DNA from: a virus
Virus record (IMG/VR): IMGVR_UViG_3300042878_000903
Coordinates: 1-64,000 of that record
Reading direction: 5' to 3' (one strand)
DNA length: 64,000 nt
Part shown: piece after piece, positions 1 to 64,000 of the stretch
Layout of the letters: every line of letters begins with the position of its first letter
Position numbering within the stretch: position 1 is the stretch's first letter
Program-made: the position numbers and the translations under genes
The notes under the pieces: model-generated
Database searches by the model: none
Told to the model about the DNA's origin: nothing
What the model saw: only the letters and a program-made list of their open reading frames with translations

Positions 1-219
1 ATGGCTGGACAATTTATAGATACGGTAGCAGAGCACATTACAGGTGCAATGATACAAGAAATTAGCGAAGACCTATTTGAGAATTGGTCTAATGCATGTT
101 TAGATGAAGGCGAAGATTATGCTGAACATGAGTTTATGGAATATGCTTCACCTGAGTTAAAGAAACAATATAATGATTTCTATGGGTATACAGAAAAGGA
201 TGAGTACTACTTATGCTAG
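1..219 (+). CDS. hypothetical acidic phage protein (may extend beyond window start)
   Basis: ORF track; first of six overlapping/abutting + strand ORFs. Confidence 0.6.
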   Translation: MAGQFIDTVAEHITGAMIQEISEDLFENWSNACLDEGEDYAEHEFMEYASPELKKQYNDFYGYTEKDEYYLC

Positions 220-395
220 GTTATACTGAATCTGATCTAAATAGAATGATTAATGCTATACATGACGCAAAGCTTTTTTATCTTAGGACCCCGTCCGATT
301 TAATGGATAAGTCACTCCTAGTTAATGATTTGCTAATGGCCAAGGATTTCCTTGACGGTCTATGGGCGGAGGGTTACTTTGACCACACAAACTAA
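213..395 (+). CDS. hypothetical protein
   Basis: ORF overlaps previous stop; operon-like packing. Confidence 0.65.
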   Translation: MLGYTESDLNRMINAIHDAKLFYLRTPSDLMDKSLLVNDLLMAKDFLDGLWAEGYFDHTN

Positions 396-576
396 GTCAT
401 CTTATTTCTTAGAGTATATGAAGATATATCTAATTAGTCTTAACCAGGACTTAGAGGATAATTATAATGTTCAATCTAAGATTAATATTCAAGGACAAAT
501 TATGGCAACTGAACATTTACTGTCAGTGGCTACTGATATAATGAATAAATCTAACGAAATGGTATATCATGAATAA
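352..576 (+). CDS. hypothetical protein (true start may be downstream)
   Basis: ORF track; packing with neighbours. Confidence 0.55.
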   Translation: MTVYGRRVTLTTQTKSSYFLEYMKIYLISLNQDLEDNYNVQSKINIQGQIMATEHLLSVATDIMNKSNEMVYHE

Positions 577-811
577 TGAAGACATTGGGCTCCCGCCCCA
601 TTTACAACGTATGGTCAATGCTGGAGTATCGGGCCTTGATATCATGCACGGGGAACTAAAAAATCTAATGTTGATTGCTGAGCAGGATTTAACAGATACA
701 GAACCAAGCCATGTGCTGGAAGCAACGGGACGACTAGATACTCTAGTAGCACTGTATAAACTAACATATGATTTATCATTTGCTATAGGAGAAAAGGAAG
801 GGCAAAAATAA
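569..811 (+). CDS. hypothetical protein
   Basis: ORF track; TAATG coupling to next gene. Confidence 0.7.
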   Translation: MNNEDIGLPPHLQRMVNAGVSGLDIMHGELKNLMLIAEQDLTDTEPSHVLEATGRLDTLVALYKLTYDLSFAIGEKEGQK

Positions 812-1041
812 TGTCATACGAGCCAAGTCTAGAAATCCTGGAAATGGAATACTCTTGTTCACCTGGAGGAGTAGATACATTTGAAGTCTATGATAAAACA
901 AATATACTATCTGTTCCACTATATGAGACAGAATCTTTGACGGATGCTGTGCTCTACTGTTATAATTTGGGGAAAGACTTTACTGTCAAAACATTAGCGG
1001 AATGGAATGAGAGGGAGTTAGCATATGAAGCCAGCAGATAA
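811..1041 (+). CDS. hypothetical protein
   Basis: TAATG coupling; purine-rich RBS (AAGGAAGG). Confidence 0.7.
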   Translation: MSYEPSLEILEMEYSCSPGGVDTFEVYDKTNILSVPLYETESLTDAVLYCYNLGKDFTVKTLAEWNERELAYEASR

Positions 1042-1342
1042 AGATAAACTCAACGAATGTTTAAAGATTCTTGATACCACCGACCTTGGTTTATCCATGG
1101 TATGGCTATGGACATGGAGCACAATCAACAACATCCTAGAGGATGAGACCTTCAAGGCTAAGGCAACCAAGGATGAGATGTGGGACCACCTATGCGAGGC
1201 TGTCTCTGCGGGCCAGGGCTTCTCTCTGGAGTACGGGGCGGAACAGCACCACGAAGAAGTACAAGACTGGATGTTAAGCAGGGACTACATTGTAGACACA
1301 ATGTTTGAGGATGATGAAGAGGAGGAAGATGAAGACGAGTGA
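1025..1342 (+). CDS. hypothetical protein with acidic tail
   Basis: GAGGGAG RBS; ORF track. Confidence 0.75.
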   Translation: MKPADKDKLNECLKILDTTDLGLSMVWLWTWSTINNILEDETFKAKATKDEMWDHLCEAVSAGQGFSLEYGAEQHHEEVQDWMLSRDYIVDTMFEDDEEEEDEDE

Positions 1343-1502
1343 CAGATATGTCGATGATCAATTAAGTAAGGCCCAAGCTTTGCTATGGTCTGGATCCTTA
1401 CATGAAGTAGATGAAGCTCATAATATTATATCTAATCTAATTAAAGATAGAATAGAACAAACAGATCTATCATAGGGCAGAAAATATCGCTTACGGCAAC
1501 TA

Positions 1503-1531
1503 TTTACAAATCCGTGGAAAGTTGCTATAAT
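1503..1531 (+). promoter_or_regulatory. sigma70/SigA-type promoter TTTACA-17-TATAAT (TG extended)
   Basis: Direct match upstream of the 1564 ORF. Confidence 0.7.
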
Positions 1532-1563
1532 AAATAAAACACCTCTCGAAAGGGGATTCTCAA

Positions 1564-1713
1564 ATGGCAACAAGGCGTGAATATCTAAAATCACAAGGCA
1601 TTACAGTAGGCGTCCGTGGACGCTTCTCAGGAGCTGCTAAGGTAGCTTTAGATGAGGCATCAAAAAAGGGCATTACATTTACTGCAGAGACACCTGTAAA
1701 GAAAGCTAAGTAG
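1564..1713 (+). CDS. Lsr2-like DNA-binding domain mini-protein, 49 aa (not in ORF track)
   Basis: MATRREYLKSQGITVGVRGRFSGAAKVALDEASKKG resembles the Lsr2 C-terminal R..W...G..V..RGR AT-hook domain; own promoter, GAAAGGGG RBS and terminator. Confidence 0.65.
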   Translation: MATRREYLKSQGITVGVRGRFSGAAKVALDEASKKGITFTAETPVKKAK

Positions 1714-1723
1714 ATCCAGGGAC

Positions 1724-1760
1724 GGGGTCAGGGCTTCGTTGGTCCTTGACCCCTTCTCTT
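1724..1760 (+). terminator. intrinsic terminator hairpin overlapping the next -35
   Basis: GGGGTCAGGG...CCTTGACCCC followed by TTCTCTT. Confidence 0.6.
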
Positions 1761-1774
1761 AATTTTGGTATAAT
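1746..1774 (+). promoter_or_regulatory. promoter TTGACC-17-TATAAT (TG extended)
   Basis: Direct match upstream of the 1801 ORF. Confidence 0.7.
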
Positions 1775-1800
1775 CTAAAGTTATAGTATGAAAGGCGGAT

Positions 1801-2076
1801 ATGGCTAAGGTATCATCAATAGAAACAAAAGCAGCAGATAAGGTATTAGAAGCAATGGATAGTCATTGGTTCAATCCGACTATCATGGCTAGAGAATTAG
1901 TCAATGGTTGTGGATATTATACTCAATCTAAGGTAATGGAACTATGTGTAGAAATTATTAAACAAACGGCGGGACAATTTGATAATGCGTGGGAGGAAGG
2001 ATTTACATCTGATGCATTATTTATGGCACAAAGACTATCAGACTACATAGACAACTTTGAGCCAATACATTCATAG
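1801..2076 (+). CDS. hypothetical protein
   Basis: GAAAGGCGG RBS, promoter; last + strand gene. Confidence 0.75.
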   Translation: MAKVSSIETKAADKVLEAMDSHWFNPTIMARELVNGCGYYTQSKVMELCVEIIKQTAGQFDNAWEEGFTSDALFMAQRLSDYIDNFEPIHS

Positions 2077-2102
2077 ATCAAACTAATCTAATATAGCCCA
2101 AT

Positions 2103-2144
2103 ATATCCACAGGATCTTCCACAGGTCTTGTGGATATCTTTTTA
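2103..2144 (+). terminator. hairpin ATATCCACA...TGTGGATAT plus T-run
   Basis: Inverted repeat just after the last + strand gene. Confidence 0.5.
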
Positions 2145-2153
2145 TGTGTGGGC

Positions 2154-2373
2154 ATGTGGGCCAAATTATCCGTTTACGACCAAGCTAAAAAAATCCCTGA
2201 AATATTCATAAGAATCTATTAGATTAGATATATTATCTATTAAAACATATATTAAATCTAGCATAATATACCCAGAATCTGTCAAAATATTATAACATTT
2301 TGTTATATAAATATGTCGACAATGTGGGCCAAATATGCTATTTACGAAGCTATTGACAATATCCCTGGAATAT
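2154..2373. repeat. two ~50-bp imperfect direct repeats ATGTGGGCCAAAT-N6-TTTACGA..AGCTA..ATCCCTGRAATAT
   Basis: Copies at about 2154-2205 and 2322-2373. Confidence 0.7.
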
Positions 2374-2742
2374 GCTACATGCCTCATATAGAGAATATGC
2401 CCTTTACGACATTACGGTGCATCTCATGGAAACGTTCTATTACATGTATATGTTTAAATAGATATAACTATAGTATATGATATAGAATCTATAGTATATA
2501 TTCTCCACTATACTCCACATTACTCCACTATATAAGCCTTCTAAGGGCTATATGAGACAAGAAAAACGGGAGGGGGATATAGTAGTTAGGAGCTAATATG
2601 TCCTATTTTGTGGAGCTTCAGCAATTGTGTGTATAGCCACAATCTGGACATTTCTCTCCAGGACTTGAATTGCAATCATCACACCAATCTGGAGCATCTT
2701 TCCAAGATTTGCCTAATGGATCTAATTCTTCAGTCATTTGCT

Positions 2743-2934
2743 CTATTTACAGGACATGCAATAGCTTGGAACACGTATATTCTGTTTAGCTATATACTCT
2801 GATCTAGAACACCTAAAACATGTGGCCATAACTGTATCAGGATCTCCCAAATCAGTCCAATTTATCCGTATATCTCTTGTATAGAATACCTTGGTTAAAT
2901 ACCATGTAATGGCTATTAGTGATAGTTCTATCAT
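2743..2934 (-). CDS. small membrane protein with two CxxC pairs
   Basis: Hydrophobic N-terminus; CFRC and CMSC. Confidence 0.6.
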   Translation of the reverse strand: MIELSLIAITWYLTKVFYTRDIRINWTDLGDPDTVMATCFRCSRSEYIAKQNIRVPSYCMSCK

Positions 2935-2938
2935 TGTT

Positions 2939-3055
2939 CTAGCCCCGCCTTTTATTGATCAAGAATACAGCTAAGGTTATGGCTGCAGAAACTGCAAGAA
3001 TTAGTAACATTCTGTTTGAGTGATCATATGGATCTGTATGGGTTAAAAGGTTCAT
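2939..3055 (-). CDS. 38-aa single-TM peptide, leaderless (not in ORF track)
   Basis: MNLLTHTDPYDHSNRMLLILAVSAAITLAVFLINKRRG; ATG 6 nt after the -10 hexamer. Confidence 0.55.
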   Translation of the reverse strand: MNLLTHTDPYDHSNRMLLILAVSAAITLAVFLINKRRG

Positions 3056-3061
3056 ATCTCT

Positions 3062-3118
3062 ATTGTACTATATTTGTCAGGTACTGACAAGGGGGGTTCT
3101 TTCTGCCGCCGCACTTTT
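3062..3118 (-). promoter_or_regulatory. promoter TTGTCA-17-TACAAT with palindrome over -35 and upstream AAAAGTGCGGCGG box
   Basis: Same module repeated at 5336-5386. Confidence 0.7.
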
Positions 3119-3152
3119 CACTTTCTAATCAGCCTATATACTGCAATATTAA

Positions 3153-3794
3153 CTAATTTTCCTTTATATCGTAATAATAGGAGTTTGAATCTTCCGTTAC
3201 CCATTTCTTGTTGTCTTCAACATCCCACTTACGATGATTGATTATTCTTTGGATTACTGGATTTCCGTATTTAGTTGTAAATGATGGTTCAAGAACAAAC
3301 ATTCTATTGTTAGGTTGGATGGCAAAGTTGCCATCATCTCGCTCTATAACGTGACCGCACTTGTGTTGATTAGGGCTCTCTGAGTACCCATCATCTAACC
3401 TGTTAGAGTCTGGGTTATGCCAGTCAAGGGTAAATAAATACTTACCATTTACCTTGGTCTTATTTCTGTCCACATAATGAAGACTTAAATTAGCTAGGTT
3501 ACTAAACTTGGTAGCAGTTATATATGGACTTAAAGAGTTCCACAATACTAAGTTGTATAGACTTTCTTCTGGCACACCTGGCTTTGTACAGAAGGCATTG
3601 AGAGGCATACGCCACCACAGGCCACCATCTTCCATCATAAAATGAAATAGTGGGCTTCTATTCTGTACGCTACTTACTCCAAATATTACGCAAGGGAAGT
3701 ACTTATCATGGCTGTCTTCTTGGTTACGCAAAAAATTGCCACGTACATAGCATTCAATCGGTGGTATATTTGCGTTTAATTCTGGCATCTGCAA
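3153..3794 (-). CDS. hypothetical phage protein
   Basis: 213-aa ORF, GGATGG RBS; no motif recognised. Confidence 0.7.
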   Translation of the reverse strand: MQMPELNANIPPIECYVRGNFLRNQEDSHDKYFPCVIFGVSSVQNRSPLFHFMMEDGGLWWRMPLNAFCTKPGVPEESLYNLVLWNSLSPYITATKFSNLANLSLHYVDRNKTKVNGKYLFTLDWHNPDSNRLDDGYSESPNQHKCGHVIERDDGNFAIQPNNRMFVLEPSFTTKYGNPVIQRIINHRKWDVEDNKKWVTEDSNSYYYDIKEN

Positions 3795-3804
3795 CCCATC
3801 CTTA

Positions 3805-4359
3805 CTAATACACTCTTAAATTTGAAACACTTTTTAATGTTTCCCATTTATAAAATCTTACAACTGCATATCTAGTACCTGAAGTAACTTCATTGACTTT
3901 ATGAGAATATATATAGTTAGATGGGAATATTAAAGTATCCCCAGCCTTTGGCTTATATATTTTATTAAACCAGACATACTCTAAGTCTCCCCCAGAATAA
4001 TCGTTGTTTAAATACATTATGATGGAAACTGTTCTTGGATTTTCACAATCTTCATCTAGATGTGTTTTAAAATGTTGGCCTTCGCCATACCTAACAAGCT
4101 GCCACTGCTCAGGCATTAGTCCACGAATACCATATTTATTGCAATATTCATCTAAATTTTTATTAATAGAAGATTCTAATATTTTTTCAATTTGTATAAT
4201 GCTCTCATCTTTTGATCCTTCTTTGATAAAATAAAGACCTACATCTCTTGGGCCACCAAGCTCCATGTATTCAAGGTTTTTCATTAAACCCATAAGCGTA
4301 TCAATTTCTTCAACTGAATTTTTGTATATAGCAACACCTGGGAAAAGTTCTTCAGACAT
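3805..4359 (-). CDS. 2OG-Fe(II) oxygenase (prolyl-4-hydroxylase-like)
   Basis: HxD (HLD), YLNNDYSGG, HxV...GxRY. Confidence 0.85.
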   Translation of the reverse strand: MSEELFPGVAIYKNSVEEIDTLMGLMKNLEYMELGGPRDVGLYFIKEGSKDESIIQIEKILESSINKNLDEYCNKYGIRGLMPEQWQLVRYGEGQHFKTHLDEDCENPRTVSIIMYLNNDYSGGDLEYVWFNKIYKPKAGDTLIFPSNYIYSHKVNEVTSGTRYAVVRFYKWETLKSVSNLRVY

Positions 4360-4756
4360 CTTTTTCTTCCTTAAAACTTAGGCTTCCTTCAGATTCAACC
4401 TTAAATCCATTTTCTCTATCAAATAAAACGTAGTCTAAAGTATCTACTTCAAAAGTATCTTTAAATAAAGATATTACCTTGTCTAGTTCTAATTGGCCAC
4501 AAGTGTAGAGATCAAATTGTATTAGTCCTGGTCTGACTTCATCCCATATGTGGAAAGCTATATGGCTAGTCTCTATCATAACTACGCCTGTTAACCCTCT
4601 GTTGCCCTTTACGTTTACATATGAGGCAAATGGTCCTTTGATAATCTTCATGTCAATTTTTTCAACTAGGTTGGTAAGGAATGCAATTCCCTGAGCCTCT
4701 GACATTACTGAGTTGTGTACTTTAGCATTTACTAATAAGTGTTTATGGTATATCAT
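4352..4756 (-). CDS. speD: S-adenosylmethionine decarboxylase proenzyme-like
   Basis: HLL..A; GLTG...IETSHIAFHIW; DLYTCG. Confidence 0.8.
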   Translation of the reverse strand: MIYHKHLLVNAKVHNSVMSEAQGIAFLTNLVEKIDMKIIKGPFASYVNVKGNRGLTGVVMIETSHIAFHIWDEVRPGLIQFDLYTCGQLELDKVISLFKDTFEVDTLDYVLFDRENGFKVESEGSLSFKEEKDV

Positions 4757-4901
4757 CTAAGTGGTCCCCTAAATGGAATTATTTTACTTCTTGGACCACC
4801 CCTGTGGCCCATATCAAAATCTTTTAGTTCGTCATACCCGTAGCCAGATTGATTTAGATCAGGTTGGGTATCGGTTATATTATCTTTATTTGAACACATC
4901 A

Positions 4902-5144
4902 TTACTCTACATTAGTCCAATATCTTTTATGACCCGCCACTATGTCTTTAACCTGCCGACCCTGATCTTGTGTAACAGGTTTTACTGAGGCCGCACTTCC
5001 AATTGCCCCCATTTTTCTAGGTTTTATTTTGGGATTTTTAAAGTTAACTATTTGAATTTTTTCTGGCCATAAGCCAGCTGCTTTCATTTCTCTTTCCCAT
5101 TTATTAAGTTGGTGTGAGCTTGGGAATTTATTATTTTTATTCAT
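4902..5144 (-). CDS. basic hypothetical protein
   Basis: ORF track; TAATG coupling. Confidence 0.55.
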   Translation of the reverse strand: MNKNNKFPSSHQLNKWEREMKAAGLWPEKIQIVNFKNPKIKPRKMGAIGSAASVKPVTQDQGRQVKDIVAGHKRYWTNVE

Positions 5145-5329
5145 TATTCAAAATCTCTCTGTGTCTCAAATAGGGCTTCAGGTGAAGGAATCGGACCTTC
5201 ATTGTCGGTTTCGGAAACCGCTCTACGACCATTATAGGAACCTGAACTGTCCCGTTCATTATCTATGCAGTGACAATTAGAGCAGGCTACTTGCCCGTCT
5301 AGGTCTAGTTCAAACTTATGGTCATGCAT
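5144..5329 (-). CDS. small His/Cys protein, leaderless
   Basis: HxH...CxxC; ATG 6 nt after TATAAT. Confidence 0.65.
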   Translation of the reverse strand: MHDHKFELDLDGQVACSNCHCIDNERDSSGSYNGRRAVSETDNEGPIPSPEALFETQRDFE

Positions 5330-5335
5330 GTAATA

Positions 5336-5386
5336 ATTATAGTATATATGACAGGTACTGTCAATACCCTCTACCGCCGCACTTTT
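5336..5386 (-). promoter_or_regulatory. perfect promoter TTGACA-17-TATAAT with palindrome over -35 and AAAAGTGCGGCGG box
   Basis: Direct consensus match. Confidence 0.8.
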
Positions 5387-5392
5387 TTTGCA

Positions 5393-6043
5393 CTATATGG
5401 AGCCTGGAATTTTATTCATGTATGTAATATCCGTAGATATTCTTTTGCCACCTATAACCTCTTTAACAGCATGAGTTACATTTGAATCAAATATCATTAC
5501 CTGACCAGCTGAAGGCTTTATTGTAATATCATTATCGGTGTTAGTTTTGTGTTCACTGTTACCTAAACTTTGCTGAAAATTTATCTCAGTTTTATTTTCT
5601 TCATCAATAAAAGTAATTTCTCCACCTTCAAAGTCTGAAGACAAATAAAGAACAATACTTACTGATGGCACCATAACTTTCCCATCTTCTGAATCCCAAG
5701 AATCAGTATGGTGTCCTATGCTTGCACCAATATCATAAGTTTTAATCCAATAGGCTGGTTTACTCATAACATAGTTATTCATATCTAGCCCAAAATGATT
5801 AGTGTAAAATTTCATTGAATTTACCATTACTGGATGAATTTTTTCAAATATCTTATTAGATATCTCTATGCCTTCACTAGATTCTACTTCTATAAATGAT
5901 ATTATAGTGTGTGAACCAAGCCTACTGGAGCCCGTTGGTAATTCTTTTGATTTACAAAGATCTAGTATATAATTGATGTCTTCTTGAGATAGACAATTGT
6001 CTAAATAAAGACCATAATCTTTTATTTCCCGAACTATATTCAC
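5393..6043 (-). CDS. 2OG-Fe(II) oxygenase
   Basis: HTD, YLSSDFEGG, HAV...GKR. Confidence 0.85.
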   Translation of the reverse strand: MNIVREIKDYGLYLDNCLSQEDINYILDLCKSKELPTGSSRLGSHTIISFIEVESSEGIEISNKIFEKIHPVMVNSMKFYTNHFGLDMNNYVMSKPAYWIKTYDIGASIGHHTDSWDSEDGKVMVPSVSIVLYLSSDFEGGEITFIDEENKTEINFQQSLGNSEHKTNTDNDITIKPSAGQVMIFDSNVTHAVKEVIGGKRISTDITYMNKIPGSI

Positions 6044-6618
6044 TACGATCTGAATGAATCTTCAGACGGAAACTCTACATCAGAACTAATATTAATAAAT
6101 TTACATATTTTGCTACCGATTTCTGGATCAGAAAGTTCGACCTCTAAATAATTTTCTTTGTCTTTAAAAAAAGCATTTATTTTATTTAAATGCATTTCTC
6201 TTATTGTTAAAAGCTCATTTTCTGTTAAATCTTGAATTTTTGTTTTTCCAGTATTTAAATAAAAATTGCAATAAGCTTCCTCAAAAATATAAGGATCGTT
6301 TTCATGAGCCCACTTGCTACTTATTTTTCGCATTGATAAAATCCATTCTTCAGCGGGCCTAGTTATATTAATATATTTTGCTTCAGGGAATCTTTCATAC
6401 AATTTATCAAATATTAAACAATTTGGAATATCTGAATACACATCTGTTTCTTTTAAGGAATTAAAATGTTTTTCTATACCATAAGAATTTTCTTCAAATG
6501 AACCAAGCGCTAATGAATCATAATGGTAAAAATGTGTTGTGGTAAAACCAAGTTTTTGCATAAATCGATTAAAAGATTGTGTTCCATTTCTACCTAAACC
6601 TACAGAAAGTATTTTCAT
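6043..6618 (-). CDS. sulfotransferase family protein (P-loop, Sulfotransfer_4-like)
   Basis: VGLGRNGTQS PAPS-binding loop; D.P; FPEAKYI..TR..EEW..S. Confidence 0.75.
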   Translation of the reverse strand: MKILSVGLGRNGTQSFNRFMQKLGFTTTHFYHYDSLALGSFEENSYGIEKHFNSLKETDVYSDIPNCLIFDKLYERFPEAKYINITRPAEEWILSMRKISSKWAHENDPYIFEEAYCNFYLNTGKTKIQDLTENELLTIREMHLNKINAFFKDKENYLEVELSDPEIGSKICKFINISSDVEFPSEDSFRS

Positions 6619-6908
6619 TACGAGTTCCTAGGGATTAGTGTTTGAGGGCCTTCTGTGCCGAATAGAGACTTCTTTACTGGTACGCAGTTAGGAACTCTTT
6701 TGCCATTCTTATCCTTCATTCCAACCTGCTTGTAACCGCTCCAGCAAGCTTTTTCTAGGTTATCCCAGTTATCTTCTTCTTCGTTGTCTGATTCGTAACC
6801 CTTTGAGATCTCTTCATCTGTAAGATCTTCTGGCTTAGGATCAATTGATTTTGACAGGCTATCTTGCAGCATGTCCTTGATCTCGTCTACAATCTTGTTT
6901 AATTCCAT
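6618..6908 (-). CDS. hypothetical protein with CWxGY...GKRVPNCVP motif, leaderless
   Basis: Motif; TGGTATACT 6 nt before ATG. Confidence 0.7.
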   Translation of the reverse strand: MELNKIVDEIKDMLQDSLSKSIDPKPEDLTDEEISKGYESDNEEEDNWDNLEKACWSGYKQVGMKDKNGKRVPNCVPVKKSLFGTEGPQTLIPRNS

Positions 6909-6912
6909 AGTC

Positions 6913-7086
6913 TTAGTATACCATTCCTTTATTTTCTGTCCTAATGATTCTTTTGATCTGATAGCAACAATCAGGGCATTCTCCTATATGAAGCCATTTA
7001 CCTGACTCTAAGGATACTATTTCATTTAGCTTTCCGACCACATTCTTTTTGCATATAATACAATAAGCATTAACTTTTATTGTCAT
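6913..7086 (-). CDS. 57-aa zinc-ribbon protein (DUF5679-like; not in ORF track)
   Basis: AYCIICK...GECPDC. Confidence 0.55.
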   Translation of the reverse strand: MTIKVNAYCIICKKNVVGKLNEIVSLESGKWLHIGECPDCCYQIKRIIRTENKGMVY

Positions 7087-7348
7087 CTGCTTCTCTGAGC
7101 CATTGATCTTCCCATAAACCCATTAAAGATTTGTTTCCAATATCATCAAAGTAATACTTATTTTTTTCTGGGCTGTATGTCCATCCGTACCAAGTGTCTC
7201 CTTCAGACCAAGTTAGATTAGTTGGCCCTTCATTTTCTGCTTCTTTTAGCATAGCAAAGAGCTCGTCATTTTCCCTGACCACCTCCGAAATTGCTTCTCT
7301 AAAACGTTTAGGACGCATAAGGTATTTTTCTACTAAAAATTTAATCAT
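7070..7348 (-). CDS. hypothetical protein
   Basis: ORF track. Confidence 0.65.
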   Translation of the reverse strand: MIKFLVEKYLMRPKRFREAISEVVRENDELFAMLKEAENEGPTNLTWSEGDTWYGWTYSPEKNKYYFDDIGNKSLMGLWEDQWLREADDNKS

Positions 7349-7351
7349 TAC

Positions 7352-7810
7352 TTAAGATAAAATCTGTGCAATGAATCCATCAATTTGTTCTGGAGTTGTT
7401 TGCGGCCCCATAGATCTAAATTGATCATCAATAAGAAACTTAGTAAAGTTCCATGGCACTTCATCAAAATCTGCCTGTGAGACTAAATACTTAAATAGCG
7501 GGTGTGCATCTGGGCCATTGACATCAATTTTTGTAGACATCAGAAAATCTACTCCATATGTTGTGCTACAAAATTCTTTAATGTCTTCGTCTGATCCTGG
7601 CTCTTGTCCGCCAAACTGATTGCATGGAAATCCGATTACAACCAAACCCTTGTCCGCATACTTCTTGTGCAGTGCTTGAAGCCCCTCGTATTGAGGTGTC
7701 ATTCCACATCGACTAGCAACATTAACAAGAAGCAATAACTTTCCCTTAAACTGTGCTAAATCTATTTCATTACCATTGTTATCTGTAAAGCTATAATTAA
7801 ATGCTGACAT
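7352..7810 (-). CDS. gpx: Cys-type glutathione/thioredoxin peroxidase
   Basis: NVASRCG, GFPCNQFG, WNFTKFL signatures. Confidence 0.93.
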   Translation of the reverse strand: MSAFNYSFTDNNGNEIDLAQFKGKLLLLVNVASRCGMTPQYEGLQALHKKYADKGLVVIGFPCNQFGGQEPGSDEDIKEFCSTTYGVDFLMSTKIDVNGPDAHPLFKYLVSQADFDEVPWNFTKFLIDDQFRSMGPQTTPEQIDGFIAQILS

Positions 7811-7857
7811 GTTAATCCTTTCAGGTAAAAGCAGAATCGCTTTATGTATTAATAATA

Positions 7858-8094
7858 CTATTTTGTAAGGTGTTTGTCAAGGGTGTACCTGTCTGAATCC
7901 ATTATAATTTCATAATAAAGCATGTCTGGTATATTATGTCCCGCCTTTAAATGATCCTCTATGTGTATAAATAGATGCTCGTCGTCTTTTATTATTTCAG
8001 ATTCCTCAGACAACAGGCAAGCTGCACAATAAACATAACCCTCTACATGCGAATATATGTATATATCGCTGTCAAAGAACCTGCTGTAAGCCAC
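7858..8094 (-). CDS. hypothetical protein (CxxC...HxxxH)
   Basis: ORF track. Confidence 0.65.
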   Translation of the reverse strand: MAYSRFFDSDIYIYSHVEGYVYCAACLLSEESEIIKDDEHLFIHIEDHLKAGHNIPDMLYYEIIMDSDRYTLDKHLTK

Positions 8095-8095
8095 T

Positions 8096-8221
8096 TTATC
8101 CCATGTACTTTAAATGGAAATGCTTGTCACACACGTCTATTACTTTACCAGTTTTTGGTTCTGGCTCTGAATATTTACTGTCTTGCGGACAGTAAAAGCA
8201 TGGAGGTATGTTGCTGTTCAT
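8096..8221 (-). CDS. 41-aa zinc-finger-like peptide, leaderless (not in ORF track)
   Basis: CFYC...CDKH; TGGTATAAT 6 nt before ATG. Confidence 0.6.
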   Translation of the reverse strand: MNSNIPPCFYCPQDSKYSEPEPKTGKVIDVCDKHFHLKYMG

Positions 8222-8238
8222 ATATATATTATACCAGA

Positions 8239-8364
8239 TTAAAGGGTTGCTTCAATTAGCTTAGCGCACCTATTGCATGTGTCATAGGATTTACCAGTAA
8301 ACGGGCATGCGCCAGCTTTAATTAAAATATGACCTTTAATTAAACAAATTATTTTTTTAATCAT
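8239..8364 (-). CDS. 41-aa Cys/His peptide (not in ORF track)
   Basis: MIKKIICLIKGH...CPFTG...CNRC; overlaps upstream stop. Confidence 0.55.
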   Translation of the reverse strand: MIKKIICLIKGHILIKAGACPFTGKSYDTCNRCAKLIEATL

Positions 8365-8902
8365 TATTTTTGCTTAAAAGCATATCTACAATATTATTCA
8401 AATCTAATACGCTATAGTCATTATCAATTATGTGATCAAAGCCGTATTCATCTAAGTCAATTTCTGATGAATGATTTGTTACTGGACCGATTCCATGTCT
8501 ATTAATTCTCCACACCTGTCCGCCAGATTTTTTAATAGCGTCTGCTTCATTTTTAAAACGAACATCACTAATAACGGCTTTATCTACATCAATTTTATTC
8601 AATGCAAGATCTACCCAAAAATTTGCTCCAAACATATCCCTTCCGACTTCTGTTCCAAACACTTGAAGCAATCTACGTATTTCAGGATAAGACTCTTTTG
8701 CTTTGTCTAATCCGTATGTGTCTACTAAATTTTTGTATTTGAAAGGGCCTATGCCGTCTGAGCCAACAATTGGATTTAATATATACATTGCTTCTTTCAT
8801 AGGTGCAGCAAAAGAATAGCGAACAAATCCGTGATTGTTAACTAAGCGGTCAGCAGCAGTATCTTTGCCAGACCTAGCATAACCAGATAAACCAATTATC
8901 AT
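8357..8902 (-). CDS. deoxynucleoside monophosphate kinase
   Basis: IGLSGYARSGKDT; FA.PMK; R.LLQ.FGTE.GR; ISDVRFxNE; HSSE. Confidence 0.9.
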   Translation of the reverse strand: MIIGLSGYARSGKDTAADRLVNNHGFVRYSFAAPMKEAMYILNPIVGSDGIGPFKYKNLVDTYGLDKAKESYPEIRRLLQVFGTEVGRDMFGANFWVDLALNKIDVDKAVISDVRFKNEADAIKKSGGQVWRINRHGIGPVTNHSSEIDLDEYGFDHIIDNDYSVLDLNNIVDMLLSKNND

Positions 8903-9456
8903 TTACTACTACCTTTTTCTTTAAAAACAAACTTTTGAATAACTATTCTTTCTCCACTAATATAATTTAAAACCTCGTGATTTGACTCAGACGGAAAAAT
9001 AATTAGGTCTCCGCTTTTTGGCTCTAAAAGAAAGTTAGAATCTGGAAATTCTAAATTTCCGCCTTCACATTCATGAGACAAATAAAATATAGCTGTTAAA
9101 AATGGTTGCTCAAATTCTGTACCAGTTAATGATACATCTGCTATATGATCATTGTGTAGTGGCATTCCTCTTTCTGGAACAGTCCAGCCAATTAGAATCC
9201 AATCTGAAAACCCATATTTTTCTTCAGGGTCTAATCCATACTCTTTAACATATTCTTCTAGGCACGGCGCAAAGTCTTCATCTAATTTATTGTTAGATGG
9301 CATAGTTTTGTCCATTACCATCCTATAACCAGTGTGATGCTCAATTAACAAATCTTTTCTTTTATTATATTCGCCAAGTATATCTTCTTTTAATTTAGGC
9401 AAATCTTTAGAAACATTTCCCCACACCATTATTCTATCAGAACGATTAGATATCAT
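8899..9456 (-). CDS. 2OG-Fe(II) oxygenase
   Basis: HND, EGGNL.F, HEV...GER. Confidence 0.8.
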   Translation of the reverse strand: MISNRSDRIMVWGNVSKDLPKLKEDILGEYNKRKDLLIEHHTGYRMVMDKTMPSNNKLDEDFAPCLEEYVKEYGLDPEEKYGFSDWILIGWTVPERGMPLHNDHIADVSLTGTEFEQPFLTAIFYLSHECEGGNLEFPDSNFLLEPKSGDLIIFPSESNHEVLNYISGERIVIQKFVFKEKGSSK

Positions 9457-9923
9457 TTTTTAATTCCGTCCCATGTTCCTATTTTAGTTGTTTCTATTCC
9501 ATTTTCTTCCCATAATTCAATTATACTTGGATTATCATCTACTGCATGCTTTATATCCCAGTATACTTTTACATGCTCAAGGATATCTTTTTTTACTGCG
9601 TAGTCTTCTCTGTAGTCCTCGTTTTGCCTCATAAATAAAGCATCGTGAATAACATTATTGTTTTTAAGCCATCTAGAAGTTAGGTTACGATATTTTTCTT
9701 TTCTAGCAGTAACTATAATAATATCAAAATCATTACGTGCTTTTATTGCCATATCGACTACATCTTTATGTGGCTCACAATATATAGACTCTTTATGAAA
9801 ATCATCATAGTTTTGTTTAAAAGAATCACTTGACCTATCTTGGTTTAATAATATGTTTAATATTGGATCTACATTTACAAGTGTCCCATCAACATCAAAT
9901 ATCCAGGCTGGTCTTTTAAGCAT
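9453..9923 (-). CDS. HAD phosphatase (polynucleotide 3'-phosphatase, PNKP C-domain-like)
   Basis: FDVDGTL, VTAR, LFMR, DD motifs. Confidence 0.85.
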   Translation of the reverse strand: MLKRPAWIFDVDGTLVNVDPILNILLNQDRSSDSFKQNYDDFHKESIYCEPHKDVVDMAIKARNDFDIIIVTARKEKYRNLTSRWLKNNNVIHDALFMRQNEDYREDYAVKKDILEHVKVYWDIKHAVDDNPSIIELWEENGIETTKIGTWDGIKK

Positions 9924-9966
9924 AAATATATTATCTCATTTCTGGTAAGTTTAGTCAATAGGTGTG

Positions 9967-9993
9967 GGGCAGTTTATAGTCATGCCTAGGACC
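9967..9993 (-). ncRNA. candidate H-type pseudoknot element (copy 1)
   Basis: GGTC-CTAGGCAT-GACT-ATAAAC-TGCC; related to 30648-30678. Confidence 0.45.
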
Positions 9994-10009
9994 TATTGCA
10001 GCTACAAAG

Positions 10010-10126
10010 TTATTTAATCTTTGATTTTATCTTACTGTTAGCCTTTTTAAATCCTAGGCCATATGACCCTAGCATTAATAGAGCAATTGCTGAGGAATGC
10101 AATAAATAAAATAAGGATGTTCTCAC
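10010..10126 (-). CDS. 38-aa membrane peptide (GTG start, not in ORF track)
   Basis: Overlaps katG stop; hydrophobic stretch then Lys-rich tail. Confidence 0.45.
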
Positions 10127-12186
10127 TTTTTCCCTTTCTTTATATCAAATCTATCAAGTTCCATTACTTTTGACCACGCATTAGCAAAGTCTAGGAAGAA
10201 CTTCTCTCTAGCATCATTTGAGGCATATACTTCTGCAATTGCACGTAGCTCTGAGTTAGACGCAATGATAAGATCAACACGAGGAACGTTAATTGCCTCA
10301 CTAGCATTAGTGTAAGAAAGCAACTCGGATAGATAGGTGTTGTCTAAGTTATTGTTGTTTAGCATTCTAATTCCAGATAGTAATAACACAAGTTCTACTG
10401 GATTTAAATCTAATAAGTTAGCCTTTTCTACCAGCAATACTTCTTCTGGAGCAGTAACGGCCCAATTAATGTAGTTGCGGAAGCCATCAAACTTTGGCTC
10501 AAGAACTAAAAACGAATCAATGTCTGTTTGATTTTGTGTTGCATCTGTTCTACCTTGTGTAAATGGAACAGATACTTTAATCCCTGACTGTTCTGCTGAC
10601 TTTTCAATAGCAGCGCATCCACCAAGCACAATAAGGTCTGCAATTGACATTTCTGTTTTAATAGATTCTAAAACACTAAGAACCTTACTAATAGTGGCAG
10701 TATCATTTACATCCCAGGATATCTGTGGATGTAGTCTGATTCTTGCCCCATTTGCTCCGCCCCTCTTATCTGTTTTCCTAAAAGTAGAAGCAGAAGCCCA
10801 TGCGGTAATGACTAAATCTGAAATAGATAATTCTGAATCTAATATTTGCTTCTTTATCTTTTTAATATTTTTATCAGAAATCTTTTTGTTTTTTGTTAGC
10901 GGCACTGGATCTTGCCATATTAATATTTCTGAAGGCACTTCTTTACCAAGATACCTTGAAACTGGACCCATATCTCTATGAGTTAGCTTAAACCATGCAC
11001 GAGCAAATACGTCTGAGAAATATTCGAAGTCTTTTAAAAATTTCATTGAAATTTTGTTATACTCTGGATCAAATTTTAATGCTAGGTCTGCTGTAGTCAT
11101 CATTGGTGCATGAAATTTGCCATCTACATGTGCGTCTGGCACTAAATTAACAGCAGATTTATCTGTAGGAATCCATTGTGTAGCTCCAGCAGGACTTTTT
11201 GTTTGCTTCCAGTCATATGTAAACAATAACTCAAGATACGAGTTATCCCATTTAGTTGGTGTTGGGCTCCATGCGCCCTCTATACCACTTGTAATTGTAT
11301 CTTCTGCATTACCTTTGCCAAAAGAGTTCTTCCAACCAAGACCAAGCTCTTCAATTGGAGCTTCTTCTGGATTTGGGCCAACGTGTGAGGGATCTCCAGC
11401 ACCATGGGCTTTACCAAATGCGTGTCCTCCTGCAATTAATGCAACAGTCTCTTCGTCATTCATTGCCATACGAGCAAAAGTTTCACGGATATCTTTTGCA
11501 GAAAGAATTGGATCTGGATTACCATTTGGGCCTTCAGGATTTACATAAATTAATCCCATCTGAACTGCAGCTAATGGGTTTTCTAATTCACGATCACTGC
11601 TATATCTATTATCTGCTAGCCATTCTTTTTCGTTACCCCAATATGTATCATCTGATTCCCAAACATCTTCACGTCCGCCACCAAAACCGAATGTCTTAAA
11701 GCCCATGTTTTCAAGAGAAACGTTGCCTGCAAGAATCATTAGGTCTGCCCATGAAATCTTTTTGCCATACTTTTGTTTAATTGGCCATAATAAACGACGT
11801 GCTTTATCTAGATTACCATTATCTGGCCATGAGTTTTGTGGTGCAAATCTATGTAAACCTTCTCCAGAGCCGCCACGTCCATCTGCTGTTCTATATGTGC
11901 CTGCTGAGTGCCAAGCCATGCGAATAAAAAATGGTCCATAGTTACCATAATCTGCTGGCCACCATTCCTGCGATGTAGTTAAAAGATTATTAATGTCATT
12001 CTTAACAGCATCTAAATCTAGGCTTTCAAACTCTTTTGCATAATCAAAATCTTTTGTCATTGGGTCAGATTTTTCTGAATGTTTTCTTAATCCAGATAAA
12101 TCTAATCTATTAGGGAACCATTCTTTGTGCGTTTTTACTTCTGTACTTGTTGAATGCCCAGTTATTGGACACTTTGCTTCTGTCAT
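10123..12186 (-). CDS. katG: catalase-peroxidase
   Basis: RMAWHSAG distal motif, [14 protein letters not shown] (Met-Tyr-Trp adduct residues), GGHAFGK proximal His. Confidence 0.97.
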
Positions 12187-12221
12187 TTATTTTATTCCTT
12201 TGTCTAGGGTAAACCTTTTTG

Positions 12222-12294
12222 CTGCCTCACCTGGCCTCGATCCAGGGACACCCGCATTAACAGTGCGGTGCTCTACCAACTGAGCTATGAAGCA
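12222..12294 (-). tRNA. tRNA-Asn(GTT), no encoded CCA
   Basis: Cloverleaf; anticodon arm CCGCA-CTGTTAA-TGCGG; T-loop ATCGAGG. Confidence 0.88.
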
Positions 12295-12330
12295 TAGCTA
12301 ATAGTAGTATAGTATTTTTGTGCAATAAAG

Positions 12331-12549
12331 TCAAGGGGTATACCTGTTTTTTAGTCTTACCCATTTGCCATATGTATTTGGCTCTTTGCTGCCTATGTAC
12401 TCTTGTCCAGTTTCTAAGTCAATTAATAGCCATTTCCCAGGAGCTTTAGTATGAATAGTTAAATCTGTTGCTTCATCATATTCGGGGACTTCAACGCCCT
12501 GATACATTCTAGGCAAAAATGTGTATACGTTATTTAATAATTTTCTCAT
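12331..12549 (-). CDS. hypothetical protein
   Basis: ORF track. Confidence 0.65.
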   Translation of the reverse strand: MRKLLNNVYTFLPRMYQGVEVPEYDEATDLTIHTKAPGKWLLIDLETGQEYIGSKEPNTYGKWVRLKNRYTP

Positions 12550-12580
12550 TTAATATTTTTCTAGCAGTTTTCTATCTGCT

Positions 12581-13630
12581 TTATGATTCCAATGCATATT
12601 TAATATCATTCCATAAATCTTCTGGGTCTTCGCAGCCAACTGAAAATCTAATTAAACTTTCTGAAATTAATTTACTTTCAAGAGGCCACCTTCTTCTTCT
12701 TTCCCACAAGGACTCTACGCTTCCAAGACTTGTTGCATTAGATATAATTCTAGAAGATGAGCATATTCTGTCTGCGCCTTCTGAATCAGTATTTACCTCA
12801 AATGATATCATGGCGCCAAATCCAGGATAATAAATTTTAGAAACCATTGGATGATCTGAAATTCTTTTTATTAATTTCTTTGCATTATCTTGGGCTTTTT
12901 CAAACCTTACTGGGAATGTTCTTATTCCTCTTAAAGCTAAATAGGCATCAAATGATTGAATTATAGTTCCACTTATTTTTCTTGAAAATTCTATTTTGTC
13001 AAACAAATCAGTGTTATTGATTGATATTGATCCACATAAAACGTCGCTGTGTCCAGCCAAATATTTAGTCACAGAATTCATGGAAATATCTGCACCCATT
13101 TTAAGGGGGTTTTGAAGTAGTGGTGTAGCAAATGTATTATCTACGCCCACTATAGTGTCCTGAGCCTTGCAGGCCCTTATTAGAGTACTTATGTCAGCCA
13201 CGTCTAGTCTGGGATTTGTAGGGCTTTCTATCCAAAGCATGTACGCTCCATCTAATTCTGATAAAACTTCAGCCGTATTCGATATATCTACAAACTTTGC
13301 AATTAATTTGCCTTGATCTTGCATTTGATTTAAGGTTGCATTTACTCCAGCGTATCCTTGGTTAGATGCAATTATTTTTGATCCCAGCGGAATATTATCA
13401 AAGACTGCTTTTATGGCAGACATTCCAGAATTAAATACTAAAGTTTTGCCGCCTTCTAATTTTCCTATTACTTCTTCTAATGAAGATGCTGTATCATTTC
13501 CATACCTTGCATACCCTACATCTCCGCCAGCATGATATGTAGAATTTAATGATATTGGAGTATTAATCGGGCCATCGTTGTCTGGCTTTGGTCTTCCGCT
13601 TAAAACTGAAATTGTGTATGGGCTTGTCAT
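12581..13630 (-). CDS. metB: PLP-dependent transsulfuration enzyme (cystathionine gamma-synthase/lyase family)
   Basis: YARYGN, SGMSAI, ESPTNP, DNTFATP, SVTKYLAGH, SLGSVESL. Confidence 0.9.
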   Translation of the reverse strand: MTSPYTISVLSGRPKPDNDGPINTPISLNSTYHAGGDVGYARYGNDTASSLEEVIGKLEGGKTLVFNSGMSAIKAVFDNIPLGSKIIASNQGYAGVNATLNQMQDQGKLIAKFVDISNTAEVLSELDGAYMLWIESPTNPRLDVADISTLIRACKAQDTIVGVDNTFATPLLQNPLKMGADISMNSVTKYLAGHSDVLCGSISINNTDLFDKIEFSRKISGTIIQSFDAYLALRGIRTFPVRFEKAQDNAKKLIKRISDHPMVSKIYYPGFGAMISFEVNTDSEGADRICSSSRIISNATSLGSVESLWERRRRWPLESKLISESLIRFSVGCEDPEDLWNDIKYALES

Positions 13631-13645
13631 ATTAAATCCTAGTAG

Positions 13646-13735
13646 TTAAATAAAAGGTAGATCTAAAATTTTATCTACCGCATCATCAATTGTAGGGGCA
13701 TGTTCTTTGGAGCATGCCCCACAACTTTTACACAT
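13646..13735 (-). CDS. 29-aa peptide MCKSCGAC... (not in ORF track)
   Basis: TAATG-coupled to upstream ORF. Confidence 0.6.
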   Translation of the reverse strand: MCKSCGACSKEHAPTIDDAVDKILDLPFI

Positions 13736-13935
13736 TATATCTTTTTTCTACCAGTCCTTTTAGGAGGCCTTGGCGTTGTATTTAGCTCACGACGTATACC
13801 ATGTCTATTTATGTCTGTTTTAAGACCTTGACGTGGATTCTTGCGTGTTACTGAATTACTAGTAACGGCACCTGCTGCTGCACCATTTGGTGGTGGAGTT
13901 GTTCCTGTGCCATCTTCTTTTTGAAAATTACTCAT
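13735..13935 (-). CDS. basic low-complexity peptide
   Basis: ORF track; overlaps neighbours on both sides. Confidence 0.65.
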   Translation of the reverse strand: MSNFQKEDGTGTTPPPNGAAAGAVTSNSVTRKNPRQGLKTDINRHGIRRELNTTPRPPKRTGRKKI

Positions 13936-14077
13936 TGATGAATTGTCTTGTTTGCTCTGGGGTTGATGACATGCTTAAAGTTAAGCCTGAATCACCATCT
14001 CTTGAAACATCTACAACTGTAACTGGAGTTACACCTTTAGTGCTTCCTACTGACTCGCATCCGCATTCGTAACACAT
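13928..14077 (-). CDS. 49-aa peptide MCYECGC... (not in ORF track)
   Basis: TAATG-coupled. Confidence 0.65.
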   Translation of the reverse strand: MCYECGCESVGSTKGVTPVTVVDVSRDGDSGLTLSMSSTPEQTRQFINE

Positions 14078-14256
14078 TATTTGCAATTCTCACAATCTTT
14101 AACATCACAATCGGCTTCGCCTCTTGTGTCTCTTGTGCACTTAGCAGCAGATACGACTGGCTTTGGTGCAATAGCTGCTTCTACAGGTTTAACTGCTTGT
14201 GCAACCGCTGCTTCAACTGTTGGAGCAGTAACTTCTTCTTGATCAAATAGACCCAT
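14077..14256 (-). CDS. 59-aa Ala-rich peptide with C-terminal 4-Cys cluster (not in ORF track)
   Basis: MGLFDQEEV...KCTRDTRGEADCDVKDCENCK. Confidence 0.65.
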   Translation of the reverse strand: MGLFDQEEVTAPTVEAAVAQAVKPVEAAIAPKPVVSAAKCTRDTRGEADCDVKDCENCK

Positions 14257-14258
14257 TT

Positions 14259-14408
14259 TTACTTTGGGCCCTGTGCTGATGCTTGGTTAGAAACATCTGA
14301 AGCTGGGAATGCAGCTGCTGGTGCCTCTGTGTAATTTTCTGTTGCCCATGGTGATGATCCTACTGGCTTTGTTTCGTTAAATCCTTTTAAATCTTTTCCG
14401 TCTGACAT
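14259..14408 (-). CDS. 49-aa peptide MSDGKDLKGFNETKP... (not in ORF track)
   Basis: TAGGAG RBS; TGGTATAAT promoter at 14465-14473. Confidence 0.7.
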   Translation of the reverse strand: MSDGKDLKGFNETKPVGSSPWATENYTEAPAAAFPASDVSNQASAQGPK

Positions 14409-14454
14409 GTTGTACTCCTATAGGTTATTTATTTAAGTAGTTCTAGAAATCTAC

Positions 14455-14553
14455 TCATTGGTCTATTATACCATCTGGTTGATTAGAATCGGAATCTTCA
14501 TCCCTTTTATTACCTAGGCCTATATGATCTGCACATCCACATAACCAACACAT
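14455..14553 (-). CDS. 32-aa peptide MCWLCGC... (not in ORF track)
   Basis: ATG overlaps the radical SAM stop codon (TAATG). Confidence 0.6.
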   Translation of the reverse strand: MCWLCGCADHIGLGNKRDEDSDSNQPDGIIDQ

Positions 14554-15554
14554 TAGTCGCCCCAAATGGCCGCAGAGCAGCTTCTACACATATTAGAGTA
14601 GCTATTTTCAACCATGTCAGACCTATTTTTGCTATGCCATATTTCTTTTATTGAAGTATTAAATGCATTTCCATATACCGTTTCAAAATCATAATCAGCG
14701 CAGCATATAAATAGATCTCCATTGGGGTTTATATGTATCCACTCATTAGTTCTACTTCTTACCTCTATGCCACCAGAGCAGCCTATAACACGACTACCCT
14801 TTGGCATTAAATATTTTTCTATAGCTGGACCTTGAGTCATTATTTTATATGTTTCTAAATGCGCTGCCCTATCATATAAATGATTAGCTGTACTTATGCT
14901 CAGGCTAGGGAACATTTCTTTAAATCGGTCATGCTCTTTTTTTAAATCTCCTGTTTGAACATCTAAATCTAATTTTGGTGCATTTTCAAGAAGATCTAGC
15001 CAGCCACCATTTTTAGTTAAAGATAAATCGTTAATGCCATTAATCATCAAATGAATAAAGATTGGCTTATCTAACTTATTGTTTTCTTCTATAAAATACT
15101 TTACATTTTCTATAACTTTTGGAAATAGTTTTACATTCATTTTAACGTATTTAGACCAGGTATCGGCTTCAGATGATGGAATGTTTAATAATATTCCATC
15201 AATAGAATCCCTGTGCTTTATTAAAATCTCTGTTTTAGATTTAGTTAAATTAACTCCATTAGTGAGTATATTTGTTCTAAAATTATATTTTGAATATAGA
15301 TCCATCATGGCATCAAATTCTTTATATAAAAGAACTTCGTTGTAATTAGCTGAATATACCATTTTTAATTCTGGATCTACAAAATCACCTTTGCCATCAG
15401 TTAATTGAATAAATATATTTTCTATTTCTGACAGAGGCATATCTCTTATTGCAGATTTTGGATTACCTGCATATGCAACTGGACAAAACCAGCATGCTGA
15501 ATTACACAGCCCGTTAACATCGAGCTGCACTGCCTTTATCATGTATTTATTCAT
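14553..15554 (-). CDS. radical SAM protein with SPASM/twitch domain
   Basis: CNSACWFC; TNG; C...INPNGDLFICC...GN....IKEIW...CRSC. Confidence 0.9.
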   Translation of the reverse strand: MNKYMIKAVQLDVNGLCNSACWFCPVAYAGNPKSAIRDMPLSEIENIFIQLTDGKGDFVDPELKMVYSANYNEVLLYKEFDAMMDLYSKYNFRTNILTNGVNLTKSKTEILIKHRDSIDGILLNIPSSEADTWSKYVKMNVKLFPKVIENVKYFIEENNKLDKPIFIHLMINGINDLSLTKNGGWLDLLENAPKLDLDVQTGDLKKEHDRFKEMFPSLSISTANHLYDRAAHLETYKIMTQGPAIEKYLMPKGSRVIGCSGGIEVRSRTNEWIHINPNGDLFICCADYDFETVYGNAFNTSIKEIWHSKNRSDMVENSYSNMCRSCSAAIWGD

Positions 15555-15676
15555 TACACCTTATACAATTCTTGATAACAATCTGCACACATATCTATTA
15601 TGCCAGACTCAGGTAAACTTCCTATTCTGGATGCCTTACCCTTACAATCTTTTATTTCACATAGCCCATTAAGCAT
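15554..15676 (-). CDS. 40-aa Cx4C...CxxC peptide (not in ORF track)
   Basis: MLNGLCEIKDC...MCADCY; TAATG-coupled to radical SAM gene. Confidence 0.6.
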   Translation of the reverse strand: MLNGLCEIKDCKGKASRIGSLPESGIIDMCADCYQELYKV

Positions 15677-15679
15677 ATA

Positions 15680-15898
15680 TTATTTTAATTTACTCCCAAA
15701 CTTGGCCCATGCTCTTTCATGAATGAAGTATCCCACTATTTCACATGCAGTGTACACAATTGCAAATGCTCCAGCATACTCCCAGTGGGCTTCTCCAGTT
15801 ATAATTTTTTCAAAAGAATACACCATCGTGCTAACAAATCCAATATGGACGGCTGGCCATGTAATTGATTTGTATAAACTTCTTTTATTTGATTCCAT
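15680..15898 (-). CDS. DUF2061-like small membrane protein
   Basis: ES.KRSL.K.ITW ... YFIHERAW. Confidence 0.75.
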   Translation of the reverse strand: MESNKRSLYKSITWPAVHIGFVSTMVYSFEKIITGEAHWEYAGAFAIVYTACEIVGYFIHERAWAKFGSKLK

Positions 15899-16682
15899 TT
15901 TGTTCTCCTATCATTTCTTTTATTAAATAATGTATTGATGAGACATTACTATCCTCTGGATGAGGACTAACTAATAAATCAGTTGCTCCTAATTTCTTTA
16001 AATCAATCAACTGTTTTTTAACACTATCTTTATTCCCGTATATTGTCCATCTATCAGAACCTAGACTTCTGGACATCATATCCTTTATTTCTGATTCTGA
16101 TTCATTTATAATGATACTAAATGAAAGCATTTGTTTTTTATTTTTAATAAAATTTGGATCCTCATAAGATTGCTTATGCATGTTTAGCATTGCAAGGTGT
16201 GTAGCATTATACTTTTCGGCCATTAGCCTTGTTTCGTTGGAATGCCCGCCCATAACTATTTCTGATACTGTATTGCCAGCTAGAGTATTAAATTTTAAAA
16301 TCCATTCATCTGTATATTTTAATCTTTTTTCTGGAGTATTTAGATCTTTACCAAACCAGATTATGTCTTCTACCGAAGTCTCTTCTTCGTGCAAATCTCC
16401 AGATACAATGTTAAGCATAAGTCTGTCTGGGGATATATTATAAAAAGCTTTGCATATCATTGCACAATATTCTGGGCTAATGGCGTATGTTCTAATTGCA
16501 GGCATGTACTTAAATTTATGGCCTTTATCTAAGACTCTAGCGGCTTTAATCCAATTATCATCAATTTTTGAATGATACACAAGAAGAATGGACTCGTACC
16601 CAAACTCATCAACTATATTGGAAATTGTATTGAGATGGTCAATGCTAGTATCTCCGCCTCTTTCCATCCAATGAAATCTCAT
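15885..16682 (-). CDS. luciferase-like (LLM) flavin monooxygenase, leaderless
   Basis: GYESILL, AIR...ISP, RLMLNIVSG as in the SsuD/LLM family. Confidence 0.75.
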   Translation of the reverse strand: MRFHWMERGGDTSIDHLNTISNIVDEFGYESILLVYHSKIDDNWIKAARVLDKGHKFKYMPAIRTYAISPEYCAMICKAFYNISPDRLMLNIVSGDLHEEETSVEDIIWFGKDLNTPEKRLKYTDEWILKFNTLAGNTVSEIVMGGHSNETRLMAEKYNATHLAMLNMHKQSYEDPNFIKNKKQMLSFSIIINESESEIKDMMSRSLGSDRWTIYGNKDSVKKQLIDLKKLGATDLLVSPHPEDSNVSSIHYLIKEMIGEQNGIK

Positions 16683-16708
16683 ATGTTAATTCTATCATTT
16701 AAATGATA

Positions 16709-16736
16709 AAGGGGCAAGGCCTAAGCCCTGCCCCTT
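16709..16736. terminator. bidirectional terminator hairpin
   Basis: AAGGGGCA..GC..GC..TGCCCCTT. Confidence 0.7.
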
Positions 16737-16748
16737 TAATTAAATTAA

Positions 16749-17771
16749 TTACTTAATCCAATTTACCTTTAGCTTAGGAAACTTTGCGTTCCACTTTTTA
16801 GCCAAAGCATTGAACTTTGTCTTTAGATCTGCAATAGTCTTCTTTAGGGCTTCGTTCTCTGCCTTTAAAGTTGCTGTTGCTGAATCTGATGAAGTCTTTG
16901 CATCTGCAAGTGCCTTATCTGATGCAATCTTATCTGCTGCACGAGCCGCTCTTTCTGCTGCCAACGCTGCGTTAACTACCGCAAGCTCTGATACAACATC
17001 ACGTACTACAATTGTAGCGCTTACAGAACCGATTGGTGCTGCTAAACCTGTTACGGCTGTTGCTACTGTTGCATATGCAACTACTGTTACTGAACCAGTA
17101 GCAGGCATTGTTACTGTCTGCTCTTTTGTTCCAAGTGTCGCTGTTGTTGAGTCAGTTGTTAGCGCTGTTGATAGTGCTGTTCCAGAGCTTGAAACTAAAG
17201 TATTAATTGTGGCTCCACTCTTTAGATTTCCGAATACATCGTATCCAGATACCTTAAGAACTTGTGATGTACCTGCTGCTGCTGATGCTGGAGCAGACAA
17301 AGTAATTGAGTTCAAAGCACCTGCGGTACCTTGTACATAATAAACTGTTGTTGTTCCTGCACGAGTAATAGATACTGAACCTACTGCTGTACTTTTAGTA
17401 TATACATAAAAGTCTGCTGCTGTTCCAGTTCCTGTCGCAATTGACAGTGTTGATGTTCCAGAAGATGCTGTTACTGCTGTCGCAGTAGTTGCAAGTGCTG
17501 GCACAAGAGTTGCATTTACTGCAACTGCTGTTACTACAGTTCCAGTGTCTACACCAGTAACTGCAATTTTCAACGCATCTGCTGCGTCGATGCTGTTATC
17601 TGCTGGCACTGGTAGTGATACAGGTGTTGTTACAACTGTTCCACCCGTTGCTGCAGATCCCGCCACTGTTAGTGTGACAGTTCCAGCGTTAGCGTTAGCT
17701 GCTGGCGTTACAAGCATTGTGCTAGTCAGGGCTGCAGCGATGATTAGCGATATTTTCTTAAATGAGTTCAT
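16749..17771 (-). CDS. secreted Ala/Thr-rich Ig-like surface protein with C-terminal coiled coil
   Basis: Signal peptide ending ANA; beta-rich A/T/V body; D.FGN motif; AAGGAG RBS. Confidence 0.7.
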   Translation of the reverse strand: MNSFKKISLIIAAALTSTMLVTPAANANAGTVTLTVAGSAATGGTVVTTPVSLPVPADNSIDAADALKIAVTGVDTGTVVTAVAVNATLVPALATTATAVTASSGTSTLSIATGTGTAADFYVYTKSTAVGSVSITRAGTTTVYYVQGTAGALNSITLSAPASAAAGTSQVLKVSGYDVFGNLKSGATINTLVSSSGTALSTALTTDSTTATLGTKEQTVTMPATGSVTVVAYATVATAVTGLAAPIGSVSATIVVRDVVSELAVVNAALAAERAARAADKIASDKALADAKTSSDSATATLKAENEALKKTIADLKTKFNALAKKWNAKFPKLKVNWIK

Positions 17772-17869
17772 TTAATTTATTCTCCTTATTTCCTCTGTAT
17801 TATTTAAATACAGAATTTTGTGACATGTTCACACTATGTAAGACGTTTTTCTTTATCAAATGTCGCTGT

Positions 17870-18070
17870 TTAGTGTAATTCATGTAGTTTTACGTGGAAT
17901 GAGCATGGATCTCCACCCTCTTCCCAATCAATCATTTCGGCATCTGATAATGGAGGGCCTTCGTGTGTATCGCAAAATACGTCCGATACCCATCCTCGAT
18001 CATAACCATTCTTCAGCCATATTTGAAACTCTAAATGGCTAGAATCTTCCGAATCAAACTCTAAATCCAT
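17870..18070 (-). CDS. hypothetical protein
   Basis: ORF track; CDTHEG...DPC. Confidence 0.65.
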   Translation of the reverse strand: MDLEFDSEDSSHLEFQIWLKNGYDRGWVSDVFCDTHEGPPLSDAEMIDWEEGGDPCSFHVKLHELH

Positions 18071-18363
18071 TCTGATAACTCCTCAAGTAACACGTGCTTT
18101 GGCTTTGCTCCTGTTATTGTCTTGACTGGTTTACCATAACTAAATAGTATCATGGTTGGGATAGTCTTTATGTCAAATTCATCTGATTTCAATGGATTCT
18201 CATCAACATTTAACTTTCCAACCCAGAGCCCGCACTCATTTGATATCTCATCTAGTATTGGAGATACTTTTTTGCAAGGACCACACCATTCAGCCCAAAA
18301 GTCGATAAGGATTAAATTGTGGGCTTTAAGAACCTTATCAAAACTTTCGTCTGTTACTATCAT
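18061..18363 (-). CDS. trxA: thioredoxin
   Basis: DFWAEWCGPC; IPT. Confidence 0.95.
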   Translation of the reverse strand: MIVTDESFDKVLKAHNLILIDFWAEWCGPCKKVSPILDEISNECGLWVGKLNVDENPLKSDEFDIKTIPTMILFSYGKPVKTITGAKPKHVLLEELSEWI

Positions 18364-18617
18364 TTGTCTTTAAGTTCCTCTGCTGCTGCGTTAAATCTAT
18401 TCATGAAGTCTTGTATTACGAACAGGGTTGTTTCGTGTGCATTTTTTGACATTGCACTAAAGGCTTGTTCGTTCTTTTCATCATCAGGCATTGCTGAGAC
18501 CCATTTTTTATATAGGCCCTCAGCAACCTCCCCGACAATTTCATCCATTACTGTTAATTCAGCCATTAAGCTTTGCCAGCCAAAGTGCTTTGGTTGCAGC
18601 AAGTTTATCCTGTGCAA
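18360..18617 (-). CDS. hypothetical protein (likely start MAELTVM)
   Basis: ORF track. Confidence 0.6.
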   Translation of the reverse strand: MHRINLLQPKHFGWQSLMAELTVMDEIVGEVAEGLYKKWVSAMPDDEKNEQAFSAMSKNAHETTLFVIQDFMNRFNAAAEELKDK

Positions 18618-19734
18618 TTTTTAGTTCATTCTGATATTGTGTTTCTGCTGCAGCAATTGCTGCATTGACCTCAGATTGTAATTTTGCTTTTGCTGCTGCT
18701 TTTGCTGCTGCATCGGCTGCTGCTTTTGCTGCTGCATCGGCTGCTGCTTTTGCTGCTGCATCGGCTGCTGCTTTTGCTGCTGCATCGGCTGCTGAAGTAT
18801 TAATTGGTGTTGCAAGTATTGTGGATACAGAAGAGGTAATCCTTTTCTTAAAAGATCCTTGTCTTCCAGAAGTATTAGCAGCATTTGCCTTCATTATTTC
18901 AATTAGCTCACTGCCAGATTTACCAGTACTTACAGATAAAGATATATAAGTTGCTGCTGCAACCTGTGTAGCAGAAGAAGTTCCAGCGATATTCTTAGTA
19001 ATGTTTCCTGGCCCAACTGCAGGCATATTGCCTAGAGCAAAGAAATCTAATAGCGCAGAATCGTTATTACTATAAGAAGTAATCTCACCAATTTGATCTA
19101 CTGCACCTACAGATACTACATCTGGGATACATGATGGCCAATCAATTCTTGAGTAACTACGTGCATTACCTACTGCAGAAAATACTGGAATAGACATTGC
19201 ATTTAAAGATTGAACTGCTGTTATTGTTCTTGGGAATGTTGGGCAGTATTGTGTTCCAGCCTGACCAAGCATACCGCTACTTCCTTGTGAAATAGAAACT
19301 GCTTTTACATTATATCTAGCAGCATTTTCCTGTAACCAAAATAGCGCTGCTGAAATTGTTGATTCACCAGTTGGCTTTCTCAGACCTTCTGGAGTATTTG
19401 CAATAATTTTAATAAAAAGAACTTTTAGATTGGGATTATATTGAACTGCAGTGCTAGCCATAAGTGTTCCATGGTCAAACCCATTTTTAGTAATTAAGTT
19501 TGATGGCATAGAAGCAGCTCCGCTGCCTTCTTGAAAATTAGTTCCGTTTGGACATAAAGCGTATTCTAGGATACAAACTTCTCCTACGATCTTACCTTGA
19601 AGACCTGGAATTGATGTATCGATTGCTGTGTCTAGGATTGCTAGAACTGGTGCGTTTGCACCAGATGCCTGTGAAATTGCTACAGGAGATAGAAGTGATA
19701 AAGTAAGTACCGCCGTTATTAGTTTATTTTTCAT
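18559..19734 (-). CDS. secreted subtilisin-like S8 serine protease with Ala-rich repeat tail, leaderless
   Basis: Signal peptide; ILDT (Asp), HGT (His), GN oxyanion, GTS (Ser). Confidence 0.88.
   Translation of the reverse strand: MKNKLITAVLTLSLLSPVAISQASGANAPVLAILDTAIDTSIPGLQGKIVGEVCILEYALCPNGTNFQEGSGAASMPSNLITKNGFDHGTLMASTAVQYNPNLKVLFIKIIANTPEGLRKPTGESTISAALFWLQENAARYNVKAVSISQGSSGMLGQAGTQYCPTFPRTITAVQSLNAMSIPVFSAVGNARSYSRIDWPSCIPDVVSVGAVDQIGEITSYSNNDSALLDFFALGNMPAVGPGNITKNIAGTSSATQVAAATYISLSVSTGKSGSELIEIMKANAANTSGRQGSFKKRITSSVSTILATPINTSAADAAAKAAADAAAKAAADAAAKAAADAAAKAAAKAKLQSEVNAAIAAAETQYQNELKIAQDKLAATKALWLAKLNG
18697..18792. repeat. 4 perfect copies of a 24-bp unit encoding AADAAAKA
   Basis: TGCTTTTGCTGCTGCATCGGCTGC x4. 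Confidence 0.95.
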
Positions 19735-19764
19735 ATCTTAATTATACTAAATAAAAGCTGATTG

Positions 19765-19920
19765 TCAAGACTTGTCTTTGTACCATTTCCCAGCGTCTAA
19801 ATCGGACTTTTTATTGTTTTTGTCCATAATATCGTTAACTAATGATATTAGGGTTTGTGTCATTATGCTTAGTTCGTCTATTCTAGATTCTAAATCTTTG
19901 ATTTTTTTAGATTTCCTCAT
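19765..19920 (-). CDS. 51-aa hypothetical protein (not in ORF track)
   Basis: MRKSKKIKDLESRIDEL...GKWYKDKS; fills the gap. Confidence 0.55.
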   Translation of the reverse strand: MRKSKKIKDLESRIDELSIMTQTLISLVNDIMDKNNKKSDLDAGKWYKDKS

Positions 19921-20278
19921 GATTAGCCTTATCTATTGGTGTTGGTGCGGTTGCAAAGCTACCGCACATTAGACATTCCATGTCTAAAAAGTAATTGGAT
20001 ATTTCATAGTCTACAAATGTAACTTTAAGTAGCCAAACTTGTGACCCGCATGGGCAAACATGTGTCGGTGTGCCTCTTAGATCCATTGCCTTATCATAAT
20101 CAACGGGTGGGATATATCTTGGATCTTTTTTTTCTATTTCGCTTATAGCATCTTGCACTGCTTCTTCATATTTATCTATGTAGTATATGCCAACCTTGAA
20201 CCTTCTTGCAAAGATTCTTAGAAAAAAACTCAATAAAATGATTGATATGGTAGCCGATATTATGAGAGCAATCTTCAT
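19907..20278 (-). CDS. membrane-anchored zinc-ribbon protein, leaderless (start MKIALII)
   Basis: TATAAT 6 nt before ATG at 20278; CPCG...CLMCG. Confidence 0.7.
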   Translation of the reverse strand: MKIALIISATISIILLSFFLRIFARRFKVGIYYIDKYEEAVQDAISEIEKKDPRYIPPVDYDKAMDLRGTPTHVCPCGSQVWLLKVTFVDYEISNYFLDMECLMCGSFATAPTPIDKANHEEI

Positions 20279-20292
20279 ATTATTATTATACC

Positions 20293-20856
20293 TTAAACCT
20301 GAATGTATGTATAGGGTCCTGCTACGCACATATTAAACTCAGTTGCCGCTTCTAAAGCAGCCTTAAGTCTAAGTCTAGGGTTTCTTTGTTTTTTTGTTGC
20401 ATGCAAGGCTCCTAGTGCTAATGCACCGCCACTTCCTTCTGCCATGTAGTTTACAACATTTTCTCCTACATGAAAGTCTTCATCAATTGTAAAAAGTCTG
20501 CCGCATACGCCAACCATAAAGACTCCTCCGCTGTCTCCATCATTTTCGCTAGATGTACCATAGCTTCCGTAGCCATTTTCCTTAAAAGCGTCTTTAACAG
20601 AATCAATAAACTTAGTTCTCATAAATTTGTCTAATCCAGAATTAGTTTTTGTTGGAGTATATTTTGGTGGGGCCCATGAGTATTGAAGTATCTGACCCAT
20701 TCTAAATGAATCAGTAAATGCTATTCCGTATTGCCCCACCTTAAAACACTTTGGCTCTCTTCTGGAAATAATTACTCCGCTTTTATCATCTGATGCGGCA
20801 TGATCGGAAGCCATATATACGGTTCCGTTTTGGGCAATAGCTACTATACAGGTCAT
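20293..20856 (-). CDS. Ntn-hydrolase, HslV/proteasome beta-like protease, leaderless
   Basis: N-terminal MTCIVA (Thr nucleophile), ASD, K, GSG..ALGAL. Confidence 0.75.
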   Translation of the reverse strand: MTCIVAIAQNGTVYMASDHAASDDKSGVIISRREPKCFKVGQYGIAFTDSFRMGQILQYSWAPPKYTPTKTNSGLDKFMRTKFIDSVKDAFKENGYGSYGTSSENDGDSGGVFMVGVCGRLFTIDEDFHVGENVVNYMAEGSGGALALGALHATKKQRNPRLRLKAALEAATEFNMCVAGPYTYIQV

Positions 20857-20880
20857 GTTTTTAGTATACTATTTTTAAAA

Positions 20881-21207
20881 TTATTTGTCTATTTGGAGCG
20901 TATCATCAGCGTCAATATGGACGCCTATGTGCTCTAGTTTAAGCAATGACTCTTCTAGGTCAGATTTTACATGAATTAATTCTTGCAGGGCATCGTAGTA
21001 TTTTTGCTTCCACTCATCTAAATCTCTTTCTAGTTTATACAGTTTTATTTGTAAATCTTTGAGTTCAATTAAAAGGCCATCGTGTTGTTTTTCTGCTAAT
21101 CGAACTAATTCTTTTTTCTTTGCTTGCTTATAATTAAAGAATACGCCTATTAGTCCACTACAAAGTGCGGCAGACAGAGTTATTATTAATTGGGTAAGAT
21201 TAAACAT
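20881..21207 (-). CDS. membrane-anchored coiled-coil protein
   Basis: N-terminal TM plus heptad repeats. Confidence 0.7.
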   Translation of the reverse strand: MFNLTQLIITLSAALCSGLIGVFFNYKQAKKKELVRLAEKQHDGLLIELKDLQIKLYKLERDLDEWKQKYYDALQELIHVKSDLEESLLKLEHIGVHIDADDTLQIDK

Positions 21208-21234
21208 TATATCTAATTATACCCTAAAAAGTGT

Positions 21235-21471
21235 TTAAACTAACAGTTCTGCAGCCTTTATGTCTTCTCCAACATATCTTTTCTTAGATATATAATCTTT
21301 TACAATTTCGTGTCCGTGTTGTCTACCACACAAAATTATTGTCCATCTAGGTTCAAATTTATTGTTTATGCATGTCTCACACATAAGTAAATTTATTGCA
21401 AGCAAGCTGGATCTCTTTAGGTTTAAATTAGCCTTACTTTTATTGCAGCAATAGCATAATACTTTCTCCAT
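21235..21471 (-). CDS. hypothetical zinc-binding protein
   Basis: CYCC...CETC. Confidence 0.7.
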   Translation of the reverse strand: MEKVLCYCCNKSKANLNLKRSSLLAINLLMCETCINNKFEPRWTIILCGRQHGHEIVKDYISKKRYVGEDIKAAELLV

Positions 21472-21698
21472 TAATTTTCCTCCGTATTATTAATCCCAAT
21501 TTCATTTGAAATAATGAAATCGCTTGTATCAAAAAGCTCAACAACTTCTTCAAAACCATCGTGGTATCTTATAGAAGACATGTATGCCCCCTGTGATACT
21601 ATTACTCCATATCTTTGCTCAGGAATAATATAAACAATGGATGCAACATCACCCTGCTCTTCCACCTGGTTTCCCCTCCAACTCGACTCGTACCCCAT
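21471..21698 (-). CDS. hypothetical protein
   Basis: ORF track. Confidence 0.6.
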   Translation of the reverse strand: MGYESSWRGNQVEEQGDVASIVYIIPEQRYGVIVSQGAYMSSIRYHDGFEEVVELFDTSDFIISNEIGINNTEEN

Positions 21699-21972
21699 AT
21701 GATTCTAGGATCCTTTTAACCATTTCGATATAATCTATAACTCTCATTCTCATACTGCCATCGTACTGTGAAAAATTGTTTTCATATAATCTTATTGCTA
21801 AAAATTCAGGATACTTTACAATATCCATCTGTAAGTCGTGTGAAGGGCTTTTTAATTCTCTCACTTTTTTTGCCATTTCTTTTGTGTAAAAAACTGGCTT
21901 GTTGGCTTCTCCAGTCCATTCGTTAACGCCATACTGGAAATGATTTTTGTCTTTATCTATAAAGTTAGCCAT
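21649..21972 (-). CDS. hypothetical protein
   Basis: ORF track. Confidence 0.7.
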   Translation of the reverse strand: MANFIDKDKNHFQYGVNEWTGEANKPVFYTKEMAKKVRELKSPSHDLQMDIVKYPEFLAIRLYENNFSQYDGSMRMRVIDYIEMVKRILESYGVRVELEGKPGGRAG

Positions 21973-22273
21973 GTAGTCCCTTTATTTTTTTGTTTATTTC
22001 TTTTGTCTTATGTGCATTTTTTGATTTATCTGGTGTGCCAGAACTTAGATAAACTCCGCCCCAAACACCGTAATTATCTGACTCTACTCCATATTTATAG
22101 CACATGGCAATTACAGGACAAGACATGCATGCCTGATCAATACTTTTTGCTATGTTAATATCCGTTTCGTATGAATCAAAAAATAGGTTGGTGTCCATGC
22201 CAAGACATAGTGCTAGGTCTTGCCATTGAAGTAGGTCTTTATCTATTCCTAAATTATTTAAAATTTTTGACAT
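21965..22273 (-). CDS. whiB: WhiB-family Fe-S transcription factor (likely start MSKILN)
   Basis: WQ..A.C...D..LFF...C..CPV...C...GVWGG. Confidence 0.9.
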   Translation of the reverse strand: MSKILNNLGIDKDLLQWQDLALCLGMDTNLFFDSYETDINIAKSIDQACMSCPVIAMCYKYGVESDNYGVWGGVYLSSGTPDKSKNAHKTKEINKKIKGLHG

Positions 22274-22484
22274 ATTGTGTTGGGAGCTTCCATAGCCCAT
22301 CATCGTTGATTGCAATTTTTTCTGCAATTCCCCACTCATTTTTGAATAGACCGTTTTTATTTGTGAACCCAGAACTATTTTTCTTCCAGATAATTAAAGA
22401 GTAATTGTCCCAAAAAGAATGTAAGACTTTAGAATTAGATCTCTTTATAAAAACATCTACGCCTAATTCAGTTAAGTTAAGCAA
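22254..22484 (-). CDS. hypothetical protein
   Basis: TTG start with AGGAAG RBS. Confidence 0.65.
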   Translation of the reverse strand: MLNLTELGVDVFIKRSNSKVLHSFWDNYSLIIWKKNSSGFTNKNGLFKNEWGIAEKIAINDDGLWKLPTQYVKNFK

Positions 22485-22500
22485 TGAACTTCCTGTCTAT

Positions 22501-22584
22501 TACCCATAATCGGATTTAAACCGACACTCCACGGTTGGAGGCAAACTTTAGGTTTGCTGCGTCTGCCAATTCCGCTATATGGGC
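22501..22584 (-). tRNA. degenerate tRNA-Leu(TAA)-like gene
   Basis: Type II cloverleaf with variable arm; anticodon loop CCTAAAG, T-loop TTTAAAT. Confidence 0.65.
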
Positions 22585-22599
22585 ATAGTGCTTAGTATT

Positions 22600-22628
22600 A
22601 TTATACTTGCCCAAAAGGCCAATGTCAA
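22600..22628 (-). promoter_or_regulatory. perfect promoter TTGACA-17-TATAAT
   Basis: Direct consensus match upstream of tRNA-Leu-like/whiB unit. Confidence 0.85.
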
Positions 22629-22632
22629 CCCT

Positions 22633-22776
22633 TTATTTATTTTTTATTTCAATTATTTTAGCAGATCTAATTTCATCATCTACGCCAAAAATATCATTGG
22701 CATAGTCTCTAGCATCATCTTCATCAAAGGCCTCTATTTCTGCCTCTATTTCTAATTTAACCCTATATGTATTCAT
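22633..22776 (-). CDS. 47-aa acidic protein (not in ORF track)
   Basis: MNTYRVKLEIEAEIEAFDEDDA... Confidence 0.6.
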   Translation of the reverse strand: MNTYRVKLEIEAEIEAFDEDDARDYANDIFGVDDEIRSAKIIEIKNK

Positions 22777-23412
22777 TTATTTAGAGATAGAGTATCCATT
22801 TTTAGTTAATAGATCTATAGCTGCCTTTATTTTAGGGTCTATCTTTGCTGGTATCTTTTGTGATGCCTCTGTTTTTGATGCAGGTTTAGTCTCATTTTTT
22901 GCTGTACCACCAAACTTTGGGCGACCAAAGCCAACAATCGAAATCATTACACCCTTTTTGTTTTTCTTAAAGGCACGAAGTTTCTTGCAGGTTTCTCCGC
23001 CGTTTCTTTGGCTACCTTTTTTACCGTCTCCTGTTGTATTTCCTTCAATACACCAAACAGTTCCATCACCATTGTCTTCAATAACAATTCCTACGTGAGA
23101 AATTCTATCGACACCATCTGATGGGAAATCAAAATAAGCTATGTCTCCTGGTTCTGGATCTGCAATGTCTCCGTCAACCCATGAGCCTGCTTTTTTAAAA
23201 GCAGCCGCACCACTTGGAGTGTAAACAGTATTTGGGATTTTAACTCCCGCCTCATTACCACACCAATTTACAAATGAACCGCACCAAGGTTGGAAATCTG
23301 CTTTAGTAAATTTTCCATACTTGGTTTCATTATCTTTAGGACCTTCAATATAACCAACTTCTGCCTTAGCAACTTCAATTAAACGTGCTGCTGTATTTTG
23401 CTCTGACATCAT
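22777..23412 (-). CDS. CHAP-domain endolysin/amidase
   Basis: PWCGSFV, PGDI.YF, HVGIV, IEGNT. Confidence 0.88.
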   Translation of the reverse strand: MMSEQNTAARLIEVAKAEVGYIEGPKDNETKYGKFTKADFQPWCGSFVNWCGNEAGVKIPNTVYTPSGAAAFKKAGSWVDGDIADPEPGDIAYFDFPSDGVDRISHVGIVIEDNGDGTVWCIEGNTTGDGKKGSQRNGGETCKKLRAFKKNKKGVMISIVGFGRPKFGGTAKNETKPASKTEASQKIPAKIDPKIKAAIDLLTKNGYSISK

Positions 23413-23555
23413 TTACTACCTTTTTTTACTTTGTGTGGACCTAAGTCCGCTTTAATACTACCGTCTTTTCTTAAACGAACAATTCTGCCATCTTTAATTT
23501 GCATTGCATTAAATCCATGATCTTTAAAGTAAGAAGCTGATGACTTATTGGCCAT
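23409..23555 (-). CDS. 48-aa basic protein (not in ORF track)
   Basis: Coupled to neighbours on both sides. Confidence 0.55.
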   Translation of the reverse strand: MANKSSASYFKDHGFNAMQIKDGRIVRLRKDGSIKADLGPHKVKKGSK

Positions 23556-23962
23556 TATTTATTCCAATCAGTATCTACTGGCTGTTCTGCTGGCATTGCT
23601 CCGTCTGGCTTTGCTGCTAAACGTGCAGCCGTTGCATCAATTTCTGCCTCAAGTGTTTTGTCTGCTGCAGTATTCTTAGCGTCCATCTCTTTATTTGCTA
23701 ATTGCGCTGACATTACATCTTTAGCTCCAGATGATCCAATTAATAAGCCAGCAAGTGTTCCCGTGATAAATGTTGCAACGCTTCCGAGAACATTGAAGAA
23801 CATCTTATCGTTTTCTGATTGACCAGTAACTGGCTGTGTGACAAATATCAACGCATACATGATTCCCGTTGCAGTTATAAATAAAATTGATCCTAGAGTT
23901 ATTCCTAAAATAAATTTAAGTCTTGCGTCTAAATCTTGTGGTGATAATCTTTCTCTAGCCAT
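23555..23962 (-). CDS. two-TM membrane protein, holin candidate
   Basis: Two hydrophobic helices; next to endolysin. Confidence 0.6.
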   Translation of the reverse strand: MARERLSPQDLDARLKFILGITLGSILFITATGIMYALIFVTQPVTGQSENDKMFFNVLGSVATFITGTLAGLLIGSSGAKDVMSAQLANKEMDAKNTAADKTLEAEIDATAARLAAKPDGAMPAEQPVDTDWNK

Positions 23963-24152
23963 TTGATGGTTCCTTCATCTCTACTAAATCTTCTGGACAA
24001 GCTCCGTTAGCCGTACAGATTGGTGGTTTGCACTCTGCGCTTTCCCAATTAACAGGATTTTGACACGGATAACGATAGTGACCGTCATAGCCGCATGCAC
24101 TTAATGATAGCATTAGTATGCCTGATAAAGCAATAGGGATTAATTTCTTCAT
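23955..24152 (-). CDS. Cys-rich lipoprotein, leaderless
   Basis: Lipobox LSAC; TGCTATAAT 6 nt before ATG. Confidence 0.75.
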   Translation of the reverse strand: MKKLIPIALSGILMLSLSACGYDGHYRYPCQNPVNWESAECKPPICTANGACPEDLVEMKEPSNG

Positions 24153-24171
24153 AACCCTATTATAGCATTTA

Positions 24172-24390
24172 TTACTCTTTGTCGGATCGCTCTCTTATCC
24201 CTATAGTCAAGAACCATAGGGCTACTGAGGCTAGAGTTACATATCCTACTACTGTTTTTGCGCTGCCTTCAAGAACTACCCAGGCCACAAAAAATCCCAA
24301 GAATGTAAAGTTTTCATTTAAGGCGGCAAAGCCCCATTTCTTTAGCCAGTTCATATTCATATTATACCTTCCTTCTGTATGCTGTGCCAA
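24172..24390 (-). CDS. small two-TM membrane protein (likely start MNMNW)
   Basis: Hydrophobic ORF. Confidence 0.6.
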   Translation of the reverse strand: MAQHTEGRYNMNMNWLKKWGFAALNENFTFLGFFVAWVVLEGSAKTVVGYVTLASVALWFLTIGIRERSDKE

Positions 24391-26998
24391 GAACTATCTG
24401 GCCAGCTATTATTGTTACAACTACAATGTCTTCTGCTTTTTCACGTTCTGGAATAGACATATCCGCACCTATGTTAATTAATGCTTTGCCTAGTTCACAT
24501 TTTTGCTCTTCCGTCAAACCTTCGATTGCCTCGTCTGGATTAAAACAAGTAGCGATTGCATTTGCTAATGCCACTGGGCCTTCTAGCACAAGTAACGCTG
24601 AGGCCACTTCTGCTTGAATTACTACGGGGTTACCGTTTGCATCTTCTCTTACCTCTACTGGAATTGTTGGAGGAAGGTCTCTATATTCAAGCCCAGCTGC
24701 TTCTATGTTATTTGCTGTTACTGGTGCTCCTTCTGCTGATGAGACTAATACATCTGCAACTAAATCTTTTTCTACTAAAGTAAACTTACCATCTTCGCTT
24801 AATGCTTCTGATAAATTGACAACTTCAGCAGTAGTTATTTCCCCGTCTGCAGAAAGCATTTCTGTAATAAACTCTGCTTCTGATTCTGTTAGTCCACCTT
24901 CTGATAAAGACTCAGACACTTCAGCAGCAATCTCTGTAGATACTTCTCCGCCTTCAGCAATTGCTTCTAGTACTGCAGAAATCTCAGATGCATCTAAACT
25001 GCTATCACTAATTAAATCAGTAACAACTTCTTGAATATCTTCTACAGAAAGATTTGCACCACTTTCTGATATTTCTTCAATAGAAACTTCACTTTCTTCA
25101 AATACGATTTCTGCCTCTTCTGCAGGAGTATCTACTGGTTCTGTGTCTACTGGTTCTGTGTCTACTGGTTCTGTGTCTACTGGTTCTGTATCAACTGGTT
25201 CTGTATCAACTGGTTCTGTATCAACTGGCTCTGTATCAACTGGTTCTGTATCAACAGGCTCTGTATCAACTGGTTCTGTGTCTACTGGTTCTGTATCTAC
25301 AGGGGTTGTGTCTATTGGAGTTGTATCTATTGGTGAACTATTGCCACCAGTAGTTAAATTGGAACCTTGTGGTGCGGGTACAGAAATAACAGTCTCAGTA
25401 TATTGACTTACAGGTCCAGACCAGTTAGCAACTCTAACAGTATAGGTAGCCCCCTCTGTCAAACCACTTAACTGAATAGATGCAGGAGCACCATCAGTGT
25501 TTAAGGTTTGTCCTTCATATGGATTTTCTGCATCTGGATCATCTGTTACTACTTGATAGAACCAAGTGTTTGCTGTATACCCTGCTGGTAATTCAGGTGT
25601 AATTGTTACAGTAGTGCCAGCAATAATTGGTTCCGCAAGTACTGGAGCGGGAGTAGGAATGTTATTATTGATGGCAGATGTTAATTGACCTGCTTTAGTG
25701 TTTAATGTTGATTGCAAAGAAGTCTTTGTTGATACCGCTGAGTTTACGGTATTGGTTAAAGATGTTGTATTAATTGCATTTATATTAGAAGTATTTGTTG
25801 TATTTTGAGCAACGACTGGAGTAAGGCTTGAGTTTAATTGTGCAATAGTTGCATTTGCTGCATCAACTGCAGCTTGAACTGTTCCTGTGTTTGGATCTAC
25901 ATATGGAGTAAATGCTGCACCTTGACTTATTTGTCCAGCAAAACTTGCTCCAACATTAGTATCTGTAATTGCAGTTACTGTTCCACCAGTTGTTTCTCTA
26001 TAATTAAATCTTGCTTGATTTGGTATTGGCCCATTAGCAGTTACATCTGCTATCCATGCTCCATTATTAGGATTAATATCAGCATTAAATCTAATTTGAA
26101 CCATTTGTGTAGAAGCATCCTGTTGCGGAAATGGGCGAAGGTCCCAAGCAATATCTAAACTTGTTCCAGTAGTTGCATAAGTAATACCTGTTCCTGTACT
26201 CCAAGTTGTCCAGTCCCAGCCAGCAATAGATACAGAAGGTGCTCCTGGTGTATCCCAATACACATGACCTTCATTTGTTCCAAATGTTATAGTTGCATTA
26301 GATCCGACATAAACATTGTTATAAACGGTGCCACCCATTTGCATTCCGAATGGAAGATTCATTTGAACACCAGCATCGTCTACTCCAGCAAGCACATTTG
26401 TACTAGTTCCTATAGTTGCTTGTAAATTATTTACCGCAGTCTGAGCAGCATCAATGGCAAGGTTTGCTTGGGTTAGTTCGGTTTGAGCAGTTGCCTGTGC
26501 TGTAGAGGCTTCTGTTTTTGCTGCAACGGCTTCAGATATTGCTGTCTGAGCTTCTGTTATTTGTGTTGTTATATTATTTATAGCAGTGGTTGCAGTAGTT
26601 ACTGTAGCCTTTGCATCTTGAACTACCTGAGAACTTTGATCTATTGGGGTAACAGATAAATCAACACTACTAATAGTATTAATAGCAGTTTGAACGTTTG
26701 TGATTTCTGAATTAGCCACAGATATCTTTGATGCCACCTCTGCTGTGACACCTTGGGCTTGGGAGTATTCAGTTTGTGCCTGTGTTATCTCCACTATGGC
26801 ATTGTTTGTGGCTGTAGTGGCTTGTCCAACCTCTGTGGTTGCGGTAGTAATAGCGTCATTAACTGCTTGTTGAGCTGGACTAACAACAACTTGTTCTTGC
26901 CCGCCATTATCTGTAGCCCACGCATAACTTGGTCCAATAAAAAAGAGCCAACCTGTAACAAACAGGCTAGCTAAAAAATATTTTAACTTTCTAGTCAA
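24362..26998 (-). CDS. large acidic surface protein: signal peptide, helical stalk, beta domain, FN3-like domain, (DTEPV)n linker, C-terminal anchor
   Basis: 878 aa; GLTEGATYTVRVA FN3 motif; C-terminal hydrophobic segment plus RRK. Confidence 0.75.
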   Translation of the reverse strand: MTRKLKYFLASLFVTGWLFFIGPSYAWATDNGGQEQVVVSPAQQAVNDAITTATTEVGQATTATNNAIVEITQAQTEYSQAQGVTAEVASKISVANSEITNVQTAINTISSVDLSVTPIDQSSQVVQDAKATVTTATTAINNITTQITEAQTAISEAVAAKTEASTAQATAQTELTQANLAIDAAQTAVNNLQATIGTSTNVLAGVDDAGVQMNLPFGMQMGGTVYNNVYVGSNATITFGTNEGHVYWDTPGAPSVSIAGWDWTTWSTGTGITYATTGTSLDIAWDLRPFPQQDASTQMVQIRFNADINPNNGAWIADVTANGPIPNQARFNYRETTGGTVTAITDTNVGASFAGQISQGAAFTPYVDPNTGTVQAAVDAANATIAQLNSSLTPVVAQNTTNTSNINAINTTSLTNTVNSAVSTKTSLQSTLNTKAGQLTSAINNNIPTPAPVLAEPIIAGTTVTITPELPAGYTANTWFYQVVTDDPDAENPYEGQTLNTDGAPASIQLSGLTEGATYTVRVANWSGPVSQYTETVISVPAPQGSNLTTGGNSSPIDTTPIDTTPVDTEPVDTEPVDTEPVDTEPVDTEPVDTEPVDTEPVDTEPVDTEPVDTEPVDTEPVDTPAEEAEIVFEESEVSIEEISESGANLSVEDIQEVVTDLISDSSLDASEISAVLEAIAEGGEVSTEIAAEVSESLSEGGLTESEAEFITEMLSADGEITTAEVVNLSEALSEDGKFTLVEKDLVADVLVSSAEGAPVTANNIEAAGLEYRDLPPTIPVEVREDANGNPVVIQAEVASALLVLEGPVALANAIATCFNPDEAIEGLTEEQKCELGKALINIGADMSIPEREKAEDIVVVTIIAGQIVLGTAYRRKV
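25128..25333. repeat. 15-bp tandem repeat (11 DTEPV units plus ~3 degenerate units)
   Basis: 15-bp units such as GTGTCTACTGGTTCT / GTATCAACTGGTTCT with synonymous variation. Confidence 0.95.
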
Positions 26999-27064
26999 TT
27001 AGGATCCCCTAAGTAATGCAATACTTTTGCTTACTTAGTAATTATAACATAATTTTAGTTTAAA

Positions 27065-27253
27065 TTACTTAGGGTTATCTGTTTTGTAAAAACCATTTCC
27101 TTTAAACTTTATGCCAAAAGGACTAAAATGTCTAATCATTTTTGAATTGCATTCTTGACACAAATAACCTGGATCATCTTCTGATATAGATCTTGTTACT
27201 GCAAGAAGTGCGTGTGCATCATCTTGATTACATTTATATTCGTATACTGGCAT
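27065..27253 (-). CDS. FmdB-family zinc ribbon protein
   Basis: MPVYEYKC...C..C...FKGNGFYKTD. Confidence 0.85.
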   Translation of the reverse strand: MPVYEYKCNQDDAHALLAVTRSISEDDPGYLCQECNSKMIRHFSPFGIKFKGNGFYKTDNPK

Positions 27254-27456
27254 TACTTTCTACCCCATTGAATCATATTCCAACCACGTTCGTGTGCATA
27301 GTAGATAAATACTTTAACTACTGTTTCCCAAAACGCAATTGTTACAGAAAGTGAAGCATTCTTTGTTATAACATAAGCAACTGCAACAGATGACAATGTT
27401 CCCCAAATGCGGTAACTTAATGCCTTAGTAAGCGATCTTGCTCTTGTTACTGTCAT
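27253..27456 (-). CDS. DUF2061-like small membrane protein
   Basis: RSL.KALSYR...YYAHERGW. Confidence 0.8.
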   Translation of the reverse strand: MTVTRARSLTKALSYRIWGTLSSVAVAYVITKNASLSVTIAFWETVVKVFIYYAHERGWNMIQWGRK

Positions 27457-27541
27457 TCACCGTCACCATATCCACCATACTTATGTGAAAAGTAAATAAG
27501 AAATAATCCAAACAAAGATAAAGAAATTATTTCTAAAATGT

Positions 27542-28303
27542 TCATATGCCCATCTCCTTGCGTTTTTGTGTAGCAGAAATAGCATGAATATCTGCCCCCA
27601 AATCTACTTGCTCAATCTTATATCCTACATCACGACCATATACGATGTTAGTAATGTTAGGAAGTCTTAATACCAATGCGCCATCCATAAATTCATCCTT
27701 AGCAATATACTCTTTAACCTGATCGAACTTAAGCGGATCTTTTTCACTTGTGTTGTATGTATTACGGACTCCAAGAAGAACTTGGTCTGTTCTCTTCCCC
27801 GCCTCTTTGTAAAGAGCGTGGTGGCCTTCGTGCCAAGGCTGGTATCTCCCTAGCATAAGTGTTGTTGGTGCAGACCAATCGTGTAATTCAAATGTTTTTA
27901 TAAGAATGCTAGCCTTTTCATTTTGATCTAAATCATGGTTGCTAAATTTAAAGTCATATGCTTCTGGCTTTTCAAACATCCTGTTGGTGTCTTCAAAGCG
28001 ACCCTCTGTAATAGTATCCATAAAGATCAAGATATCTGGCTTACCAAATGCCTGTCTGGTGCCTTCTGTGGGACACACAAAATCTACAATTACTGGAGCT
28101 ACACCTTGCTTTGATATTAGTCTAGCCATTTCTCCCATACGACGAGATTGTTCTAGTCTATCTTCTGGAGTAAATCCTAGATCTGAGTTAACAGTTGCTC
28201 TTACTTCATCTGCATTAAAATGAATGGCGTTAATTCTTTCCTTTAAAGCTTTTGCCAACTCTGTCTTACCAGAACCTGGTAGCCCAATAATTTGAATAAT
28301 CAT
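27542..28303 (-). CDS. adenylylsulfate kinase (CysC)-like domain fused to HxGH nucleotidyltransferase (start MIIQII)
   Basis: GLPGSGKT; DLGFTPEDR..QSRR; GRYQPWHEGH; ISAT. Confidence 0.8.
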   Translation of the reverse strand: MIIQIIGLPGSGKTELAKALKERINAIHFNADEVRATVNSDLGFTPEDRLEQSRRMGEMARLISKQGVAPVIVDFVCPTEGTRQAFGKPDILIFMDTITEGRFEDTNRMFEKPEAYDFKFSNHDLDQNEKASILIKTFELHDWSAPTTLMLGRYQPWHEGHHALYKEAGKRTDQVLLGVRNTYNTSEKDPLKFDQVKEYIAKDEFMDGALVLRLPNITNIVYGRDVGYKIEQVDLGADIHAISATQKRKEMGI

Positions 28304-28353
28304 ATCAATCTCTCTGTTAGTGAGCAGTTTAAGGACATACTCAGGTCTCAATG

Positions 28354-28770
28354 TTATTTGATTTTTAAAATTTTAGGCTGTTTCTCTTTAGGTAGATTTC
28401 TAATCATACGGATATTAAGCATTCCGTCTTTTAGCTCTACATTTGAAACTTCCATGTATTCACTTAATTCAAAGATTCTTGTGAACTTACGTGCAGCAAT
28501 TCCTTTGTGAACTACCTCTGCATCTGTTACCTCTGTAATTTCACCTGTAATCCAAAGACTTCCGTCTTCAATTGATACAGTTAGATCTTCTCTTGTAAAT
28601 CCAGCAACTGCCAGCGTAAGCTGATAGTTATCTTCGTCCAGCTTTAGCAAATCATAAGGCGGGAATGCTGTATTGTTTACTTTACTTAAGTTATTAAAAC
28701 GTTCCAACTCTCGGTTGAAACCAATAAAAAATGGATCCTTAAACAGATCCATTGCAAATTGTGTTACCAT
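28354..28770 (-). CDS. small heat-shock protein (Hsp20/IbpA family)
   Basis: FPPYD, LAVAGF, HKGIAARKF.R.F.L, L.DGML.I. Confidence 0.93.
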   Translation of the reverse strand: MVTQFAMDLFKDPFFIGFNRELERFNNLSKVNNTAFPPYDLLKLDEDNYQLTLAVAGFTREDLTVSIEDGSLWITGEITEVTDAEVVHKGIAARKFTRIFELSEYMEVSNVELKDGMLNIRMIRNLPKEKQPKILKIK

Positions 28771-28796
28771 TTTGTGCTCCTTTTAAGCGAGTTAAA

Positions 28797-28834
28797 TTAG
28801 TACCCCCATTTGGCAGGTACTAATGTATTATATC
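28797..28834 (-). promoter_or_regulatory. extended -10 promoter (TGATATAAT) followed by CIRCE-like 9-9-9 inverted repeat
   Basis: TTAGTACCC-N9-AGGTACTAA at 28797-28823. Confidence 0.6.
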
Positions 28835-29604
28835 ATTACCTTTGAAATTATGCTAGTCAATATCTTATCATAATACTTAGGGGTCAAATGATCATTGTAT
28901 GCCATATTTATTGGTTTTTTAAATTGCATGTCTGGCTCTATCCATTCAGCATTAAGAATTTCAGAAATATTAATTGGTTCATCTAAACCAGAGGATATGC
29001 ACTTGCTCTTTAGTTTTTCAGTAAATTCTAAATGATAGGAATATCTATCTTCAAACTGTATTTCTGGGTCACTTGAGAAGACTGACCATTTTGTTGTTGC
29101 TACAACTAAAAATTGTGGCATAGGGTTTATAAATACTATTTTAGACTTTTTAAACTTTTTAATAGTTTTTTCTACATACGCATCAACAACTTGTTCGGTG
29201 TTTTTATAATTATTTAGATTGGTTTGAGGAAGCCAGTTTTTTATATCTATATATCCGTACCATGGCATAACAACACTATCTTTACTGTCCCATTGAGAAG
29301 TATAATCATAAAAATCATAATCTAGATTTAATGCAGATCTTCCTGGTGTGCTTGCTATGCTAATACTTTTGTCTTCAGATTCTATAGATGCTAGGCTATA
29401 GGAAATTACATGAAAATCGTTATTGCCATTTGCATCTATATGATCAACAACTTCCTCGCATATGTTAAAATTTCTGCGAGTATAATCCTTTGGATTCACA
29501 TTTATAAACTTTTCGCTTGGCGCATATTTTTTATACATATTGTCAAATAGTACCTTAGACATTTTGCCAGCGTGTGAATCTCCTGTTATATATAAGGACT
29601 TCAT
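28828..29604 (-). CDS. SGNH/GDSL-like hypothetical protein
   Basis: N-terminal GDSH; C-terminal DHL. Confidence 0.55.
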   Translation of the reverse strand: MKSLYITGDSHAGKMSKVLFDNMYKKYAPSEKFINVNPKDYTRRNFNICEEVVDHIDANGNNDFHVISYSLASIESEDKSISIASTPGRSALNLDYDFYDYTSQWDSKDSVVMPWYGYIDIKNWLPQTNLNNYKNTEQVVDAYVEKTIKKFKKSKIVFINPMPQFLVVATTKWSVFSSDPEIQFEDRYSYHLEFTEKLKSKCISSGLDEPINISEILNAEWIEPDMQFKKPINMAYNDHLTPKYYDKILTSIISKVMI

Positions 29605-29605
29605 G

Positions 29606-30013
29606 TTATTTTTTAGATTTAGACCTGGCTTTAGATAATGCCTCGAAGTCTTTAACCTTAGTGTCTCCTAGATACCCCCAGGCATATCCGTCGTTAATCA
29701 TTTTTTGATTTATTGAAATTTCTGATCCATCTAAAAATACCCACCCAAGAATTCTTCCGTATTTTTCAGATGAGTCCATTTTTTCTGTTTTAATTACAAC
29801 GGTTTTAGATGCATCAATTGCTTTTTTTAAGTACTCTTTAGACTCAAGGCCTAAAGCTTTTTCTATTTTATCTGTAGTACGACTTTCGGGGGTATCAATT
29901 CCAGCTAATCTAACTCTTGAGCTAAAGGAAATGTCAAAGCCAAGGTCTATGTCCACATCAATAGTATCTCCATCAACAACCTTGCTTACTTTTTTTACAT
30001 AATATTCAAACAT
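29606..30013 (-). CDS. thermonuclease (SNase-like)
   Basis: VVDGDT, RLAGIDTPE, KYGR.L. Confidence 0.92.
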   Translation of the reverse strand: MFEYYVKKVSKVVDGDTIDVDIDLGFDISFSSRVRLAGIDTPESRTTDKIEKALGLESKEYLKKAIDASKTVVIKTEKMDSSEKYGRILGWVFLDGSEISINQKMINDGYAWGYLGDTKVKDFEALSKARSKSKK

Positions 30014-30016
30014 GTT

Positions 30017-30628
30017 TTACTCCACGGGATTTTCATATAGATATGCAGAAGTTACAAATCTTTCACCTGAAATAAGAGTTTTAACACCATGCTCTAAATT
30101 ACTAGGGAATATTAATACCGAAGCCGTTTCTGGCTTTACAATTAAATTTAAATCAGGAAATTCTAATTCGCCGCCATCAAAATTTTCGTTAAACCATAGA
30201 AGTGCTGTAAACGCTGGCTCAAGGCCAACTCCACCATCATTATGTGCAAACATAAATGACCCTTCTGTATATTTACGCACAACCATATTTTTTTGATCTA
30301 CCCAAGTACGTTCTGGCATCCAATTTATATCTATATTATTCTCAATTGGCGATGTAATATTTAAAGAAAGCCTTTCTTTATTTTTTTCAACATAATCTTC
30401 AAATACATTTTTAAATATAGCCATGACGTCATAATAATGACTCATATTTGGCCAAACAATCACAGCGGCGCCTTTAATTCCACTATGGCATTCTGTACCA
30501 TCTGGATTTAAACCATTTGTATATTCAAACCAATTGTTTTGTTCTTGTATTTTTTTTAACAATATAGAGATATTTTCATCTACATTTTTATAATACCAGA
30601 TATCCTCCGTCAGCCTAACGTGTTCCAT
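30017..30628 (-). CDS. 2OG-Fe(II) oxygenase
   Basis: HND, FDGGEL.FP, HGV...GER. Confidence 0.85.
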   Translation of the reverse strand: MEHVRLTEDIWYYKNVDENISILLKKIQEQNNWFEYTNGLNPDGTECHSGIKGAAVIVWPNMSHYYDVMAIFKNVFEDYVEKNKERLSLNITSPIENNIDINWMPERTWVDQKNMVVRKYTEGSFMFAHNDGGVGLEPAFTALLWFNENFDGGELEFPDLNLIVKPETASVLIFPSNLEHGVKTLISGERFVTSAYLYENPVE

Positions 30629-30647
30629 TTTTCTCCTTTAAAATAAA

Positions 30648-30744
30648 GAGCAGTTTTTAAAAAGTCATGCTCAGGACTATGTCAGATATTTAACGTCGCT
30701 GTCTCCTCCGACAAATCTGCGACTCCCCGATGAAGGGGTGCAGA
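30648..30744 (-). ncRNA. candidate structured ncRNA or leader (two hairpins plus pseudoknot)
   Basis: TATAAT at 30750-30755; GC-rich paired stems in an AT-rich genome. Confidence 0.5.
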
Positions 30745-30758
30745 ATACTATTATACTA

Positions 30759-31802
30759 CTAAACCCTACTACCAGACTCTCTAGCAGAAGATGGGGAAAC
30801 CTCTATATACTCCAAATTACTTTGAAATTCTTTTATATTAGGCGCACCTGAATATGTAAATGCGCTTCTTATATTATTCAATATATTGTATATGCCTTCT
30901 AATGCTGGGCCTTTAGGATTTACTTCACCAGTAACCCCTTCAAAGCTTATTATAGGATTTTTTACATCCTCTATCCCTTTTTCTTTTAATATATATTCCC
31001 TTGATGCCAATCCACTAAGATAATATTTCCCGTCTATGGATTCGCATTCGTTATGTCCAGCAAGCATCGATCCTAGCATAACAGCACTTGCACCAGCACC
31101 CAAAGCCTTTACTATATCGCCAGAATTTTTAATACCGCCATCTGCAACTATTCCATTTACATAATCATTTTTTACATGTTCATAAATATTCATTATAGAG
31201 GCTAGCGTTGGCGCCCCAAAGCCCGTTACAAGCCTTGTAGTGCAGGCTGCGCCTCCTCCTATTCCTACACGTACAGAATCAGCTCCAGCATCCATTAGCA
31301 TTTTGTATGCACCGTACGACGCTACATTTCCACACATTATATGTGTGCTAGATGGCACCATTGATCTTAAATCAGATACACAATCTGCTGCTAACTTTAA
31401 ATGTCCATTTGCAACATCTAATAAAATAATCTTAATTCCTTTAGAAACAATTATATCTATTGTTTTGCAGTCATAAATATCTGCAGTAGTTATTGTTATT
31501 CCAATTGTATTTTTGTTTATATCACAGGATTTTTTTAACTTTATGTCTAAATTTTCTGACCTACATGTCATTCCAATTGATCCAGATTTATTAAGTGCAT
31601 AAAGCATTTCATAAGAAGATATGGAATCCATTGGAGCAGAAATAATAGGGCCATTAAGATTTAATATTGCATCTGGATTGTTTGGGTTGCCAATTTTTGT
31701 GGTCAGATCTATGTGCGATCTGCTTATTACTGGAGATGAATCATGAGGAATCAATAATATGTCGTCAAAACATAAACCATTAATTGAAGTATTTTTTTTC
31801 AT
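30759..31802 (-). CDS. guaB: IMP dehydrogenase / GMP reductase family (no CBS domains)
   Basis: FDDILL.P, SAPMD, D.A.GH, GNV, VGIGGGAACTTR, ADGGI, MLGSMLAG. Confidence 0.88.
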   Translation of the reverse strand: MKKNTSINGLCFDDILLIPHDSSPVISRSHIDLTTKIGNPNNPDAILNLNGPIISAPMDSISSYEMLYALNKSGSIGMTCRSENLDIKLKKSCDINKNTIGITITTADIYDCKTIDIIVSKGIKIILLDVANGHLKLAADCVSDLRSMVPSSTHIMCGNVASYGAYKMLMDAGADSVRVGIGGGAACTTRLVTGFGAPTLASIMNIYEHVKNDYVNGIVADGGIKNSGDIVKALGAGASAVMLGSMLAGHNECESIDGKYYLSGLASREYILKEKGIEDVKNPIISFEGVTGEVNPKGPALEGIYNILNNIRSAFTYSGAPNIKEFQSNLEYIEVSPSSARESGSRV

Positions 31803-31812
31803 TGCTGGGCCT

Positions 31813-32499
31813 TTACTTTAATATTTTTACAGCTACTGCGTGTTCTGAATAAGCTATATACTTATAGTTTATTGAATTTTGTAAAACAAATTCTTGAAAA
31901 GCTTTATATTCGTGATTTCTCCAATTTGGATAACCAAAGTACTCATCGAATATAATTATTGTGTTTTCCCGAATTAAGTCATTTAAATTGCTTAATGCGT
32001 CAATGGTTGGGTCATACATGTCTGAGTCCATGTGAATTAAATCTATTCCTTCTTTAAAATTATTGTTTTTAAAAAATTCTGGGACAGTATCTTTGTATAA
32101 GCCATTGTAAATAGTAACATTTTTTTTAACCGATGGACTTTTTCCATTTAAATTAAACATACCTTTAGCCAAATTCCAGCCAGACCAATCTTTGTCAAGT
32201 CCTAGGAAAGAATCGAAACCAAACACGGAAGCTTTAGGTAACTCCTTTGCAAAATAATTAATTGAATTACCAGACCAAACTCCAAATTCTACTACAACCG
32301 CTTCGCTTTTGTTTTTTATTAAATTACAACAATATTTTCTTAAGTGTTCTCTATTCGAAAACATCATTGCTTCTTGCATTTTTTCTATAGCATAATTCGC
32401 CGAGTCTTTAGCTGCATGATGCAGTATTTGATACATTACTCCAGGGAAATTTTGTATCCCAAATTCATCTGCAGCTACAATATCTCTTTGAAATTCCAT
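31813..32499 (-). CDS. TylF/MycF-like class I SAM methyltransferase
   Basis: EFGVWSG, FDSF.GL, HMDSD.Y, FDEY. Confidence 0.85.
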   Translation of the reverse strand: MEFQRDIVAADEFGIQNFPGVMYQILHHAAKDSANYAIEKMQEAMMFSNREHLRKYCCNLIKNKSEAVVVEFGVWSGNSINYFAKELPKASVFGFDSFLGLDKDWSGWNLAKGMFNLNGKSPSVKKNVTIYNGLYKDTVPEFFKNNNFKEGIDLIHMDSDMYDPTIDALSNLNDLIRENTIIIFDEYFGYPNWRNHEYKAFQEFVLQNSINYKYIAYSEHAVAVKILK

Positions 32500-32510
32500 A
32501 GAATATTACG

Positions 32511-32981
32511 TTAGTCCTTTAATGATTTCCATGGATTTGGCGGCAACTTAAGGCTTGATTCTAAGAACCAATTCCATTCCATATGTTTTTTAGTTGCTAA
32601 ATTTAAATGTTCAAGCAATGAGAATTGTTTTTGTATCATAGCAAGTTCTGATAAAACCTTTAACTCTTCAATGACTTTTTTATTAATTGGAACCAAATGC
32701 GTTGCCATTTCAACCCCACAGTACGTATCTGGCTTCACATTGCCAAGAGTTTGGTGATATGAAAATTCTTCTAATGTATATGGTGCTTCCGCTCCAAGCC
32801 TTCTTAACCATAATGATGTTTCCATCAAAATTTCGTCGGCAGTGAGATACATTTCTTTGTAGACAATTTGTGATTGTCTCATCAGTACAGATTCTGTATT
32901 AAGATAAAAACCTTTTACCAAATTCATAAATACTACAGAATTAGATTGGAATGATTGTAAAGATTTAATTAATTGTTTCAT
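32511..32981 (-). CDS. Dps/ferritin-fold protein lacking ferroxidase residues, leaderless
   Basis: Dps-like spacing (LRRLG..AP, EM..L, W.L) but HWN replaced by YLN. Confidence 0.6.
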   Translation of the reverse strand: MKQLIKSLQSFQSNSVVFMNLVKGFYLNTESVLMRQSQIVYKEMYLTADEILMETSLWLRRLGAEAPYTLEEFSYHQTLGNVKPDTYCGVEMATHLVPINKKVIEELKVLSELAMIQKQFSLLEHLNLATKKHMEWNWFLESSLKLPPNPWKSLKD

Positions 32982-33030
32982 AATATCAGTATACCATTTT
33001 CTGTTATAAAATTGCTAGTGTTAGCAAATT

Positions 33031-33105
33031 TGGAGCCCCCCGTCAGGATTGAACTGACGACCTACGCATTACAAGTGCGTTGCTCTACCACTGAGCTAGA
33101 GAGGC
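33031..33105 (-). tRNA. tRNA-Thr(TGT) with CCA
   Basis: Canonical cloverleaf; ACGCA-CTTGTAA-TGCGT. Confidence 0.95.
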
Positions 33106-33110
33106 TTTTG

Positions 33111-33184
33111 TGCGACAGGTAGGACTCGAACCTACGATTACCGAATTATGAGTTCGGGGCTTTAACCAACTAAGCTACTGGCGC
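33111..33184 (-). tRNA. tRNA-CAT (Ile2 or elongator Met)
   Basis: CCGAA-CTCATAA-TTCGG; canonical T arm; lacks the initiator GGG/CCC pairs. Confidence 0.88.
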
Positions 33185-33204
33185 CTTAATTCAATTGTAC
33201 TATA

Positions 33205-33441
33205 TTAATGCTGGCTGTCAATAACAGACTCTACTATTTGCTGTACATATTCAGAAAAATGTTTTCTTATATTGCCAGCTGGCCTCGAACCGTATGACTC
33301 CCATATTCTTTTATATTCAATTACATTATCGTATGTTGTTGGACATAAAATAACTTTATTATATTTTTTTAGTGTTGTAGGAAGTGGTACGTGCTTTGTG
33401 CAACATTTACATTCCTTGGCTCTTTCTTGGTACTCGCTCAT
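33205..33441 (-). CDS. hypothetical Cys-rich protein
   Basis: ORF track; ATGA coupling. Confidence 0.7.
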   Translation of the reverse strand: MSEYQERAKECKCCTKHVPLPTTLKKYNKVILCPTTYDNVIEYKRIWESYGSRPAGNIRKHFSEYVQQIVESVIDSQH

Positions 33442-35240
33442 ATTATCTCCATATTTTCTATTGATCTTGCTAAACTTTCAGGCATCCTTGGTGCCCTAAT
33501 CATGTTGTATACGTTTTCAACTTCGCCATCACTGACTCCAAAGTCATTGTCGTAACTCATAGAATCATAGTCATGAATTTTTATTTCTTCGTCTCTACGC
33601 ATTCTAGTTCTACTAATTGAATTATATACTGCTCCGCATACAGCATCTGCCAAATCCTTTGATCCTTTTCTTGGGTGGTCAACTTTATCTCTCATAATTC
33701 TTAATTGAAGTAATTCGTCTATTAGTAGTGGTATATGTGGGCCAGATAATCTTTCTTCTAAAACAACCATTGCCATATCGTCATAGTGTTTTTTAGATAC
33801 TGAAAGAATTTCGGTATTAATACCGTATTTTTTTAATTGTTGCATCATGTCGTGGGAATTCCATCTATCAAATGTGCAAGTTTTTATATTAAACCCTCTT
33901 GTTCTTAAAGACAATATGTAGTCTTTTACTTCTGTAAAATCTACTGATTTGTCTGGAGTTGGAGTCCAAAATCTAACCGCATCAATGTTTACAATTGGAG
34001 CTGGTTGGGAGTATGTATCTGTTACCTTTATGTCAACCCATTTACTTACATGGCCCATTGCAACCGCACAATGATCGTGCTTTTGAGCTAAGTCTACGTG
34101 TATAAAATAATCTTTTTCTAGGTCTGGCTTAAACCAATCTTCAAGTCTTCCAAATTTATCTACGGCTAGACCTGCTTGGTTAAAAGCCTTTTCAATTTTT
34201 TCTCTAGATTTAAAAAATGCATCTACGGCGTCTGATGGCATACAGGCAAATCTGCCAAGTGCATCTGGTGCATTTTTATGAAAAGCAACAGTAAAGTCTG
34301 TTATTTTTTTTGTTGGATTTACTTCCCATGTTGGTCTTTTGAGTGCAAATACTCTGGGGTAAACATAAGAAACTATATGATCTTCCTCCCAGGCTACCTC
34401 AAACTCATTGCCTTCTGTGCCGTTTGGCAAGTCTTGATCTAATTTTAATATCTCTGTCCTAACAATTGTTTCTTTTTCCGCTATGACTGATTCATAAAAT
34501 TTTTGTATTGGATCATTTTTAAATCTAGGAAAAGAAAGCAGGATCACCTTGCCCACATCTGGAAAACGTGAGTCAACTGATGCTCTATACATGTCATATA
34601 TTGCATCGGCTGTTTTAGCCTGATCATGACCGCTAGTATTTTCTGTTGCAAATCCAGATATTTCGTCTAGAATTACTACCATAACGTTATATCCTTCCCA
34701 GGCTTCTCTTTCTGAGTGTCCAGAATGAACTGTTATAGATTTATCAAATTTAATTTCTGAAGCTTTGTCTGTATATTTACCAGCAAACCAAGGAGAGTTT
34801 TCAATTCTCATTTTAAATCCTTTAAAAAAAACATTATTAGCCTGCTGTGCGTTAATAGCAATATTTAATATGTCTATGGCATCTTTTGGCGGCTTTCCAT
34901 AATATGCCGCTGGATCTTTAAGACACAATAACAAATAAACAATGTAAGCTACAGAAATTGTTGACGAGTAATCTTTTCCAGAGCCTTTACCCAACTGAGC
35001 AATAACCTCAACACATGTTTGATTAAACACATGTTTGCCTAATTCTTCTCCATAAAGCTTAATGAGAGTAGACTCTTTGTATATTTGAGAACTTTTTTCA
35101 ATAAGCGTATATTGATTTTCTGAAAGTGGTGGTAGTCCCAAGTAATCTGGGCTTGTTACAAAAGTCCGTAGGTCTACTGGCTTTTGCTCAAACTCGTCTC
35201 CATCTAATATGTCTATGAACTCTGAAAAATCAAATGACAT
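33438..35240 (-). CDS. terL: terminase large subunit
   Basis: GKGSGKD Walker A, VILDE Walker B, HVDLA and KDLADA nuclease motifs. Confidence 0.9.
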   Translation of the reverse strand: MSFDFSEFIDILDGDEFEQKPVDLRTFVTSPDYLGLPPLSENQYTLIEKSSQIYKESTLIKLYGEELGKHVFNQTCVEVIAQLGKGSGKDYSSTISVAYIVYLLLCLKDPAAYYGKPPKDAIDILNIAINAQQANNVFFKGFKMRIENSPWFAGKYTDKASEIKFDKSITVHSGHSEREAWEGYNVMVVILDEISGFATENTSGHDQAKTADAIYDMYRASVDSRFPDVGKVILLSFPRFKNDPIQKFYESVIAEKETIVRTEILKLDQDLPNGTEGNEFEVAWEEDHIVSYVYPRVFALKRPTWEVNPTKKITDFTVAFHKNAPDALGRFACMPSDAVDAFFKSREKIEKAFNQAGLAVDKFGRLEDWFKPDLEKDYFIHVDLAQKHDHCAVAMGHVSKWVDIKVTDTYSQPAPIVNIDAVRFWTPTPDKSVDFTEVKDYILSLRTRGFNIKTCTFDRWNSHDMMQQLKKYGINTEILSVSKKHYDDMAMVVLEERLSGPHIPLLIDELLQLRIMRDKVDHPRKGSKDLADAVCGAVYNSISRTRMRRDEEIKIHDYDSMSYDNDFGVSDGEVENVYNMIRAPRMPESLARSIENMEII

Positions 35241-35771
35241 TTAAGCCTCTTGAGATATTATAATAGGCTCTACGATTCCAGTAATCTGAGACAATCTTTT
35301 AGCAACTTCTACTTTACAGTGATTGCAGCTAGATGTAACTTCTTTTAATATGCCAACTAGCATATCTTGCTTTTTTTCATTTTCTAATATTTGCGATGCA
35401 ATTTCATTATTTTCAAGAACTCCTACTGACTGCAACATTGCGATTCTTTTGCCTTCTATGTCTGCAATTAGTTTTAATGTTCCAGACTTTACGTTAAGTT
35501 GGCCTTGAGTGTCTGCATCCTCTACTGTTTTCCATGCCTCTTTAATTAATATATCATAGTGTTGGTCTGCTCCAAGAAGGGCTTCTCTAGCACGTTCTCT
35601 AACATTAGTATCATTGTGGACCACAGACTTCCACTCATCAATATACTCTAAAACATCTTTTCTGTTCATACCAGTTATGGTGGCAATTTGTGTAGCTGAA
35701 TTACCCTTTAACAACTCTGAAACAACTTTATTCATTTTGTCAAAGTGGATGGATGGCTCTATTTCTGTCAT
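35241..35771 (-). CDS. HTH protein, probable terminase small subunit, leaderless
   Basis: N-terminal HTH plus helical body; directly upstream of terL. Confidence 0.65.
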   Translation of the reverse strand: MTEIEPSIHFDKMNKVVSELLKGNSATQIATITGMNRKDVLEYIDEWKSVVHNDTNVRERAREALLGADQHYDILIKEAWKTVEDADTQGQLNVKSGTLKLIADIEGKRIAMLQSVGVLENNEIASQILENEKKQDMLVGILKEVTSSCNHCKVEVAKRLSQITGIVEPIIISQEA

Positions 35772-35777
35772 TAAATG

Positions 35778-35806
35778 ATTATACTTCTAGTCAACCAAAA
35801 TGTCAA
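35778..35806 (-). promoter_or_regulatory. perfect promoter TTGACA-17-TATAAT
   Basis: Direct consensus match. Confidence 0.85.
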
Positions 35807-35953
35807 TTAACGCCTAGGTTTTATACCAAATTTTTCTATATATCTCTGTATAGTCATGGCTGATACACCACATTCCCTAGATATTTCTACAATAGTCTTT
35901 TTCTGAATATTATATCTATTATAAAGCCAGTCTTTATTTTGATAAAGTTTCAT
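35807..35953 (-). CDS. 48-aa HTH protein (not in ORF track)
   Basis: KDWL..RY....KT..EI..ECGVS..TI..YI..FGI. Confidence 0.7.
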   Translation of the reverse strand: MKLYQNKDWLYNRYNIQKKTIVEISRECGVSAMTIQRYIEKFGIKPRR

Positions 35954-36516
35954 CGTTGCGTCAGGACCTTATTAGCGTAATGGGCAATTCCAAATGAATC
36001 TGCTACATCAAAATCTGATATTGACAGGCTGTACTTATTATTAAAGTAATCCGCCGTTCTTTGCTTTCTCATATTCCTTAATTGATTTTTATACCATGAG
36101 TCTGCATATCCTGGATTAGATAATCTTATTGCCGATTTTTCTTCTTTAGTAGGATTCTTATTACCAATATAGGCCTGCCATGAAGTTGGAGCAATTGTTA
36201 TAACCTTAGCTCCAGTTGACATAAGCTCTGCAATAACAACCCCGTACACATAAGATAGTTTTATAACAGCATCTGCTGATCTAACTAAAACTGCTCCTTC
36301 AACTGCGATATAATCTGCTTGCAATTCATCTAACATTACACTCATCTTAATTTTTGCATCGTAAATTTTTTCATAAATATCATTTCCAGATAGGTTAATT
36401 TTGCCCCACTTTAATGGCACGTCATTTTCCATAAGGCAAAAAGCTATTGAGTTTGTAGATGCATCAATACCAAGCACTTTAGATGCTCTAGTCTTTACTA
36501 AACTAGCCAATGTCAT
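35950..36516 (-). CDS. RuvC-like Holliday junction resolvase
   Basis: LGIDAS, AVE, D.ADS.GIA. Confidence 0.8.
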   Translation of the reverse strand: MTLASLVKTRASKVLGIDASTNSIAFCLMENDVPLKWGKINLSGNDIYEKIYDAKIKMSVMLDELQADYIAVEGAVLVRSADAVIKLSYVYGVVIAELMSTGAKVITIAPTSWQAYIGNKNPTKEEKSAIRLSNPGYADSWYKNQLRNMRKQRTADYFNNKYSLSISDFDVADSFGIAHYANKVLTQR

Positions 36517-36781
36517 CTATTATACCCATTAAATATTTTTTATCTTTAAAGCGTTTAGATTTTATGCATTTCGAGCAATACATTTCTGTATTGTATCTGC
36601 TTAAAAATCCTGGACATCCCTTGCATTTTCTTGGAGCGCCATTCTTAATAGCTTTTTTTTCGTAATATTTTTGCATAATTCTTTTATTGGTTGCAACTCT
36701 GCAGCATTCGTCAGAACAATACTTTTGATTATGTGTCTTAGGGTTAAAATCTTTAGCACATTCAATACTAAAACATTTCAT
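36503..36781 (-). CDS. Cys-rich zinc-binding protein
   Basis: C..C..F...QKYCS..C; CxxC pairs. Confidence 0.7.
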   Translation of the reverse strand: MKCFSIECAKDFNPKTHNQKYCSDECCRVATNKRIMQKYYEKKAIKNGAPRKCKGCPGFLSRYNTEMYCSKCIKSKRFKDKKYLMGIIDDIG

Positions 36782-37569
36782 TGTTTAGCAACTCTCATTA
36801 AATCAATTTCAACTGTTCCAGGATTAGATCCTTTTGCCCAGCATTCTTTCTTTACTGGACAATATGTGCAAGGAAGTTTATATTTGGTTGCGCCTTCAGG
36901 ACGTTTTGGCAAATCTCCTTCTTTAAAATTATCCCAAACATCTCTCATCCATTGAAATGCATCCTCAATTATTTTCTTGTTTTTATCATTCATAGAAATT
37001 GGGATTATTAATATCTCTTGAGTATTCTTATTTTCATACAAGAAGAAACCTTCTTTGGCATTCTTTAGCTTCATATATGTTAGTAGCTGAAGCATATGAT
37101 TAGGAGAAGATTTCATTTCAGCTTGCCTTGTATCCCAAACTTCTTGCTTGGCTGTTTTGATTTCACCGATAACCGTCTCGCCATCATACTCCATAATTAA
37201 ATCTATAAAGCCTCTAATAGGGGGATACTCATTTACGATCTCTTCTTCTTCCGCTTTCCACTCAGGCATAGTCTTAATAAGACTCTGTAGTCTTTCATGA
37301 GCCTGTGTGCCCTGGGCCATGTTTGCCACAGCAACAGCATCATTCTCATCAATAAAGACAGCCCCAGTAAATGCCATATACCAGTATCTTGGACATGTAC
37401 CATGCCCGTAACCTAGTAAGCTTGGGCTAAAAGACTTCTTTGTGGTGTCTCCATCTGGACGTTTTGTATTTCTATAAGATTCGTCAAGAAGCTGGGCAAA
37501 CTTTTCTGGGTCAAAGAAATTCCCAACATGCTTTTTAAATTTAAGGTTCTTTACTATATCTCTACCCAT
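36778..37569 (-). CDS. Cas4-like PD-(D/E)XK exonuclease (start MGRDIVK)
   Basis: CPR, G...H, G.ID, EIKT, QL..Y, C..C.....C. Confidence 0.85.
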   Translation of the reverse strand: MGRDIVKNLKFKKHVGNFFDPEKFAQLLDESYRNTKRPDGDTTKKSFSPSLLGYGHGTCPRYWYMAFTGAVFIDENDAVAVANMAQGTQAHERLQSLIKTMPEWKAEEEEIVNEYPPIRGFIDLIMEYDGETVIGEIKTAKQEVWDTRQAEMKSSPNHMLQLLTYMKLKNAKEGFFLYENKNTQEILIIPISMNDKNKKIIEDAFQWMRDVWDNFKEGDLPKRPEGATKYKLPCTYCPVKKECWAKGSNPGTVEIDLMRVAKQ

Positions 37570-38059
37570 TGTTTGGCACCCACATTTTTTCTTTTCCTTT
37601 GTTGTGATATCTAGCCATAACAAACAGTAGGTCTGATAGACGATTTAAATATTTAGCAATGTTTGGATTAATATTTTCTATTTTCCAAACTTCACGCTCT
37701 GCTCTTCTAACGATAGTTCTTGCATTATGCAATGCTCCAGTAGGCAAAACAAAAGATCTAAGTGGCTCTAGGTATTCATTATAGTCATCAATTACATTCT
37801 CTAAATATATAATCCTGTTTTCAGATATTTTTATTGTTTCGGCACCTGCAAGCTCTGCGCCAAGGTCAAATAGGTCGCTTTGAACTCTTTCGATAACGTC
37901 ATTATATTCATCGATTGCCATTCCAATAGCAGAGTTAGCCTCATCTACGGCGCCGATGGCTTCCATGATAGGGCTAGTCTTAGAAACTCTATCGTTGTTG
38001 GCATTAGACGTTTGGCCATCATCACCTGTTTTGGTATAAATCTTACTTAGTATTACCAT
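37562..38059 (-). CDS. pduO: cob(I)alamin adenosyltransferase, PduO type (start MVILSK)
   Basis: KIYTKTGD.G.T, G.VDE.NS.IG, Q..LFDLGAEL, FVLP, RRAER, YLNRLSD.LF..AR. Confidence 0.93.
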   Translation of the reverse strand: MVILSKIYTKTGDDGQTSNANNDRVSKTSPIMEAIGAVDEANSAIGMAIDEYNDVIERVQSDLFDLGAELAGAETIKISENRIIYLENVIDDYNEYLEPLRSFVLPTGALHNARTIVRRAEREVWKIENINPNIAKYLNRLSDLLFVMARYHNKGKEKMWVPNNG

Positions 38060-38205
38060 CAGTGTCCCTTTATCGCTCTCCAAATATCAATTCCAATTTT
38101 ATTAACAATATACATTATGAATAACGTAACTGCTAGCTGAATTGCATACTCTATAGATATTTTGTTTTTTGTTTTATTTGGCTTATCCAATAAATTTAAG
38201 GCCAT
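38059..38205 (-). CDS. 48-aa single-TM protein (not in ORF track)
   Basis: Fills the gap; overlaps both neighbours. Confidence 0.55.
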   Translation of the reverse strand: MALNLLDKPNKTKNKISIEYAIQLAVTLFIMYIVNKIGIDIWRAIKGH

Positions 38206-38645
38206 CTCAATTCCCCATCACTTGAAAAAACCAACCCTATACTGTCACCAGCGTACAAGGTTGTTTCATTAATTGCTTTTTCTGCCCAGCCCCACTCATT
38301 TCTTGGGAAAAGAAGAACCTGCTTCTTTTTTATAATTACTGCCCAGTATGCATCTTCAGGAGGCATCTCACTACAAGATTCCTCTTTGCTTGAAGGAAGA
38401 TTGTTTAACCTACATAATACTGCATCTCCGTATTTAACGGTTCCCTCTGTACTGTATCCAGATTGTTTTATAAAATCTAATGCATTTATATTGTCTTGCT
38501 CTATGCATTCGTTAAATTTATTTTGTTTGGTAAGAGATCCATAGTCTACATATAGATTTATGCAAGAAGGCTTTACTACAAACGCTTGTATCGTAAATGC
38601 AAAAGAAACTGCTACAAATAACGATATGATTATTCTGTTTTTCAT
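38196..38645 (-). CDS. secreted/anchored protein, possible DUF4430 (transcobalamin C-terminal-like) domain
   Basis: Signal/TM; LCRLNNLP...C...PP..AYW...W......L..GD.IGL.F. Confidence 0.5.
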   Translation of the reverse strand: MKNRIIISLFVAVSFAFTIQAFVVKPSCINLYVDYGSLTKQNKFNECIEQDNINALDFIKQSGYSTEGTVKYGDAVLCRLNNLPSSKEESCSEMPPEDAYWAVIIKKKQVLLFPRNEWGWAEKAINETTLYAGDSIGLVFSSDGELRWP

Positions 38646-38980
38646 GAGTTATATCTAACTACGTATTTAAGTGCATCTACAAGTTTGTCGATGGACTCTT
38701 TTACTGAATAGTAAATATTTTTCTTGTTGTTGTTTACTGTGCCAGCTTTGTCTTTAGCAATTGTTGAATATACTGAAGCAAGTACCGCAAATTTAGTAGA
38801 CATGGCCTGAAGCTCCATAATTAAATGCGGGGCTTTTGCAGAAGGAACATCTGGATTCAGCAAAAGCTTTACAACAATAGCCAGAGCCTTGTCTAAGTGC
38901 TCATCCTGCATAAACTCATGCAGATCATTAAACTCAGTTATATTACTAATGAGTTCAAGTGTATTCTTGTCCTCTGTCAT
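38642..38980 (-). CDS. hypothetical helical protein
   Basis: ORF track; GAGG RBS. Confidence 0.7.
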   Translation of the reverse strand: MTEDKNTLELISNITEFNDLHEFMQDEHLDKALAIVVKLLLNPDVPSAKAPHLIMELQAMSTKFAVLASVYSTIAKDKAGTVNNNKKNIYYSVKESIDKLVDALKYVVRYNS

Positions 38981-39074
38981 TTTTTAATCCTCTTATCTAA
39001 TTTGTCTATAAATAAACCTAATGGGTAGCCAACTAAAAATCCTATTGCTATACCGCTAAGCAAAAACATTTCCA

Positions 39075-39770
39075 TTACTTATTATCCTTTTCATAGTTTA
39101 CGTTTAGCCTTATTTTATCTACTTCATGTTTTCCTATTGTTTTGCCTGTATGATCAATTCCCCTTTTATACATCCTGGGCCTAATACCTTCAGAATTTTT
39201 TTCTTTTAAATAACTCATATATTCTTCACTATCTTGAATTTTTTCAAATGGCCACTTAGAATTTTTAATATTAAAGCTTGAGCCCTGTATCGATCCAATT
39301 GATATTGGAAGTACGCATGCTATATTTGTTCCAGCTGGCACAAAATATTCTTTATTGGGAGTATCAAGTTTCCAAACAATAGTAAATGTACCAGTAAATA
39401 CTGATGTAGACAATATTGTACTTAAAACTTGTGCTCCGTCCAGATACTCATTTGGAACTGGCATTGTGAGCATACTAGTATTTTCATCGGTTTTAAATAT
39501 TAAATTGGTGGTAAAACTTACTGTTCCCTCTCCTCTACCGACCCAAATATTTTCTTTACCAATAATGCCAACTGCTCCGTCGTGTTTAGAGCCATCCCAA
39601 ATAAAAGATATGTCGTGTTCAAAATAAATACCGTATCCTAAAGTATTTGCCATTGCTATTGGATGGCAATTATAAACATATGAATGCATCCAGTCTCTTT
39701 GAAGCTCTAGTGGTCTAATTTTTGCTGTTGGGAAAGATGTGTCATCTATATAAACATCTACGCTATGCAT
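39075..39770 (-). CDS. DUF6065-like protein
   Basis: RDWM..Y.C.P...AN..G; PVPN; W. Confidence 0.6.
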   Translation of the reverse strand: MHSVDVYIDDTSFPTAKIRPLELQRDWMHSYVYNCHPIAMANTLGYGIYFEHDISFIWDGSKHDGAVGIIGKENIWVGRGEGTVSFTTNLIFKTDENTSMLTMPVPNEYLDGAQVLSTILSTSVFTGTFTIVWKLDTPNKEYFVPAGTNIACVLPISIGSIQGSSFNIKNSKWPFEKIQDSEEYMSYLKEKNSEGIRPRMYKRGIDHTGKTIGKHEVDKIRLNVNYEKDNK

Positions 39771-40068
39771 TATTATCCTCCCAGCATTTAATTAATTCTT
39801 CTAAAATTGCCCACTCTATTATACCAAGTCGGACTTTGCTTTCTTTACCTATAATAATTTTTAAGGCTGGGTGCATATCTCTATTTACTTTAAATGTATC
39901 TGTACAGATCTTAGACCAAACTTCTTTATTCAATGTAAATGTAGATCCCGCCTCCTTATAATCAACTAAAAATTGATTCCACTGAGCATCACCTTTTTGG
40001 TAATCTCCTCGCCCGCTATTTTTTTGTGCTTTAGCACTATCTCTTTTTACTTCGGCTCTTTCAGACAT
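39763..40068 (-). CDS. small PD-(D/E)XK nuclease (resolvase-like)
   Basis: NSG.G..KGD...VDYK. Confidence 0.65.
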   Translation of the reverse strand: MSERAEVKRDSAKAQKNSGRGDYQKGDAQWNQFLVDYKEAGSTFTLNKEVWSKICTDTFKVNRDMHPALKIIIGKESKVRLGIIEWAILEELIKCWEDNNA

Positions 40069-40071
40069 TTA

Positions 40072-41016
40072 CTAGCCTTTAACTTCTATAAGGTTAGATG
40101 GGATAGACAGCTTTATGGTTTGTAAATCTTTTTCTACATAAGATTCTTCTGTATTAACATTATTTAAATTGTCTTGTCCAAGTGTTATGTCGTATTGTTT
40201 TTTCCACTCGATTTCGTCTTTAACATCAGAATCAATAAACGCTCTTAAAAAATACCTATCTGATTTACTAAATGGTTTTACTCCGTGATAAAATGGTTCT
40301 GTTGACGGCATTATAACGGCATCTCCAGGCATAGGCTTATACATGTATGTGTTATTTGATATAGAATCGTATACACAAATTTCCCCTCCGTCATAATTAT
40401 TATTTAAATAAAAATTAACAGTAGCAACGTGCCTCTTTGTTTTTGTTTCCCCAGGTACTGGCAATTCGTCTACATGGTATTCCATGATTAATCCAGAAGG
40501 GTTTACCTTTCCTTGAAAACCTACGTCATATCTAAAAAAATCAATCCAGTATTTTTTGTTTGTATCTTTTAACAATTCCCAATCTTTTATAAATAAGGGC
40601 CATATTCCATTTTCTTTTCCAAACTCATTAAGATAGTCTTTTCTAATAAAATTCATACATTCATTTATTTCTAGTATGTATTCTTTTTCTAGATTGAGAA
40701 ATGTATTGGTTCCAGGATCTATAGTATCTAAAAGACTAAAGTCTGCGTCTCTTCTAAATCCTTGACCATACCAGCCTCTCCATTCATTAAAGAAAGAAAT
40801 TTCTCTACTGTCCTGCAACAAATCAATTATTTCTTTGCTGTTTTTAAATATGTTTTTATATATTACAATTTGTGGAGCCACTACAATTTTTTTTATAGAG
40901 CTGAAGTCCGTATTCAATCTACCCCACCCTAACTTCGTTTTCATGTCCATCAGGACATTCCCATGCAAGGACCATAGAATCTGGATCCCAAAAAGATTCT
41001 TCTGCATTCTTATCAC
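40072..41016 (-). CDS. 2OG-Fe(II) oxygenase (true start probably downstream)
   Basis: YHVD, YLNNNYDGGE, YHGV...RYF. Confidence 0.8.
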   Translation of the reverse strand: MIRMQKNLFGIQILWSLHGNVLMDMKTKLGWGRLNTDFSSIKKIVVAPQIVIYKNIFKNSKEIIDLLQDSREISFFNEWRGWYGQGFRRDADFSLLDTIDPGTNTFLNLEKEYILEINECMNFIRKDYLNEFGKENGIWPLFIKDWELLKDTNKKYWIDFFRYDVGFQGKVNPSGLIMEYHVDELPVPGETKTKRHVATVNFYLNNNYDGGEICVYDSISNNTYMYKPMPGDAVIMPSTEPFYHGVKPFSKSDRYFLRAFIDSDVKDEIEWKKQYDITLGQDNLNNVNTEESYVEKDLQTIKLSIPSNLIEVKG

Positions 41017-41107
41017 ACTTAGAACATGGTTTTACTCCATGGATAGACTCTAAGTTTTGTTTAACAACTACCTGTGGTTTATTAATAAACTCGTTAAGAT
41101 TTGGCAT
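40919..41107 (-). CDS. small zinc-ribbon protein
   Basis: CSKC...CPDGH. Confidence 0.65.
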   Translation of the reverse strand: MPNLNEFINKPQVVVKQNLESIHGVKPCSKCDKNAEESFWDPDSMVLAWECPDGHENEVRVG

Positions 41108-42098
41108 TAATTTCCTCAATCAAGGCGCCAGCAACTTTTGGGTTATCTCTAAGGTATGCTATTGCTTTAGCTCTGCCCTGAAAACGCTCTTTATTAATTG
41201 TGTACCATGCTCCGCCTTTTTCTACTAAACCGTACATTTCTGCAACATCTAGCGTTTCACCAATACGATCAACTCCTAAAGACTCTCCTTGGTAGTAAAA
41301 ATCGTATTGTCCTGAAAGGTTAGGGGGGCCGAGCTTGTTGTAATCAATAATCCAATTGACTGGTCTCCCGACACGCTGTTCAATAATTTTGTCCCCGACT
41401 TGAACGCCAGCTTTGATAGCATTAGCTTCAGCTTCTGAAGACCAGAGTTTGATAACGGTACTAGAGAAAAATTTAACTGCCATTCCTCCTGTTGGGATGT
41501 GTGAAGCATGCATTGACCCAAACTGATTTCTTTGTTGGGAGATAAGAACAAGTAGTGTGTTTTTGTTTGCATAATTTAACATTTTGACTGCGTGAGTCAT
41601 ATCCTTTGCTTCTGCGCCGATTTGCTTTGTGTCTTGCAAATCTTTCATTTCATTTCCATCTTTTTCAAAATATATACCAGGAAGCAAGGCAGAGATAGAG
41701 TCTACAACAATTACATCTACGCCAGCCTCCATTAGCTTTACACCAACGTCTACCATGTCATTTACTGTTTTAGCTTGAGAATAAATAAGGGAAGACGAAT
41801 CTACTCCCAGCTGCTCTGCCCAAGATTGGTCATAAGATGCTTCTGAATCAATCCATGCACAAGTTTTGCCTTCTTGTTGCGCTAGCGCTATCATTTGTAA
41901 ACAAAAAGAAGATTTGCCAGCAGACTTATTACCCCAAACTAATATTTGTCTTCCATATCCCAAGCCACCTTTTAAAGCAACATTTAATCCTATGCTGGGA
42001 GTCAATTGTTTATGAACTTGAACATTTTGTGCAGACTGGACTCTTGCACGTGTTTTGGGGTCTAACTTTGACATTATATCTTCTAGGGAAATAGTCAT
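41094..42098 (-). CDS. recA: RecA/UvsX-like recombinase
   Basis: GNKSAGKS, WIDSE, VVDS, GG.A.KF..S, GAWY...FQG. Confidence 0.93.
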   Translation of the reverse strand: MTISLEDIMSKLDPKTRARVQSAQNVQVHKQLTPSIGLNVALKGGLGYGRQILVWGNKSAGKSSFCLQMIALAQQEGKTCAWIDSEASYDQSWAEQLGVDSSSLIYSQAKTVNDMVDVGVKLMEAGVDVIVVDSISALLPGIYFEKDGNEMKDLQDTKQIGAEAKDMTHAVKMLNYANKNTLLVLISQQRNQFGSMHASHIPTGGMAVKFFSSTVIKLWSSEAEANAIKAGVQVGDKIIEQRVGRPVNWIIDYNKLGPPNLSGQYDFYYQGESLGVDRIGETLDVAEMYGLVEKGGAWYTINKERFQGRAKAIAYLRDNPKVAGALIEEINAKS

Positions 42099-42161
42099 TT
42101 ATATTCTTTCTTCTCTCTACTAGTATACCATTTAAATCAGGGTCTGTGAAGCCCGATAGAA

Positions 42162-42359
42162 TTAATCTTTTTGCTTAAGCTTAAATGTAAATGTCTGATC
42201 ATCTTCATTATAATCTACTTGTAACTCTTTGTCTTCATTAGCTGCCTTTAAAAATTTTTCAACTGGTAAAGAAAGTTCTCCAAGGCTTTCAATTGCGGCA
42301 ACAAGTATTTTAGTAATGTTTAGTTGTGCATAAACATCTTCTATTTTTATATCACTCAT
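42162..42359 (-). CDS. hypothetical protein
   Basis: ATGA coupling with dnaE. Confidence 0.7.
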   Translation of the reverse strand: MSDIKIEDVYAQLNITKILVAAIESLGELSLPVEKFLKAANEDKELQVDYNEDDQTFTFKLKQKD

Positions 42360-45300
42360 TTTATTTCCTTTACATTCATAGTTCCATCGTCTAGTTTTGA
42401 TAGAACAACCCTACATTTCATTCCCTCACGCATTTTTGCAAGGGTCATTTTATACATAGTTGGAAAAGCAATTGCTCTTGTCAACTCTTTATTTCTATTT
42501 GACAACACTATGTGGCTCATAGTTTTGCCTGCCTTTGTTACATATGGGGTAAAGTTTACAACTATATATTCGTCTTCTTCTAAGTCATATTCTTTACGAT
42601 ATAGGTAATCTACAAACATATCGTTTGATGAGGGGTCTATATCTGAAACCTTTATGTATCTTGCAATTCTATTATCTCCAACAAGAATAAAGTACATCTG
42701 GCCTACTTCAATTTGTGTTTGCTCATTATGAAAGAGCCCTATTGAACCAGTCTCATCTACAATCTCTACTCTTGCCCAACCTGTTCCACGTTTAATTCCC
42801 TTTACCATTCCAAACATAACAAACGATCCTAGGTCATCAAACTCTTCAATTGGTCTAGCCTGAGCTTTAACTCTTGGGGGAATACCTTCTAAATTAAATG
42901 TTGGTATACCCAGATACTCATAATAATTATCTTTTTCATTTCCACTTCTAGGATTATCTTTAAACGCTGCAGCACCAATTGCATTAAGTGAACTAATTGC
43001 TCTACTATTTATACCGCTTCCTTTAGCAGAAGAAATAGAAATAAAATGATTGTAGTCAATATAAGGTCTACTGTCAATAATTTTATTTGCGATGTTATCA
43101 GATATAAATTTAACTTCAGATAATCCAAATCGAATTGCATTTTCTTGAAGTGAAAAATCAAGACCTGATTCATTAATGTGAGGCAGCAGTACCTTTAATC
43201 CTAAGCGTTTAGCCTCAATTAAATATTCCGTCCTAGCATCTTTATCATTTTCGTTTTTAAGAATTGAAAACATGAACTCAAGCGGATAATAAAACTTAAG
43301 CCAAGCAGTATAATAACTAAGCATAGAGTAAGCAACGGCATGAGAACGATTAAAAGAATAACCAGCATGCGCTTCAAAATCGTGCCAGAGCGCCTCTGCC
43401 TTTTTCTTAGTAATGTGTTTTGAAGCCCCAATAACAAACCTATCTTTGAACTGGTCAAATTCTTTTGCATCTTTTTTCTTTCCAATAATCTTGCGGACCT
43501 TATCAGCCTCTGCCCAAGTCATACCGCCCAAGTGTACGCATGCCTGCATAACTTGTTCTTGATATATGATAACACCATAAGTGTTCTCGGTAAACGGCTT
43601 CATAATTGTATGCATATAATCTACAGCCTCATTGCCGTGTTTACGTTTAATATATGCAGCACCAACTGTATTCATGGCTCCTGGCCTTACAAGTGCATTA
43701 GATGCGACTAGGTCCTCAAACTTATCTGTTCCCATTTTAATAAGAAGATTAGTGTATGGTGTTGCTTCAGCTTGGAATACACCCTTAGTAAATCCTTCAC
43801 TAAGCATTTTATAAACTTCTGGATCATCAAGCGTCATGTTCGATAAAATGATATCTTTGCCTGTCCTAGATTTAATTGATTTAAGAGTATCAGAAATTAC
43901 AGACAAGGTCTTAAGTCCTAGTGCATCTAGTTTGATAAGACCTATATCTGCAACCGTATCCATATCGTATGCAACGACAGGAATTCTTCCTGATACTTTG
44001 TCTTGTGCGTCTTCTCTTGATTCAACAGGAGCATAATTTCTCAAATCATCTTTTGCCACTACAACACCTGCAGCGTGTACTCCAACGGATCTAATTCTTC
44101 CACGCAATCTGTCTGCAAGCCAAACTACTTCTGGGTATTTAACTCTAAATTCTTTTGTATTCGGGGAAGAAATAAAGTCTTCAAAAGTGTCAATTGATTT
44201 CATTGCACGATTAACTTCTTGAAGTGGGACCATAAAAATTCTTGCTGCGTCTCTAATTACACCCTTATCTTTAAAGTAAGTGTATGTAGAAATAGACGCA
44301 ACGTGTTTAAACTTTTTCTTTAAATAATCTTTAACCTCTTTACGACGACGGTCTTCAAAATCAGTATCAATATCTGGAAAGTCATTACGTTCTGGATTAA
44401 TAAAACGGAAGAACAATAAATCGTACTCTATTGGGTCCACATCAGTAATTCCTAATGTGTAACAAACTAAAGATCCAGCTGCTGAACCACGGCCAGGACC
44501 GACCATAATATTATTTTCTTTAGCCCAGTTAATCATATCTGCTACCACTAAAAAATATGATGCAAAAGATTTGTTTCTAATTACTTCTAATTCTTCCATT
44601 AATCTTTGCTCATACACATCATTGCCTAGCCAGCCGTCTGTTAAACGTAGCCTTTCTAGGCCCTGGAAGGCCATCTCAGCCAGTTTCTGGTCGGCATTGG
44701 TCTTGGGTACAGGGAGTAGGTCTAAACCACTGTTAAAATCGTATTCTTCAATTTTGTCAGATATCTCAATAGTATTATCATATATATCTGTACGAGTAAT
44801 ATCAGCCTTATTAAAATCTGCTTCAATCTCTTCTCTAGACTGAATAAACAAATTATAGTCTTGGAAAGAAATTCTACGGTCTGGGTATAGATAGTTAAAT
44901 CTTTCCATCATGTCTTTAATGTTGCGTGACATTTCAAAGTCTGAGTCTTTGTCAATTTTAGGAGATGTGGATAAGATAAGTAGTGCTTCTTCTAGTATTC
45001 TATCTTCTTCTTTGGCAAAGTGGGCATCTCCTGTTGCTACCGCCTTAATGCCAAGTTCATCTGCAAGATCTAGTAGCTTTGCATTTATTTCTGGCGGGTT
45101 GTGAGACTGTACCTCAACATAAAAGTCTTCAGAAAAAGTTTTCTTAAAATTTTGTAAAAGAAGTTTGGCCTCTCCAAATTCTCCTTTTTCAATAGCCTTA
45201 GACATAAGACCATTGAGACATCCAGAAAGTACAATGATACCTTCACTATATTCATTTAATATCTCCCTATCAATACGTGGTTTATGATAGAAACCTTCGT

Positions 45301-45637
45301 TCCAAGCAAGCTCCTGCAATATATTAATATTCTCCAGCCCCTTTTTATTTTTCGCTAGCAAAATAATATGGTTATAGGCCTGAATAGATTTATCGGTTTT
45401 AGATGATCTATCAAATCTATCGGTTGGAGATATGTACGCCTCAACACCAAGAATTGGCTTAATGCCAGTTTCCTTTGCGGCAATTTGCATATCTCTATGT
45501 GAAGAGAGAGTGCCATGGTCTGTAATTGCAATCGCAGTTTGTCCAGCATCTAACGCCGCTTGACATAATTCTTTAGGTGAATTTAGTCCATCCATTAATG
45601 AATAGTATGAATGAACGTGGAGATGTGTAAAACTCAT
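42356..45637 (-). CDS. dnaE: DNA polymerase III alpha subunit (start MSFTHLH)
   Basis: HLHVHS.YS..DG PHP domain, GRGSAAGS, PDIDTD, HAAG, FNRSH. Confidence 0.97.
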   Translation of the reverse strand: MSFTHLHVHSYYSLMDGLNSPKELCQAALDAGQTAIAITDHGTLSSHRDMQIAAKETGIKPILGVEAYISPTDRFDRSSKTDKSIQAYNHIILLAKNKKGLENINILQELAWNEGFYHKPRIDREILNEYSEGIIVLSGCLNGLMSKAIEKGEFGEAKLLLQNFKKTFSEDFYVEVQSHNPPEINAKLLDLADELGIKAVATGDAHFAKEEDRILEEALLILSTSPKIDKDSDFEMSRNIKDMMERFNYLYPDRRISFQDYNLFIQSREEIEADFNKADITRTDIYDNTIEISDKIEEYDFNSGLDLLPVPKTNADQKLAEMAFQGLERLRLTDGWLGNDVYEQRLMEELEVIRNKSFASYFLVVADMINWAKENNIMVGPGRGSAAGSLVCYTLGITDVDPIEYDLLFFRFINPERNDFPDIDTDFEDRRRKEVKDYLKKKFKHVASISTYTYFKDKGVIRDAARIFMVPLQEVNRAMKSIDTFEDFISSPNTKEFRVKYPEVVWLADRLRGRIRSVGVHAAGVVVAKDDLRNYAPVESREDAQDKVSGRIPVVAYDMDTVADIGLIKLDALGLKTLSVISDTLKSIKSRTGKDIILSNMTLDDPEVYKMLSEGFTKGVFQAEATPYTNLLIKMGTDKFEDLVASNALVRPGAMNTVGAAYIKRKHGNEAVDYMHTIMKPFTENTYGVIIYQEQVMQACVHLGGMTWAEADKVRKIIGKKKDAKEFDQFKDRFVIGASKHITKKKAEALWHDFEAHAGYSFNRSHAVAYSMLSYYTAWLKFYYPLEFMFSILKNENDKDARTEYLIEAKRLGLKVLLPHINESGLDFSLQENAIRFGLSEVKFISDNIANKIIDSRPYIDYNHFISISSAKGSGINSRAISSLNAIGAAAFKDNPRSGNEKDNYYEYLGIPTFNLEGIPPRVKAQARPIEEFDDLGSFVMFGMVKGIKRGTGWARVEIVDETGSIGLFHNEQTQIEVGQMYFILVGDNRIARYIKVSDIDPSSNDMFVDYLYRKEYDLEEDEYIVVNFTPYVTKAGKTMSHIVLSNRNKELTRAIAFPTMYKMTLAKMREGMKCRVVLSKLDDGTMNVKEIK

Positions 45638-45843
45638 TAATATCCGCCCATGCATTCGTTTCTTGTATGATAAAGTCTTATCTTAATCATAGTTTTTTTG
45701 TTTGGTGCGTAAAGCTTTTCTCCGCAACATGCAGTTTTTAAATACCATTCTTTTGTAAAGAAATCGTACAGCATGCCTTTATAGTGTTTATATTTATTAG
45801 CAACAAATGTCTCAAATGGGTCTGGGATTTCATATGTTAGCAT
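45637..45843 (-). CDS. hypothetical protein, leaderless
   Basis: TTGACT-17-TAGAAT, ATG 6 nt downstream. Confidence 0.7.
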   Translation of the reverse strand: MLTYEIPDPFETFVANKYKHYKGMLYDFFTKEWYLKTACCGEKLYAPNKKTMIKIRLYHTRNECMGGY

Positions 45844-45865
45844 AATGTTATTCTACTAAATAAAG

Positions 45866-45891
45866 CAGGGGCAGTCAATAGACTGCCCCTG
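45866..45891. terminator. hairpin terminator overlapping -35 of the next promoter
   Basis: CAGGGGCAGTC-AATA-GACTGCCCCTG. Confidence 0.8.
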
Positions 45892-45902
45892 ACTATAAAT
45901 AG

Positions 45903-46574
45903 TTACCAGACTAAATTGCTGTCTGAAGCAGAAGACTCTTCTTGATTTCCACCTTCGCCCATGTAGAAAGATTCTTGCTCTGCATAGGTAACGTGACGAA
46001 CTGCAGTCTTTTCTAGGTCATATAATTCTAAACTAGAAAAATCAAATGGAGCTTCATCCTTACCTAATGGAATAATCGTGTAGCTTGTGTCTGTCTTTGA
46101 ACCGTTACGCTTAATTCTCCACATCAAGTTTGTGATGCTTCCCATTTCGCCAGCATATTCAATTAAGGTAGGTGTGATTGTCTTGCCACTTGTTCCTTGT
46201 GAAAGAATTGCTACATAAGGCTCTTCTTTGCCATCGTCTACCAAGACGTTAATGTACAAACGAGTTCTGGCTTTCCAGCCAGCTTTTGGATCCTTGCGAT
46301 GTTGTTCATTTGCCCAGTCACGTCCTTCTGTCTCCATTGTATCTAGAGCCTTGCGACGGTAATCTTTTGGATTTGTGTGCTCTAATGCAATAAACCCACA
46401 ACCAAGCTTGTCATCATATGTTGGTGAATCAGGATCTAGTTCTTGCAAGAAACGAACTTTTACGCTTTCTCCATCCTCAATCTTTAACCAACGGCCTTTA
46501 TTTTCATCCCCACCACTGTAGGTAGGCTTATCTAGTGCTTTGTTTAAGTCTTTTAGACCTTTTACGATACTCAT
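45903..46574 (-). CDS. single-stranded DNA-binding protein (gp32-like)
   Basis: L..GES..VRF; KR.G..T.TSY; acidic tail ending in W; replication context. Confidence 0.75.
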   Translation of the reverse strand: MSIVKGLKDLNKALDKPTYSGGDENKGRWLKIEDGESVKVRFLQELDPDSPTYDDKLGCGFIALEHTNPKDYRRKALDTMETEGRDWANEQHRKDPKAGWKARTRLYINVLVDDGKEEPYVAILSQGTSGKTITPTLIEYAGEMGSITNLMWRIKRNGSKTDTSYTIIPLGKDEAPFDFSSLELYDLEKTAVRHVTYAEQESFYMGEGGNQEESSASDSNLVW

Positions 46575-46628
46575 TGTATCTCCTTTTTATATAGTTGACG
46601 GTATAAATCCATCTGTTGTTTTAGTATA

Positions 46629-47624
46629 TCATATCCATGAGCGATATTCAATATCTGATACGGATTTTTTTATGCATGTTTTTATTTCTTCTTCGGTTAA
46701 ATCTCCAGCATCCTTAGCCTTATTTGGGTATATTTCACGATATCCAAAAGAAGCCCAAGAAATATCTTTGTTGCGTAGCTTACTAGAAATAGATTTACCT
46801 AACTCTCTGCCAGCTTCATCAGCATCAGTCATAATAATTATCTTATTAAAATGTCTGTTTAATAAAGACTGCTGTTCATTAGATAAAAATCCTCCCAGTG
46901 TAGCAACAACATTTGGAAAGCCCGCTTGGTGAATTCTTATTGCATCAAAATTAGATTCGCAAACTATTACTTGGTCACCAATTTTCTTAGCCCTGTGAAT
47001 ATTAAATAGAGTTTTGCTCTTAGGCAAGTTTGTGCTATTTTTAAAAGACTTGCCCTCAATAGACCTTCCGACTATTCCAATTGGAATTCCATCTGGGCTA
47101 TGAACTGGAGTAACAACCATATTCATTGATGGCGAATAGCCAAGACCAAAGTGTTTCATAGACTCTACGCTAATACCTCTAGACTCTAAATAGGTTCTGG
47201 CATTACCGTTACCAGCAAGATCGGAATGAAGTCTATCTAATGTTTCTTGTGAAAATTTATCAAAAGATGGTTTTTCTGAAAGCATTTCTTCCATTAGGCT
47301 ATCAAAATTATTTAACGATTCAGTTTCTTTAGCCGCAATTAATCTTAACGCTTGAAAGTCATTCTTATCCATAGTACGTTTAATTAAATCAATTAAAGTT
47401 CCAGTTTCCCCACATGCAGGATTAAAGCATATAAATGCCCCAGATGTTTGGCTTACGCTAAAACTAGACGTATGCCTATTAGAATGAAATGGACAGTAGC
47501 ATAGGAAATCATTGCCTGTTGCGCCAACAATATTAAGTCCTATTTCAGCTAAGACTGATTTAATATGGCTTGGGGCGTAGTCCTTGGTATCAATTTGTTT
47601 TGAGTTATACCCTCGAATTGCCAT
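46629..47624 (-). CDS. dnaG: DNA primase (start about MAIRG)
   Basis: CPFH...C...C zinc finger; GR; E..FD; TOPRIM DAD.AG; KD. Confidence 0.92.
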   Translation of the reverse strand: MAIRGYNSKQIDTKDYAPSHIKSVLAEIGLNIVGATGNDFLCYCPFHSNRHTSSFSVSQTSGAFICFNPACGETGTLIDLIKRTMDKNDFQALRLIAAKETESLNNFDSLMEEMLSEKPSFDKFSQETLDRLHSDLAGNGNARTYLESRGISVESMKHFGLGYSPSMNMVVTPVHSPDGIPIGIVGRSIEGKSFKNSTNLPKSKTLFNIHRAKKIGDQVIVCESNFDAIRIHQAGFPNVVATLGGFLSNEQQSLLNRHFNKIIIMTDADEAGRELGKSISSKLRNKDISWASFGYREIYPNKAKDAGDLTEEEIKTCIKKSVSDIEYRSWI

Positions 47625-47851
47625 GCTTTCTTCCTTCCCACATATATCCCGTGAAGAGTCATTAAGAATCTCCATGTTGCTCCAGTAAACTCTATTGAAA
47701 AAGCTGGATCAATATCTAATACTCTTACGTATCCTTTACCACGCATATCTTGTATTAATAAGTTTTCGTACTGAGGTCTTAAGCTTATAATCTGACTATC
47801 GTCATTAAACTCTACCTCAATTTGAAACCTTTTAATTCTTTTGTGCGTCAT
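47549..47851 (-). CDS. hypothetical protein
   Basis: ORF track (likely start MTHKR). Confidence 0.7.
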   Translation of the reverse strand: MTHKRIKRFQIEVEFNDDSQIISLRPQYENLLIQDMRGKGYVRVLDIDPAFSIEFTGATWRFLMTLHGIYVGRKKAWQFEGITQNKLIPRTTPQAILNQS

Positions 47852-49079
47852 TTGCAAACGGATTTTCGTAAATCTCTTTGACAATACCCCTGTTAATATC
47901 CCAATCTAGGAATACACCGAAGTCGTGTCCGTGTCTATTTTTTCTAGAAACAATTTCGATCATGTCTGTGCCCTTGTACTTATGAATAGCCATAGCCATG
48001 TCTGCATCGTATTCAATTGCTTTTGACCAAGCAACTTGACTCATCATAGGAGGGTTATCTTGGTCTGTAATATCGTCTGCTGTAGCAGCAGTAATATCAA
48101 TAATAGGAATATTATTCCTTACTGCTAAATTTTTAAATTCACGAGAAATATTCATATTGCGCTCTGTAGGAGCCTTTGAATTATTATTATCAGTAAACAA
48201 CTGATGATAATCAAGAATAACAATGTCTGGCTTGTGTTGATCTATCTTAGCCTGAATAGCATTTGGAGTTACATTACCAGAGCCTTCATTTGATACTAAA
48301 ATAAACTTATTCTTGTCTACAAATTTTTTCCCCGACCAGGTTCTAAAATCGTCAATATTAATATCACCCTTTGCAAAATCGCTAGCCTTAAATAAACCTG
48401 AGCCAAGCATTGTATAAATTCTGTCACGCATATTTTCTGGTGTCATTTCAAGAGAAACAATCATAGGCTTAAATCCCTGCTCCCATGCCTTGCAGGCAAG
48501 GTAGGATGTAAACCATGTCTTTCCTTTCCCTGGCCAGCCAATAGCCACTATAAGGTGTCCTGGAGCCATTCCAGTGGGGTATGCAAGGTCAATTGACTGG
48601 AACCCAGTCTTAATGCCTGGAGAACCTCCCATCTCGGCTGTACGGGCCTTTAGAGCCTCTAAATGCTTAATTGCTTTATCTGCATCAGTTATATCTAGGT
48701 CACGGACATTATTCGTATATTTATTTAAGCTAGAAAGCTGGGACTGAAGTTCGGCAATAACCCTAGAAGCGACATCTTCTTTAAGCATTGATCCGCCACG
48801 AATTAAAATACTTTTTAGTCTGCTAGATAAGAATTCATTCTTTAGGTTATCTAGGTAATATGCAGTCTCTGCAGTTGCATTTAGGTCTGGCTCAAAGTCT
48901 TTAAACTTTTCTTGTAGGATTCCAATTTCTGGTATAGCCTTAAACTTATTATAATAAGACTTTAGACCATCCCAAACATCTCCGTGAGAGGTAAATAGCT
49001 CATCAACATTTTCTGCCATAACAGTGCTTATATCTTTATTCTTGCATATAGCAGAAATTAGTGTTGCTTCTGTATTCAT
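47832..49079 (-). CDS. dnaB: DnaB-like replicative helicase
   Basis: GWPGKGKT, SLEM, ILDY.QL, IEYDAD, KNR.G. Confidence 0.93.
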   Translation of the reverse strand: MNTEATLISAICKNKDISTVMAENVDELFTSHGDVWDGLKSYYNKFKAIPEIGILQEKFKDFEPDLNATAETAYYLDNLKNEFLSSRLKSILIRGGSMLKEDVASRVIAELQSQLSSLNKYTNNVRDLDITDADKAIKHLEALKARTAEMGGSPGIKTGFQSIDLAYPTGMAPGHLIVAIGWPGKGKTWFTSYLACKAWEQGFKPMIVSLEMTPENMRDRIYTMLGSGLFKASDFAKGDINIDDFRTWSGKKFVDKNKFILVSNEGSGNVTPNAIQAKIDQHKPDIVILDYHQLFTDNNNSKAPTERNMNISREFKNLAVRNNIPIIDITAATADDITDQDNPPMMSQVAWSKAIEYDADMAMAIHKYKGTDMIEIVSRKNRHGHDFGVFLDWDINRGIVKEIYENPFANDAQKN

Positions 49080-49396
49080 AGCCCGCCCTCTTCCACCATC
49101 TTTTTAGTAGACTCTCGCAGTAGTCGGCGTGTCTCAATATCCTTTTGTAACTCTATTCTAGCATTTTCCATTTTATCAAAGTTATAATAAAAGAATTGTA
49201 GTGGGTGCCCTGTTTTTTCTAGGCTAAAATAATAATTCAACAAGTCATTTGCCTTATGAAATCCTACGCTATCAATTACATCCTGCATGGCCCATTTTTC
49301 TCTAAATTTATTTAATACAGGAAGCCTGCCATATCTTTCTTTATAAAGATTTTGGTAATTTGTCATAAGGATATATGGCTCTCTGTTATTTGCCAC
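49076..49396 (-). CDS. hypothetical protein
   Basis: ORF track. Confidence 0.7.
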   Translation of the reverse strand: MANNREPYILMTNYQNLYKERYGRLPVLNKFREKWAMQDVIDSVGFHKANDLLNYYFSLEKTGHPLQFFYYNFDKMENARIELQKDIETRRLLRESTKKMVEEGGL

Positions 49397-49589
49397 TTTT
49401 CAGCTCTTTCTCTATTTCACCAATTTTTTCAATTAGCTTTTTTTCTACAAATTGGTAAACTCTTTCCGTAGCAATATCAACTGTTTCTCCAGAACGGGCA
49501 TCATCTTCTATGCCAACATTTATCCTGATGCTTTCATAATTACCAAGATTTCTGGTAAAAGAAAGATCAACCTTTACTCTTGTTGTCAT
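49386..49589 (-). CDS. hypothetical protein (T.NLGNYES motif)
   Basis: ORF track. Confidence 0.75.
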   Translation of the reverse strand: MTTRVKVDLSFTRNLGNYESIRINVGIEDDARSGETVDIATERVYQFVEKKLIEKIGEIEKELKSGK

Positions 49590-49699
49590 TTATGCTCCGC
49601 CTTCTTATGTCTAGTTAATGTATCGCTGGCAAATATTCCCCAGCGAACTTCTATATCCCGTTTACAAATATCACAGGTAGCTAACCTACTTTTTTCCAT
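49586..49699 (-). CDS. 37-aa C2H2 zinc-finger-like peptide (not in ORF track)
   Basis: CDIC...L.RH...EH; ATGA-coupled to next gene. Confidence 0.6.
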   Translation of the reverse strand: MEKSRLATCDICKRDIEVRWGIFASDTLTRHKKAEHK

Positions 49700-49956
49700 C
49701 TTCTACCTTCTTTATTATAACGGGGCCGTTCTTAGAATTCCACTCCTCAACTTCTTTTTCTCTTTTACGTTTTTTAGAAGCACCAGTCTCAAGTGTATAT
49801 ATTGCGTTGTAACTCATTATTACGCCTTCCATACTGCAGTAAACTCAAACTTACTAATACATTTAACGCAAATGGCAAAAATATCTGGCTGCATAATAAC
49901 TGGATACACCTTAGCTTTTGCACCTAAATTCCTACCGCATTCTTCACAAGAATTCA

Positions 49957-50439
49957 TTACTCCGCCTTCCATACTGGTACAAAGCCATCAACGGTCTTAG
50001 TATACAATATAAAGCTGTGTTTGAGAAGGGCCAATAATTCTGCCTTAGACGGAACATTTTTAGAATGCCCTGCCTCTAATATATATTGATGTAAATCTAA
50101 TATATCTTTATCGCTAAACATATACTTATACCAAACATCTTCTGAAGCACTACCTATAGGATAAATTTTTTGTGGAGATTTAATTTTTCCTTCTAGAATA
50201 TATTCTTGTATCGTAACCCTATGTTTATTTAACATTGAGGCAACCTGAACAATACTATACGCACTGCCCATATTTTTATCTACTTCTGAATATGGGTAAA
50301 GCATTCTTTTCTTATCTAAATACGACCAAGCAATTAGTTGATCTTTAGCTCTAGATAAGCTAAGAGTCTTGTGTATTTTTTCGTTTAAGAAGAAATACCG
50401 TACTTCTTTGAGTGATTTTCTTCTAGTGTCTCTAGCCAT
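49957..50439 (-). CDS. HTH DNA-binding protein
   Basis: YSI.QVA.ML.KH..TI..YI.EG.I (MerR/excisionase-like). Confidence 0.7.
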   Translation of the reverse strand: MARDTRRKSLKEVRYFFLNEKIHKTLSLSRAKDQLIAWSYLDKKRMLYPYSEVDKNMGSAYSIVQVASMLNKHRVTIQEYILEGKIKSPQKIYPIGSASEDVWYKYMFSDKDILDLHQYILEAGHSKNVPSKAELLALLKHSFILYTKTVDGFVPVWKAE

Positions 50440-50573
50440 TTGCCCATCTTATTTGTACTTTTATTCATCATCCAGCGCTTGCCGCACATGATGCAAAACA
50501 ATTCCATATGCATTTTTTGAGAAAATACTCTGTCTACAAATACTCTCCCACCGCATTTATTGCATTTAATCAT
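50385..50573 (-). CDS. zinc-ribbon protein (start MIKC)
   Basis: CNKCGG...CIMCG. Confidence 0.7.
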   Translation of the reverse strand: MIKCNKCGGRVFVDRVFSQKMHMELFCIMCGKRWMMNKSTNKMGKWLETLEENHSKKYGISS

Positions 50574-51385
50574 ACCTGAAATAACTTTCCATCTACTACA
50601 CAAGTATAATCTGGAGATACGTGTATCATATTAACGTGTGGATACTTTCCATTTTCAATATGAGCTATTGCAAATCCTTTTTGCCAGTCATGATGCTGTG
50701 TATATTTCATACCTGGACCCTTTTCATCACACATGTGGCCAATCTCATACCCACGTAAAGTTTCTCCTTTGCCTTTATTTCTAAGCTCGTAAGTAACCAT
50801 GTGTGAAGCAATCCTATGAGAATGACCTCTAATTAAAGACACCTGCATATCTTCCATATCTTTTCTAACAGATCCAGTTGCTGCAATAGACATTCCATGA
50901 TGAACATGTATATCTCCAAAACGGCGCTCTGGCAATTCGTTATAATAAATATAATCGTAGCCCAATGAATCTAAACTCCATAGAGCTTCTGGTGTTACAT
51001 GCTTTGCATATTCAGGTATTTTTTTATCTAGATAATCAAAAATTCTAATATCATGGTTTCCTAGTGCTGAGAACAGCTGGGAGTCTGGAAGCATTTTTCT
51101 TGTTCTTTCATAAAATTCTCTAGCGCCGCTTGCTTCAATCTTCATATCTTTTAGCATTAGCTCTAAATCATTTGTCACGTCATCATTCTTATATGCCTTT
51201 AAAAATTCTGTCGGTTTGCCATCTGTATATTTACTATAACAGGCTTGATCGTCTGTGTCACCAAGGTAATCGACAACGTCTGGCTTAAACCATTTCATAA
51301 CTTTAAACCAAAGCTCGATCATCTTGTCGTCCTGATATGGAAATTGCTGATCTGAGGACAGCATCCATTTTAAGTCGTTAGTCAT
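50570..51385 (-). CDS. calcineurin-like metallophosphoesterase
   Basis: SD.Q, LGD..D, GNHD, HG, GHSH. Confidence 0.88.
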   Translation of the reverse strand: MTNDLKWMLSSDQQFPYQDDKMIELWFKVMKWFKPDVVDYLGDTDDQACYSKYTDGKPTEFLKAYKNDDVTNDLELMLKDMKIEASGAREFYERTRKMLPDSQLFSALGNHDIRIFDYLDKKIPEYAKHVTPEALWSLDSLGYDYIYYNELPERRFGDIHVHHGMSIAATGSVRKDMEDMQVSLIRGHSHRIASHMVTYELRNKGKGETLRGYEIGHMCDEKGPGMKYTQHHDWQKGFAIAHIENGKYPHVNMIHVSPDYTCVVDGKLFQV

Positions 51386-51404
51386 TGTTTACCTTAATGT
51401 CAGT

Positions 51405-51428
51405 AGGCCATGAATATTCATGGCCTAT
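51405..51428. repeat. perfect 24-bp palindrome TAGGCCATGAATATTCATGGCCTA
   Basis: Direct; lies between tail and replication modules. Confidence 0.8.
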
Positions 51429-51440
51429 AGTCTAAATCAA

Positions 51441-51468
51441 ATTGTAGCATAGTGCTACATATTGTCAA
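51441..51468 (-). promoter_or_regulatory. promoter TTGACA-16-TACAAT with internal palindrome TGTAGCA-N3-TGCTACA
   Basis: Direct match. Confidence 0.65.
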
Positions 51469-51471
51469 TAC

Positions 51472-51897
51472 CTAAGTCGTGCTACAAGCAATCCAATTTA
51501 CGTAAAGACTTCCGCTAGCACTGGCGCCTACATTCTGCATTTGTATTGAAAACCCTGTAGTGGATGCAGCAGTCACTATTGGCTGAAACTTATTAACTAA
51601 TATTGCACTAGCTGAAGGTTGCCAAATCGTACACACGATATTTGGCTGAGCATCAAAATCCCTTTTAAATTTTACTGCGGTAACTGTCTTTCCGTCTTTA
51701 TTGGCAGTAATTTTCAGTCTGCCAGACTCAATTTGTGTTTGAACACTCGACCCAGGAGGTGGTGTTGAGCTGCCACTATCGTTAATAGAATTTGATAAAC
51801 TATTTATTATATTTATATTAGACACAATGTTGGACAATAACTCTGATGTTATTGGATCCCCTGGATTTACAGGCATTGGTTGCAATTGTTCAGCCAT
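51472..51897 (-). CDS. minor tail protein (lectin/gp53-like C-terminus)
   Basis: V.F...F...P.I..T ... GF.I ... V.WIA. Confidence 0.6.
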   Translation of the reverse strand: MAEQLQPMPVNPGDPITSELLSNIVSNINIINSLSNSINDSGSSTPPPGSSVQTQIESGRLKITANKDGKTVTAVKFKRDFDAQPNIVCTIWQPSASAILVNKFQPIVTAASTTGFSIQMQNVGASASGSLYVNWIACSTT

Positions 51898-51899
51898 TT

Positions 51900-52061
51900 T
51901 TACTCCTTTGGTTTTTCCTTTGGTGCCTCTAGTTCTTGAATTTTTAATGACAACTGAGTAATCTCGGCACGAAGAACAGCAATACTTGTCTCATATTGTG
52001 AGACAATTTCTCCAATACGTTGCTGTAATGCTGTTACAATTAATTCTAATCTATTATCCAT
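51900..52061 (-). CDS. 53-aa coiled-coil protein (not in ORF track)
   Basis: TAATG-coupled to tail fibre gene. Confidence 0.65.
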   Translation of the reverse strand: MDNRLELIVTALQQRIGEIVSQYETSIAVLRAEITQLSLKIQELEAPKEKPKE

Positions 52062-54589
52062 TATATACCCTTCAGTGTATTTACTTCTTGTTGTAATGAT
52101 TCTACCATATTTGACAATTCTTGTATAGCTTTGGTTAGCGGTGAAATAAATTCTTCATAAACCAAAGCCTGGCTAGACTCTGGATCATCCTTGTCGGCTA
52201 GCGTCCAAAAAGCTGCTGAGTCATATATACCTGATTGGTCTAAAGCTTCTTTTACTTCTTGAGCTACAAACCCGTAATGATTTCTTAATCCTGGGTCATT
52301 CAAATTTGGCTCAGTTATTGGCTTATCAGAATTTTCATGTAATATTTGGTTACCGTCTTCATCTATAACTGGCTTAACGGATCTTGAATTCAGTTTGTAT
52401 TTTCTTGGATTCAATTTTTTAATAAAATCTAGGCCTAGATCTGAAACCTGTATGTTATTTTTATTTCTATTATCTGAGCTTACGTTTGGACTATTTATTA
52501 AAAATACGTTTCTCCATCTAAGGTTAAAAGGGGAGCTTACAAATCCGAGTGAAGCGTCGTCAGTATAATACGGATACCAATTTGAAAGAGTTCCAGCTGA
52601 TCCCGCAGACATCATGTTTATAGCATTTACTGCTAAAGCCTCAATCGAGGTACCAGTTCGTATAGACTTTGTTTTAAAATAATAAGAATTAGTCAATGAT
52701 CCAACTGTAATGGTTGGGGTTGTAATAGCTACACTTGCACCAATTGTTCCAGCAGTAATTTTATCTGCGTTGATATTAAATGCTGAAATAAAAGTTGAAA
52801 CAACTGCATCTGAAGATATTGTTCCAGCTGTTATTTTACCTCCGCTAATTGTAGTTGTTGTAGTAGAACTGTTAATGCTATTAACAATTGCATCCCTGTT
52901 AAAACTACTAGATGGTAAAGCGGCATCTGCCGTTGCTTTTGCAGCCTGAGCAGCAATTTTTGCGGTATTGGCATCTGATGCAGCAGTTGTTGCGGTGGTA
53001 GAAACAGTAGTTAACTGTGTAGATGTTGCGTACCCAGAAATACTTGAGCCCGCTCCAAAAACTGCACCTGTCGCATAAAGAGTTCCATCAGATTTAATTT
53101 TAAACTTTGCGTTTGCATCTGGTGTATTGTTGCCAGCCCACATAAGAAATGTGTCGCTACCAGAAACTTCTGTTCCTAAATAAATACTATTTTGTGCACT
53201 TGCCCCAACTTGTATTTTGCCATTACCAGTGCTATCTAATATAATATTGTTTTTAGAAAAAGTATTATCTCCCAATGCCCAACCAGCAATACTTCCACCA
53301 TTTGCGGTTATAGTTCCTGTTGCAGCAGATATAGTTACAGACTTTGTGCCATTAGCAACTTTAAGTCCTGTTGAGTTTAATGCAAATCCATTGCCTGTTA
53401 AGTTTCCAGTTGTAGCATCAATTGTTCCGCTATATATAGATGCTCCAGTTGTAGACATAAATATATTACCGCTAAACTGCCCACCTCTAGCTGTTATGTT
53501 ACCATCTACAGCAAATGTAGAGCCGTCCCACAAAAGGTAGTTTGAGGTTGACCCTCCAACTTTAAGTCTGGCACTGTTTGCTGCATTAATATACCAATAG
53601 TTGCTGGCATCAAAATATAAACCTTTATTTGTTGCAACTGATCCCACCCCTACTCCAAATTCAAAATCTCCGCCCTTAATAAAATTTGTTACTGATGGAG
53701 TTCCAGTAACCGTAACATCTGGTCCAGATGTATACAAAGAAGATGTATTATTATATTCATCATATGTAGCAACTGCTATTTTATAGGTTGAGCCAATTAC
53801 TAATCCAGCAAGTTTATATGTTGTTCCAGTTCCTGGAGAATCGACATAAGAATAAGTGGCTCCGCTATCATTACTAAATCTAATTCTATATCCTCTTATG
53901 CCACCTCCCGTTACTGCTGGCCAAGATATGTTTGCGTAAGCATTGAATCCCAAGTATCCAGATGTATCAATTCCACTTTCAGTAGTCACGGAAGTTACGT
54001 TTGCTGGTCCAGTTGTATCTACAACAATTGGGTCTATTGCTTTGAATGGGCCAAAAGAAACACTTTTCTTTCTATAATCTTGATCTCGTGTGTCAACTCT
54101 TATCCACCTGTTTGCCGTATTTGAAACAAGTATGGTTGCAGAATTTCCGTTCCCATTCCAAACTAAATATTCTTCTCCTGCAAATGCTCCAGTTAAACTT
54201 TCGTATATTTGTATATCAATAAGCCATTTGTTTGCAACCAAAGCTTTATCTATTAAAGTCCAGTTTACTCCATAAGAAAGAAGTGAAGGTGTTACAACAA
54301 GGTTGGTAACTGGCTGAGTTAAATCAGGAGTTTGTAGCGTAAATACAAAGTTTGGGGACCTAGTTCCAGGAATAAGGTTTGAAGCATTATTTGGATCAGA
54401 GTATAAATACGAAAATGAGAATTGATATTTACCATTCATTACAACATTTAATCCTGATTTTTTAACAGTAAAGGAATCTGCGCTTTTTGTATTGGCCGCT
54501 GTAGCCGCTTCTGCATTTGTTTTGCTTAAGTCTGCTGGTATATATCTTCCACTTACTGGATCATATCTGCCTGGGGAATATTTATCCAT
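52061..54589 (-). CDS. tail fibre/spike with FN3 domain and C-terminal peptidase S74 chaperone
   Basis: FN3 motif; SSDNRNKNNI cleavage motif; GFVAQEV; KAIQEL coiled coil. Confidence 0.85.
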   Translation of the reverse strand: MDKYSPGRYDPVSGRYIPADLSKTNAEAATAANTKSADSFTVKKSGLNVVMNGKYQFSFSYLYSDPNNASNLIPGTRSPNFVFTLQTPDLTQPVTNLVVTPSLLSYGVNWTLIDKALVANKWLIDIQIYESLTGAFAGEEYLVWNGNGNSATILVSNTANRWIRVDTRDQDYRKKSVSFGPFKAIDPIVVDTTGPANVTSVTTESGIDTSGYLGFNAYANISWPAVTGGGIRGYRIRFSNDSGATYSYVDSPGTGTTYKLAGLVIGSTYKIAVATYDEYNNTSSLYTSGPDVTVTGTPSVTNFIKGGDFEFGVGVGSVATNKGLYFDASNYWYINAANSARLKVGGSTSNYLLWDGSTFAVDGNITARGGQFSGNIFMSTTGASIYSGTIDATTGNLTGNGFALNSTGLKVANGTKSVTISAATGTITANGGSIAGWALGDNTFSKNNIILDSTGNGKIQVGASAQNSIYLGTEVSGSDTFLMWAGNNTPDANAKFKIKSDGTLYATGAVFGAGSSISGYATSTQLTTVSTTATTAASDANTAKIAAQAAKATADAALPSSSFNRDAIVNSINSSTTTTTISGGKITAGTISSDAVVSTFISAFNINADKITAGTIGASVAITTPTITVGSLTNSYYFKTKSIRTGTSIEALAVNAINMMSAGSAGTLSNWYPYYTDDASLGFVSSPFNLRWRNVFLINSPNVSSDNRNKNNIQVSDLGLDFIKKLNPRKYKLNSRSVKPVIDEDGNQILHENSDKPITEPNLNDPGLRNHYGFVAQEVKEALDQSGIYDSAAFWTLADKDDPESSQALVYEEFISPLTKAIQELSNMVESLQQEVNTLKGI

Positions 54590-55476
54590 TATAAAAATCC
54601 TAAGTCTATCTTATATTCAATGTCCATTTCTATTCCAAGTGTTTTAACTAATGGGGTAGACAAGACTGATCTACTAATTAAACCATATTGGCTATTATAT
54701 CTGTCTTCATCATTTAATCTTAGCCCGTCTAATAAAACATTTGTAGCCCCTGAAACCTTAGCCTTAGCCCCTATTTCTATTATAGTAATTTGAGAAAAGT
54801 CTGTTGCTCCAGCGGATGAAAATGTAGAGTTAAATAGGCTAGATAACTTAAGTGATAAAATTTTATGTCCTATAGACGTTGTTGCTGCAAATCTTATTTC
54901 TTTATAATTGGTTGGTGAGCTATAAAATCTAACATAAATATAATCTAGGTTTAAATCTGTTTGATAAAAAGCAAGGGAAATTGAATCATCCACTCCGTAT
55001 CCAGCAAGATCAAAAACGGTGTCTAGGCTGTATGATTTTGATTGATTGCTTGCTGCGGTAATAGAAAAATATGAAGAGCCTATTCTGGGAGTTGGAGTTG
55101 AAACTGATATTGGCTGTTCACCATTTGAATCTTTCCAGCTTGTTGTGTTTTCAAAAGAAGATATGTATTTAGATGAATAGTCTGTATTTTGCAAAAACCC
55201 AGTAGGGAAAATTCCAATTTCTGATATTATTCCTTCAACATCTGTTGGTAGGGTGGTCTTATAAACTACGGAATATGTTGTTACTCCATTTGTTGTATTT
55301 GTTTGTATGTCAGAACTTCCAAGGAAAACTCCTGATCGATAAAATTCAAATTGCATGTCTGAGTCATTTACAGTTGGGGCTTGAGACCCTATTCCTACTG
55401 CAATGTCTTTTTGATTAAAATTAAGTCCGCTTGCCAAATAAGATGTTATAAACCTTTTACCAAATTTTGTTATCAT
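54589..55476 (-). CDS. tail/baseplate-associated protein
   Basis: IT..G...IA.G.G...P; I.EIGIF; K...EY.I; tail context. Confidence 0.65.
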   Translation of the reverse strand: MITKFGKRFITSYLASGLNFNQKDIAVGIGSQAPTVNDSDMQFEFYRSGVFLGSSDIQTNTTNGVTTYSVVYKTTLPTDVEGIISEIGIFPTGFLQNTDYSSKYISSFENTTSWKDSNGEQPISVSTPTPRIGSSYFSITAASNQSKSYSLDTVFDLAGYGVDDSISLAFYQTDLNLDYIYVRFYSSPTNYKEIRFAATTSIGHKILSLKLSSLFNSTFSSAGATDFSQITIIEIGAKAKVSGATNVLLDGLRLNDEDRYNSQYGLISRSVLSTPLVKTLGIEMDIEYKIDLGFL

Positions 55477-55883
55477 ATTATCATTACTCCCTTTACAATC
55501 TCTCCAACACTATTTTTAACTTCAAAAGTAACTCTAAGCAGCCTATTATTATTCCCATCGTAATATATTTCTGGATCGGTTATTGTTTGGCCAGAAGAAT
55601 ATCTTTTTCCAGTTGTTCCAATTAAAACTATGTCCTCTAAATTTGGGGCATCCGAAGTATCTATTGGTTCATCTGGTGCGGTATCATCATCGTCATCTTC
55701 AACGTCTCCATTATCACCTGGAGATGAAGCAACATATGTTTTATCTACTTTATTAGTGTATATATTTACAATATCATATTGATCGCTTTTTAATACGTCA
55801 ATTAGGGGTGAGTCTTGGGGTAGCTGGACTTTAACTCCACCAGCAATTTGCGACTTTCCTATTCTTGGTTTTTTTGTAGCCAT
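55473..55883 (-). CDS. hypothetical tail-region protein, leaderless
   Basis: TGGTAGAAT 6 nt before ATG. Confidence 0.7.
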   Translation of the reverse strand: MATKKPRIGKSQIAGGVKVQLPQDSPLIDVLKSDQYDIVNIYTNKVDKTYVASSPGDNGDVEDDDDDTAPDEPIDTSDAPNLEDIVLIGTTGKRYSSGQTITDPEIYYDGNNNRLLRVTFEVKNSVGEIVKGVMII

Positions 55884-55903
55884 ATTAAGATTCTACCATT
55901 TCA

Positions 55904-58900
55904 TTAAACATAAATCGACCTACAAGTAAGTTTTGTAGACGGGGCTTGGCTATAACCCTGCTCAATATCCAAAACAATATATTTACCAGCCGTTTGCCCA
56001 GTATCTTCAGTTGAATAAATCATATTATTTGGATATGATATTTCAACTACATCTCCCGTTTCAATAATAGGGTTTGGGAAAACGTCTATTTGAATAACTG
56101 TTTGTTGCTTAGACCATTGAGTTCTCATCCATTTAGAAAGCTCTTTAGCTTCAGATTCTTTTTGTATCCACATAGATTCAAATGCTACTTGCTCATCATT
56201 TTTAGTTGCAGATAAATCTGGATCAAGATACTCGAACGGGTCTAGGGGAGCTACTGTTTCTCCTACTACGATAAAGCTTTTTTGACCACCGTCTGCTAAA
56301 TCAACAAATGCTCCTGTGTTATTTAAAATATAAGCATCAATTCCAAATGAGTTTGCATCGTACCCAAGTAGAGTTACGTTGGGGTTTAATATTATTTGAG
56401 GGTATTTAACAAAACCTGGTCTTGTTGCATACCTGGTTGATATTTTTTTAATTTCTCTGGCTACTGGCCCAAATTCTTTTATCCATGGACTCGATAAAGT
56501 AGAGGCAGATCCAATAGCAATAAAGTCGCCAAACACATTTTTTAGTTCCGTGGCAGAACCAACGTATGAGCCGTAATTGTCATAAGAATAAGATCCAGTA
56601 AAATCTTCTTTCTTTAATGAAGCTATATATGCATAGTCAAATGCTGATTCACCTTGTATGCCAATTAATGCAATTTTGTTGCCCATTGTTGTGGCTGCAG
56701 AATCAGTTGCTGTTATTACGGCATTGTTAAATTTAATTTTAAATATTCTTTGACCTGTTGTTGCTTGAGAAACTCTTACGTCTACTCTATAAAATTCTCC
56801 TCCAGATACTCCAGTAATTGATGCCTCTTCTGTCTTTTGAGTATCAGAAACTGGTGTCTCTACTCCGTTAACTATTTTAAATAGTTGTACATCTCTATAA
56901 TTCAATCCTTTGTTTGCTACGTTTTGAGAAGTTCCAATTTTTAAAATATAGCCGTTTAAATTATTGGCGTCAAGACCAATGCCTAGTCCAGCAGAAACAA
57001 ACTGTTCCCCAGTAACTCTTCCATTGCTACCTTTAGCAAGCTTAAAGAATAAAGCTGTTCCAATTGAAAAATATTTTTGTGATGTAAAATTAACATCTGG
57101 ATTAATTGAAGCGCAATAGTATTCTTTAGATGCCGTGGGTGCAACTATTGTAAGCAAGGATCTAGATATTAAAGAACCTGATCCATCTGTTTGTCTTAAT
57201 GAAAATACTGATTGATCTTCAACATTTGTTTTTGCAGACAAGTTTAGTTTAGATCCTGTCCATTGATTTTTTAATTCGTCAATATTTACTGAGTGGCTAT
57301 CGCCTACACCGATGCCTTTACCAGTTGCATTAAATGCATTTCTTTCTTTAATTCTATATCTTAGGGTAGGCTTAAAAGAATTTATCTTGCTTTCCCCAAG
57401 AAATTTAGCAATGTCTGAGTCTGACGTTATCCATTTCTTTATAACTGTATTTGGTGCAGATAGAGGTTCATATTGAAATTCAATTGCATCATATTCAATT
57501 ATTTCATTGTTTATTAAAAAATACCCAGCTTTATTATAAAAAGATGTATCTGCTAAGTCGCTGTAAATACTAATTGGAGACAAGGATACAACTCCTTTGT
57601 CGGCATTTGTTTCGGCTGGTGCCGTTGCCAATAAAGTAGTTTGTAACGCAGCTGCACCAATTGCGGCTGGCGGAGAAACATAAAGGTTGTCTGATGAGCC
57701 CTGATAGTTTGTGCTAATAATCGGAGTGTAAATTACTTTTACTGCCTTAACAGAAGGAACTGTTTCTTTGGTTAAAGATATTATGTTAGGAATATTAACC
57801 CCCTTAGATTCACTTCTAAACTTAAATCCAGATGTCCTTGTTGGATCAAACAAATAATCTCTAGGATAAAACTGCAGAATATCATTATTATCAAATGTTG
57901 CTATCATCTGTGTGTCTCTACATAGATCTTGAATGTGTTGCCATACAGTTTTTGTGTCTTCTGTAAACCAGTACAAAGGGACTATGGTGGCGGAGTCAAC
58001 TTTATTTGCATCCCCCTTGCCATAAGTATTAAAGTTGTACCCAGTAAATCCTACGCTATCTAAAAGCCTTCTTATGATTGCTTGTGATGGAGCATTTTGA
58101 ATTACAATATCTGGAGCTAGTATTTCTTGTAGAAATTTTGCTCCGTCTAATCCCTGTATGTCGATGTCTCCAAATTCAGACAAAGTGAATGAGTCTATGT
58201 AAAATACACCCTGTGGAATAACATCATCTCCTATTTTATTAAATGGAGAAACTTTTACATTCTTATATAGGTTAATGTTGTCTTTGTTAAATGGCATTGT
58301 TTTATCATACTCAATACCCCTTTTATCGTAGCCCTCAAGCGACATAGATAAGGCATTTGAAGTTACAGATCCAACTGGAACAATACCAGATGAGTCATCG
58401 GATGAGGTTTTTGAAACTTGAAAAGAAACTATTCTATTTGACACATCTTGTATATATCTGGCTCCGACCTCTATTATTCCAAGATACGAGTTGGCAACAC
58501 TGATTGTATTAACAGTGACAATAATCTTTTTAATATTTACTGGGGCCGACGGAGTTGTAAATTTTGTCGTTGACCATGAGGATCCATTCCAATATAATTG
58601 AAACACTCCATTGTCTGGAACAACTCCATTTGTAGATATTGTTGTTTCTGTACCAGCGTGATCTTGTATTTTAATAGACCATGTAGATGGCTTAGAGTAA
58701 GAAGTTTCAAATTTAACAAGTATGGTATTAGTAACAGCAGTTTTTGATATTGGATAATCTACAGTAAAACTAAAATTACTTAATGTTGTGCCGCCAGATT
58801 TAGGTGAAACCCAAAACTTGTATTGATTTTTAGGACTAGAAAAATAAGTTCTTACTGGAAGATCTGAAGAAACGTTATATTTTGGTATGCTATTTGTAAC

Positions 58901-59167
58901 ATTTGGGTTTAATATAAAATAATTAATTCCTGCTGCCGAAGGTCTTCTTGGGTCTATTATGCTGGTTAATGGAAATAATTTTTTAAATGGCTGATATGTT
59001 TTACCAGTAATTGGGTCTGTTTGAGTTGCAGTTTCAGCTGGTGTAGCCGTAACAGATGCATTTAAAATTAAATCGTTCATATTATATTCTAGCCAGCATC
59101 CGCCTGACATTGAATATGAAGCAGATGTATTTAGTTTATCTAGAGTTGTTTGGCTTACTGATTGCAT
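55904..59167 (-). CDS. large minor tail (hub/tip) protein (start MQSVSQ)
   Basis: Position after distal tail gene; C-terminal NP.IE.GD.V motif. Confidence 0.75.
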   Translation of the reverse strand: MQSVSQTTLDKLNTSASYSMSGGCWLEYNMNDLILNASVTATPAETATQTDPITGKTYQPFKKLFPLTSIIDPRRPSAAGINYFILNPNVTNSIPKYNVSSDLPVRTYFSSPKNQYKFWVSPKSGGTTLSNFSFTVDYPISKTAVTNTILVKFETSYSKPSTWSIKIQDHAGTETTISTNGVVPDNGVFQLYWNGSSWSTTKFTTPSAPVNIKKIIVTVNTISVANSYLGIIEVGARYIQDVSNRIVSFQVSKTSSDDSSGIVPVGSVTSNALSMSLEGYDKRGIEYDKTMPFNKDNINLYKNVKVSPFNKIGDDVIPQGVFYIDSFTLSEFGDIDIQGLDGAKFLQEILAPDIVIQNAPSQAIIRRLLDSVGFTGYNFNTYGKGDANKVDSATIVPLYWFTEDTKTVWQHIQDLCRDTQMIATFDNNDILQFYPRDYLFDPTRTSGFKFRSESKGVNIPNIISLTKETVPSVKAVKVIYTPIISTNYQGSSDNLYVSPPAAIGAAALQTTLLATAPAETNADKGVVSLSPISIYSDLADTSFYNKAGYFLINNEIIEYDAIEFQYEPLSAPNTVIKKWITSDSDIAKFLGESKINSFKPTLRYRIKERNAFNATGKGIGVGDSHSVNIDELKNQWTGSKLNLSAKTNVEDQSVFSLRQTDGSGSLISRSLLTIVAPTASKEYYCASINPDVNFTSQKYFSIGTALFFKLAKGSNGRVTGEQFVSAGLGIGLDANNLNGYILKIGTSQNVANKGLNYRDVQLFKIVNGVETPVSDTQKTEEASITGVSGGEFYRVDVRVSQATTGQRIFKIKFNNAVITATDSAATTMGNKIALIGIQGESAFDYAYIASLKKEDFTGSYSYDNYGSYVGSATELKNVFGDFIAIGSASTLSSPWIKEFGPVAREIKKISTRYATRPGFVKYPQIILNPNVTLLGYDANSFGIDAYILNNTGAFVDLADGGQKSFIVVGETVAPLDPFEYLDPDLSATKNDEQVAFESMWIQKESEAKELSKWMRTQWSKQQTVIQIDVFPNPIIETGDVVEISYPNNMIYSTEDTGQTAGKYIVLDIEQGYSQAPSTKLTCRSIYV

Positions 59168-59616
59168 TATACTTCTTCCAGCGAAATACTTACATCCCAA
59201 AATGCCTGTGCTGCATCCGCCGTTTTTTCCTTTACATTTCTTTTGATCATATTAAATGAGCATGAAGTAAAGCTTGCGGCAAAATCTTCGGTTCTGGCTG
59301 AGTTATAGGCTATTCTTACATTAAATGTTCCTTGGCCCTTAGCACTTAAATAAAATGCTTTTATATCTTCTGCTCCCCAGCCTGCATCTACGGTCATGGT
59401 GGAATATGACGGAACCATGCTCCAGGAGGTGGATATGTTCTTCTTATCGGCTATAAACAGCTTTCTAAGGCTTCCATTGGCCATCCTAGAGGTCTGCTCA
59501 AAGCGTTGTACATCTACGGATATTGGGGACCTATTATGTTCAGTTAATTTTTGCCATACGCTATTAGCATCTTGTATAAACAATGCTGAGCCGACTGGTA
59601 ATACTAAAGCTGCCAT
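59167..59616 (-). CDS. distal tail protein-like
   Basis: R.ANG.LR motif; immediately after tape measure gene. Confidence 0.65.
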   Translation of the reverse strand: MAALVLPVGSALFIQDANSVWQKLTEHNRSPISVDVQRFEQTSRMANGSLRKLFIADKKNISTSWSMVPSYSTMTVDAGWGAEDIKAFYLSAKGQGTFNVRIAYNSARTEDFAASFTSCSFNMIKRNVKEKTADAAQAFWDVSISLEEV

Positions 59617-62600
59617 TATATATTCTTCCCTTGTCCAACCATTTTAACATTAACTTTAGCCTTTTGTCCAATAACAACTTCTGCTTTTTTAATAATCATA
59701 TTTGATAATGCCTCAACATCCATTCCATCAGATGCGTATATGTTTTGATTTACAACATATGATGCTCCAATTGCTCCATCGCCTTTTACATTATATGACC
59801 TCTTGTCAAAGCTATATCTTGGAGATGCGGCAGCCAATGTATTCATAACATCGTTTGGCATAATATTGGCACGATTTTTTAAGTGAACAAACTCTGGTCC
59901 CTTTTCTCCAACAAGATACATTCCGCTAGCGCCACCCTGTACGCCAGCAGCAGCTTTACCCATGAAAACAATATTTCCATTTGTTTTGCTCTTGCCATAC
60001 CTTTGACCATTCCAAATAAAGGTCTCACCTATTTGTAGGTCTTGGTTATTTGCAATTGATCTTCTAGCCTGTGCATTTAAAACCTTTGTCTTAACTCCAT
60101 TAAATTCTTTTTCTTCCATTGCATTTGAATAATTTCCTGAAACAGCAATATCTTTTCTTAATGCTGGCTTGCCATTTACACCCTTTACCGCATCTACAAC
60201 ATCTTTAAGAGATGCTCCGCCTTTAATGCTATTTGCAAGTGCTTCATTTACAGCAGATCCCGCTCCCGATTTTGCCAATATGCTTAGTGCATTTGCTTGT
60301 GGAGAAACTGGAATTTTATTAGTTACTACTTTTCCACCTTCATAATTTGAATACTCGGTGTATCTTGGCATTTTTTCGCCAGTAGCAGCTTCTACTGCAG
60401 CTACTAATCCTGCTGCTGCTTCTTTATTTGTTTTAACATAATCTTCTACAGATTTACCAGCAGCTTGTGCATTACCATAAAGCGCAGTCATGGAGTTATT
60501 AACTTTGTCTATTGCTGCAATTGCTTCAGCTTGTTTTTTGCGGTACGAATCTAGACTTTCTCCAGCAAGTGCTGCGCTATCTGCAAGGTCCTGTTGTTTA
60601 TTTCCAAGAGCTTCGATGGCGGCCTTAAGAGGTGCATTTGCTGCTTCAGTTGCCTTATCAATAGCTTTTGATTGCGACTCTGTTTGTTGTTGACTTGTTA
60701 ATGATTCTAAATCAAGTCTAAGCTCTTGAGACTTTTGAGTATCTCCAGTTGCTTCAGCATTTTGCATTGCAAGTCTAGTCTTTTCAATTTGTCTGCCAAG
60801 ATCCGCATCTGCTTGTGCGGCAGATAATGCTTTCTTTCTAGCTTCTGCCAGTTTATTATTTGCTTCAATTTGCTTGTTAAGTGAAGACAACTTATCTCTA
60901 TCAGATATTTGCTGTGAAACTGTTTGTCCCTTTAGTGCTTTTGTATAAGACTTAATCTTATCTTCTAGCTTAGCAAGTGCACTATATTGTTTCGATAGAA
61001 GCCCGTCTTTGCTTGAATTTGTTGCCACTACAGATGTATTTATAGCTGCAAATGAATCGGCAATTAATTTTGTTTGTGCAGCATTTAATTGAGAAAGATC
61101 TCCAGTAAATCCTTGCGCCTGCAGCCTAATCTTTTCCCACACACTTACAACCGTATCAGATCCATTAATCATTTTCTTAACCTCTGGATTTGTTTTGGCC
61201 ATTTCATCAACTGTTCCCTGAGTAATTACTGCCCCAGCTTCTTTTGATTTATTTATTTGATCAAGCATTATTTTTTCAGCTTCTGCATAACTGAGAGACT
61301 TTGTTTTTCCAGTTAAATCTTTTGCTACTAGTCTTTCTCTCTTTGCGATTAAATCATTAATTCCAGTCTCGGTAGCCATAAGAGCTGTGTTTAATGATGC
61401 TGCTTTTTCTTTATTTCCTTGGTCTTTTGTATCAGCCCCAAAACTTGTAACTGCAGAAACTGCAGCAGTTTGAGGATCTGTAATTGCTTTAAATGCTGCA
61501 TTGCCAAGTGTTGCAGTAATTGATTGGTCTTTCTTATTTGAAAGCTGAAGCATTGTATATACTTTCTTGGTTGCTTCTTCTGCAGACATCCCAGCAGCAA
61601 TTAACTGCTCTTTAATTCTTCGAACTGCATCTGGAACCTTATTAGATGGCTGTCTATCTAGTGCCTTAATCTGTTCACCAAATGTTTCTTTTACTTCAAT
61701 CTTTAATTTTTTGTATTCTGCAATAGTCATTTGGAATGGAGTTCCGCCATCCTTCATGCTTTCGTAAATTAATTTATTTGCATCAGCTAAATCTTTTGCG
61801 TCTTGTATAGTATCTTTAATTTTTAAACCAAAGTCTGTGAATCTAAGTCCAGCTTTTTTAGCTGCTTCTGCGGTTAAACCAAATGTAGCTATATTAAGAG
61901 TTTGTCCTTCTTTATAATTTTTCCATGCTTTGTAACCAGCAATTACTGCTACTGTTACCGCTGCTAATGGTGCAACTAGTCCTGCTGCTGCTGCTGCAGT
62001 TGCGCCAAATCCTGCAGAAGCTAATCCTGCTGTTGCTGCGCTGGCCGCTGCACGTTTTGTGATCATTCCACCAATTTTTGGAAGAAGCATTTGGCCACCC
62101 ATCATTCCAGCCATGCTACCCATCATTGCGCCATTTTGACCACCAAGTTTTCCACCTATTGCTCCACCTGCTGCCATTCCGCCCATCATACCAACCATGT
62201 TTGCGCCAGCACCTTGACCAAACTCTGGATTTAATCCTTTTGTCTTTAAGTATTGTATTGGGTGCATAATTGCTGCTGTTGAGTATGCGGCATTAGTTTT
62301 AAATGAACTAGCCATTCTTGCAGCACGATCTTCTTTTCCACCTGGGAATGCTCCTGGTACTCCAGCAACTAATATTTCAGAACCACCACGTTTGTAAGAC
62401 GAACCAATGGATTTAGCTGCTGATGTTATAGAGTTTGCATATAATTTTGATCCGTCTACAAGTGATCTTATTGAATAAGATACCTGATCATTAATCATTC
62501 TTGTGCTTGTTATTAATTTATTTGAGCCTGCTTTAAGAGAAGAAGCTATTGATGAGAAAGCAGAGTCTATAGATGAGCCTGCTCCTGATAAGGGAAGTTT

Positions 62601-64000
62601 TAATCCTGGTGCATAAGGGAAAGATCTTTGGCCCCCGTAAGATTTAGCTGCTTCAGCACGTGCTGCTTTTTCTGCAAGTTGTTCTGCACGTTTTGCTGGA
62701 TTTCCACTAAGCCCATATGAGTCTTTATCATTCCTAATAACTCCGCCAATTTCATATCCTGGAATAATTTTTCCACTTTGAAGTGGTCTAAATATTTCTG
62801 GTCCTTTTTCTCCAACAACATAATTTTGTCCTGGAGATACTGGCCCACCCATTTCTCTATTTCCTCTAATATCAAATATTTTCTTTTTAAGCTCTTCTGT
62901 CATTGGGGTATTTTGTTTTGAATCCCAAGTTAAATATTTATTTTTTAATATGTCTTTATCTATTGGAGAAAGCTGTCTTATAATATTTCTGTCAGCAATT
63001 AAATCATTAGCAGCCTGTCTAATAATTGAATCTAGTACGTCTGGCTCAAGACCATGCTTTAAAGCACCAGTCTTTGGATCTTTAACATATCCGTACGGCT
63101 TTTCTTTTGCCATAGCCGCTGCAAACTTGTCATAGAATAATTTTTGTGTATTTTTTCTTAAGCCAGAATTTGCAAATAATGTTTCTGCCATTCCTATTGA
63201 AAGTGAGTTAACTCCCCATGGCGCTGACTCATACATACTAGGCTTAGGAGCTCCAGTTGGTCCAAATCCTGCACCAATTCTTCTCATAGCTAAGCCCTTT
63301 AAAACATTGCCAATTATTCCTCCGTTATTAAACTTAGGCATCATGTGTGCCAGTGCGGTAGGTTCTCCATTAATTTTTTCTATTCCATAATTACGATATG
63401 ATCCCATGTACCGTGTACCATTGGCATCATTTGCTTCCATAAGTTTTGCTAAATCTGTTTTACCATATGGGTTTAAAGCAGTCTCTGCTTGAATTCCCCT
63501 AGCAACTGGGTCAGTTGAATGTGCTCTTCTTTGTCCTGGTACATTTAAGCTTTCTAAATATTCTTTTCTTAAACGAAGTTCTTTGGCTATTGAAAGGTAT
63601 TCTTTGTGTTGAAGCCTTGACCATTCTGCTTCTCCAATTTTTCCAGTACCAGATAAACCAGAAACTATGTTTGTTCTAGCACGATCAGTTAATAGTGCTA
63701 TTTTATCTGGAGGTACTTTGTTTACCTGTAAGAATCTGGTAAGTGAAGGTAAAGCCTGTTGAGATGAGCCATGCATTAAATCGCTTACAATGTCAGCTTT
63801 TTTAGCAGCACCATGAGAAAGAGCTGTATTAACACTTGCTCTTAATCTTCCGCCCCAATTTCCTACGAAATAATATTGCCTACTTAATTCTTTGGATGAC
63901 GATCTAAGCGCAGTTCCAAAAACACTGTCTTGGTATGCTCTAGCTTCTGCACCAGACAAAGACATATCTCTGCCTCGAAGCATTTCTCTTGAAAGCTTTG
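59616..64000 (-). CDS. tape measure protein (5' end outside window)
   Basis: Frame open to window edge; Ala/Gly-rich helical, TM stretch, two VGEKGPE motifs. Confidence 0.85.
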   Translation of the reverse strand, partial: KLSREMLRGRDMSLSGAEARAYQDSVFGTALRSSSKELSRQYYFVGNWGGRLRASVNTALSHGAAKKADIVSDLMHGSSQQALPSLTRFLQVNKVPPDKIALLTDRARTNIVSGLSGTGKIGEAEWSRLQHKEYLSIAKELRLRKEYLESLNVPGQRRAHSTDPVARGIQAETALNPYGKTDLAKLMEANDANGTRYMGSYRNYGIEKINGEPTALAHMMPKFNNGGIIGNVLKGLAMRRIGAGFGPTGAPKPSMYESAPWGVNSLSIGMAETLFANSGLRKNTQKLFYDKFAAAMAKEKPYGYVKDPKTGALKHGLEPDVLDSIIRQAANDLIADRNIIRQLSPIDKDILKNKYLTWDSKQNTPMTEELKKKIFDIRGNREMGGPVSPGQNYVVGEKGPEIFRPLQSGKIIPGYEIGGVIRNDKDSYGLSGNPAKRAEQLAEKAARAEAAKSYGGQRSFPYAPGLKLPLSGAGSSIDSAFSSIASSLKAGSNKLITSTRMINDQVSYSIRSLVDGSKLYANSITSAAKSIGSSYKRGGSEILVAGVPGAFPGGKEDRAARMASSFKTNAAYSTAAIMHPIQYLKTKGLNPEFGQGAGANMVGMMGGMAAGGAIGGKLGGQNGAMMGSMAGMMGGQMLLPKIGGMITKRAAASAATAGLASAGFGATAAAAAGLVAPLAAVTVAVIAGYKAWKNYKEGQTLNIATFGLTAEAAKKAGLRFTDFGLKIKDTIQDAKDLADANKLIYESMKDGGTPFQMTIAEYKKLKIEVKETFGEQIKALDRQPSNKVPDAVRRIKEQLIAAGMSAEEATKKVYTMLQLSNKKDQSITATLGNAAFKAITDPQTAAVSAVTSFGADTKDQGNKEKAASLNTALMATETGINDLIAKRERLVAKDLTGKTKSLSYAEAEKIMLDQINKSKEAGAVITQGTVDEMAKTNPEVKKMINGSDTVVSVWEKIRLQAQGFTGDLSQLNAAQTKLIADSFAAINTSVVATNSSKDGLLSKQYSALAKLEDKIKSYTKALKGQTVSQQISDRDKLSSLNKQIEANNKLAEARKKALSAAQADADLGRQIEKTRLAMQNAEATGDTQKSQELRLDLESLTSQQQTESQSKAIDKATEAANAPLKAAIEALGNKQQDLADSAALAGESLDSYRKKQAEAIAAIDKVNNSMTALYGNAQAAGKSVEDYVKTNKEAAAGLVAAVEAATGEKMPRYTEYSNYEGGKVVTNKIPVSPQANALSILAKSGAGSAVNEALANSIKGGASLKDVVDAVKGVNGKPALRKDIAVSGNYSNAMEEKEFNGVKTKVLNAQARRSIANNQDLQIGETFIWNGQRYGKSKTNGNIVFMGKAAAGVQGGASGMYLVGEKGPEFVHLKNRANIMPNDVMNTLAAASPRYSFDKRSYNVKGDGAIGASYVVNQNIYASDGMDVEALSNMIIKKAEVVIGQKAKVNVKMVGQGKNI

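Follow-up and report, generated by a model that had tools for sequence, protein, structure and literature searches.

The window is a 64,000-nucleotide stretch from the genome (109,968 bp) of a lake phage of Actinobacteria. Its region from 13,646 to 15,676 holds seven packed open reading frames (ORFs) of 29–66 aa, all on the minus strand, around a gene for a radical SAM enzyme (rSAM). These ORFs had been proposed in the original prediction, and we found all seven with the coordinates and sequences given there. Table 1 lists them with the neighboring genes.

The small ORFs are genuine conserved genes. The purifying selection that the original prediction called for was present in all seven, with a pooled dN/dS of 0.14–0.52, and the ORFs are conserved in dozens to hundreds of related viral contigs. 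Each ORF that starts with MCxxCG is opened by a TAATG stop/start overlap (rSAM to p32, p59 to p49b and p66 to p29), including the predicted overlap of the MCWLCGC start codon with the rSAM stop, and the ATG that yields the MCW of p32 is, in some relatives, the very point at which the frame becomes open. None of the seven micro-proteins had a match in PHROGs or Pfam, and neither the region nor the rSAM had a DNA or protein match in the GenBank phages of INPHARED. In one lake metatranscriptome library, two contigs of 151 nt matched the PLP gene identically, and another of 654 nt, from a relative, covers p49b to p49; DNA carry-over is possible for these contigs, and they give no expression level.

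Table 1. Genes and micro-genes of the locus, ordered by position in the window.
Feature	Position	Strand	Remarks
p72 small protein	12331..12549	-	phrog_4098, unknown function; backbone gene
Cys/Met-metabolism PLP enzyme (cystathionine gamma-lyase/synthase-like), 349 aa	12581..13630	-	PF01053; accessory triad
p29 hook micro-protein, MCKSCGACSKEH..IDD..D..LD, Cys 2/5/8	13646..13735	-	widespread backbone family; dN/dS 0.14
p66 basic micro-protein (...NRHGIRRE...GRKKI)	13735..13935	-	backbone; dN/dS 0.14
p49b hook micro-protein, MCYECGCESVGS...	13928..14077	-	widespread backbone family; dN/dS 0.29
p59, Ala-rich N-terminus, CTRDTRG..C..CxxC C-terminus	14077..14256	-	backbone; dN/dS 0.37
p49, 49-aa micro-protein	14259..14408	-	own AGGAG site; backbone; dN/dS 0.52
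p32 hook peptide, MCWLCGCADHIGLGN + acidic tail, 32 aa	14455..14553	-	TAATG with rSAM stop; dN/dS 0.19
Radical SAM enzyme, 333 aa, BtrN-like Twitch/partial-SPASM C-terminal domain	14553..15554	-	PF04055, PF13186; accessory cassette
p40, 40-aa Cx4C...CxxC micro-protein	15554..15676	-	backbone; dN/dS 0.29
DUF2061 small membrane protein, 72 aa	15680..15898	-	PF09834, 32.9 bits; backbone; dN/dS 0.18
LLM-like protein (SsuD-like N-terminal half), 265 aa	15885..16682	-	backbone gene

Eight Cys are invariant in the rSAM (17, 21, 24, 259, 284, 285, 323 and 326), and the enzyme has the CxxxCxxC and C...C...CxxC auxiliary-cluster motif of a Twitch domain. A seven-Cys SPASM domain with two auxiliary clusters is not what we found, as the C-terminal invariants are only C259, C284, C285, C323 and C326. 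Because there are only five of these, we expect a single auxiliary cluster, which is the BtrN pattern. BtrN was also the top PDB sequence match (8.7e-13), with both the N- and C-terminal parts aligned. The structure model of the rSAM has a pLDDT of 86.7, and Foldseek matched this model to DesII, SuiB, BtrN, BlsE, EpeE, anSME, CteB, SkfB and PqqE. Weak NCBIfam matches were to the KxxxW and DynA maturases. The Pfam and NCBIfam scans found no RRE/PqqD-like domain in the rSAM and no PqqD match in any ORF, and because CxxxCxxC starts at residue 17, the enzyme lacks an N-terminal domain and leaves no space for an RRE.

Three of the micro-proteins had been described as sharing an MCxxCG(A)C start, and this is far from a chance pattern. 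ORFs with an MCxxCG(x)C start occur three times in the 109,968-bp genome, all of them here, while block shuffles of the genome averaged 0.005 and never gave more than 1. At the loci that we examined we counted 235 distinct MCxxC-start ORFs, and 194 of them have G6 together with C7 or C8. The motif, which we call the hook, stays constant across at least six families whose acidic tails are unrelated, and the slot between p59 and p66 is filled by three different hook families. In two phages the hook is the N-terminus of a 2OG-Fe(II) oxygenase (L017:1848-2561 and L040:4515-5231). Our genome also encodes about ten 2OG-Fe(II) oxygenases, KatG and an Fe-S radical SAM enzyme.

The original prediction likened MCxxCGC to the N-terminal high-affinity Ni site of HypB, in agreement with the literature: in HypB, the N-terminal amine together with Cys2, Cys5 and Cys7 of CxxCGC binds Ni(II) at picomolar affinity, and Ni and Zn are both bound by a maquette peptide built on this motif (PMC12284835). 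Both p32 and p49b match the HypB register M1-C2-x-x-C5-G6-C7 exactly and at the extreme N-terminus, whereas p29 has its Cys at 2, 5 and 8, with one extra residue before the third. As in HypB, a disordered, acidic or His-containing stretch follows the motif. The only profile match for p32 members was NCBIfam HypB_prefix_1, found in 20/20 and always below the cut-off (best E 0.0019; 15.9 bits against a cut-off of 30 for the p32 of the window), and p49b weakly matches HypB_prefix_2 in 6 of 13 members, also below the curated cut-off. The likeness to HypB is based on a 7-residue motif. Unlike HypB, the hook peptides are phage-encoded and lack the GTPase G-domain, being stand-alone peptides of 23–69 aa or, in the two cases above, the start of an oxygenase. 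Pfam and NCBIfam scans found no HypB/CobW-type GTPase domain, and we saw no hydrogenase or other Ni enzyme in the phage genome. A search of the genome for Sod_Ni (PF09055) gave zero matches, and its control gave zero response as well. In the literature that we searched there were no stand-alone HypB-type cysteine-hook micro-proteins; 'CxxCGC' there referred to HypB or was a passing mention elsewhere. A family of putative N-terminal metal-chelating micro-proteins, one of the two options originally suggested, fits all of the evidence from sequence.

Most of the locus turned out to be a backbone that does not need the rSAM. The block DUF2061-p40-p49-p59-p49b (MCYECGC)-p66-p29 (MCKSCGAC)-p72 is found again in many related phages that have no rSAM, p32 or PLP, and a large group of freshwater actinophages, with genomes of roughly 110 kb, has it in common. 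The p49b family has at least 180 IMG/VR loci, and its homologues fall into 343 clusters (90% identity), every one of them annotated as hypothetical and without a Pfam domain; for p29 there are at least 245 loci. An rSAM is present in only 4 of the best 80 p49b loci and 6 of the best 80 p29 loci. The constant neighbor of p49b is p66 (79/80 p49b loci); DUF2061 (64/80, with rSAM in 4 of those 64), p49 (52/80) and p40 (41/80, with rSAM in only 4 of those 41) are also present at these loci. In relatives L176 and L236 p49 comes straight after p40, and p72 lies directly after p29 where the PLP gene is absent (L236 and L145). The peptide with the Ala-rich N-terminus and Cys-rich C-terminus, p59, is present as predicted; it occurs in loci that lack the rSAM, such as L145, and a Cys-free C-terminus (...WANAWANRGV) takes the place of its own in relatives L008, L155 and L229. 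The Cx4C..CxxC peptide p40 likewise exists as an ORF, and its proposed tie to the rSAM did not hold, as it is a backbone gene. Among the flanking genes, the rSAM with a SPASM-type C-terminus, DUF2061 and the Cys/Met PLP enzyme were called correctly. The LLM flavin monooxygenase call is weak: Pfam Bac_luciferase scored 24.7 bits, under the cut-off of 27.9, and the NCBIfam SsuD match (51 bits) is partial. The LLM-like gene was found in 22/80 and 21/80 loci, mostly without an rSAM.

These distributions bear directly on the main proposal of the original prediction, that p32, p59, p49b and p29 are all precursors of one phage RiPP cluster of the sacti- or ranthipeptide type, centered on the rSAM. 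Clustering on one strand, tight packing and Cys-rich peptides adjoining an rSAM with a Pfam SPASM match all speak for it. However, p49b, p29, p59, p66, p49 and p40 are conserved without the rSAM, which the original prediction itself had named as grounds for refutation. In other lineages (L012-L016 and L034-L036) rSAM and p32, with or without PLP, lie in a different context that has none of the backbone peptides, and the enzyme lacks both the full seven-Cys SPASM and an RRE. The predicted co-occurrence with the rSAM held for p32 and failed for p49b, p29, p59 and p40. Because only p32 belongs with the rSAM, this is not one RiPP gene cluster, and we give the reading of the whole array as precursors very little credence.

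Of the array's peptides, p32 alone is strictly linked to the rSAM: in 43/43 viral contigs with p32, an rSAM lies at most 1.1 kb upstream. Residues 1–15 of p32 (MCWxCGCADHxGxGN) are nearly invariant, including W3, A8, D9, H10, G12, G14 and N15 besides the Cys. From about codon 20 the tail is backbone DNA that is also found in phages without rSAM, and the joint of the cassette lies inside p32. A search of the ESM Atlas gave no usable match for p32. The predicted complex of rSAM, p32, SAM and two 4Fe-4S clusters scored 0.03, which we counted neither way. We infer that the rSAM has p32 as its dedicated small partner.

The third accessory gene encodes the PLP enzyme, which matches PF01053 over its full length (277 bits, residues 6–348) and has an invariant PLP lysine, K189 (S-x-T-K). 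Its best NCBIfam match was PRK07582 (278 bits, under the cut-off of that model), and it reaches none of the NCBIfam equivalog cut-offs. In the clade of this enzyme (at least 61% identity), rSAM and p32 are found at most 2.6 kb upstream in 25/25 viral contigs; the next relatives (at most 36% identity) have neither. The gene orders vary (rSAM-p32-...-PLP, rSAM-PLP-p32 and rSAM-p32-PLP), and about half of the rSAM+p32 loci have no PLP gene in the flanks that we fetched. Because of the 43/43 and 25/25 linkages, we describe the locus as a mobile triad (rSAM, hook peptide and PLP) within a micro-gene backbone.

The relatives of the rSAM suggest where it came from. In a quick IQ-TREE search, the p32-linked rSAMs form one clade (SH-aLRT 100), and a single gain of p32 falls on the long stem branch where a glycosyltransferase link was lost. 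The rSAM of the window descends from glycosyltransferase-linked phage rSAMs. The rSAMs linked to PF11397 GlcNAc-type glycosyltransferases are homologous to it at 28–50% identity; the phage members of that family adjoin DUF6171, 2OG-Fe(II) oxygenase and PF11397 genes, and the Syntrophorhabdaceae homologues are glycosyltransferase-rSAM fusions. Unlike these relatives, our clade has no glycosyltransferase neighbor, and has p32 and PLP instead. A PF11397 search of the genome gave zero matches, with zero response from the control as well. DUF6171 (QCKKCGCFM) sits upstream of the glycosyltransferase-linked rSAM clade; in this genome it is about 75 kb off, among tail-fibre genes. We considered whether a CxxCGC partner is a general need of the rSAM family and rejected this, with DUF6171 at a minimum of 574 viral loci and an rSAM nearby in 6 of 75. 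BtrN, a 2-deoxy-scyllo-inosamine dehydrogenase, shares with our enzyme the CxxxCxxC core, the C-terminal C...C...CxxC of a single auxiliary cluster, a comparable small size and the absence of an RRE. The identity is about 15%, however, and our enzyme exceeds BtrN by roughly 80 residues; BtrN is linked to aminoglycoside genes, whereas the linked genes in our clade encode a Cys3 peptide and a PLP enzyme.

The three genes could also be auxiliary metabolic genes independent of one another that simply happen to travel as a set, with the rSAM acting on a sugar or small molecule as its glycosyltransferase-linked relatives would, PLP boosting host Cys/Met metabolism and p32 being one more hook peptide, functionally untied to either. 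The BtrN-like sequence, the glycosyltransferase-linked and -fused relatives, the loci without PLP and a genome hot spot where alternative cassettes swap (L145 and L229) would suit such a history. It does not sit well with one-directional associations that stay strict across rearranged gene orders, with a single gain of p32 on the stem where the glycosyltransferase link was lost, or with a stop/start overlap preserved across the clade. We consider it quite improbable.

Another possibility is that p32 alone is a precursor, leaderless and with its core at the N-terminus, which the Twitch rSAM, perhaps with PLP, would modify into a small metallophore or cofactor while the other hook peptides stay outside the pathway. 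The arrangement would resemble bottromycin or the PqqA/MftA type, and the modification might be a thioether, a Cys oxidation or a Trp cross-link. Peptide modifiers are numerous among the SPASM/Twitch rSAMs (SuiB, EpeE and anSME), and SuiB, EpeE/YydG, anSME and CteB are among the fold and sequence neighbors of our enzyme, which also has the weak KxxxW and DynA matches. By modeled fold, it belongs to the same superfamily branch as the rSAM/SPASM RiPP maturases (sactipeptide, ranthipeptide and streptide enzymes, PqqE and MftC), and like them it is strictly linked to a short, highly conserved peptide gene. The p32 and PLP linkages are strict, and the first 15 residues of p32 stay nearly invariant, non-ligand W3, D9, H10, G12 and N15 included, while the enzymes diverge down to 58–61% identity. 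Against this, the rSAM differs from the maturases in having no RRE/PqqD and five conserved C-terminal Cys, not seven, which gives one auxiliary cluster as in BtrN. In addition, p32 is leaderless, with its conserved part at residues 1–15, and the remaining Cys peptides of the array are independent of the enzyme. The top sequence match is a sugar dehydrogenase, the ancestors of the family were linked or fused to a glycosyltransferase and not to peptides, precursors are not usually coupled 1:1 in translation downstream of their enzyme, families never near an rSAM keep the same motif, and a protease and exporter are absent. An enzyme-recognized substrate, a peptide-derived cofactor and a docking accessory all suit the non-Cys invariants of p32 equally. 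On balance we regard a precursor role as possible and rather unlikely. We are also doubtful of a fuller version, in which the triad is a new, minimal peptide-based pathway: the Twitch rSAM and the PLP enzyme, of the transsulfuration type, would act on the leaderless 15 residues at the head of p32 (CWxCGCADHxGxGN), and the outcome would be a thiol metallophore with cross-links or a cofactor derived from the peptide; if it were true, the phage would make a p32-derived product inside sulfur- and metal-limited freshwater Actinobacteria.

We believe that the locus is probably best explained by independent backbone hook micro-proteins with a putative metal site, together with a mobile triad in which p32 serves the rSAM. 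The micro-proteins would bind metal through the HypB-type N-terminal Cys3 site, and the acidic peptides p49b and p29 would be stand-alone hooks that act independently of the rSAM. The analysis establishes that the genes are real, together with their motif, synteny and co-occurrence, the boundaries of the cassette and the family of the enzyme; metal binding, the identity of any metal and the role of p32 alike we infer. The three-gene set is inserted in two pieces around the backbone block, with p32 translationally coupled to the BtrN/Twitch-type rSAM. Most probably p32 would be a metal or iron-sulfur handling accessory of this enzyme, with the PLP enzyme supplying reduced sulfur; alternatively, it may be the leaderless substrate of the rSAM.

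A caution from this locus is that Cys-rich micro-ORFs adjoining an rSAM need not be its precursors. With only three genes, the strictly linked triad of rSAM, hook peptide and PLP enzyme is a compact, testable system for measuring what such a hook does. In abundant lake phages, families of hook peptides run to hundreds of variants, which for the most part escape gene callers and PHROGs. If they do bind metal, phages of streamlined freshwater Actinobacteria would handle thiophilic metals in the course of infection by means of peptides of 23–69 residues.

The 109,968-bp IMG/VR record, whose first 64 kb make up the window, is rated complete by CheckV. The GC content is about 36%, the record encodes a WhiB protein, and near-identical DNA is found in many lake-water metagenomes; we read the source virus as a freshwater actinophage. 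All genes of the region are on the minus strand, in the order LLM-like, DUF2061, p40, rSAM (the radical SAM enzyme), p32, p49, p59, p49b, p66, p29, PLP (a Cys/Met-metabolism PLP enzyme), p72 (a small backbone protein), KatG. The seven small ORFs, named by length in amino acids, have exactly the coordinates and sequences of the original prediction. p40 carries Cx4C..CxxC, p59 is Ala-rich and ends in CTRDTRG..C..CxxC, and p66 is basic. Three ORFs begin with the MCxxCG(x)C "hook", p32 (MCWLCGC), p49b (MCYECGC) and p29 (MCKSCGAC), and these are the only such starts in the genome, where shuffles expect 0.005. Each of the three starts at a TAATG stop/start overlap with the preceding gene, and p49 and the PLP gene each come with an AGGA(G) site.

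The small ORFs are genes. We retrieved related viral loci with the rSAM as query, seventeen and then eighty, and recovered the small ORFs in them at 38-100% identity. Pooled Nei-Gojobori dN/dS in eight small families was 0.14-0.52, with synonymous change near-saturated. A Met always immediately precedes the hook motif and, in some relatives, is the point at which the frame opens. In a large protein collection p49b forms 343 clusters at 90% identity, all named hypothetical, many on 100-124 kb contigs and none with a Pfam domain; Pfam and PHROGs hold no entry for any of the seven micro-proteins.

Only p32 follows the rSAM. Its family (consensus MCW[LMI]CGCA[DS]H[VI]G[LP]GN) occurs on 43 viral contigs, with an rSAM at most 1.1 kb upstream in 43/43. 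Among rSAMs of at least 58% identity a single locus (L057) is without p32, and in another (L056) rSAM and p32 are both frameshifted. The other peptides behave differently. We found p49b at no fewer than 180 viral loci and p29 at 245 or more, and inspected the best 80 per family; rSAM, p32 or PLP was present at 4 and 6 of these, respectively. On long contigs (e.g. L236, L176, L145 and L220) the block DUF2061-p40-p49-(p59)-p49b-p66-p29-p72(-KatG) is contiguous, and rSAM, p32 and PLP are absent from it in these four. Other lineages (L012-L016 and L034-L036) have rSAM plus p32, in some cases joined by PLP, in another context and without any of the block peptides. Therefore the array is not the precursor set of the rSAM; peptides kept in relatives that lack the rSAM were what the original prediction had named as its refutation. 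p59, with its look of a leader plus core, is part of the rSAM-independent block, and so is p40, even with its stop codon overlapping the start of the rSAM in the window. Two forms of p59 share an N-terminus and differ at the other end, which is Cys-rich in one and Cys-free and Trp-rich (...FWANAWANRGV) in the other.

The enzyme itself matches Pfam Radical_SAM and SPASM, and no NCBIfam model came near its cut-off. Its invariant Cys, in homologues down to 46% identity, are 17, 21, 24 and 259, 284, 285, 323, 326, which makes five C-terminal Cys, where a complete SPASM domain has seven. By sequence its best match among solved structures, and the closest known enzyme, is BtrN (8.7e-13), and the C-terminal ICC...CxxC aligns to the Twitch-domain Cys of BtrN. 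The AlphaFold model (pLDDT 86.7) matches DesII, SuiB, BtrN, BlsE, EpeE and anSME at TM ~0.5; the fold by itself does not discriminate between sugar and peptide substrates. The rSAM leaves no space for an RRE because the SAM-cluster motif begins at residue 17, and no PqqD-like ORF lies near it. The whole array as a RiPP cluster is thus largely refuted: sacti-/ranthipeptide or other RiPP membership fails because of the number of SPASM Cys, the RRE and the lack of co-occurrence, from which p32 alone is exempt. What remains is a narrower module of rSAM, p32 and PLP.

Our first view of PLP as an independent metabolic gene was dropped after a profile scan. Its clade (at least 61% identity) comprises 25 viral contigs, and rSAM and p32 lie within 2.6 kb upstream in all 25; the nearest viral relatives outside the clade reach 36% identity or less and carry neither gene. 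Three gene orders occur: rSAM-p32-block-PLP in the window, rSAM-PLP-p32 (L012-type) and rSAM-p32-PLP (L042-type). At roughly half of the rSAM+p32 loci the fetched flanks hold no PLP gene, and we therefore regard rSAM, p32 and PLP as an accessory triad, with PLP a frequent member and not an obligatory one.

Relatives of the rSAM are linked to glycosyltransferases. Phage homologues at 42-50% identity are flanked by a DUF6171 gene on one side and a PF11397 GlcNAc-type glycosyltransferase on the other, and a 2OG-Fe(II) oxygenase plus an epimerase-like gene often accompany them. In Syntrophorhabdaceae MAGs, glycosyltransferase sequence is immediately upstream of the homologues, and one (L310) has a 622-aa single-ORF PF11397 glycosyltransferase-rSAM fusion. 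That fusion adjoins DUF3540, PAAR-like toxin and pentapeptide-repeat genes, surroundings that resemble type VI secretion. A quick maximum-likelihood tree with a midpoint root groups the p32-linked rSAMs in a single clade (SH-aLRT 100, stem length 0.44); this clade is nested among the phage enzymes linked to glycosyltransferases, and the bacterial fusions fall outside. Thus the p32 link arose once and the glycosyltransferase neighbour was lost together with it, which suggests that substrate or partner changed.

The genome also has a DUF6171-like Cys-rich protein, of a family with at least 574 IMG/VR loci, mostly rSAM-independent and often neighboured by 2OG oxygenases and PF11397 glycosyltransferases. 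PF13640 2OG-Fe(II) oxygenases match nine times above the Pfam cut-off and once more weakly in this single 110-kb genome, an unusually large set of Fe(II)-enzyme paralogues; a 730-aa protein of the tail-fibre region is a possible substrate for these prolyl-hydroxylase-like enzymes. Redox genes are found in this part of the genome, and in relatives a putative AhpC/AhpD-like pair, judged by N-terminal sequence, appears to take the place of KatG. Two long ORFs flank the block and are kept in relatives.

Coordinates of the features discussed (window positions unless a locus is named; L-numbers are related loci with local coordinates, G000 is the whole genome)
Feature	Position	Strand	Remarks
rSAM	14553-15554	minus	
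PLP enzyme	12581-13630	minus	
p59	14077-14256; relatives L008:6303-6458, L155:5870-6001, L229:5488-5625		
KatG	10123-12186	minus	
Candidate thioredoxin-like gene	18061-18363		WCGPC motif
WhiB	22052-22225		
AhpC/AhpD-like pair (putative)	L006:6728-7776, L155:6704-7821		
340-aa ORF	16749-17771	minus	Ala/Thr-rich, signal-like N-terminus; no Pfam match
391-aa ORF	18559-19734	minus	N-terminal hydrophobic stretch, AADAAAKAA repeats
PF13640 matches, window	3850-4101, 5435-5746, 8926-9162, 40234-40482	minus	
PF13640 matches, outside window	79.4-83.4 kb of G000		
DUF6171-like protein, 79 aa	G000 ~89410-89649 (L099:5411-5650)	minus	Internal QCKQCGC; among tail-fibre genes
730-aa protein	L099:5919-8111 (G000 ~89.9-92.1 kb)		PPFFPPFF Pro/Phe repeats, three copies of one Cys-containing module
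Glycosyltransferase-rSAM fusion	L310:4056-5921		
Alternative cassette	L145:5071-5614, L229:4753-5278		122-aa and 53-aa ORFs
Lys-rich hook micro-proteins	L071:4965-5063, L071:5960-6136, L072:5926-6024		MCAKCGCNCK... and MCATCGCGKKKK...
2OG-Fe(II) oxygenases, 238 aa	L017:1848-2561, L040:4515-5231		Start MCTTCGC, MCNSCGC

The cassette boundary was placed by aligning the window's DNA to that of the rSAM-less phages L145 and L229. The sequences are unrelated up to about p32 codon 20, and homology runs from TCTAATCAACCAGATGGTATAATAGAC across the intergenic region into p49. At the window's rSAM+p32 site these relatives have another cassette, of 122-aa and 53-aa ORFs, whose 53-aa ORF has the same tail end (...SSNQPDAIID; SNQPDxIID). 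The acidic tail of p32 is therefore backbone sequence, and the functional part borne by the cassette is its first 15-20 residues. In three lineages p32 has only 23-25 residues, without the acidic tail. The shared tail marks a recombination hot spot whose joint falls within coding sequence.

Hook motifs go well beyond p32. Across 302 loci, at least six small-ORF families (p32, p49b, p29, a 35-aa MCKDCGCG family and two of 55-69 aa) share the head and have unrelated, mostly acidic tails, with a net charge of -3 to -10, and three different hook families fill the slot between p59 and p66. In hook proteins the head stays constant and the tail can be exchanged. Lys-rich peptides with the same head and a basic tail occur in phages of the glycosyltransferase-linked rSAM clade (L071, L072). 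Two 2OG-Fe(II) oxygenases start with the motif, which is thus fused to a metalloenzyme. G6 plus C7 or C8 is present in 194/235 distinct MCxxC-start ORFs. Among curated profiles, NCBIfam HypB_prefix_1 alone recognises p32 (20/20 members, below cut-off), and the HypB N-terminal extension is the closest known element. The E. coli HypB motif binds Ni(II) at picomolar affinity via the N-terminal amine and Cys2, Cys5 and Cys7, and a HypB-motif peptide maquette binds both Ni and Zn (PMC12284835). Because families that never encounter the rSAM keep the motif, what the motif does should be independent of that enzyme. Judging from sequence, we infer metal binding as the simplest reading of the hook micro-proteins and favour metal-chelating micro-proteins, the original prediction's alternative, over a RiPP array.

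For p32 our tentative reading is an accessory role: the hook peptide would serve the Fe-S enzyme in trans, much as the motif is placed in cis on the 2OG oxygenases, and PLP would supply sulfide or cysteine. We lean this way because translational coupling is 1:1, the motif is used elsewhere independently of the rSAM, an RRE is lacking and the ancestry is that of a sugar enzyme. That p32 is instead the rSAM's substrate or a cofactor precursor seems less likely to us, although the near-invariance of the non-ligand residues W3, D9, H10, G12 and N15 and the peptide-modifying enzymes among the rSAM's relatives argue for it.

Our literature search turned up no paper that describes CxxCGC micro-proteins standing alone. 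Four findings are new: PLP is strictly linked to rSAM and p32, the cassette joint lies within p32, the motif occurs fused to oxygenases, and the rSAM clade linked to p32 arose a single time from ancestors linked to glycosyltransferases.

Follow-up and report, generated by a model that had tools for sequence, protein, structure and literature searches.

A modular promoter-proximal RNA with a covarying H-type pseudoknot in a phage genome, and the distribution of its pseudoknot among phages

The leader gap, its promoter box and hairpin 1

We analysed a stretch of 64,000 nucleotides, hereafter called the window, which corresponds to bases 1-64000 of a complete virus record of 109,968 bp (IMGVR_UViG_3300042878_000903) and in which all the large open reading frames (ORFs) lie on the minus strand. 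A leader gap of 130 nt (30629-30758, minus strand) separates an ORF of the IMPDH/GMP-reductase family upstream (30759-31802; PF00478, E 6e-68) from a 2OG-Fe(II) oxygenase ORF downstream (30017-30628, minus strand; Pfam PF13640), after which comes a thermonuclease-like ORF. The gap contains a -10 promoter box, a first hairpin (hairpin 1) and two further elements, module 1 and module 2. Behind module 2 lies a segment of the minus strand (30626-30647) made of a spacer, a Shine-Dalgarno (SD) sequence (30633-30638) and the oxygenase start codon (30626-30628).

The preliminary description of this DNA had reported a GC-rich stretch that was not a tRNA and was not recognised as a named RNA family, and these points held. 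The G+C content of the gap is 0.46-0.47 against about 0.3 in its surroundings, and no tRNA or tmRNA was detected at the leader site. A search of 401 nt with Rfam 15 returned nothing relevant at the leader, either at the gathering threshold or at E<=10; across the window, five tRNAs were the only Rfam matches. A scan of 30300-31100 for intrinsic terminators gave no terminator-like site. The single-sequence fold energy of the leader is ordinary (z = -0.92), even though the hairpins described earlier appear in that fold, so that the support for the structure of the leader comes from the comparison with relatives and not from thermodynamics.

Inside the IMPDH-family ORF, the segment 31056-31166 (minus strand) shows 78-79% DNA identity to unannotated short records (PQ519979, OR846609, OR846961 and others) that are labelled as Enterococcus and Listeria phages. 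The probable source of this similarity is either conservation within guaB/guaC or host sequence contained in the phage entries.

The TATAAT box is present at 30750-30755 on the minus strand, as had been stated, and lies inside a conserved TAGTATAATA. A generic promoter scan did not call this site, and its assignment comes from conservation. Among relatives, a TA(T/C)AAT box stands upstream of module 1 in 81 of 94 distinct contexts, and some loci carry a full TTGACA-17-TATAAT promoter or an extended -10. The distance to the first helix is fixed, with 6 nt between the box and the CUGC of hairpin 1 in 43/48 cases and 5 nt between the box and module 1 in all 27 cases where module 1 follows directly. 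From this fixed spacing we infer that the RNA should begin at the foot of the helix.

Hairpin 1 (30716-30744, minus strand), the 5'-terminal stem-loop, is built from an outer stem (30740-30744 with 30716-30720) and an inner stem (30735-30738 with 30725-30728, loop 30729-30734), and it contains an asymmetric internal loop. It had been proposed from the window alone, and the covariation of its inner stem (C-G/U-A/A-U/U-G) now supports it: in 26 distinct versions, one pair is C-G in 16 and U-A in 6, another is C-G in 18, U-A in 5 and A-U in 1, and a third is C-G in 19, U-G in 5 and U-A in 1. Hairpin 1 is optional among relatives. Protective 5'-terminal stem-loops with a geometry like that of the first helix after the -10 box are known from the ompA and B. 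subtilis leaders.

Module 1 and the modular cassette

Module 1 (30683-30713, minus strand) is defined by the conservation of its pattern and by covariation of its closing pair. Its hairpin pairs 30709-30713 with 30694-30698 (5 bp) and has a loop of 10 nt (30699-30708) that is invariant and holds an SD-like GGAG; an A-rich linker (30686-30693) and then CUG (30683-30685) come next. This register replaces the second hairpin of the preliminary description, in which 30707-30713 paired with 30680-30686: that pairing gives 73.8% paired cells, no better than shuffles (488/500). The closing pair of the conserved hairpin is U-A in 18, A-U in 15, U-G in 6, C-G in 2 and G-U in 2 sequences, and it is the one position of this hairpin at which covariation was seen. 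The CAG of the loop (30699-30701) and the CUG behind the linker (30683-30685) are complementary in 100% of the sequences and never vary, and a search of IMG/VR for a CAG variant of module 1 returned none. Module 1 could form a second pseudoknot through this CAG:CUG complementarity; since the pairing is invariant, we treat that pseudoknot as putative.

The 18-nt pattern of module 1 was found in more than 117 IMG/VR viral contigs, and once in the 109,968-bp genome. Among 185,579 species genomes it gave seven matches, of which only two lie in phage-like contigs of metagenome-assembled genomes (MAGs); four others are coding coincidences, three of them in pyruvate-kinase-like genes, and one is an unrelated match in a Pedobacter contig. 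An element that is invariant over 18 nt in more than 100 diverged contigs and restricted to phage-like DNA points to a specific partner.

The two MAG contigs, in Bacteroidia EUL_060 (L134) and Chitinophagaceae RE-18aug17-154 (L137), are 23-24 kb long, belong to Bacteroidota bins and carry phage-like genes. They are either mis-binned phage contigs or a hint at the host. The DnaE of the window phage resembles the DnaE of Streptomyces phages (57% identity), which, together with the strong SD usage, conflicts with the Bacteroidota bins.

Another possibility is that the promoter-proximal RNA works on RNA polymerase during transcription or brings a factor to it, for instance in processive antitermination like that of the HK022 put RNA or of nut, with module 1 as the recognised element. 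Its place as first or second element behind the promoter and its invariance in more than 117 contigs would suit such a role, and 7 nt of the invariant loop are not required by any helix. The cassette is also independent of the identity of the downstream gene and, read by eye, part of the 3' strand of the module 2 stem S2 and the bases after it resemble the start of rrn boxA at some loci. However, the likeness to boxA fades after 5-6 nt and varies among relatives, and we rejected rrn boxA or nut-like bases after S2 as an explanation on the grounds that the similarity is short and not conserved. The scan of 30300-31100 found no terminators that would be overridden, no candidate binding protein was identified, and Rfam detects no similarity to put or nut RNAs. 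We regard an antitermination role of module 1 as very improbable.

The arrangement of the modules was followed at other loci. Relatives of the oxygenase gene were found at 12 IMG/VR loci, five with the same leader bearing few substitutions and seven with only a -10 box, a short 5' hairpin and an SD sequence; the middle part is thus a cassette that some leaders have and others do not. Its order in relatives is -10 box, optional hairpin 1, optional extra hairpin and module 1, and then either module 2 or a different, longer RNA. It usually sits behind the stop codon of hsp20, and the genes after it are those of a thermonuclease, a Zn-ribbon protein, a Dps-like protein, an oxygenase, a kinase-like protein or an HNH protein. 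The idea of a leader specific to the oxygenase gene is not supported, since the cassette precedes varied genes and close oxygenase relatives are without it. What the phage homologues and their covariation do support is a conserved, structured, promoter-proximal RNA. At some loci the leader RNA stands directly before another promoter, and the reading as a phage sRNA that had been offered earlier is possible.

Several neighbouring arrangements were observed. At L006-L010:2750-3000, two tRNA genes take the place of the IMPDH-family gene before the oxygenase and the leader consists of a -10 box and a short 5' hairpin; in L006 an isolated copy of module 2 is also found elsewhere, ahead of a kinase-like gene, at about 4541. 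A second class of RNA shares the promoter and module 1 and continues with a different structured RNA of about 110 nt (L026:2920-3060, minus strand; also L014, L023, L052, L058, L074, L085, L088, L094, L097, L103, L106, L119 and L120). It has a 12-bp long-range helix, after which come another promoter and an HNH-like gene, and Rfam returned no match for it. At L137:4800-4975 (minus strand; also L038, L066, L106 and L120) there is a third small RNA, which has a separate TATAAT box and terminates in a copy of module 2 with a 10-nt loop. It is flanked by the class-A RNA and the class-B RNA, so that in some phages hsp20 is followed by three small RNAs in a row, each driven by a promoter.

Module 2: fold, distribution and genomic settings

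Module 2 (30648-30678, minus strand) is an H-type pseudoknot with compensatory covariation in both stems. Stem S1 has 4 bp (30675-30678 with 30663-30666) and encloses a loop of 8 nt (30667-30674) that reads C-U-G-A-G-C-A-U (CUGAGCAU) in the window and in most relatives. Stem S2 pairs the loop (30668-30672) with the bases at 30648-30652, beyond an A-rich linker (30653-30662).

The structure set consisted of 53 distinct sequences fetched through module 1 alone, and is therefore unbiased for module 2. In these sequences the revised structure model pairs 95.5% of cells and scores 0.210 for covariation, versus 0.083 in shuffles; none of 500 shuffles reached the score of the model. Stem S1 takes the form N-GUC/GAC-N'. 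Its three inner pairs are paired in 100% of the sequences and two of them covary, switching between U-A and A-U (34/19) and between G-C and C-G (41/12); at the fourth position, which also covaries, 76% of sites have a canonical pair.

For S2, IMG/VR was scanned with one loop base forced to be different and its partner left free, and the pairs were counted with our own anchored script; MAFFT does not align the variable A-run. The partner compensates in 24 of 25 cases in the first scan (A-U 18, U-A 4, C-G 2; one U-U), and in the second scan a standard pair is present in all 87 (G-C 84, C-G 1, U-A 1, G-U 1). Pairing reaches 97% in register versus 22-38% when the strands are slid. This compensation, with the switches in S1, establishes the terminal H-type pseudoknot that the preliminary description had drawn.

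The conserved bases of module 2 are those that build the fold, namely the CU of loop L1, the AAAC of the linker and the G-C-rich S1, and the sequence of S2 is free to change if complementarity is kept. In the pattern-based sets AAAC and a U are fixed by design; the spacer before AAAC is 2-12 nt long, GUU is the commonest preceding triplet (31/226), and the 3' part reads UGCUC. These fold-building bases and the freedom of S2 favour a structural or mechanical role over a sequence-specific ligand. The base before the S1 3' strand is U, A or C among relatives, which, together with the fold-required nature of the conserved bases, speaks against the ligand riboswitch suggested at first; so does the presence of the same knot after stop codons, before tRNA genes, before promoters and in unrelated phages. 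A ribozyme had been a further suggestion, and no known ribozyme family matches. We consider it unlikely that the structure is a ribozyme, a riboswitch that senses a ligand or a product of chance.

A second, solitary copy of module 2 lies at 9968-9993 (minus strand), behind the katG unit and ahead of the promoter-like site that follows, and its S2 is GGCA:UGCC, a compensatory change. In a structural scan of the whole genome no copies turned up apart from these two, whereas shuffles give an expectation of 0.65. The space from the katG-like ORF to this knot is filled by an ORF of about 38 codons (10010-10125, minus strand) with a GTG start and a hydrophobic core, which falls below our list of ORFs of >=60 aa.

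Outside this genome the module is widespread. The sets were fetched by exact patterns, so that parts of the motif are fixed by design and the counts are lower bounds: the exact pattern of module 2 gave at least 120 matches in IMG/VR and the GGGC:GCCC variant at least 120 stretches, with 84 distinct G-C sites. In all, IMG/VR holds hundreds of intergenic copies, five of them in one contig. BLAST of the 30-nt knot against GenBank phages hit 178 records, and the carriers are phages of Staphylococcus, Bacillus, Mycobacterium, Arthrobacter, cyanobacteria, Roseobacter and Vibrio as well as crAss-like phages. Among phages whose hosts are Firmicutes, Actinobacteria, cyanobacteria or alpha-proteobacteria the knot is common. 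It is practically absent from E. coli, of which 5,426 complete genomes gave one weak match, and the match in coliphage ST32 is doubtful.

Individual GenBank loci were read by eye. In Arthrobacter phage Molivia the knot lies 7 nt past the SSB stop codon, and a tRNA called by ARAGORN starts 3 nt later; in Nostoc phage NMeng1 it stands immediately before a tRNA, and in Roseobacter phage SIO1 behind a ribonucleotide reductase gene. Mycobacterium phage Labelle, Bacillus phage Edson and a group of Vibrio phages also carry it. In Staphylococcus Phietaviruses (about 85 Staphylococcus phage records) it occurs between the minor-head and scaffold genes. The crAss-like phage cr7_1 (NC_055895.1, L397:560-640) has two tandem copies upstream of its DNA primase gene, the first with S1 GAG/CUC and S2 UAGCA:UGCUA. 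In the gut phage NatCom_3357 (PV036416.1; L141:1201-1384) the knot at 1201-1227 adjoins a DUF2800 RNA at 1228-1384 (RF02960, 136.6 bits), and the DUF2800 RNA may have an unrecognised 5' partner. On seven knot-bearing phage loci, Rfam found only tRNAs and this adjacent DUF2800 RNA. In the phages B166 (NC_028859.1, L395:701-742) and B122 the site of the knot is annotated as a promoter predicted by BPROM; this annotation probably mistakes a conserved RNA element for a promoter.

Start-codon spacing is kept at the loci where an SD sequence follows the knot. The knot ends 19 nt before the start codon in the window, and 17-21 nt before it in 35 of 39 SD-led relatives. Because an anti-SD segment (30645-30650) overlaps the 3' strand of S2 (30648-30652), module 2 might be a translational switch, in which the formed knot would leave the SD free and the open knot would let it be sequestered, the state being set by temperature, a protein, Mg2+ or a small ligand. 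The alternative SD hairpin takes up 3 nt of S2 and has a predicted energy of -4.5 kcal/mol in the window, and a CUC(C/U)U-to-SD hairpin is predicted in about half of the 39 SD-led relatives, down to -8.3 kcal/mol. In the other half it is negligible (0 to -2 kcal/mol), and since the SD is always complementary to CUC some pairing is expected by default. The AU-rich flanks, which co-change (UAAA/UUUA versus UUAA/UUAA), the tight spacing to the start codon and the link of the family to hsp20 neighbourhoods would agree with a switch. On the other hand, the knot is widely used with no SD after it, before tRNAs, before promoters and in SD-less leaders, and we found no conserved, pocket-like unpaired bases specific to the SD context and no evident ligand pocket. 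A switch is accordingly judged improbable.

The wider set of 228 distinct sites, with ORFs called by a simple longest-ORF rule, gives another picture of where the knot is placed. Half of the sites (114) lie between co-oriented genes, 15 have a co-oriented gene upstream only and 13 have one downstream only. The distance from stop codon to knot peaks at 6-7 nt (41/228 sites) and is never below 5 nt; many sites are related by descent, so that this peak does not represent independent events. At 16 of the 228 sites a tRNA gene on the same strand starts 3-14 nt after the knot, mostly 3-7 nt. Directly behind S2, 67% of sites have an A, and there is no U-run; G makes up 6-8% of the bases at +1 to +7, and the following 30 nt carry less structure than the controls do.

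Such settings raise the question of a function at the 3' end, where module 2 would be a cap or boundary element shielding the RNA upstream of it from 3'->5' exonucleases. Read-through transcripts would be cut, either within the unstructured region that follows the knot or by RNase P at an adjacent tRNA, and the upstream product would retain the knot at its 3' end. An RNA of about 95 nt (hairpin 1, module 1 and module 2) would then be a stable small RNA or a by-product, and the knot would also insulate downstream folding and translation from upstream events. The position just past stop codons, the 15 sites with an upstream co-oriented gene only and the G-poor, weakly structured 30 nt behind the knot count in favour, and where a tRNA follows after 3-14 nt, RNase P would leave a tail too short for 3' exonucleases. 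The knot that adjoins the DUF2800 RNA, the other small RNAs that end in a knot, the second copy of the window upstream of the next promoter, and several loci where another promoter of the extended -10 form and a start of the leaderless type come right behind the RNA are of the same kind. In the window, however, no promoter lies between the knot and the SD sequence (10 nt further), so that the oxygenase must be read from the RNA that contains the knot. The 13 sites with a downstream co-oriented gene only are also contrary to a cap. Terminating ribosomes would melt a structure 6 nt past a stop codon, which is unusual for a 3' stabiliser, and with no U-tract the knot is no intrinsic terminator. 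We consider a cap or boundary role rather unlikely as the explanation of the module, although the stop-codon, tRNA and promoter contexts suit it at least as well as a role at the 5' end. For a compact triplex knot, a 5' shield and a 3' cap are not mutually exclusive.

Two further candidates were discarded in the course of this comparison. A tRNA-like acceptor mimic, made of the knot and ACCA, was rejected with ACCA after the knot in only 9/226 sites. A read-through or frameshift signal was rejected on an example with a gap of 6 nt, read by eye, in which the extended frame meets a stop after about 14 codons, in or just past the knot.

A possible protective leader, and its relation to known RNAs

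The reading that we favour, tentatively and by analogy, is that the gap encodes a modular and portable leader that would block 5'-end-dependent mRNA decay. Transcription would start about 6 nt after the -10 box, so that the RNA would begin with a stem-loop and have no single-stranded 5' tail, and hairpin 1 at the terminus would deny access to the 5' end. Two compact modules of the pseudoknot type with A-rich linkers come next, the last one ending 19 nt before the oxygenase start. The GGAG of module 1 may hold a ribosomal subunit, and module 2 would be a mechanical roadblock to enzymes that move 5'->3', as coremin-type xrRNAs stop Xrn1. Candidates for the blocked enzyme are the exonuclease RNase J and, where the host is without RNase J, a scanning RNase E; the outcome would be a long-lived mRNA for the downstream genes. 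Such a leader fits the combination of a helix at the predicted 5' end, a displayed GGAG and a knot at a fixed distance before the SD, and the start-codon spacing, kept in 35 of 39 SD-led loci despite differing downstream genes, agrees with it. Also in its favour are the host phyla of the phages in which the knot is common, its near absence from E. coli genomes, the features that module 2 shares with coremin, and the blocking of RNase J1 by a flaviviral xrRNA and by initiating ribosomes, both described below. Against a 5' shield are the sites at which module 2 has no co-oriented gene downstream (15/228) and those directly before tRNA genes (16/228). A group of Vibrio phages carries the knot, and Vibrio is expected to be without RNase J, which also counts against this reading.

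It is possible, but doubtful, that module 2 represents the first xrRNA-like class of bacteriophages, a triplex knot of about 27-31 nt that would halt 5'->3' decay or scanning and whose core would be shared with coremin by descent or by convergence; the RNA of the window would then link this knot to a second, invariant one and to a hairpin capping the 5' end, as a transferable cassette that stabilises mRNA. If such a roadblock were true, programmed exonuclease resistance would reach DNA phages and bacterial RNA decay, and a 30-nt, sequence-defined tool for the stabilisation of bacterial mRNA would be at hand. It would also explain conserved "orphan" intergenic sequences in S. aureus Phietaviruses, mycobacteriophages and crAss-like phages. 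Even if the mechanism is wrong, module 2 is a very widespread phage RNA motif, proven by covariation and missing from Rfam, and its function is directly testable because cultured carriers exist. In the literature we found no description of the module 2 motif or of xrRNAs in phages.

The leader as a whole resembles the 5' stabilisers of Gram-positive bacteria (5'-terminal stem-loops and STAB-SD or ribosome-bound leaders) in having a helix at the predicted 5' end of the transcript. It also shares with STAB-SD-type leaders an SD-like GGAG far upstream of the real SD, with varied genes behind. Unlike in those leaders, the GGAG of the phage RNA lies in the loop of an invariant hairpin or pseudoknot, within a mobile cassette of three modules. 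Initiating ribosomes at strong SDs, as in B. subtilis hbs, are reported to block RNase J1 (PMC5737220).

In the sizes of its stems and loops and in its A-rich third loop, which probably lies in the minor groove of S1, module 2 is like the preQ1-I aptamer and the frameshift knots of the BWYV type. The preQ1-I aptamer (RF00522) was rejected as an identity, with no match at E<=10 and with the position of the ligand-reading C varying between U, A and C. In contrast to BWYV-type knots, module 2 lies outside a reading frame and does not follow a slippery site. The serial arrangement of compact pseudoknotted units in the cassette recalls the tandem xrRNAs of flavivirus 3' UTRs. A flaviviral xrRNA stops bacterial RNase J1 in vitro and blocks unrelated 5'->3' exonucleases (PMC5760640), but it is a three-way junction of about 70 nt with a ring fold and has no homology to module 2 in sequence or secondary structure.

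The closest resemblance is to coremin (xrRNA_C) of plant, fungal and insect RNA viruses, which is made up of a hairpin of 3-5 bp whose stem is GUC/GAC, a GUUAAACUAC-type spacer and a second hairpin; it stalls both Xrn1 and ribosomes that scan, and it promotes frameshifting (PMC6546385, PMC10520033). In the Watson-Crick variants of coremin, some selected and some natural, the loop pairs with the spacer, for example GGAG-CUCA (PMC10321173). Module 2 likewise has a short hairpin with a GUC/GAC stem, its S1 of 4 bp lies within the 3-5 bp of coremin hp1, and GUU followed by AAAC, the commonest form of its linker, corresponds to the GUUAAAC type of coremin. Whereas the spacer of coremin is conserved over about 10 nt (GUUAAACUAC), that of module 2 varies in length and ends in UGCUC, its AAAC and U being fixed by the search pattern. 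Loop-linker pairing is common to both, being non-canonical in coremin, of three Watson-Crick pairs in xrRNA_WCC and of 4-5 bp in S2 of module 2, which shows the antiparallel loop-spacer pairing of xrRNA_WCC. Both elements are very small and often tandem or intergenic, and the overall H-type geometry resembles that of luteovirus frameshift knots.

Two features set the phage knot apart from coremin. The 8-nt loop of module 2 departs from the coremin loop rule YGAD/YGNNAD, its second base being U and not G. Coremin needs its second hairpin (hp2) for resistance to Xrn1, whereas module 2 has no conserved one: a hairpin of this type (>=4 bp, 0-3 nt after S2) occurs at 31% of 213 sites, against 27% in 30 nt taken 100 nt downstream and 28% in shuffles, and this lack of enrichment is evidence against a coremin-like shield. 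For these two reasons we do not file module 2 as a member of coremin. The phage knot, moreover, belongs to DNA phages of bacteria, which have no Xrn1. Module 2 may nevertheless work like coremin.
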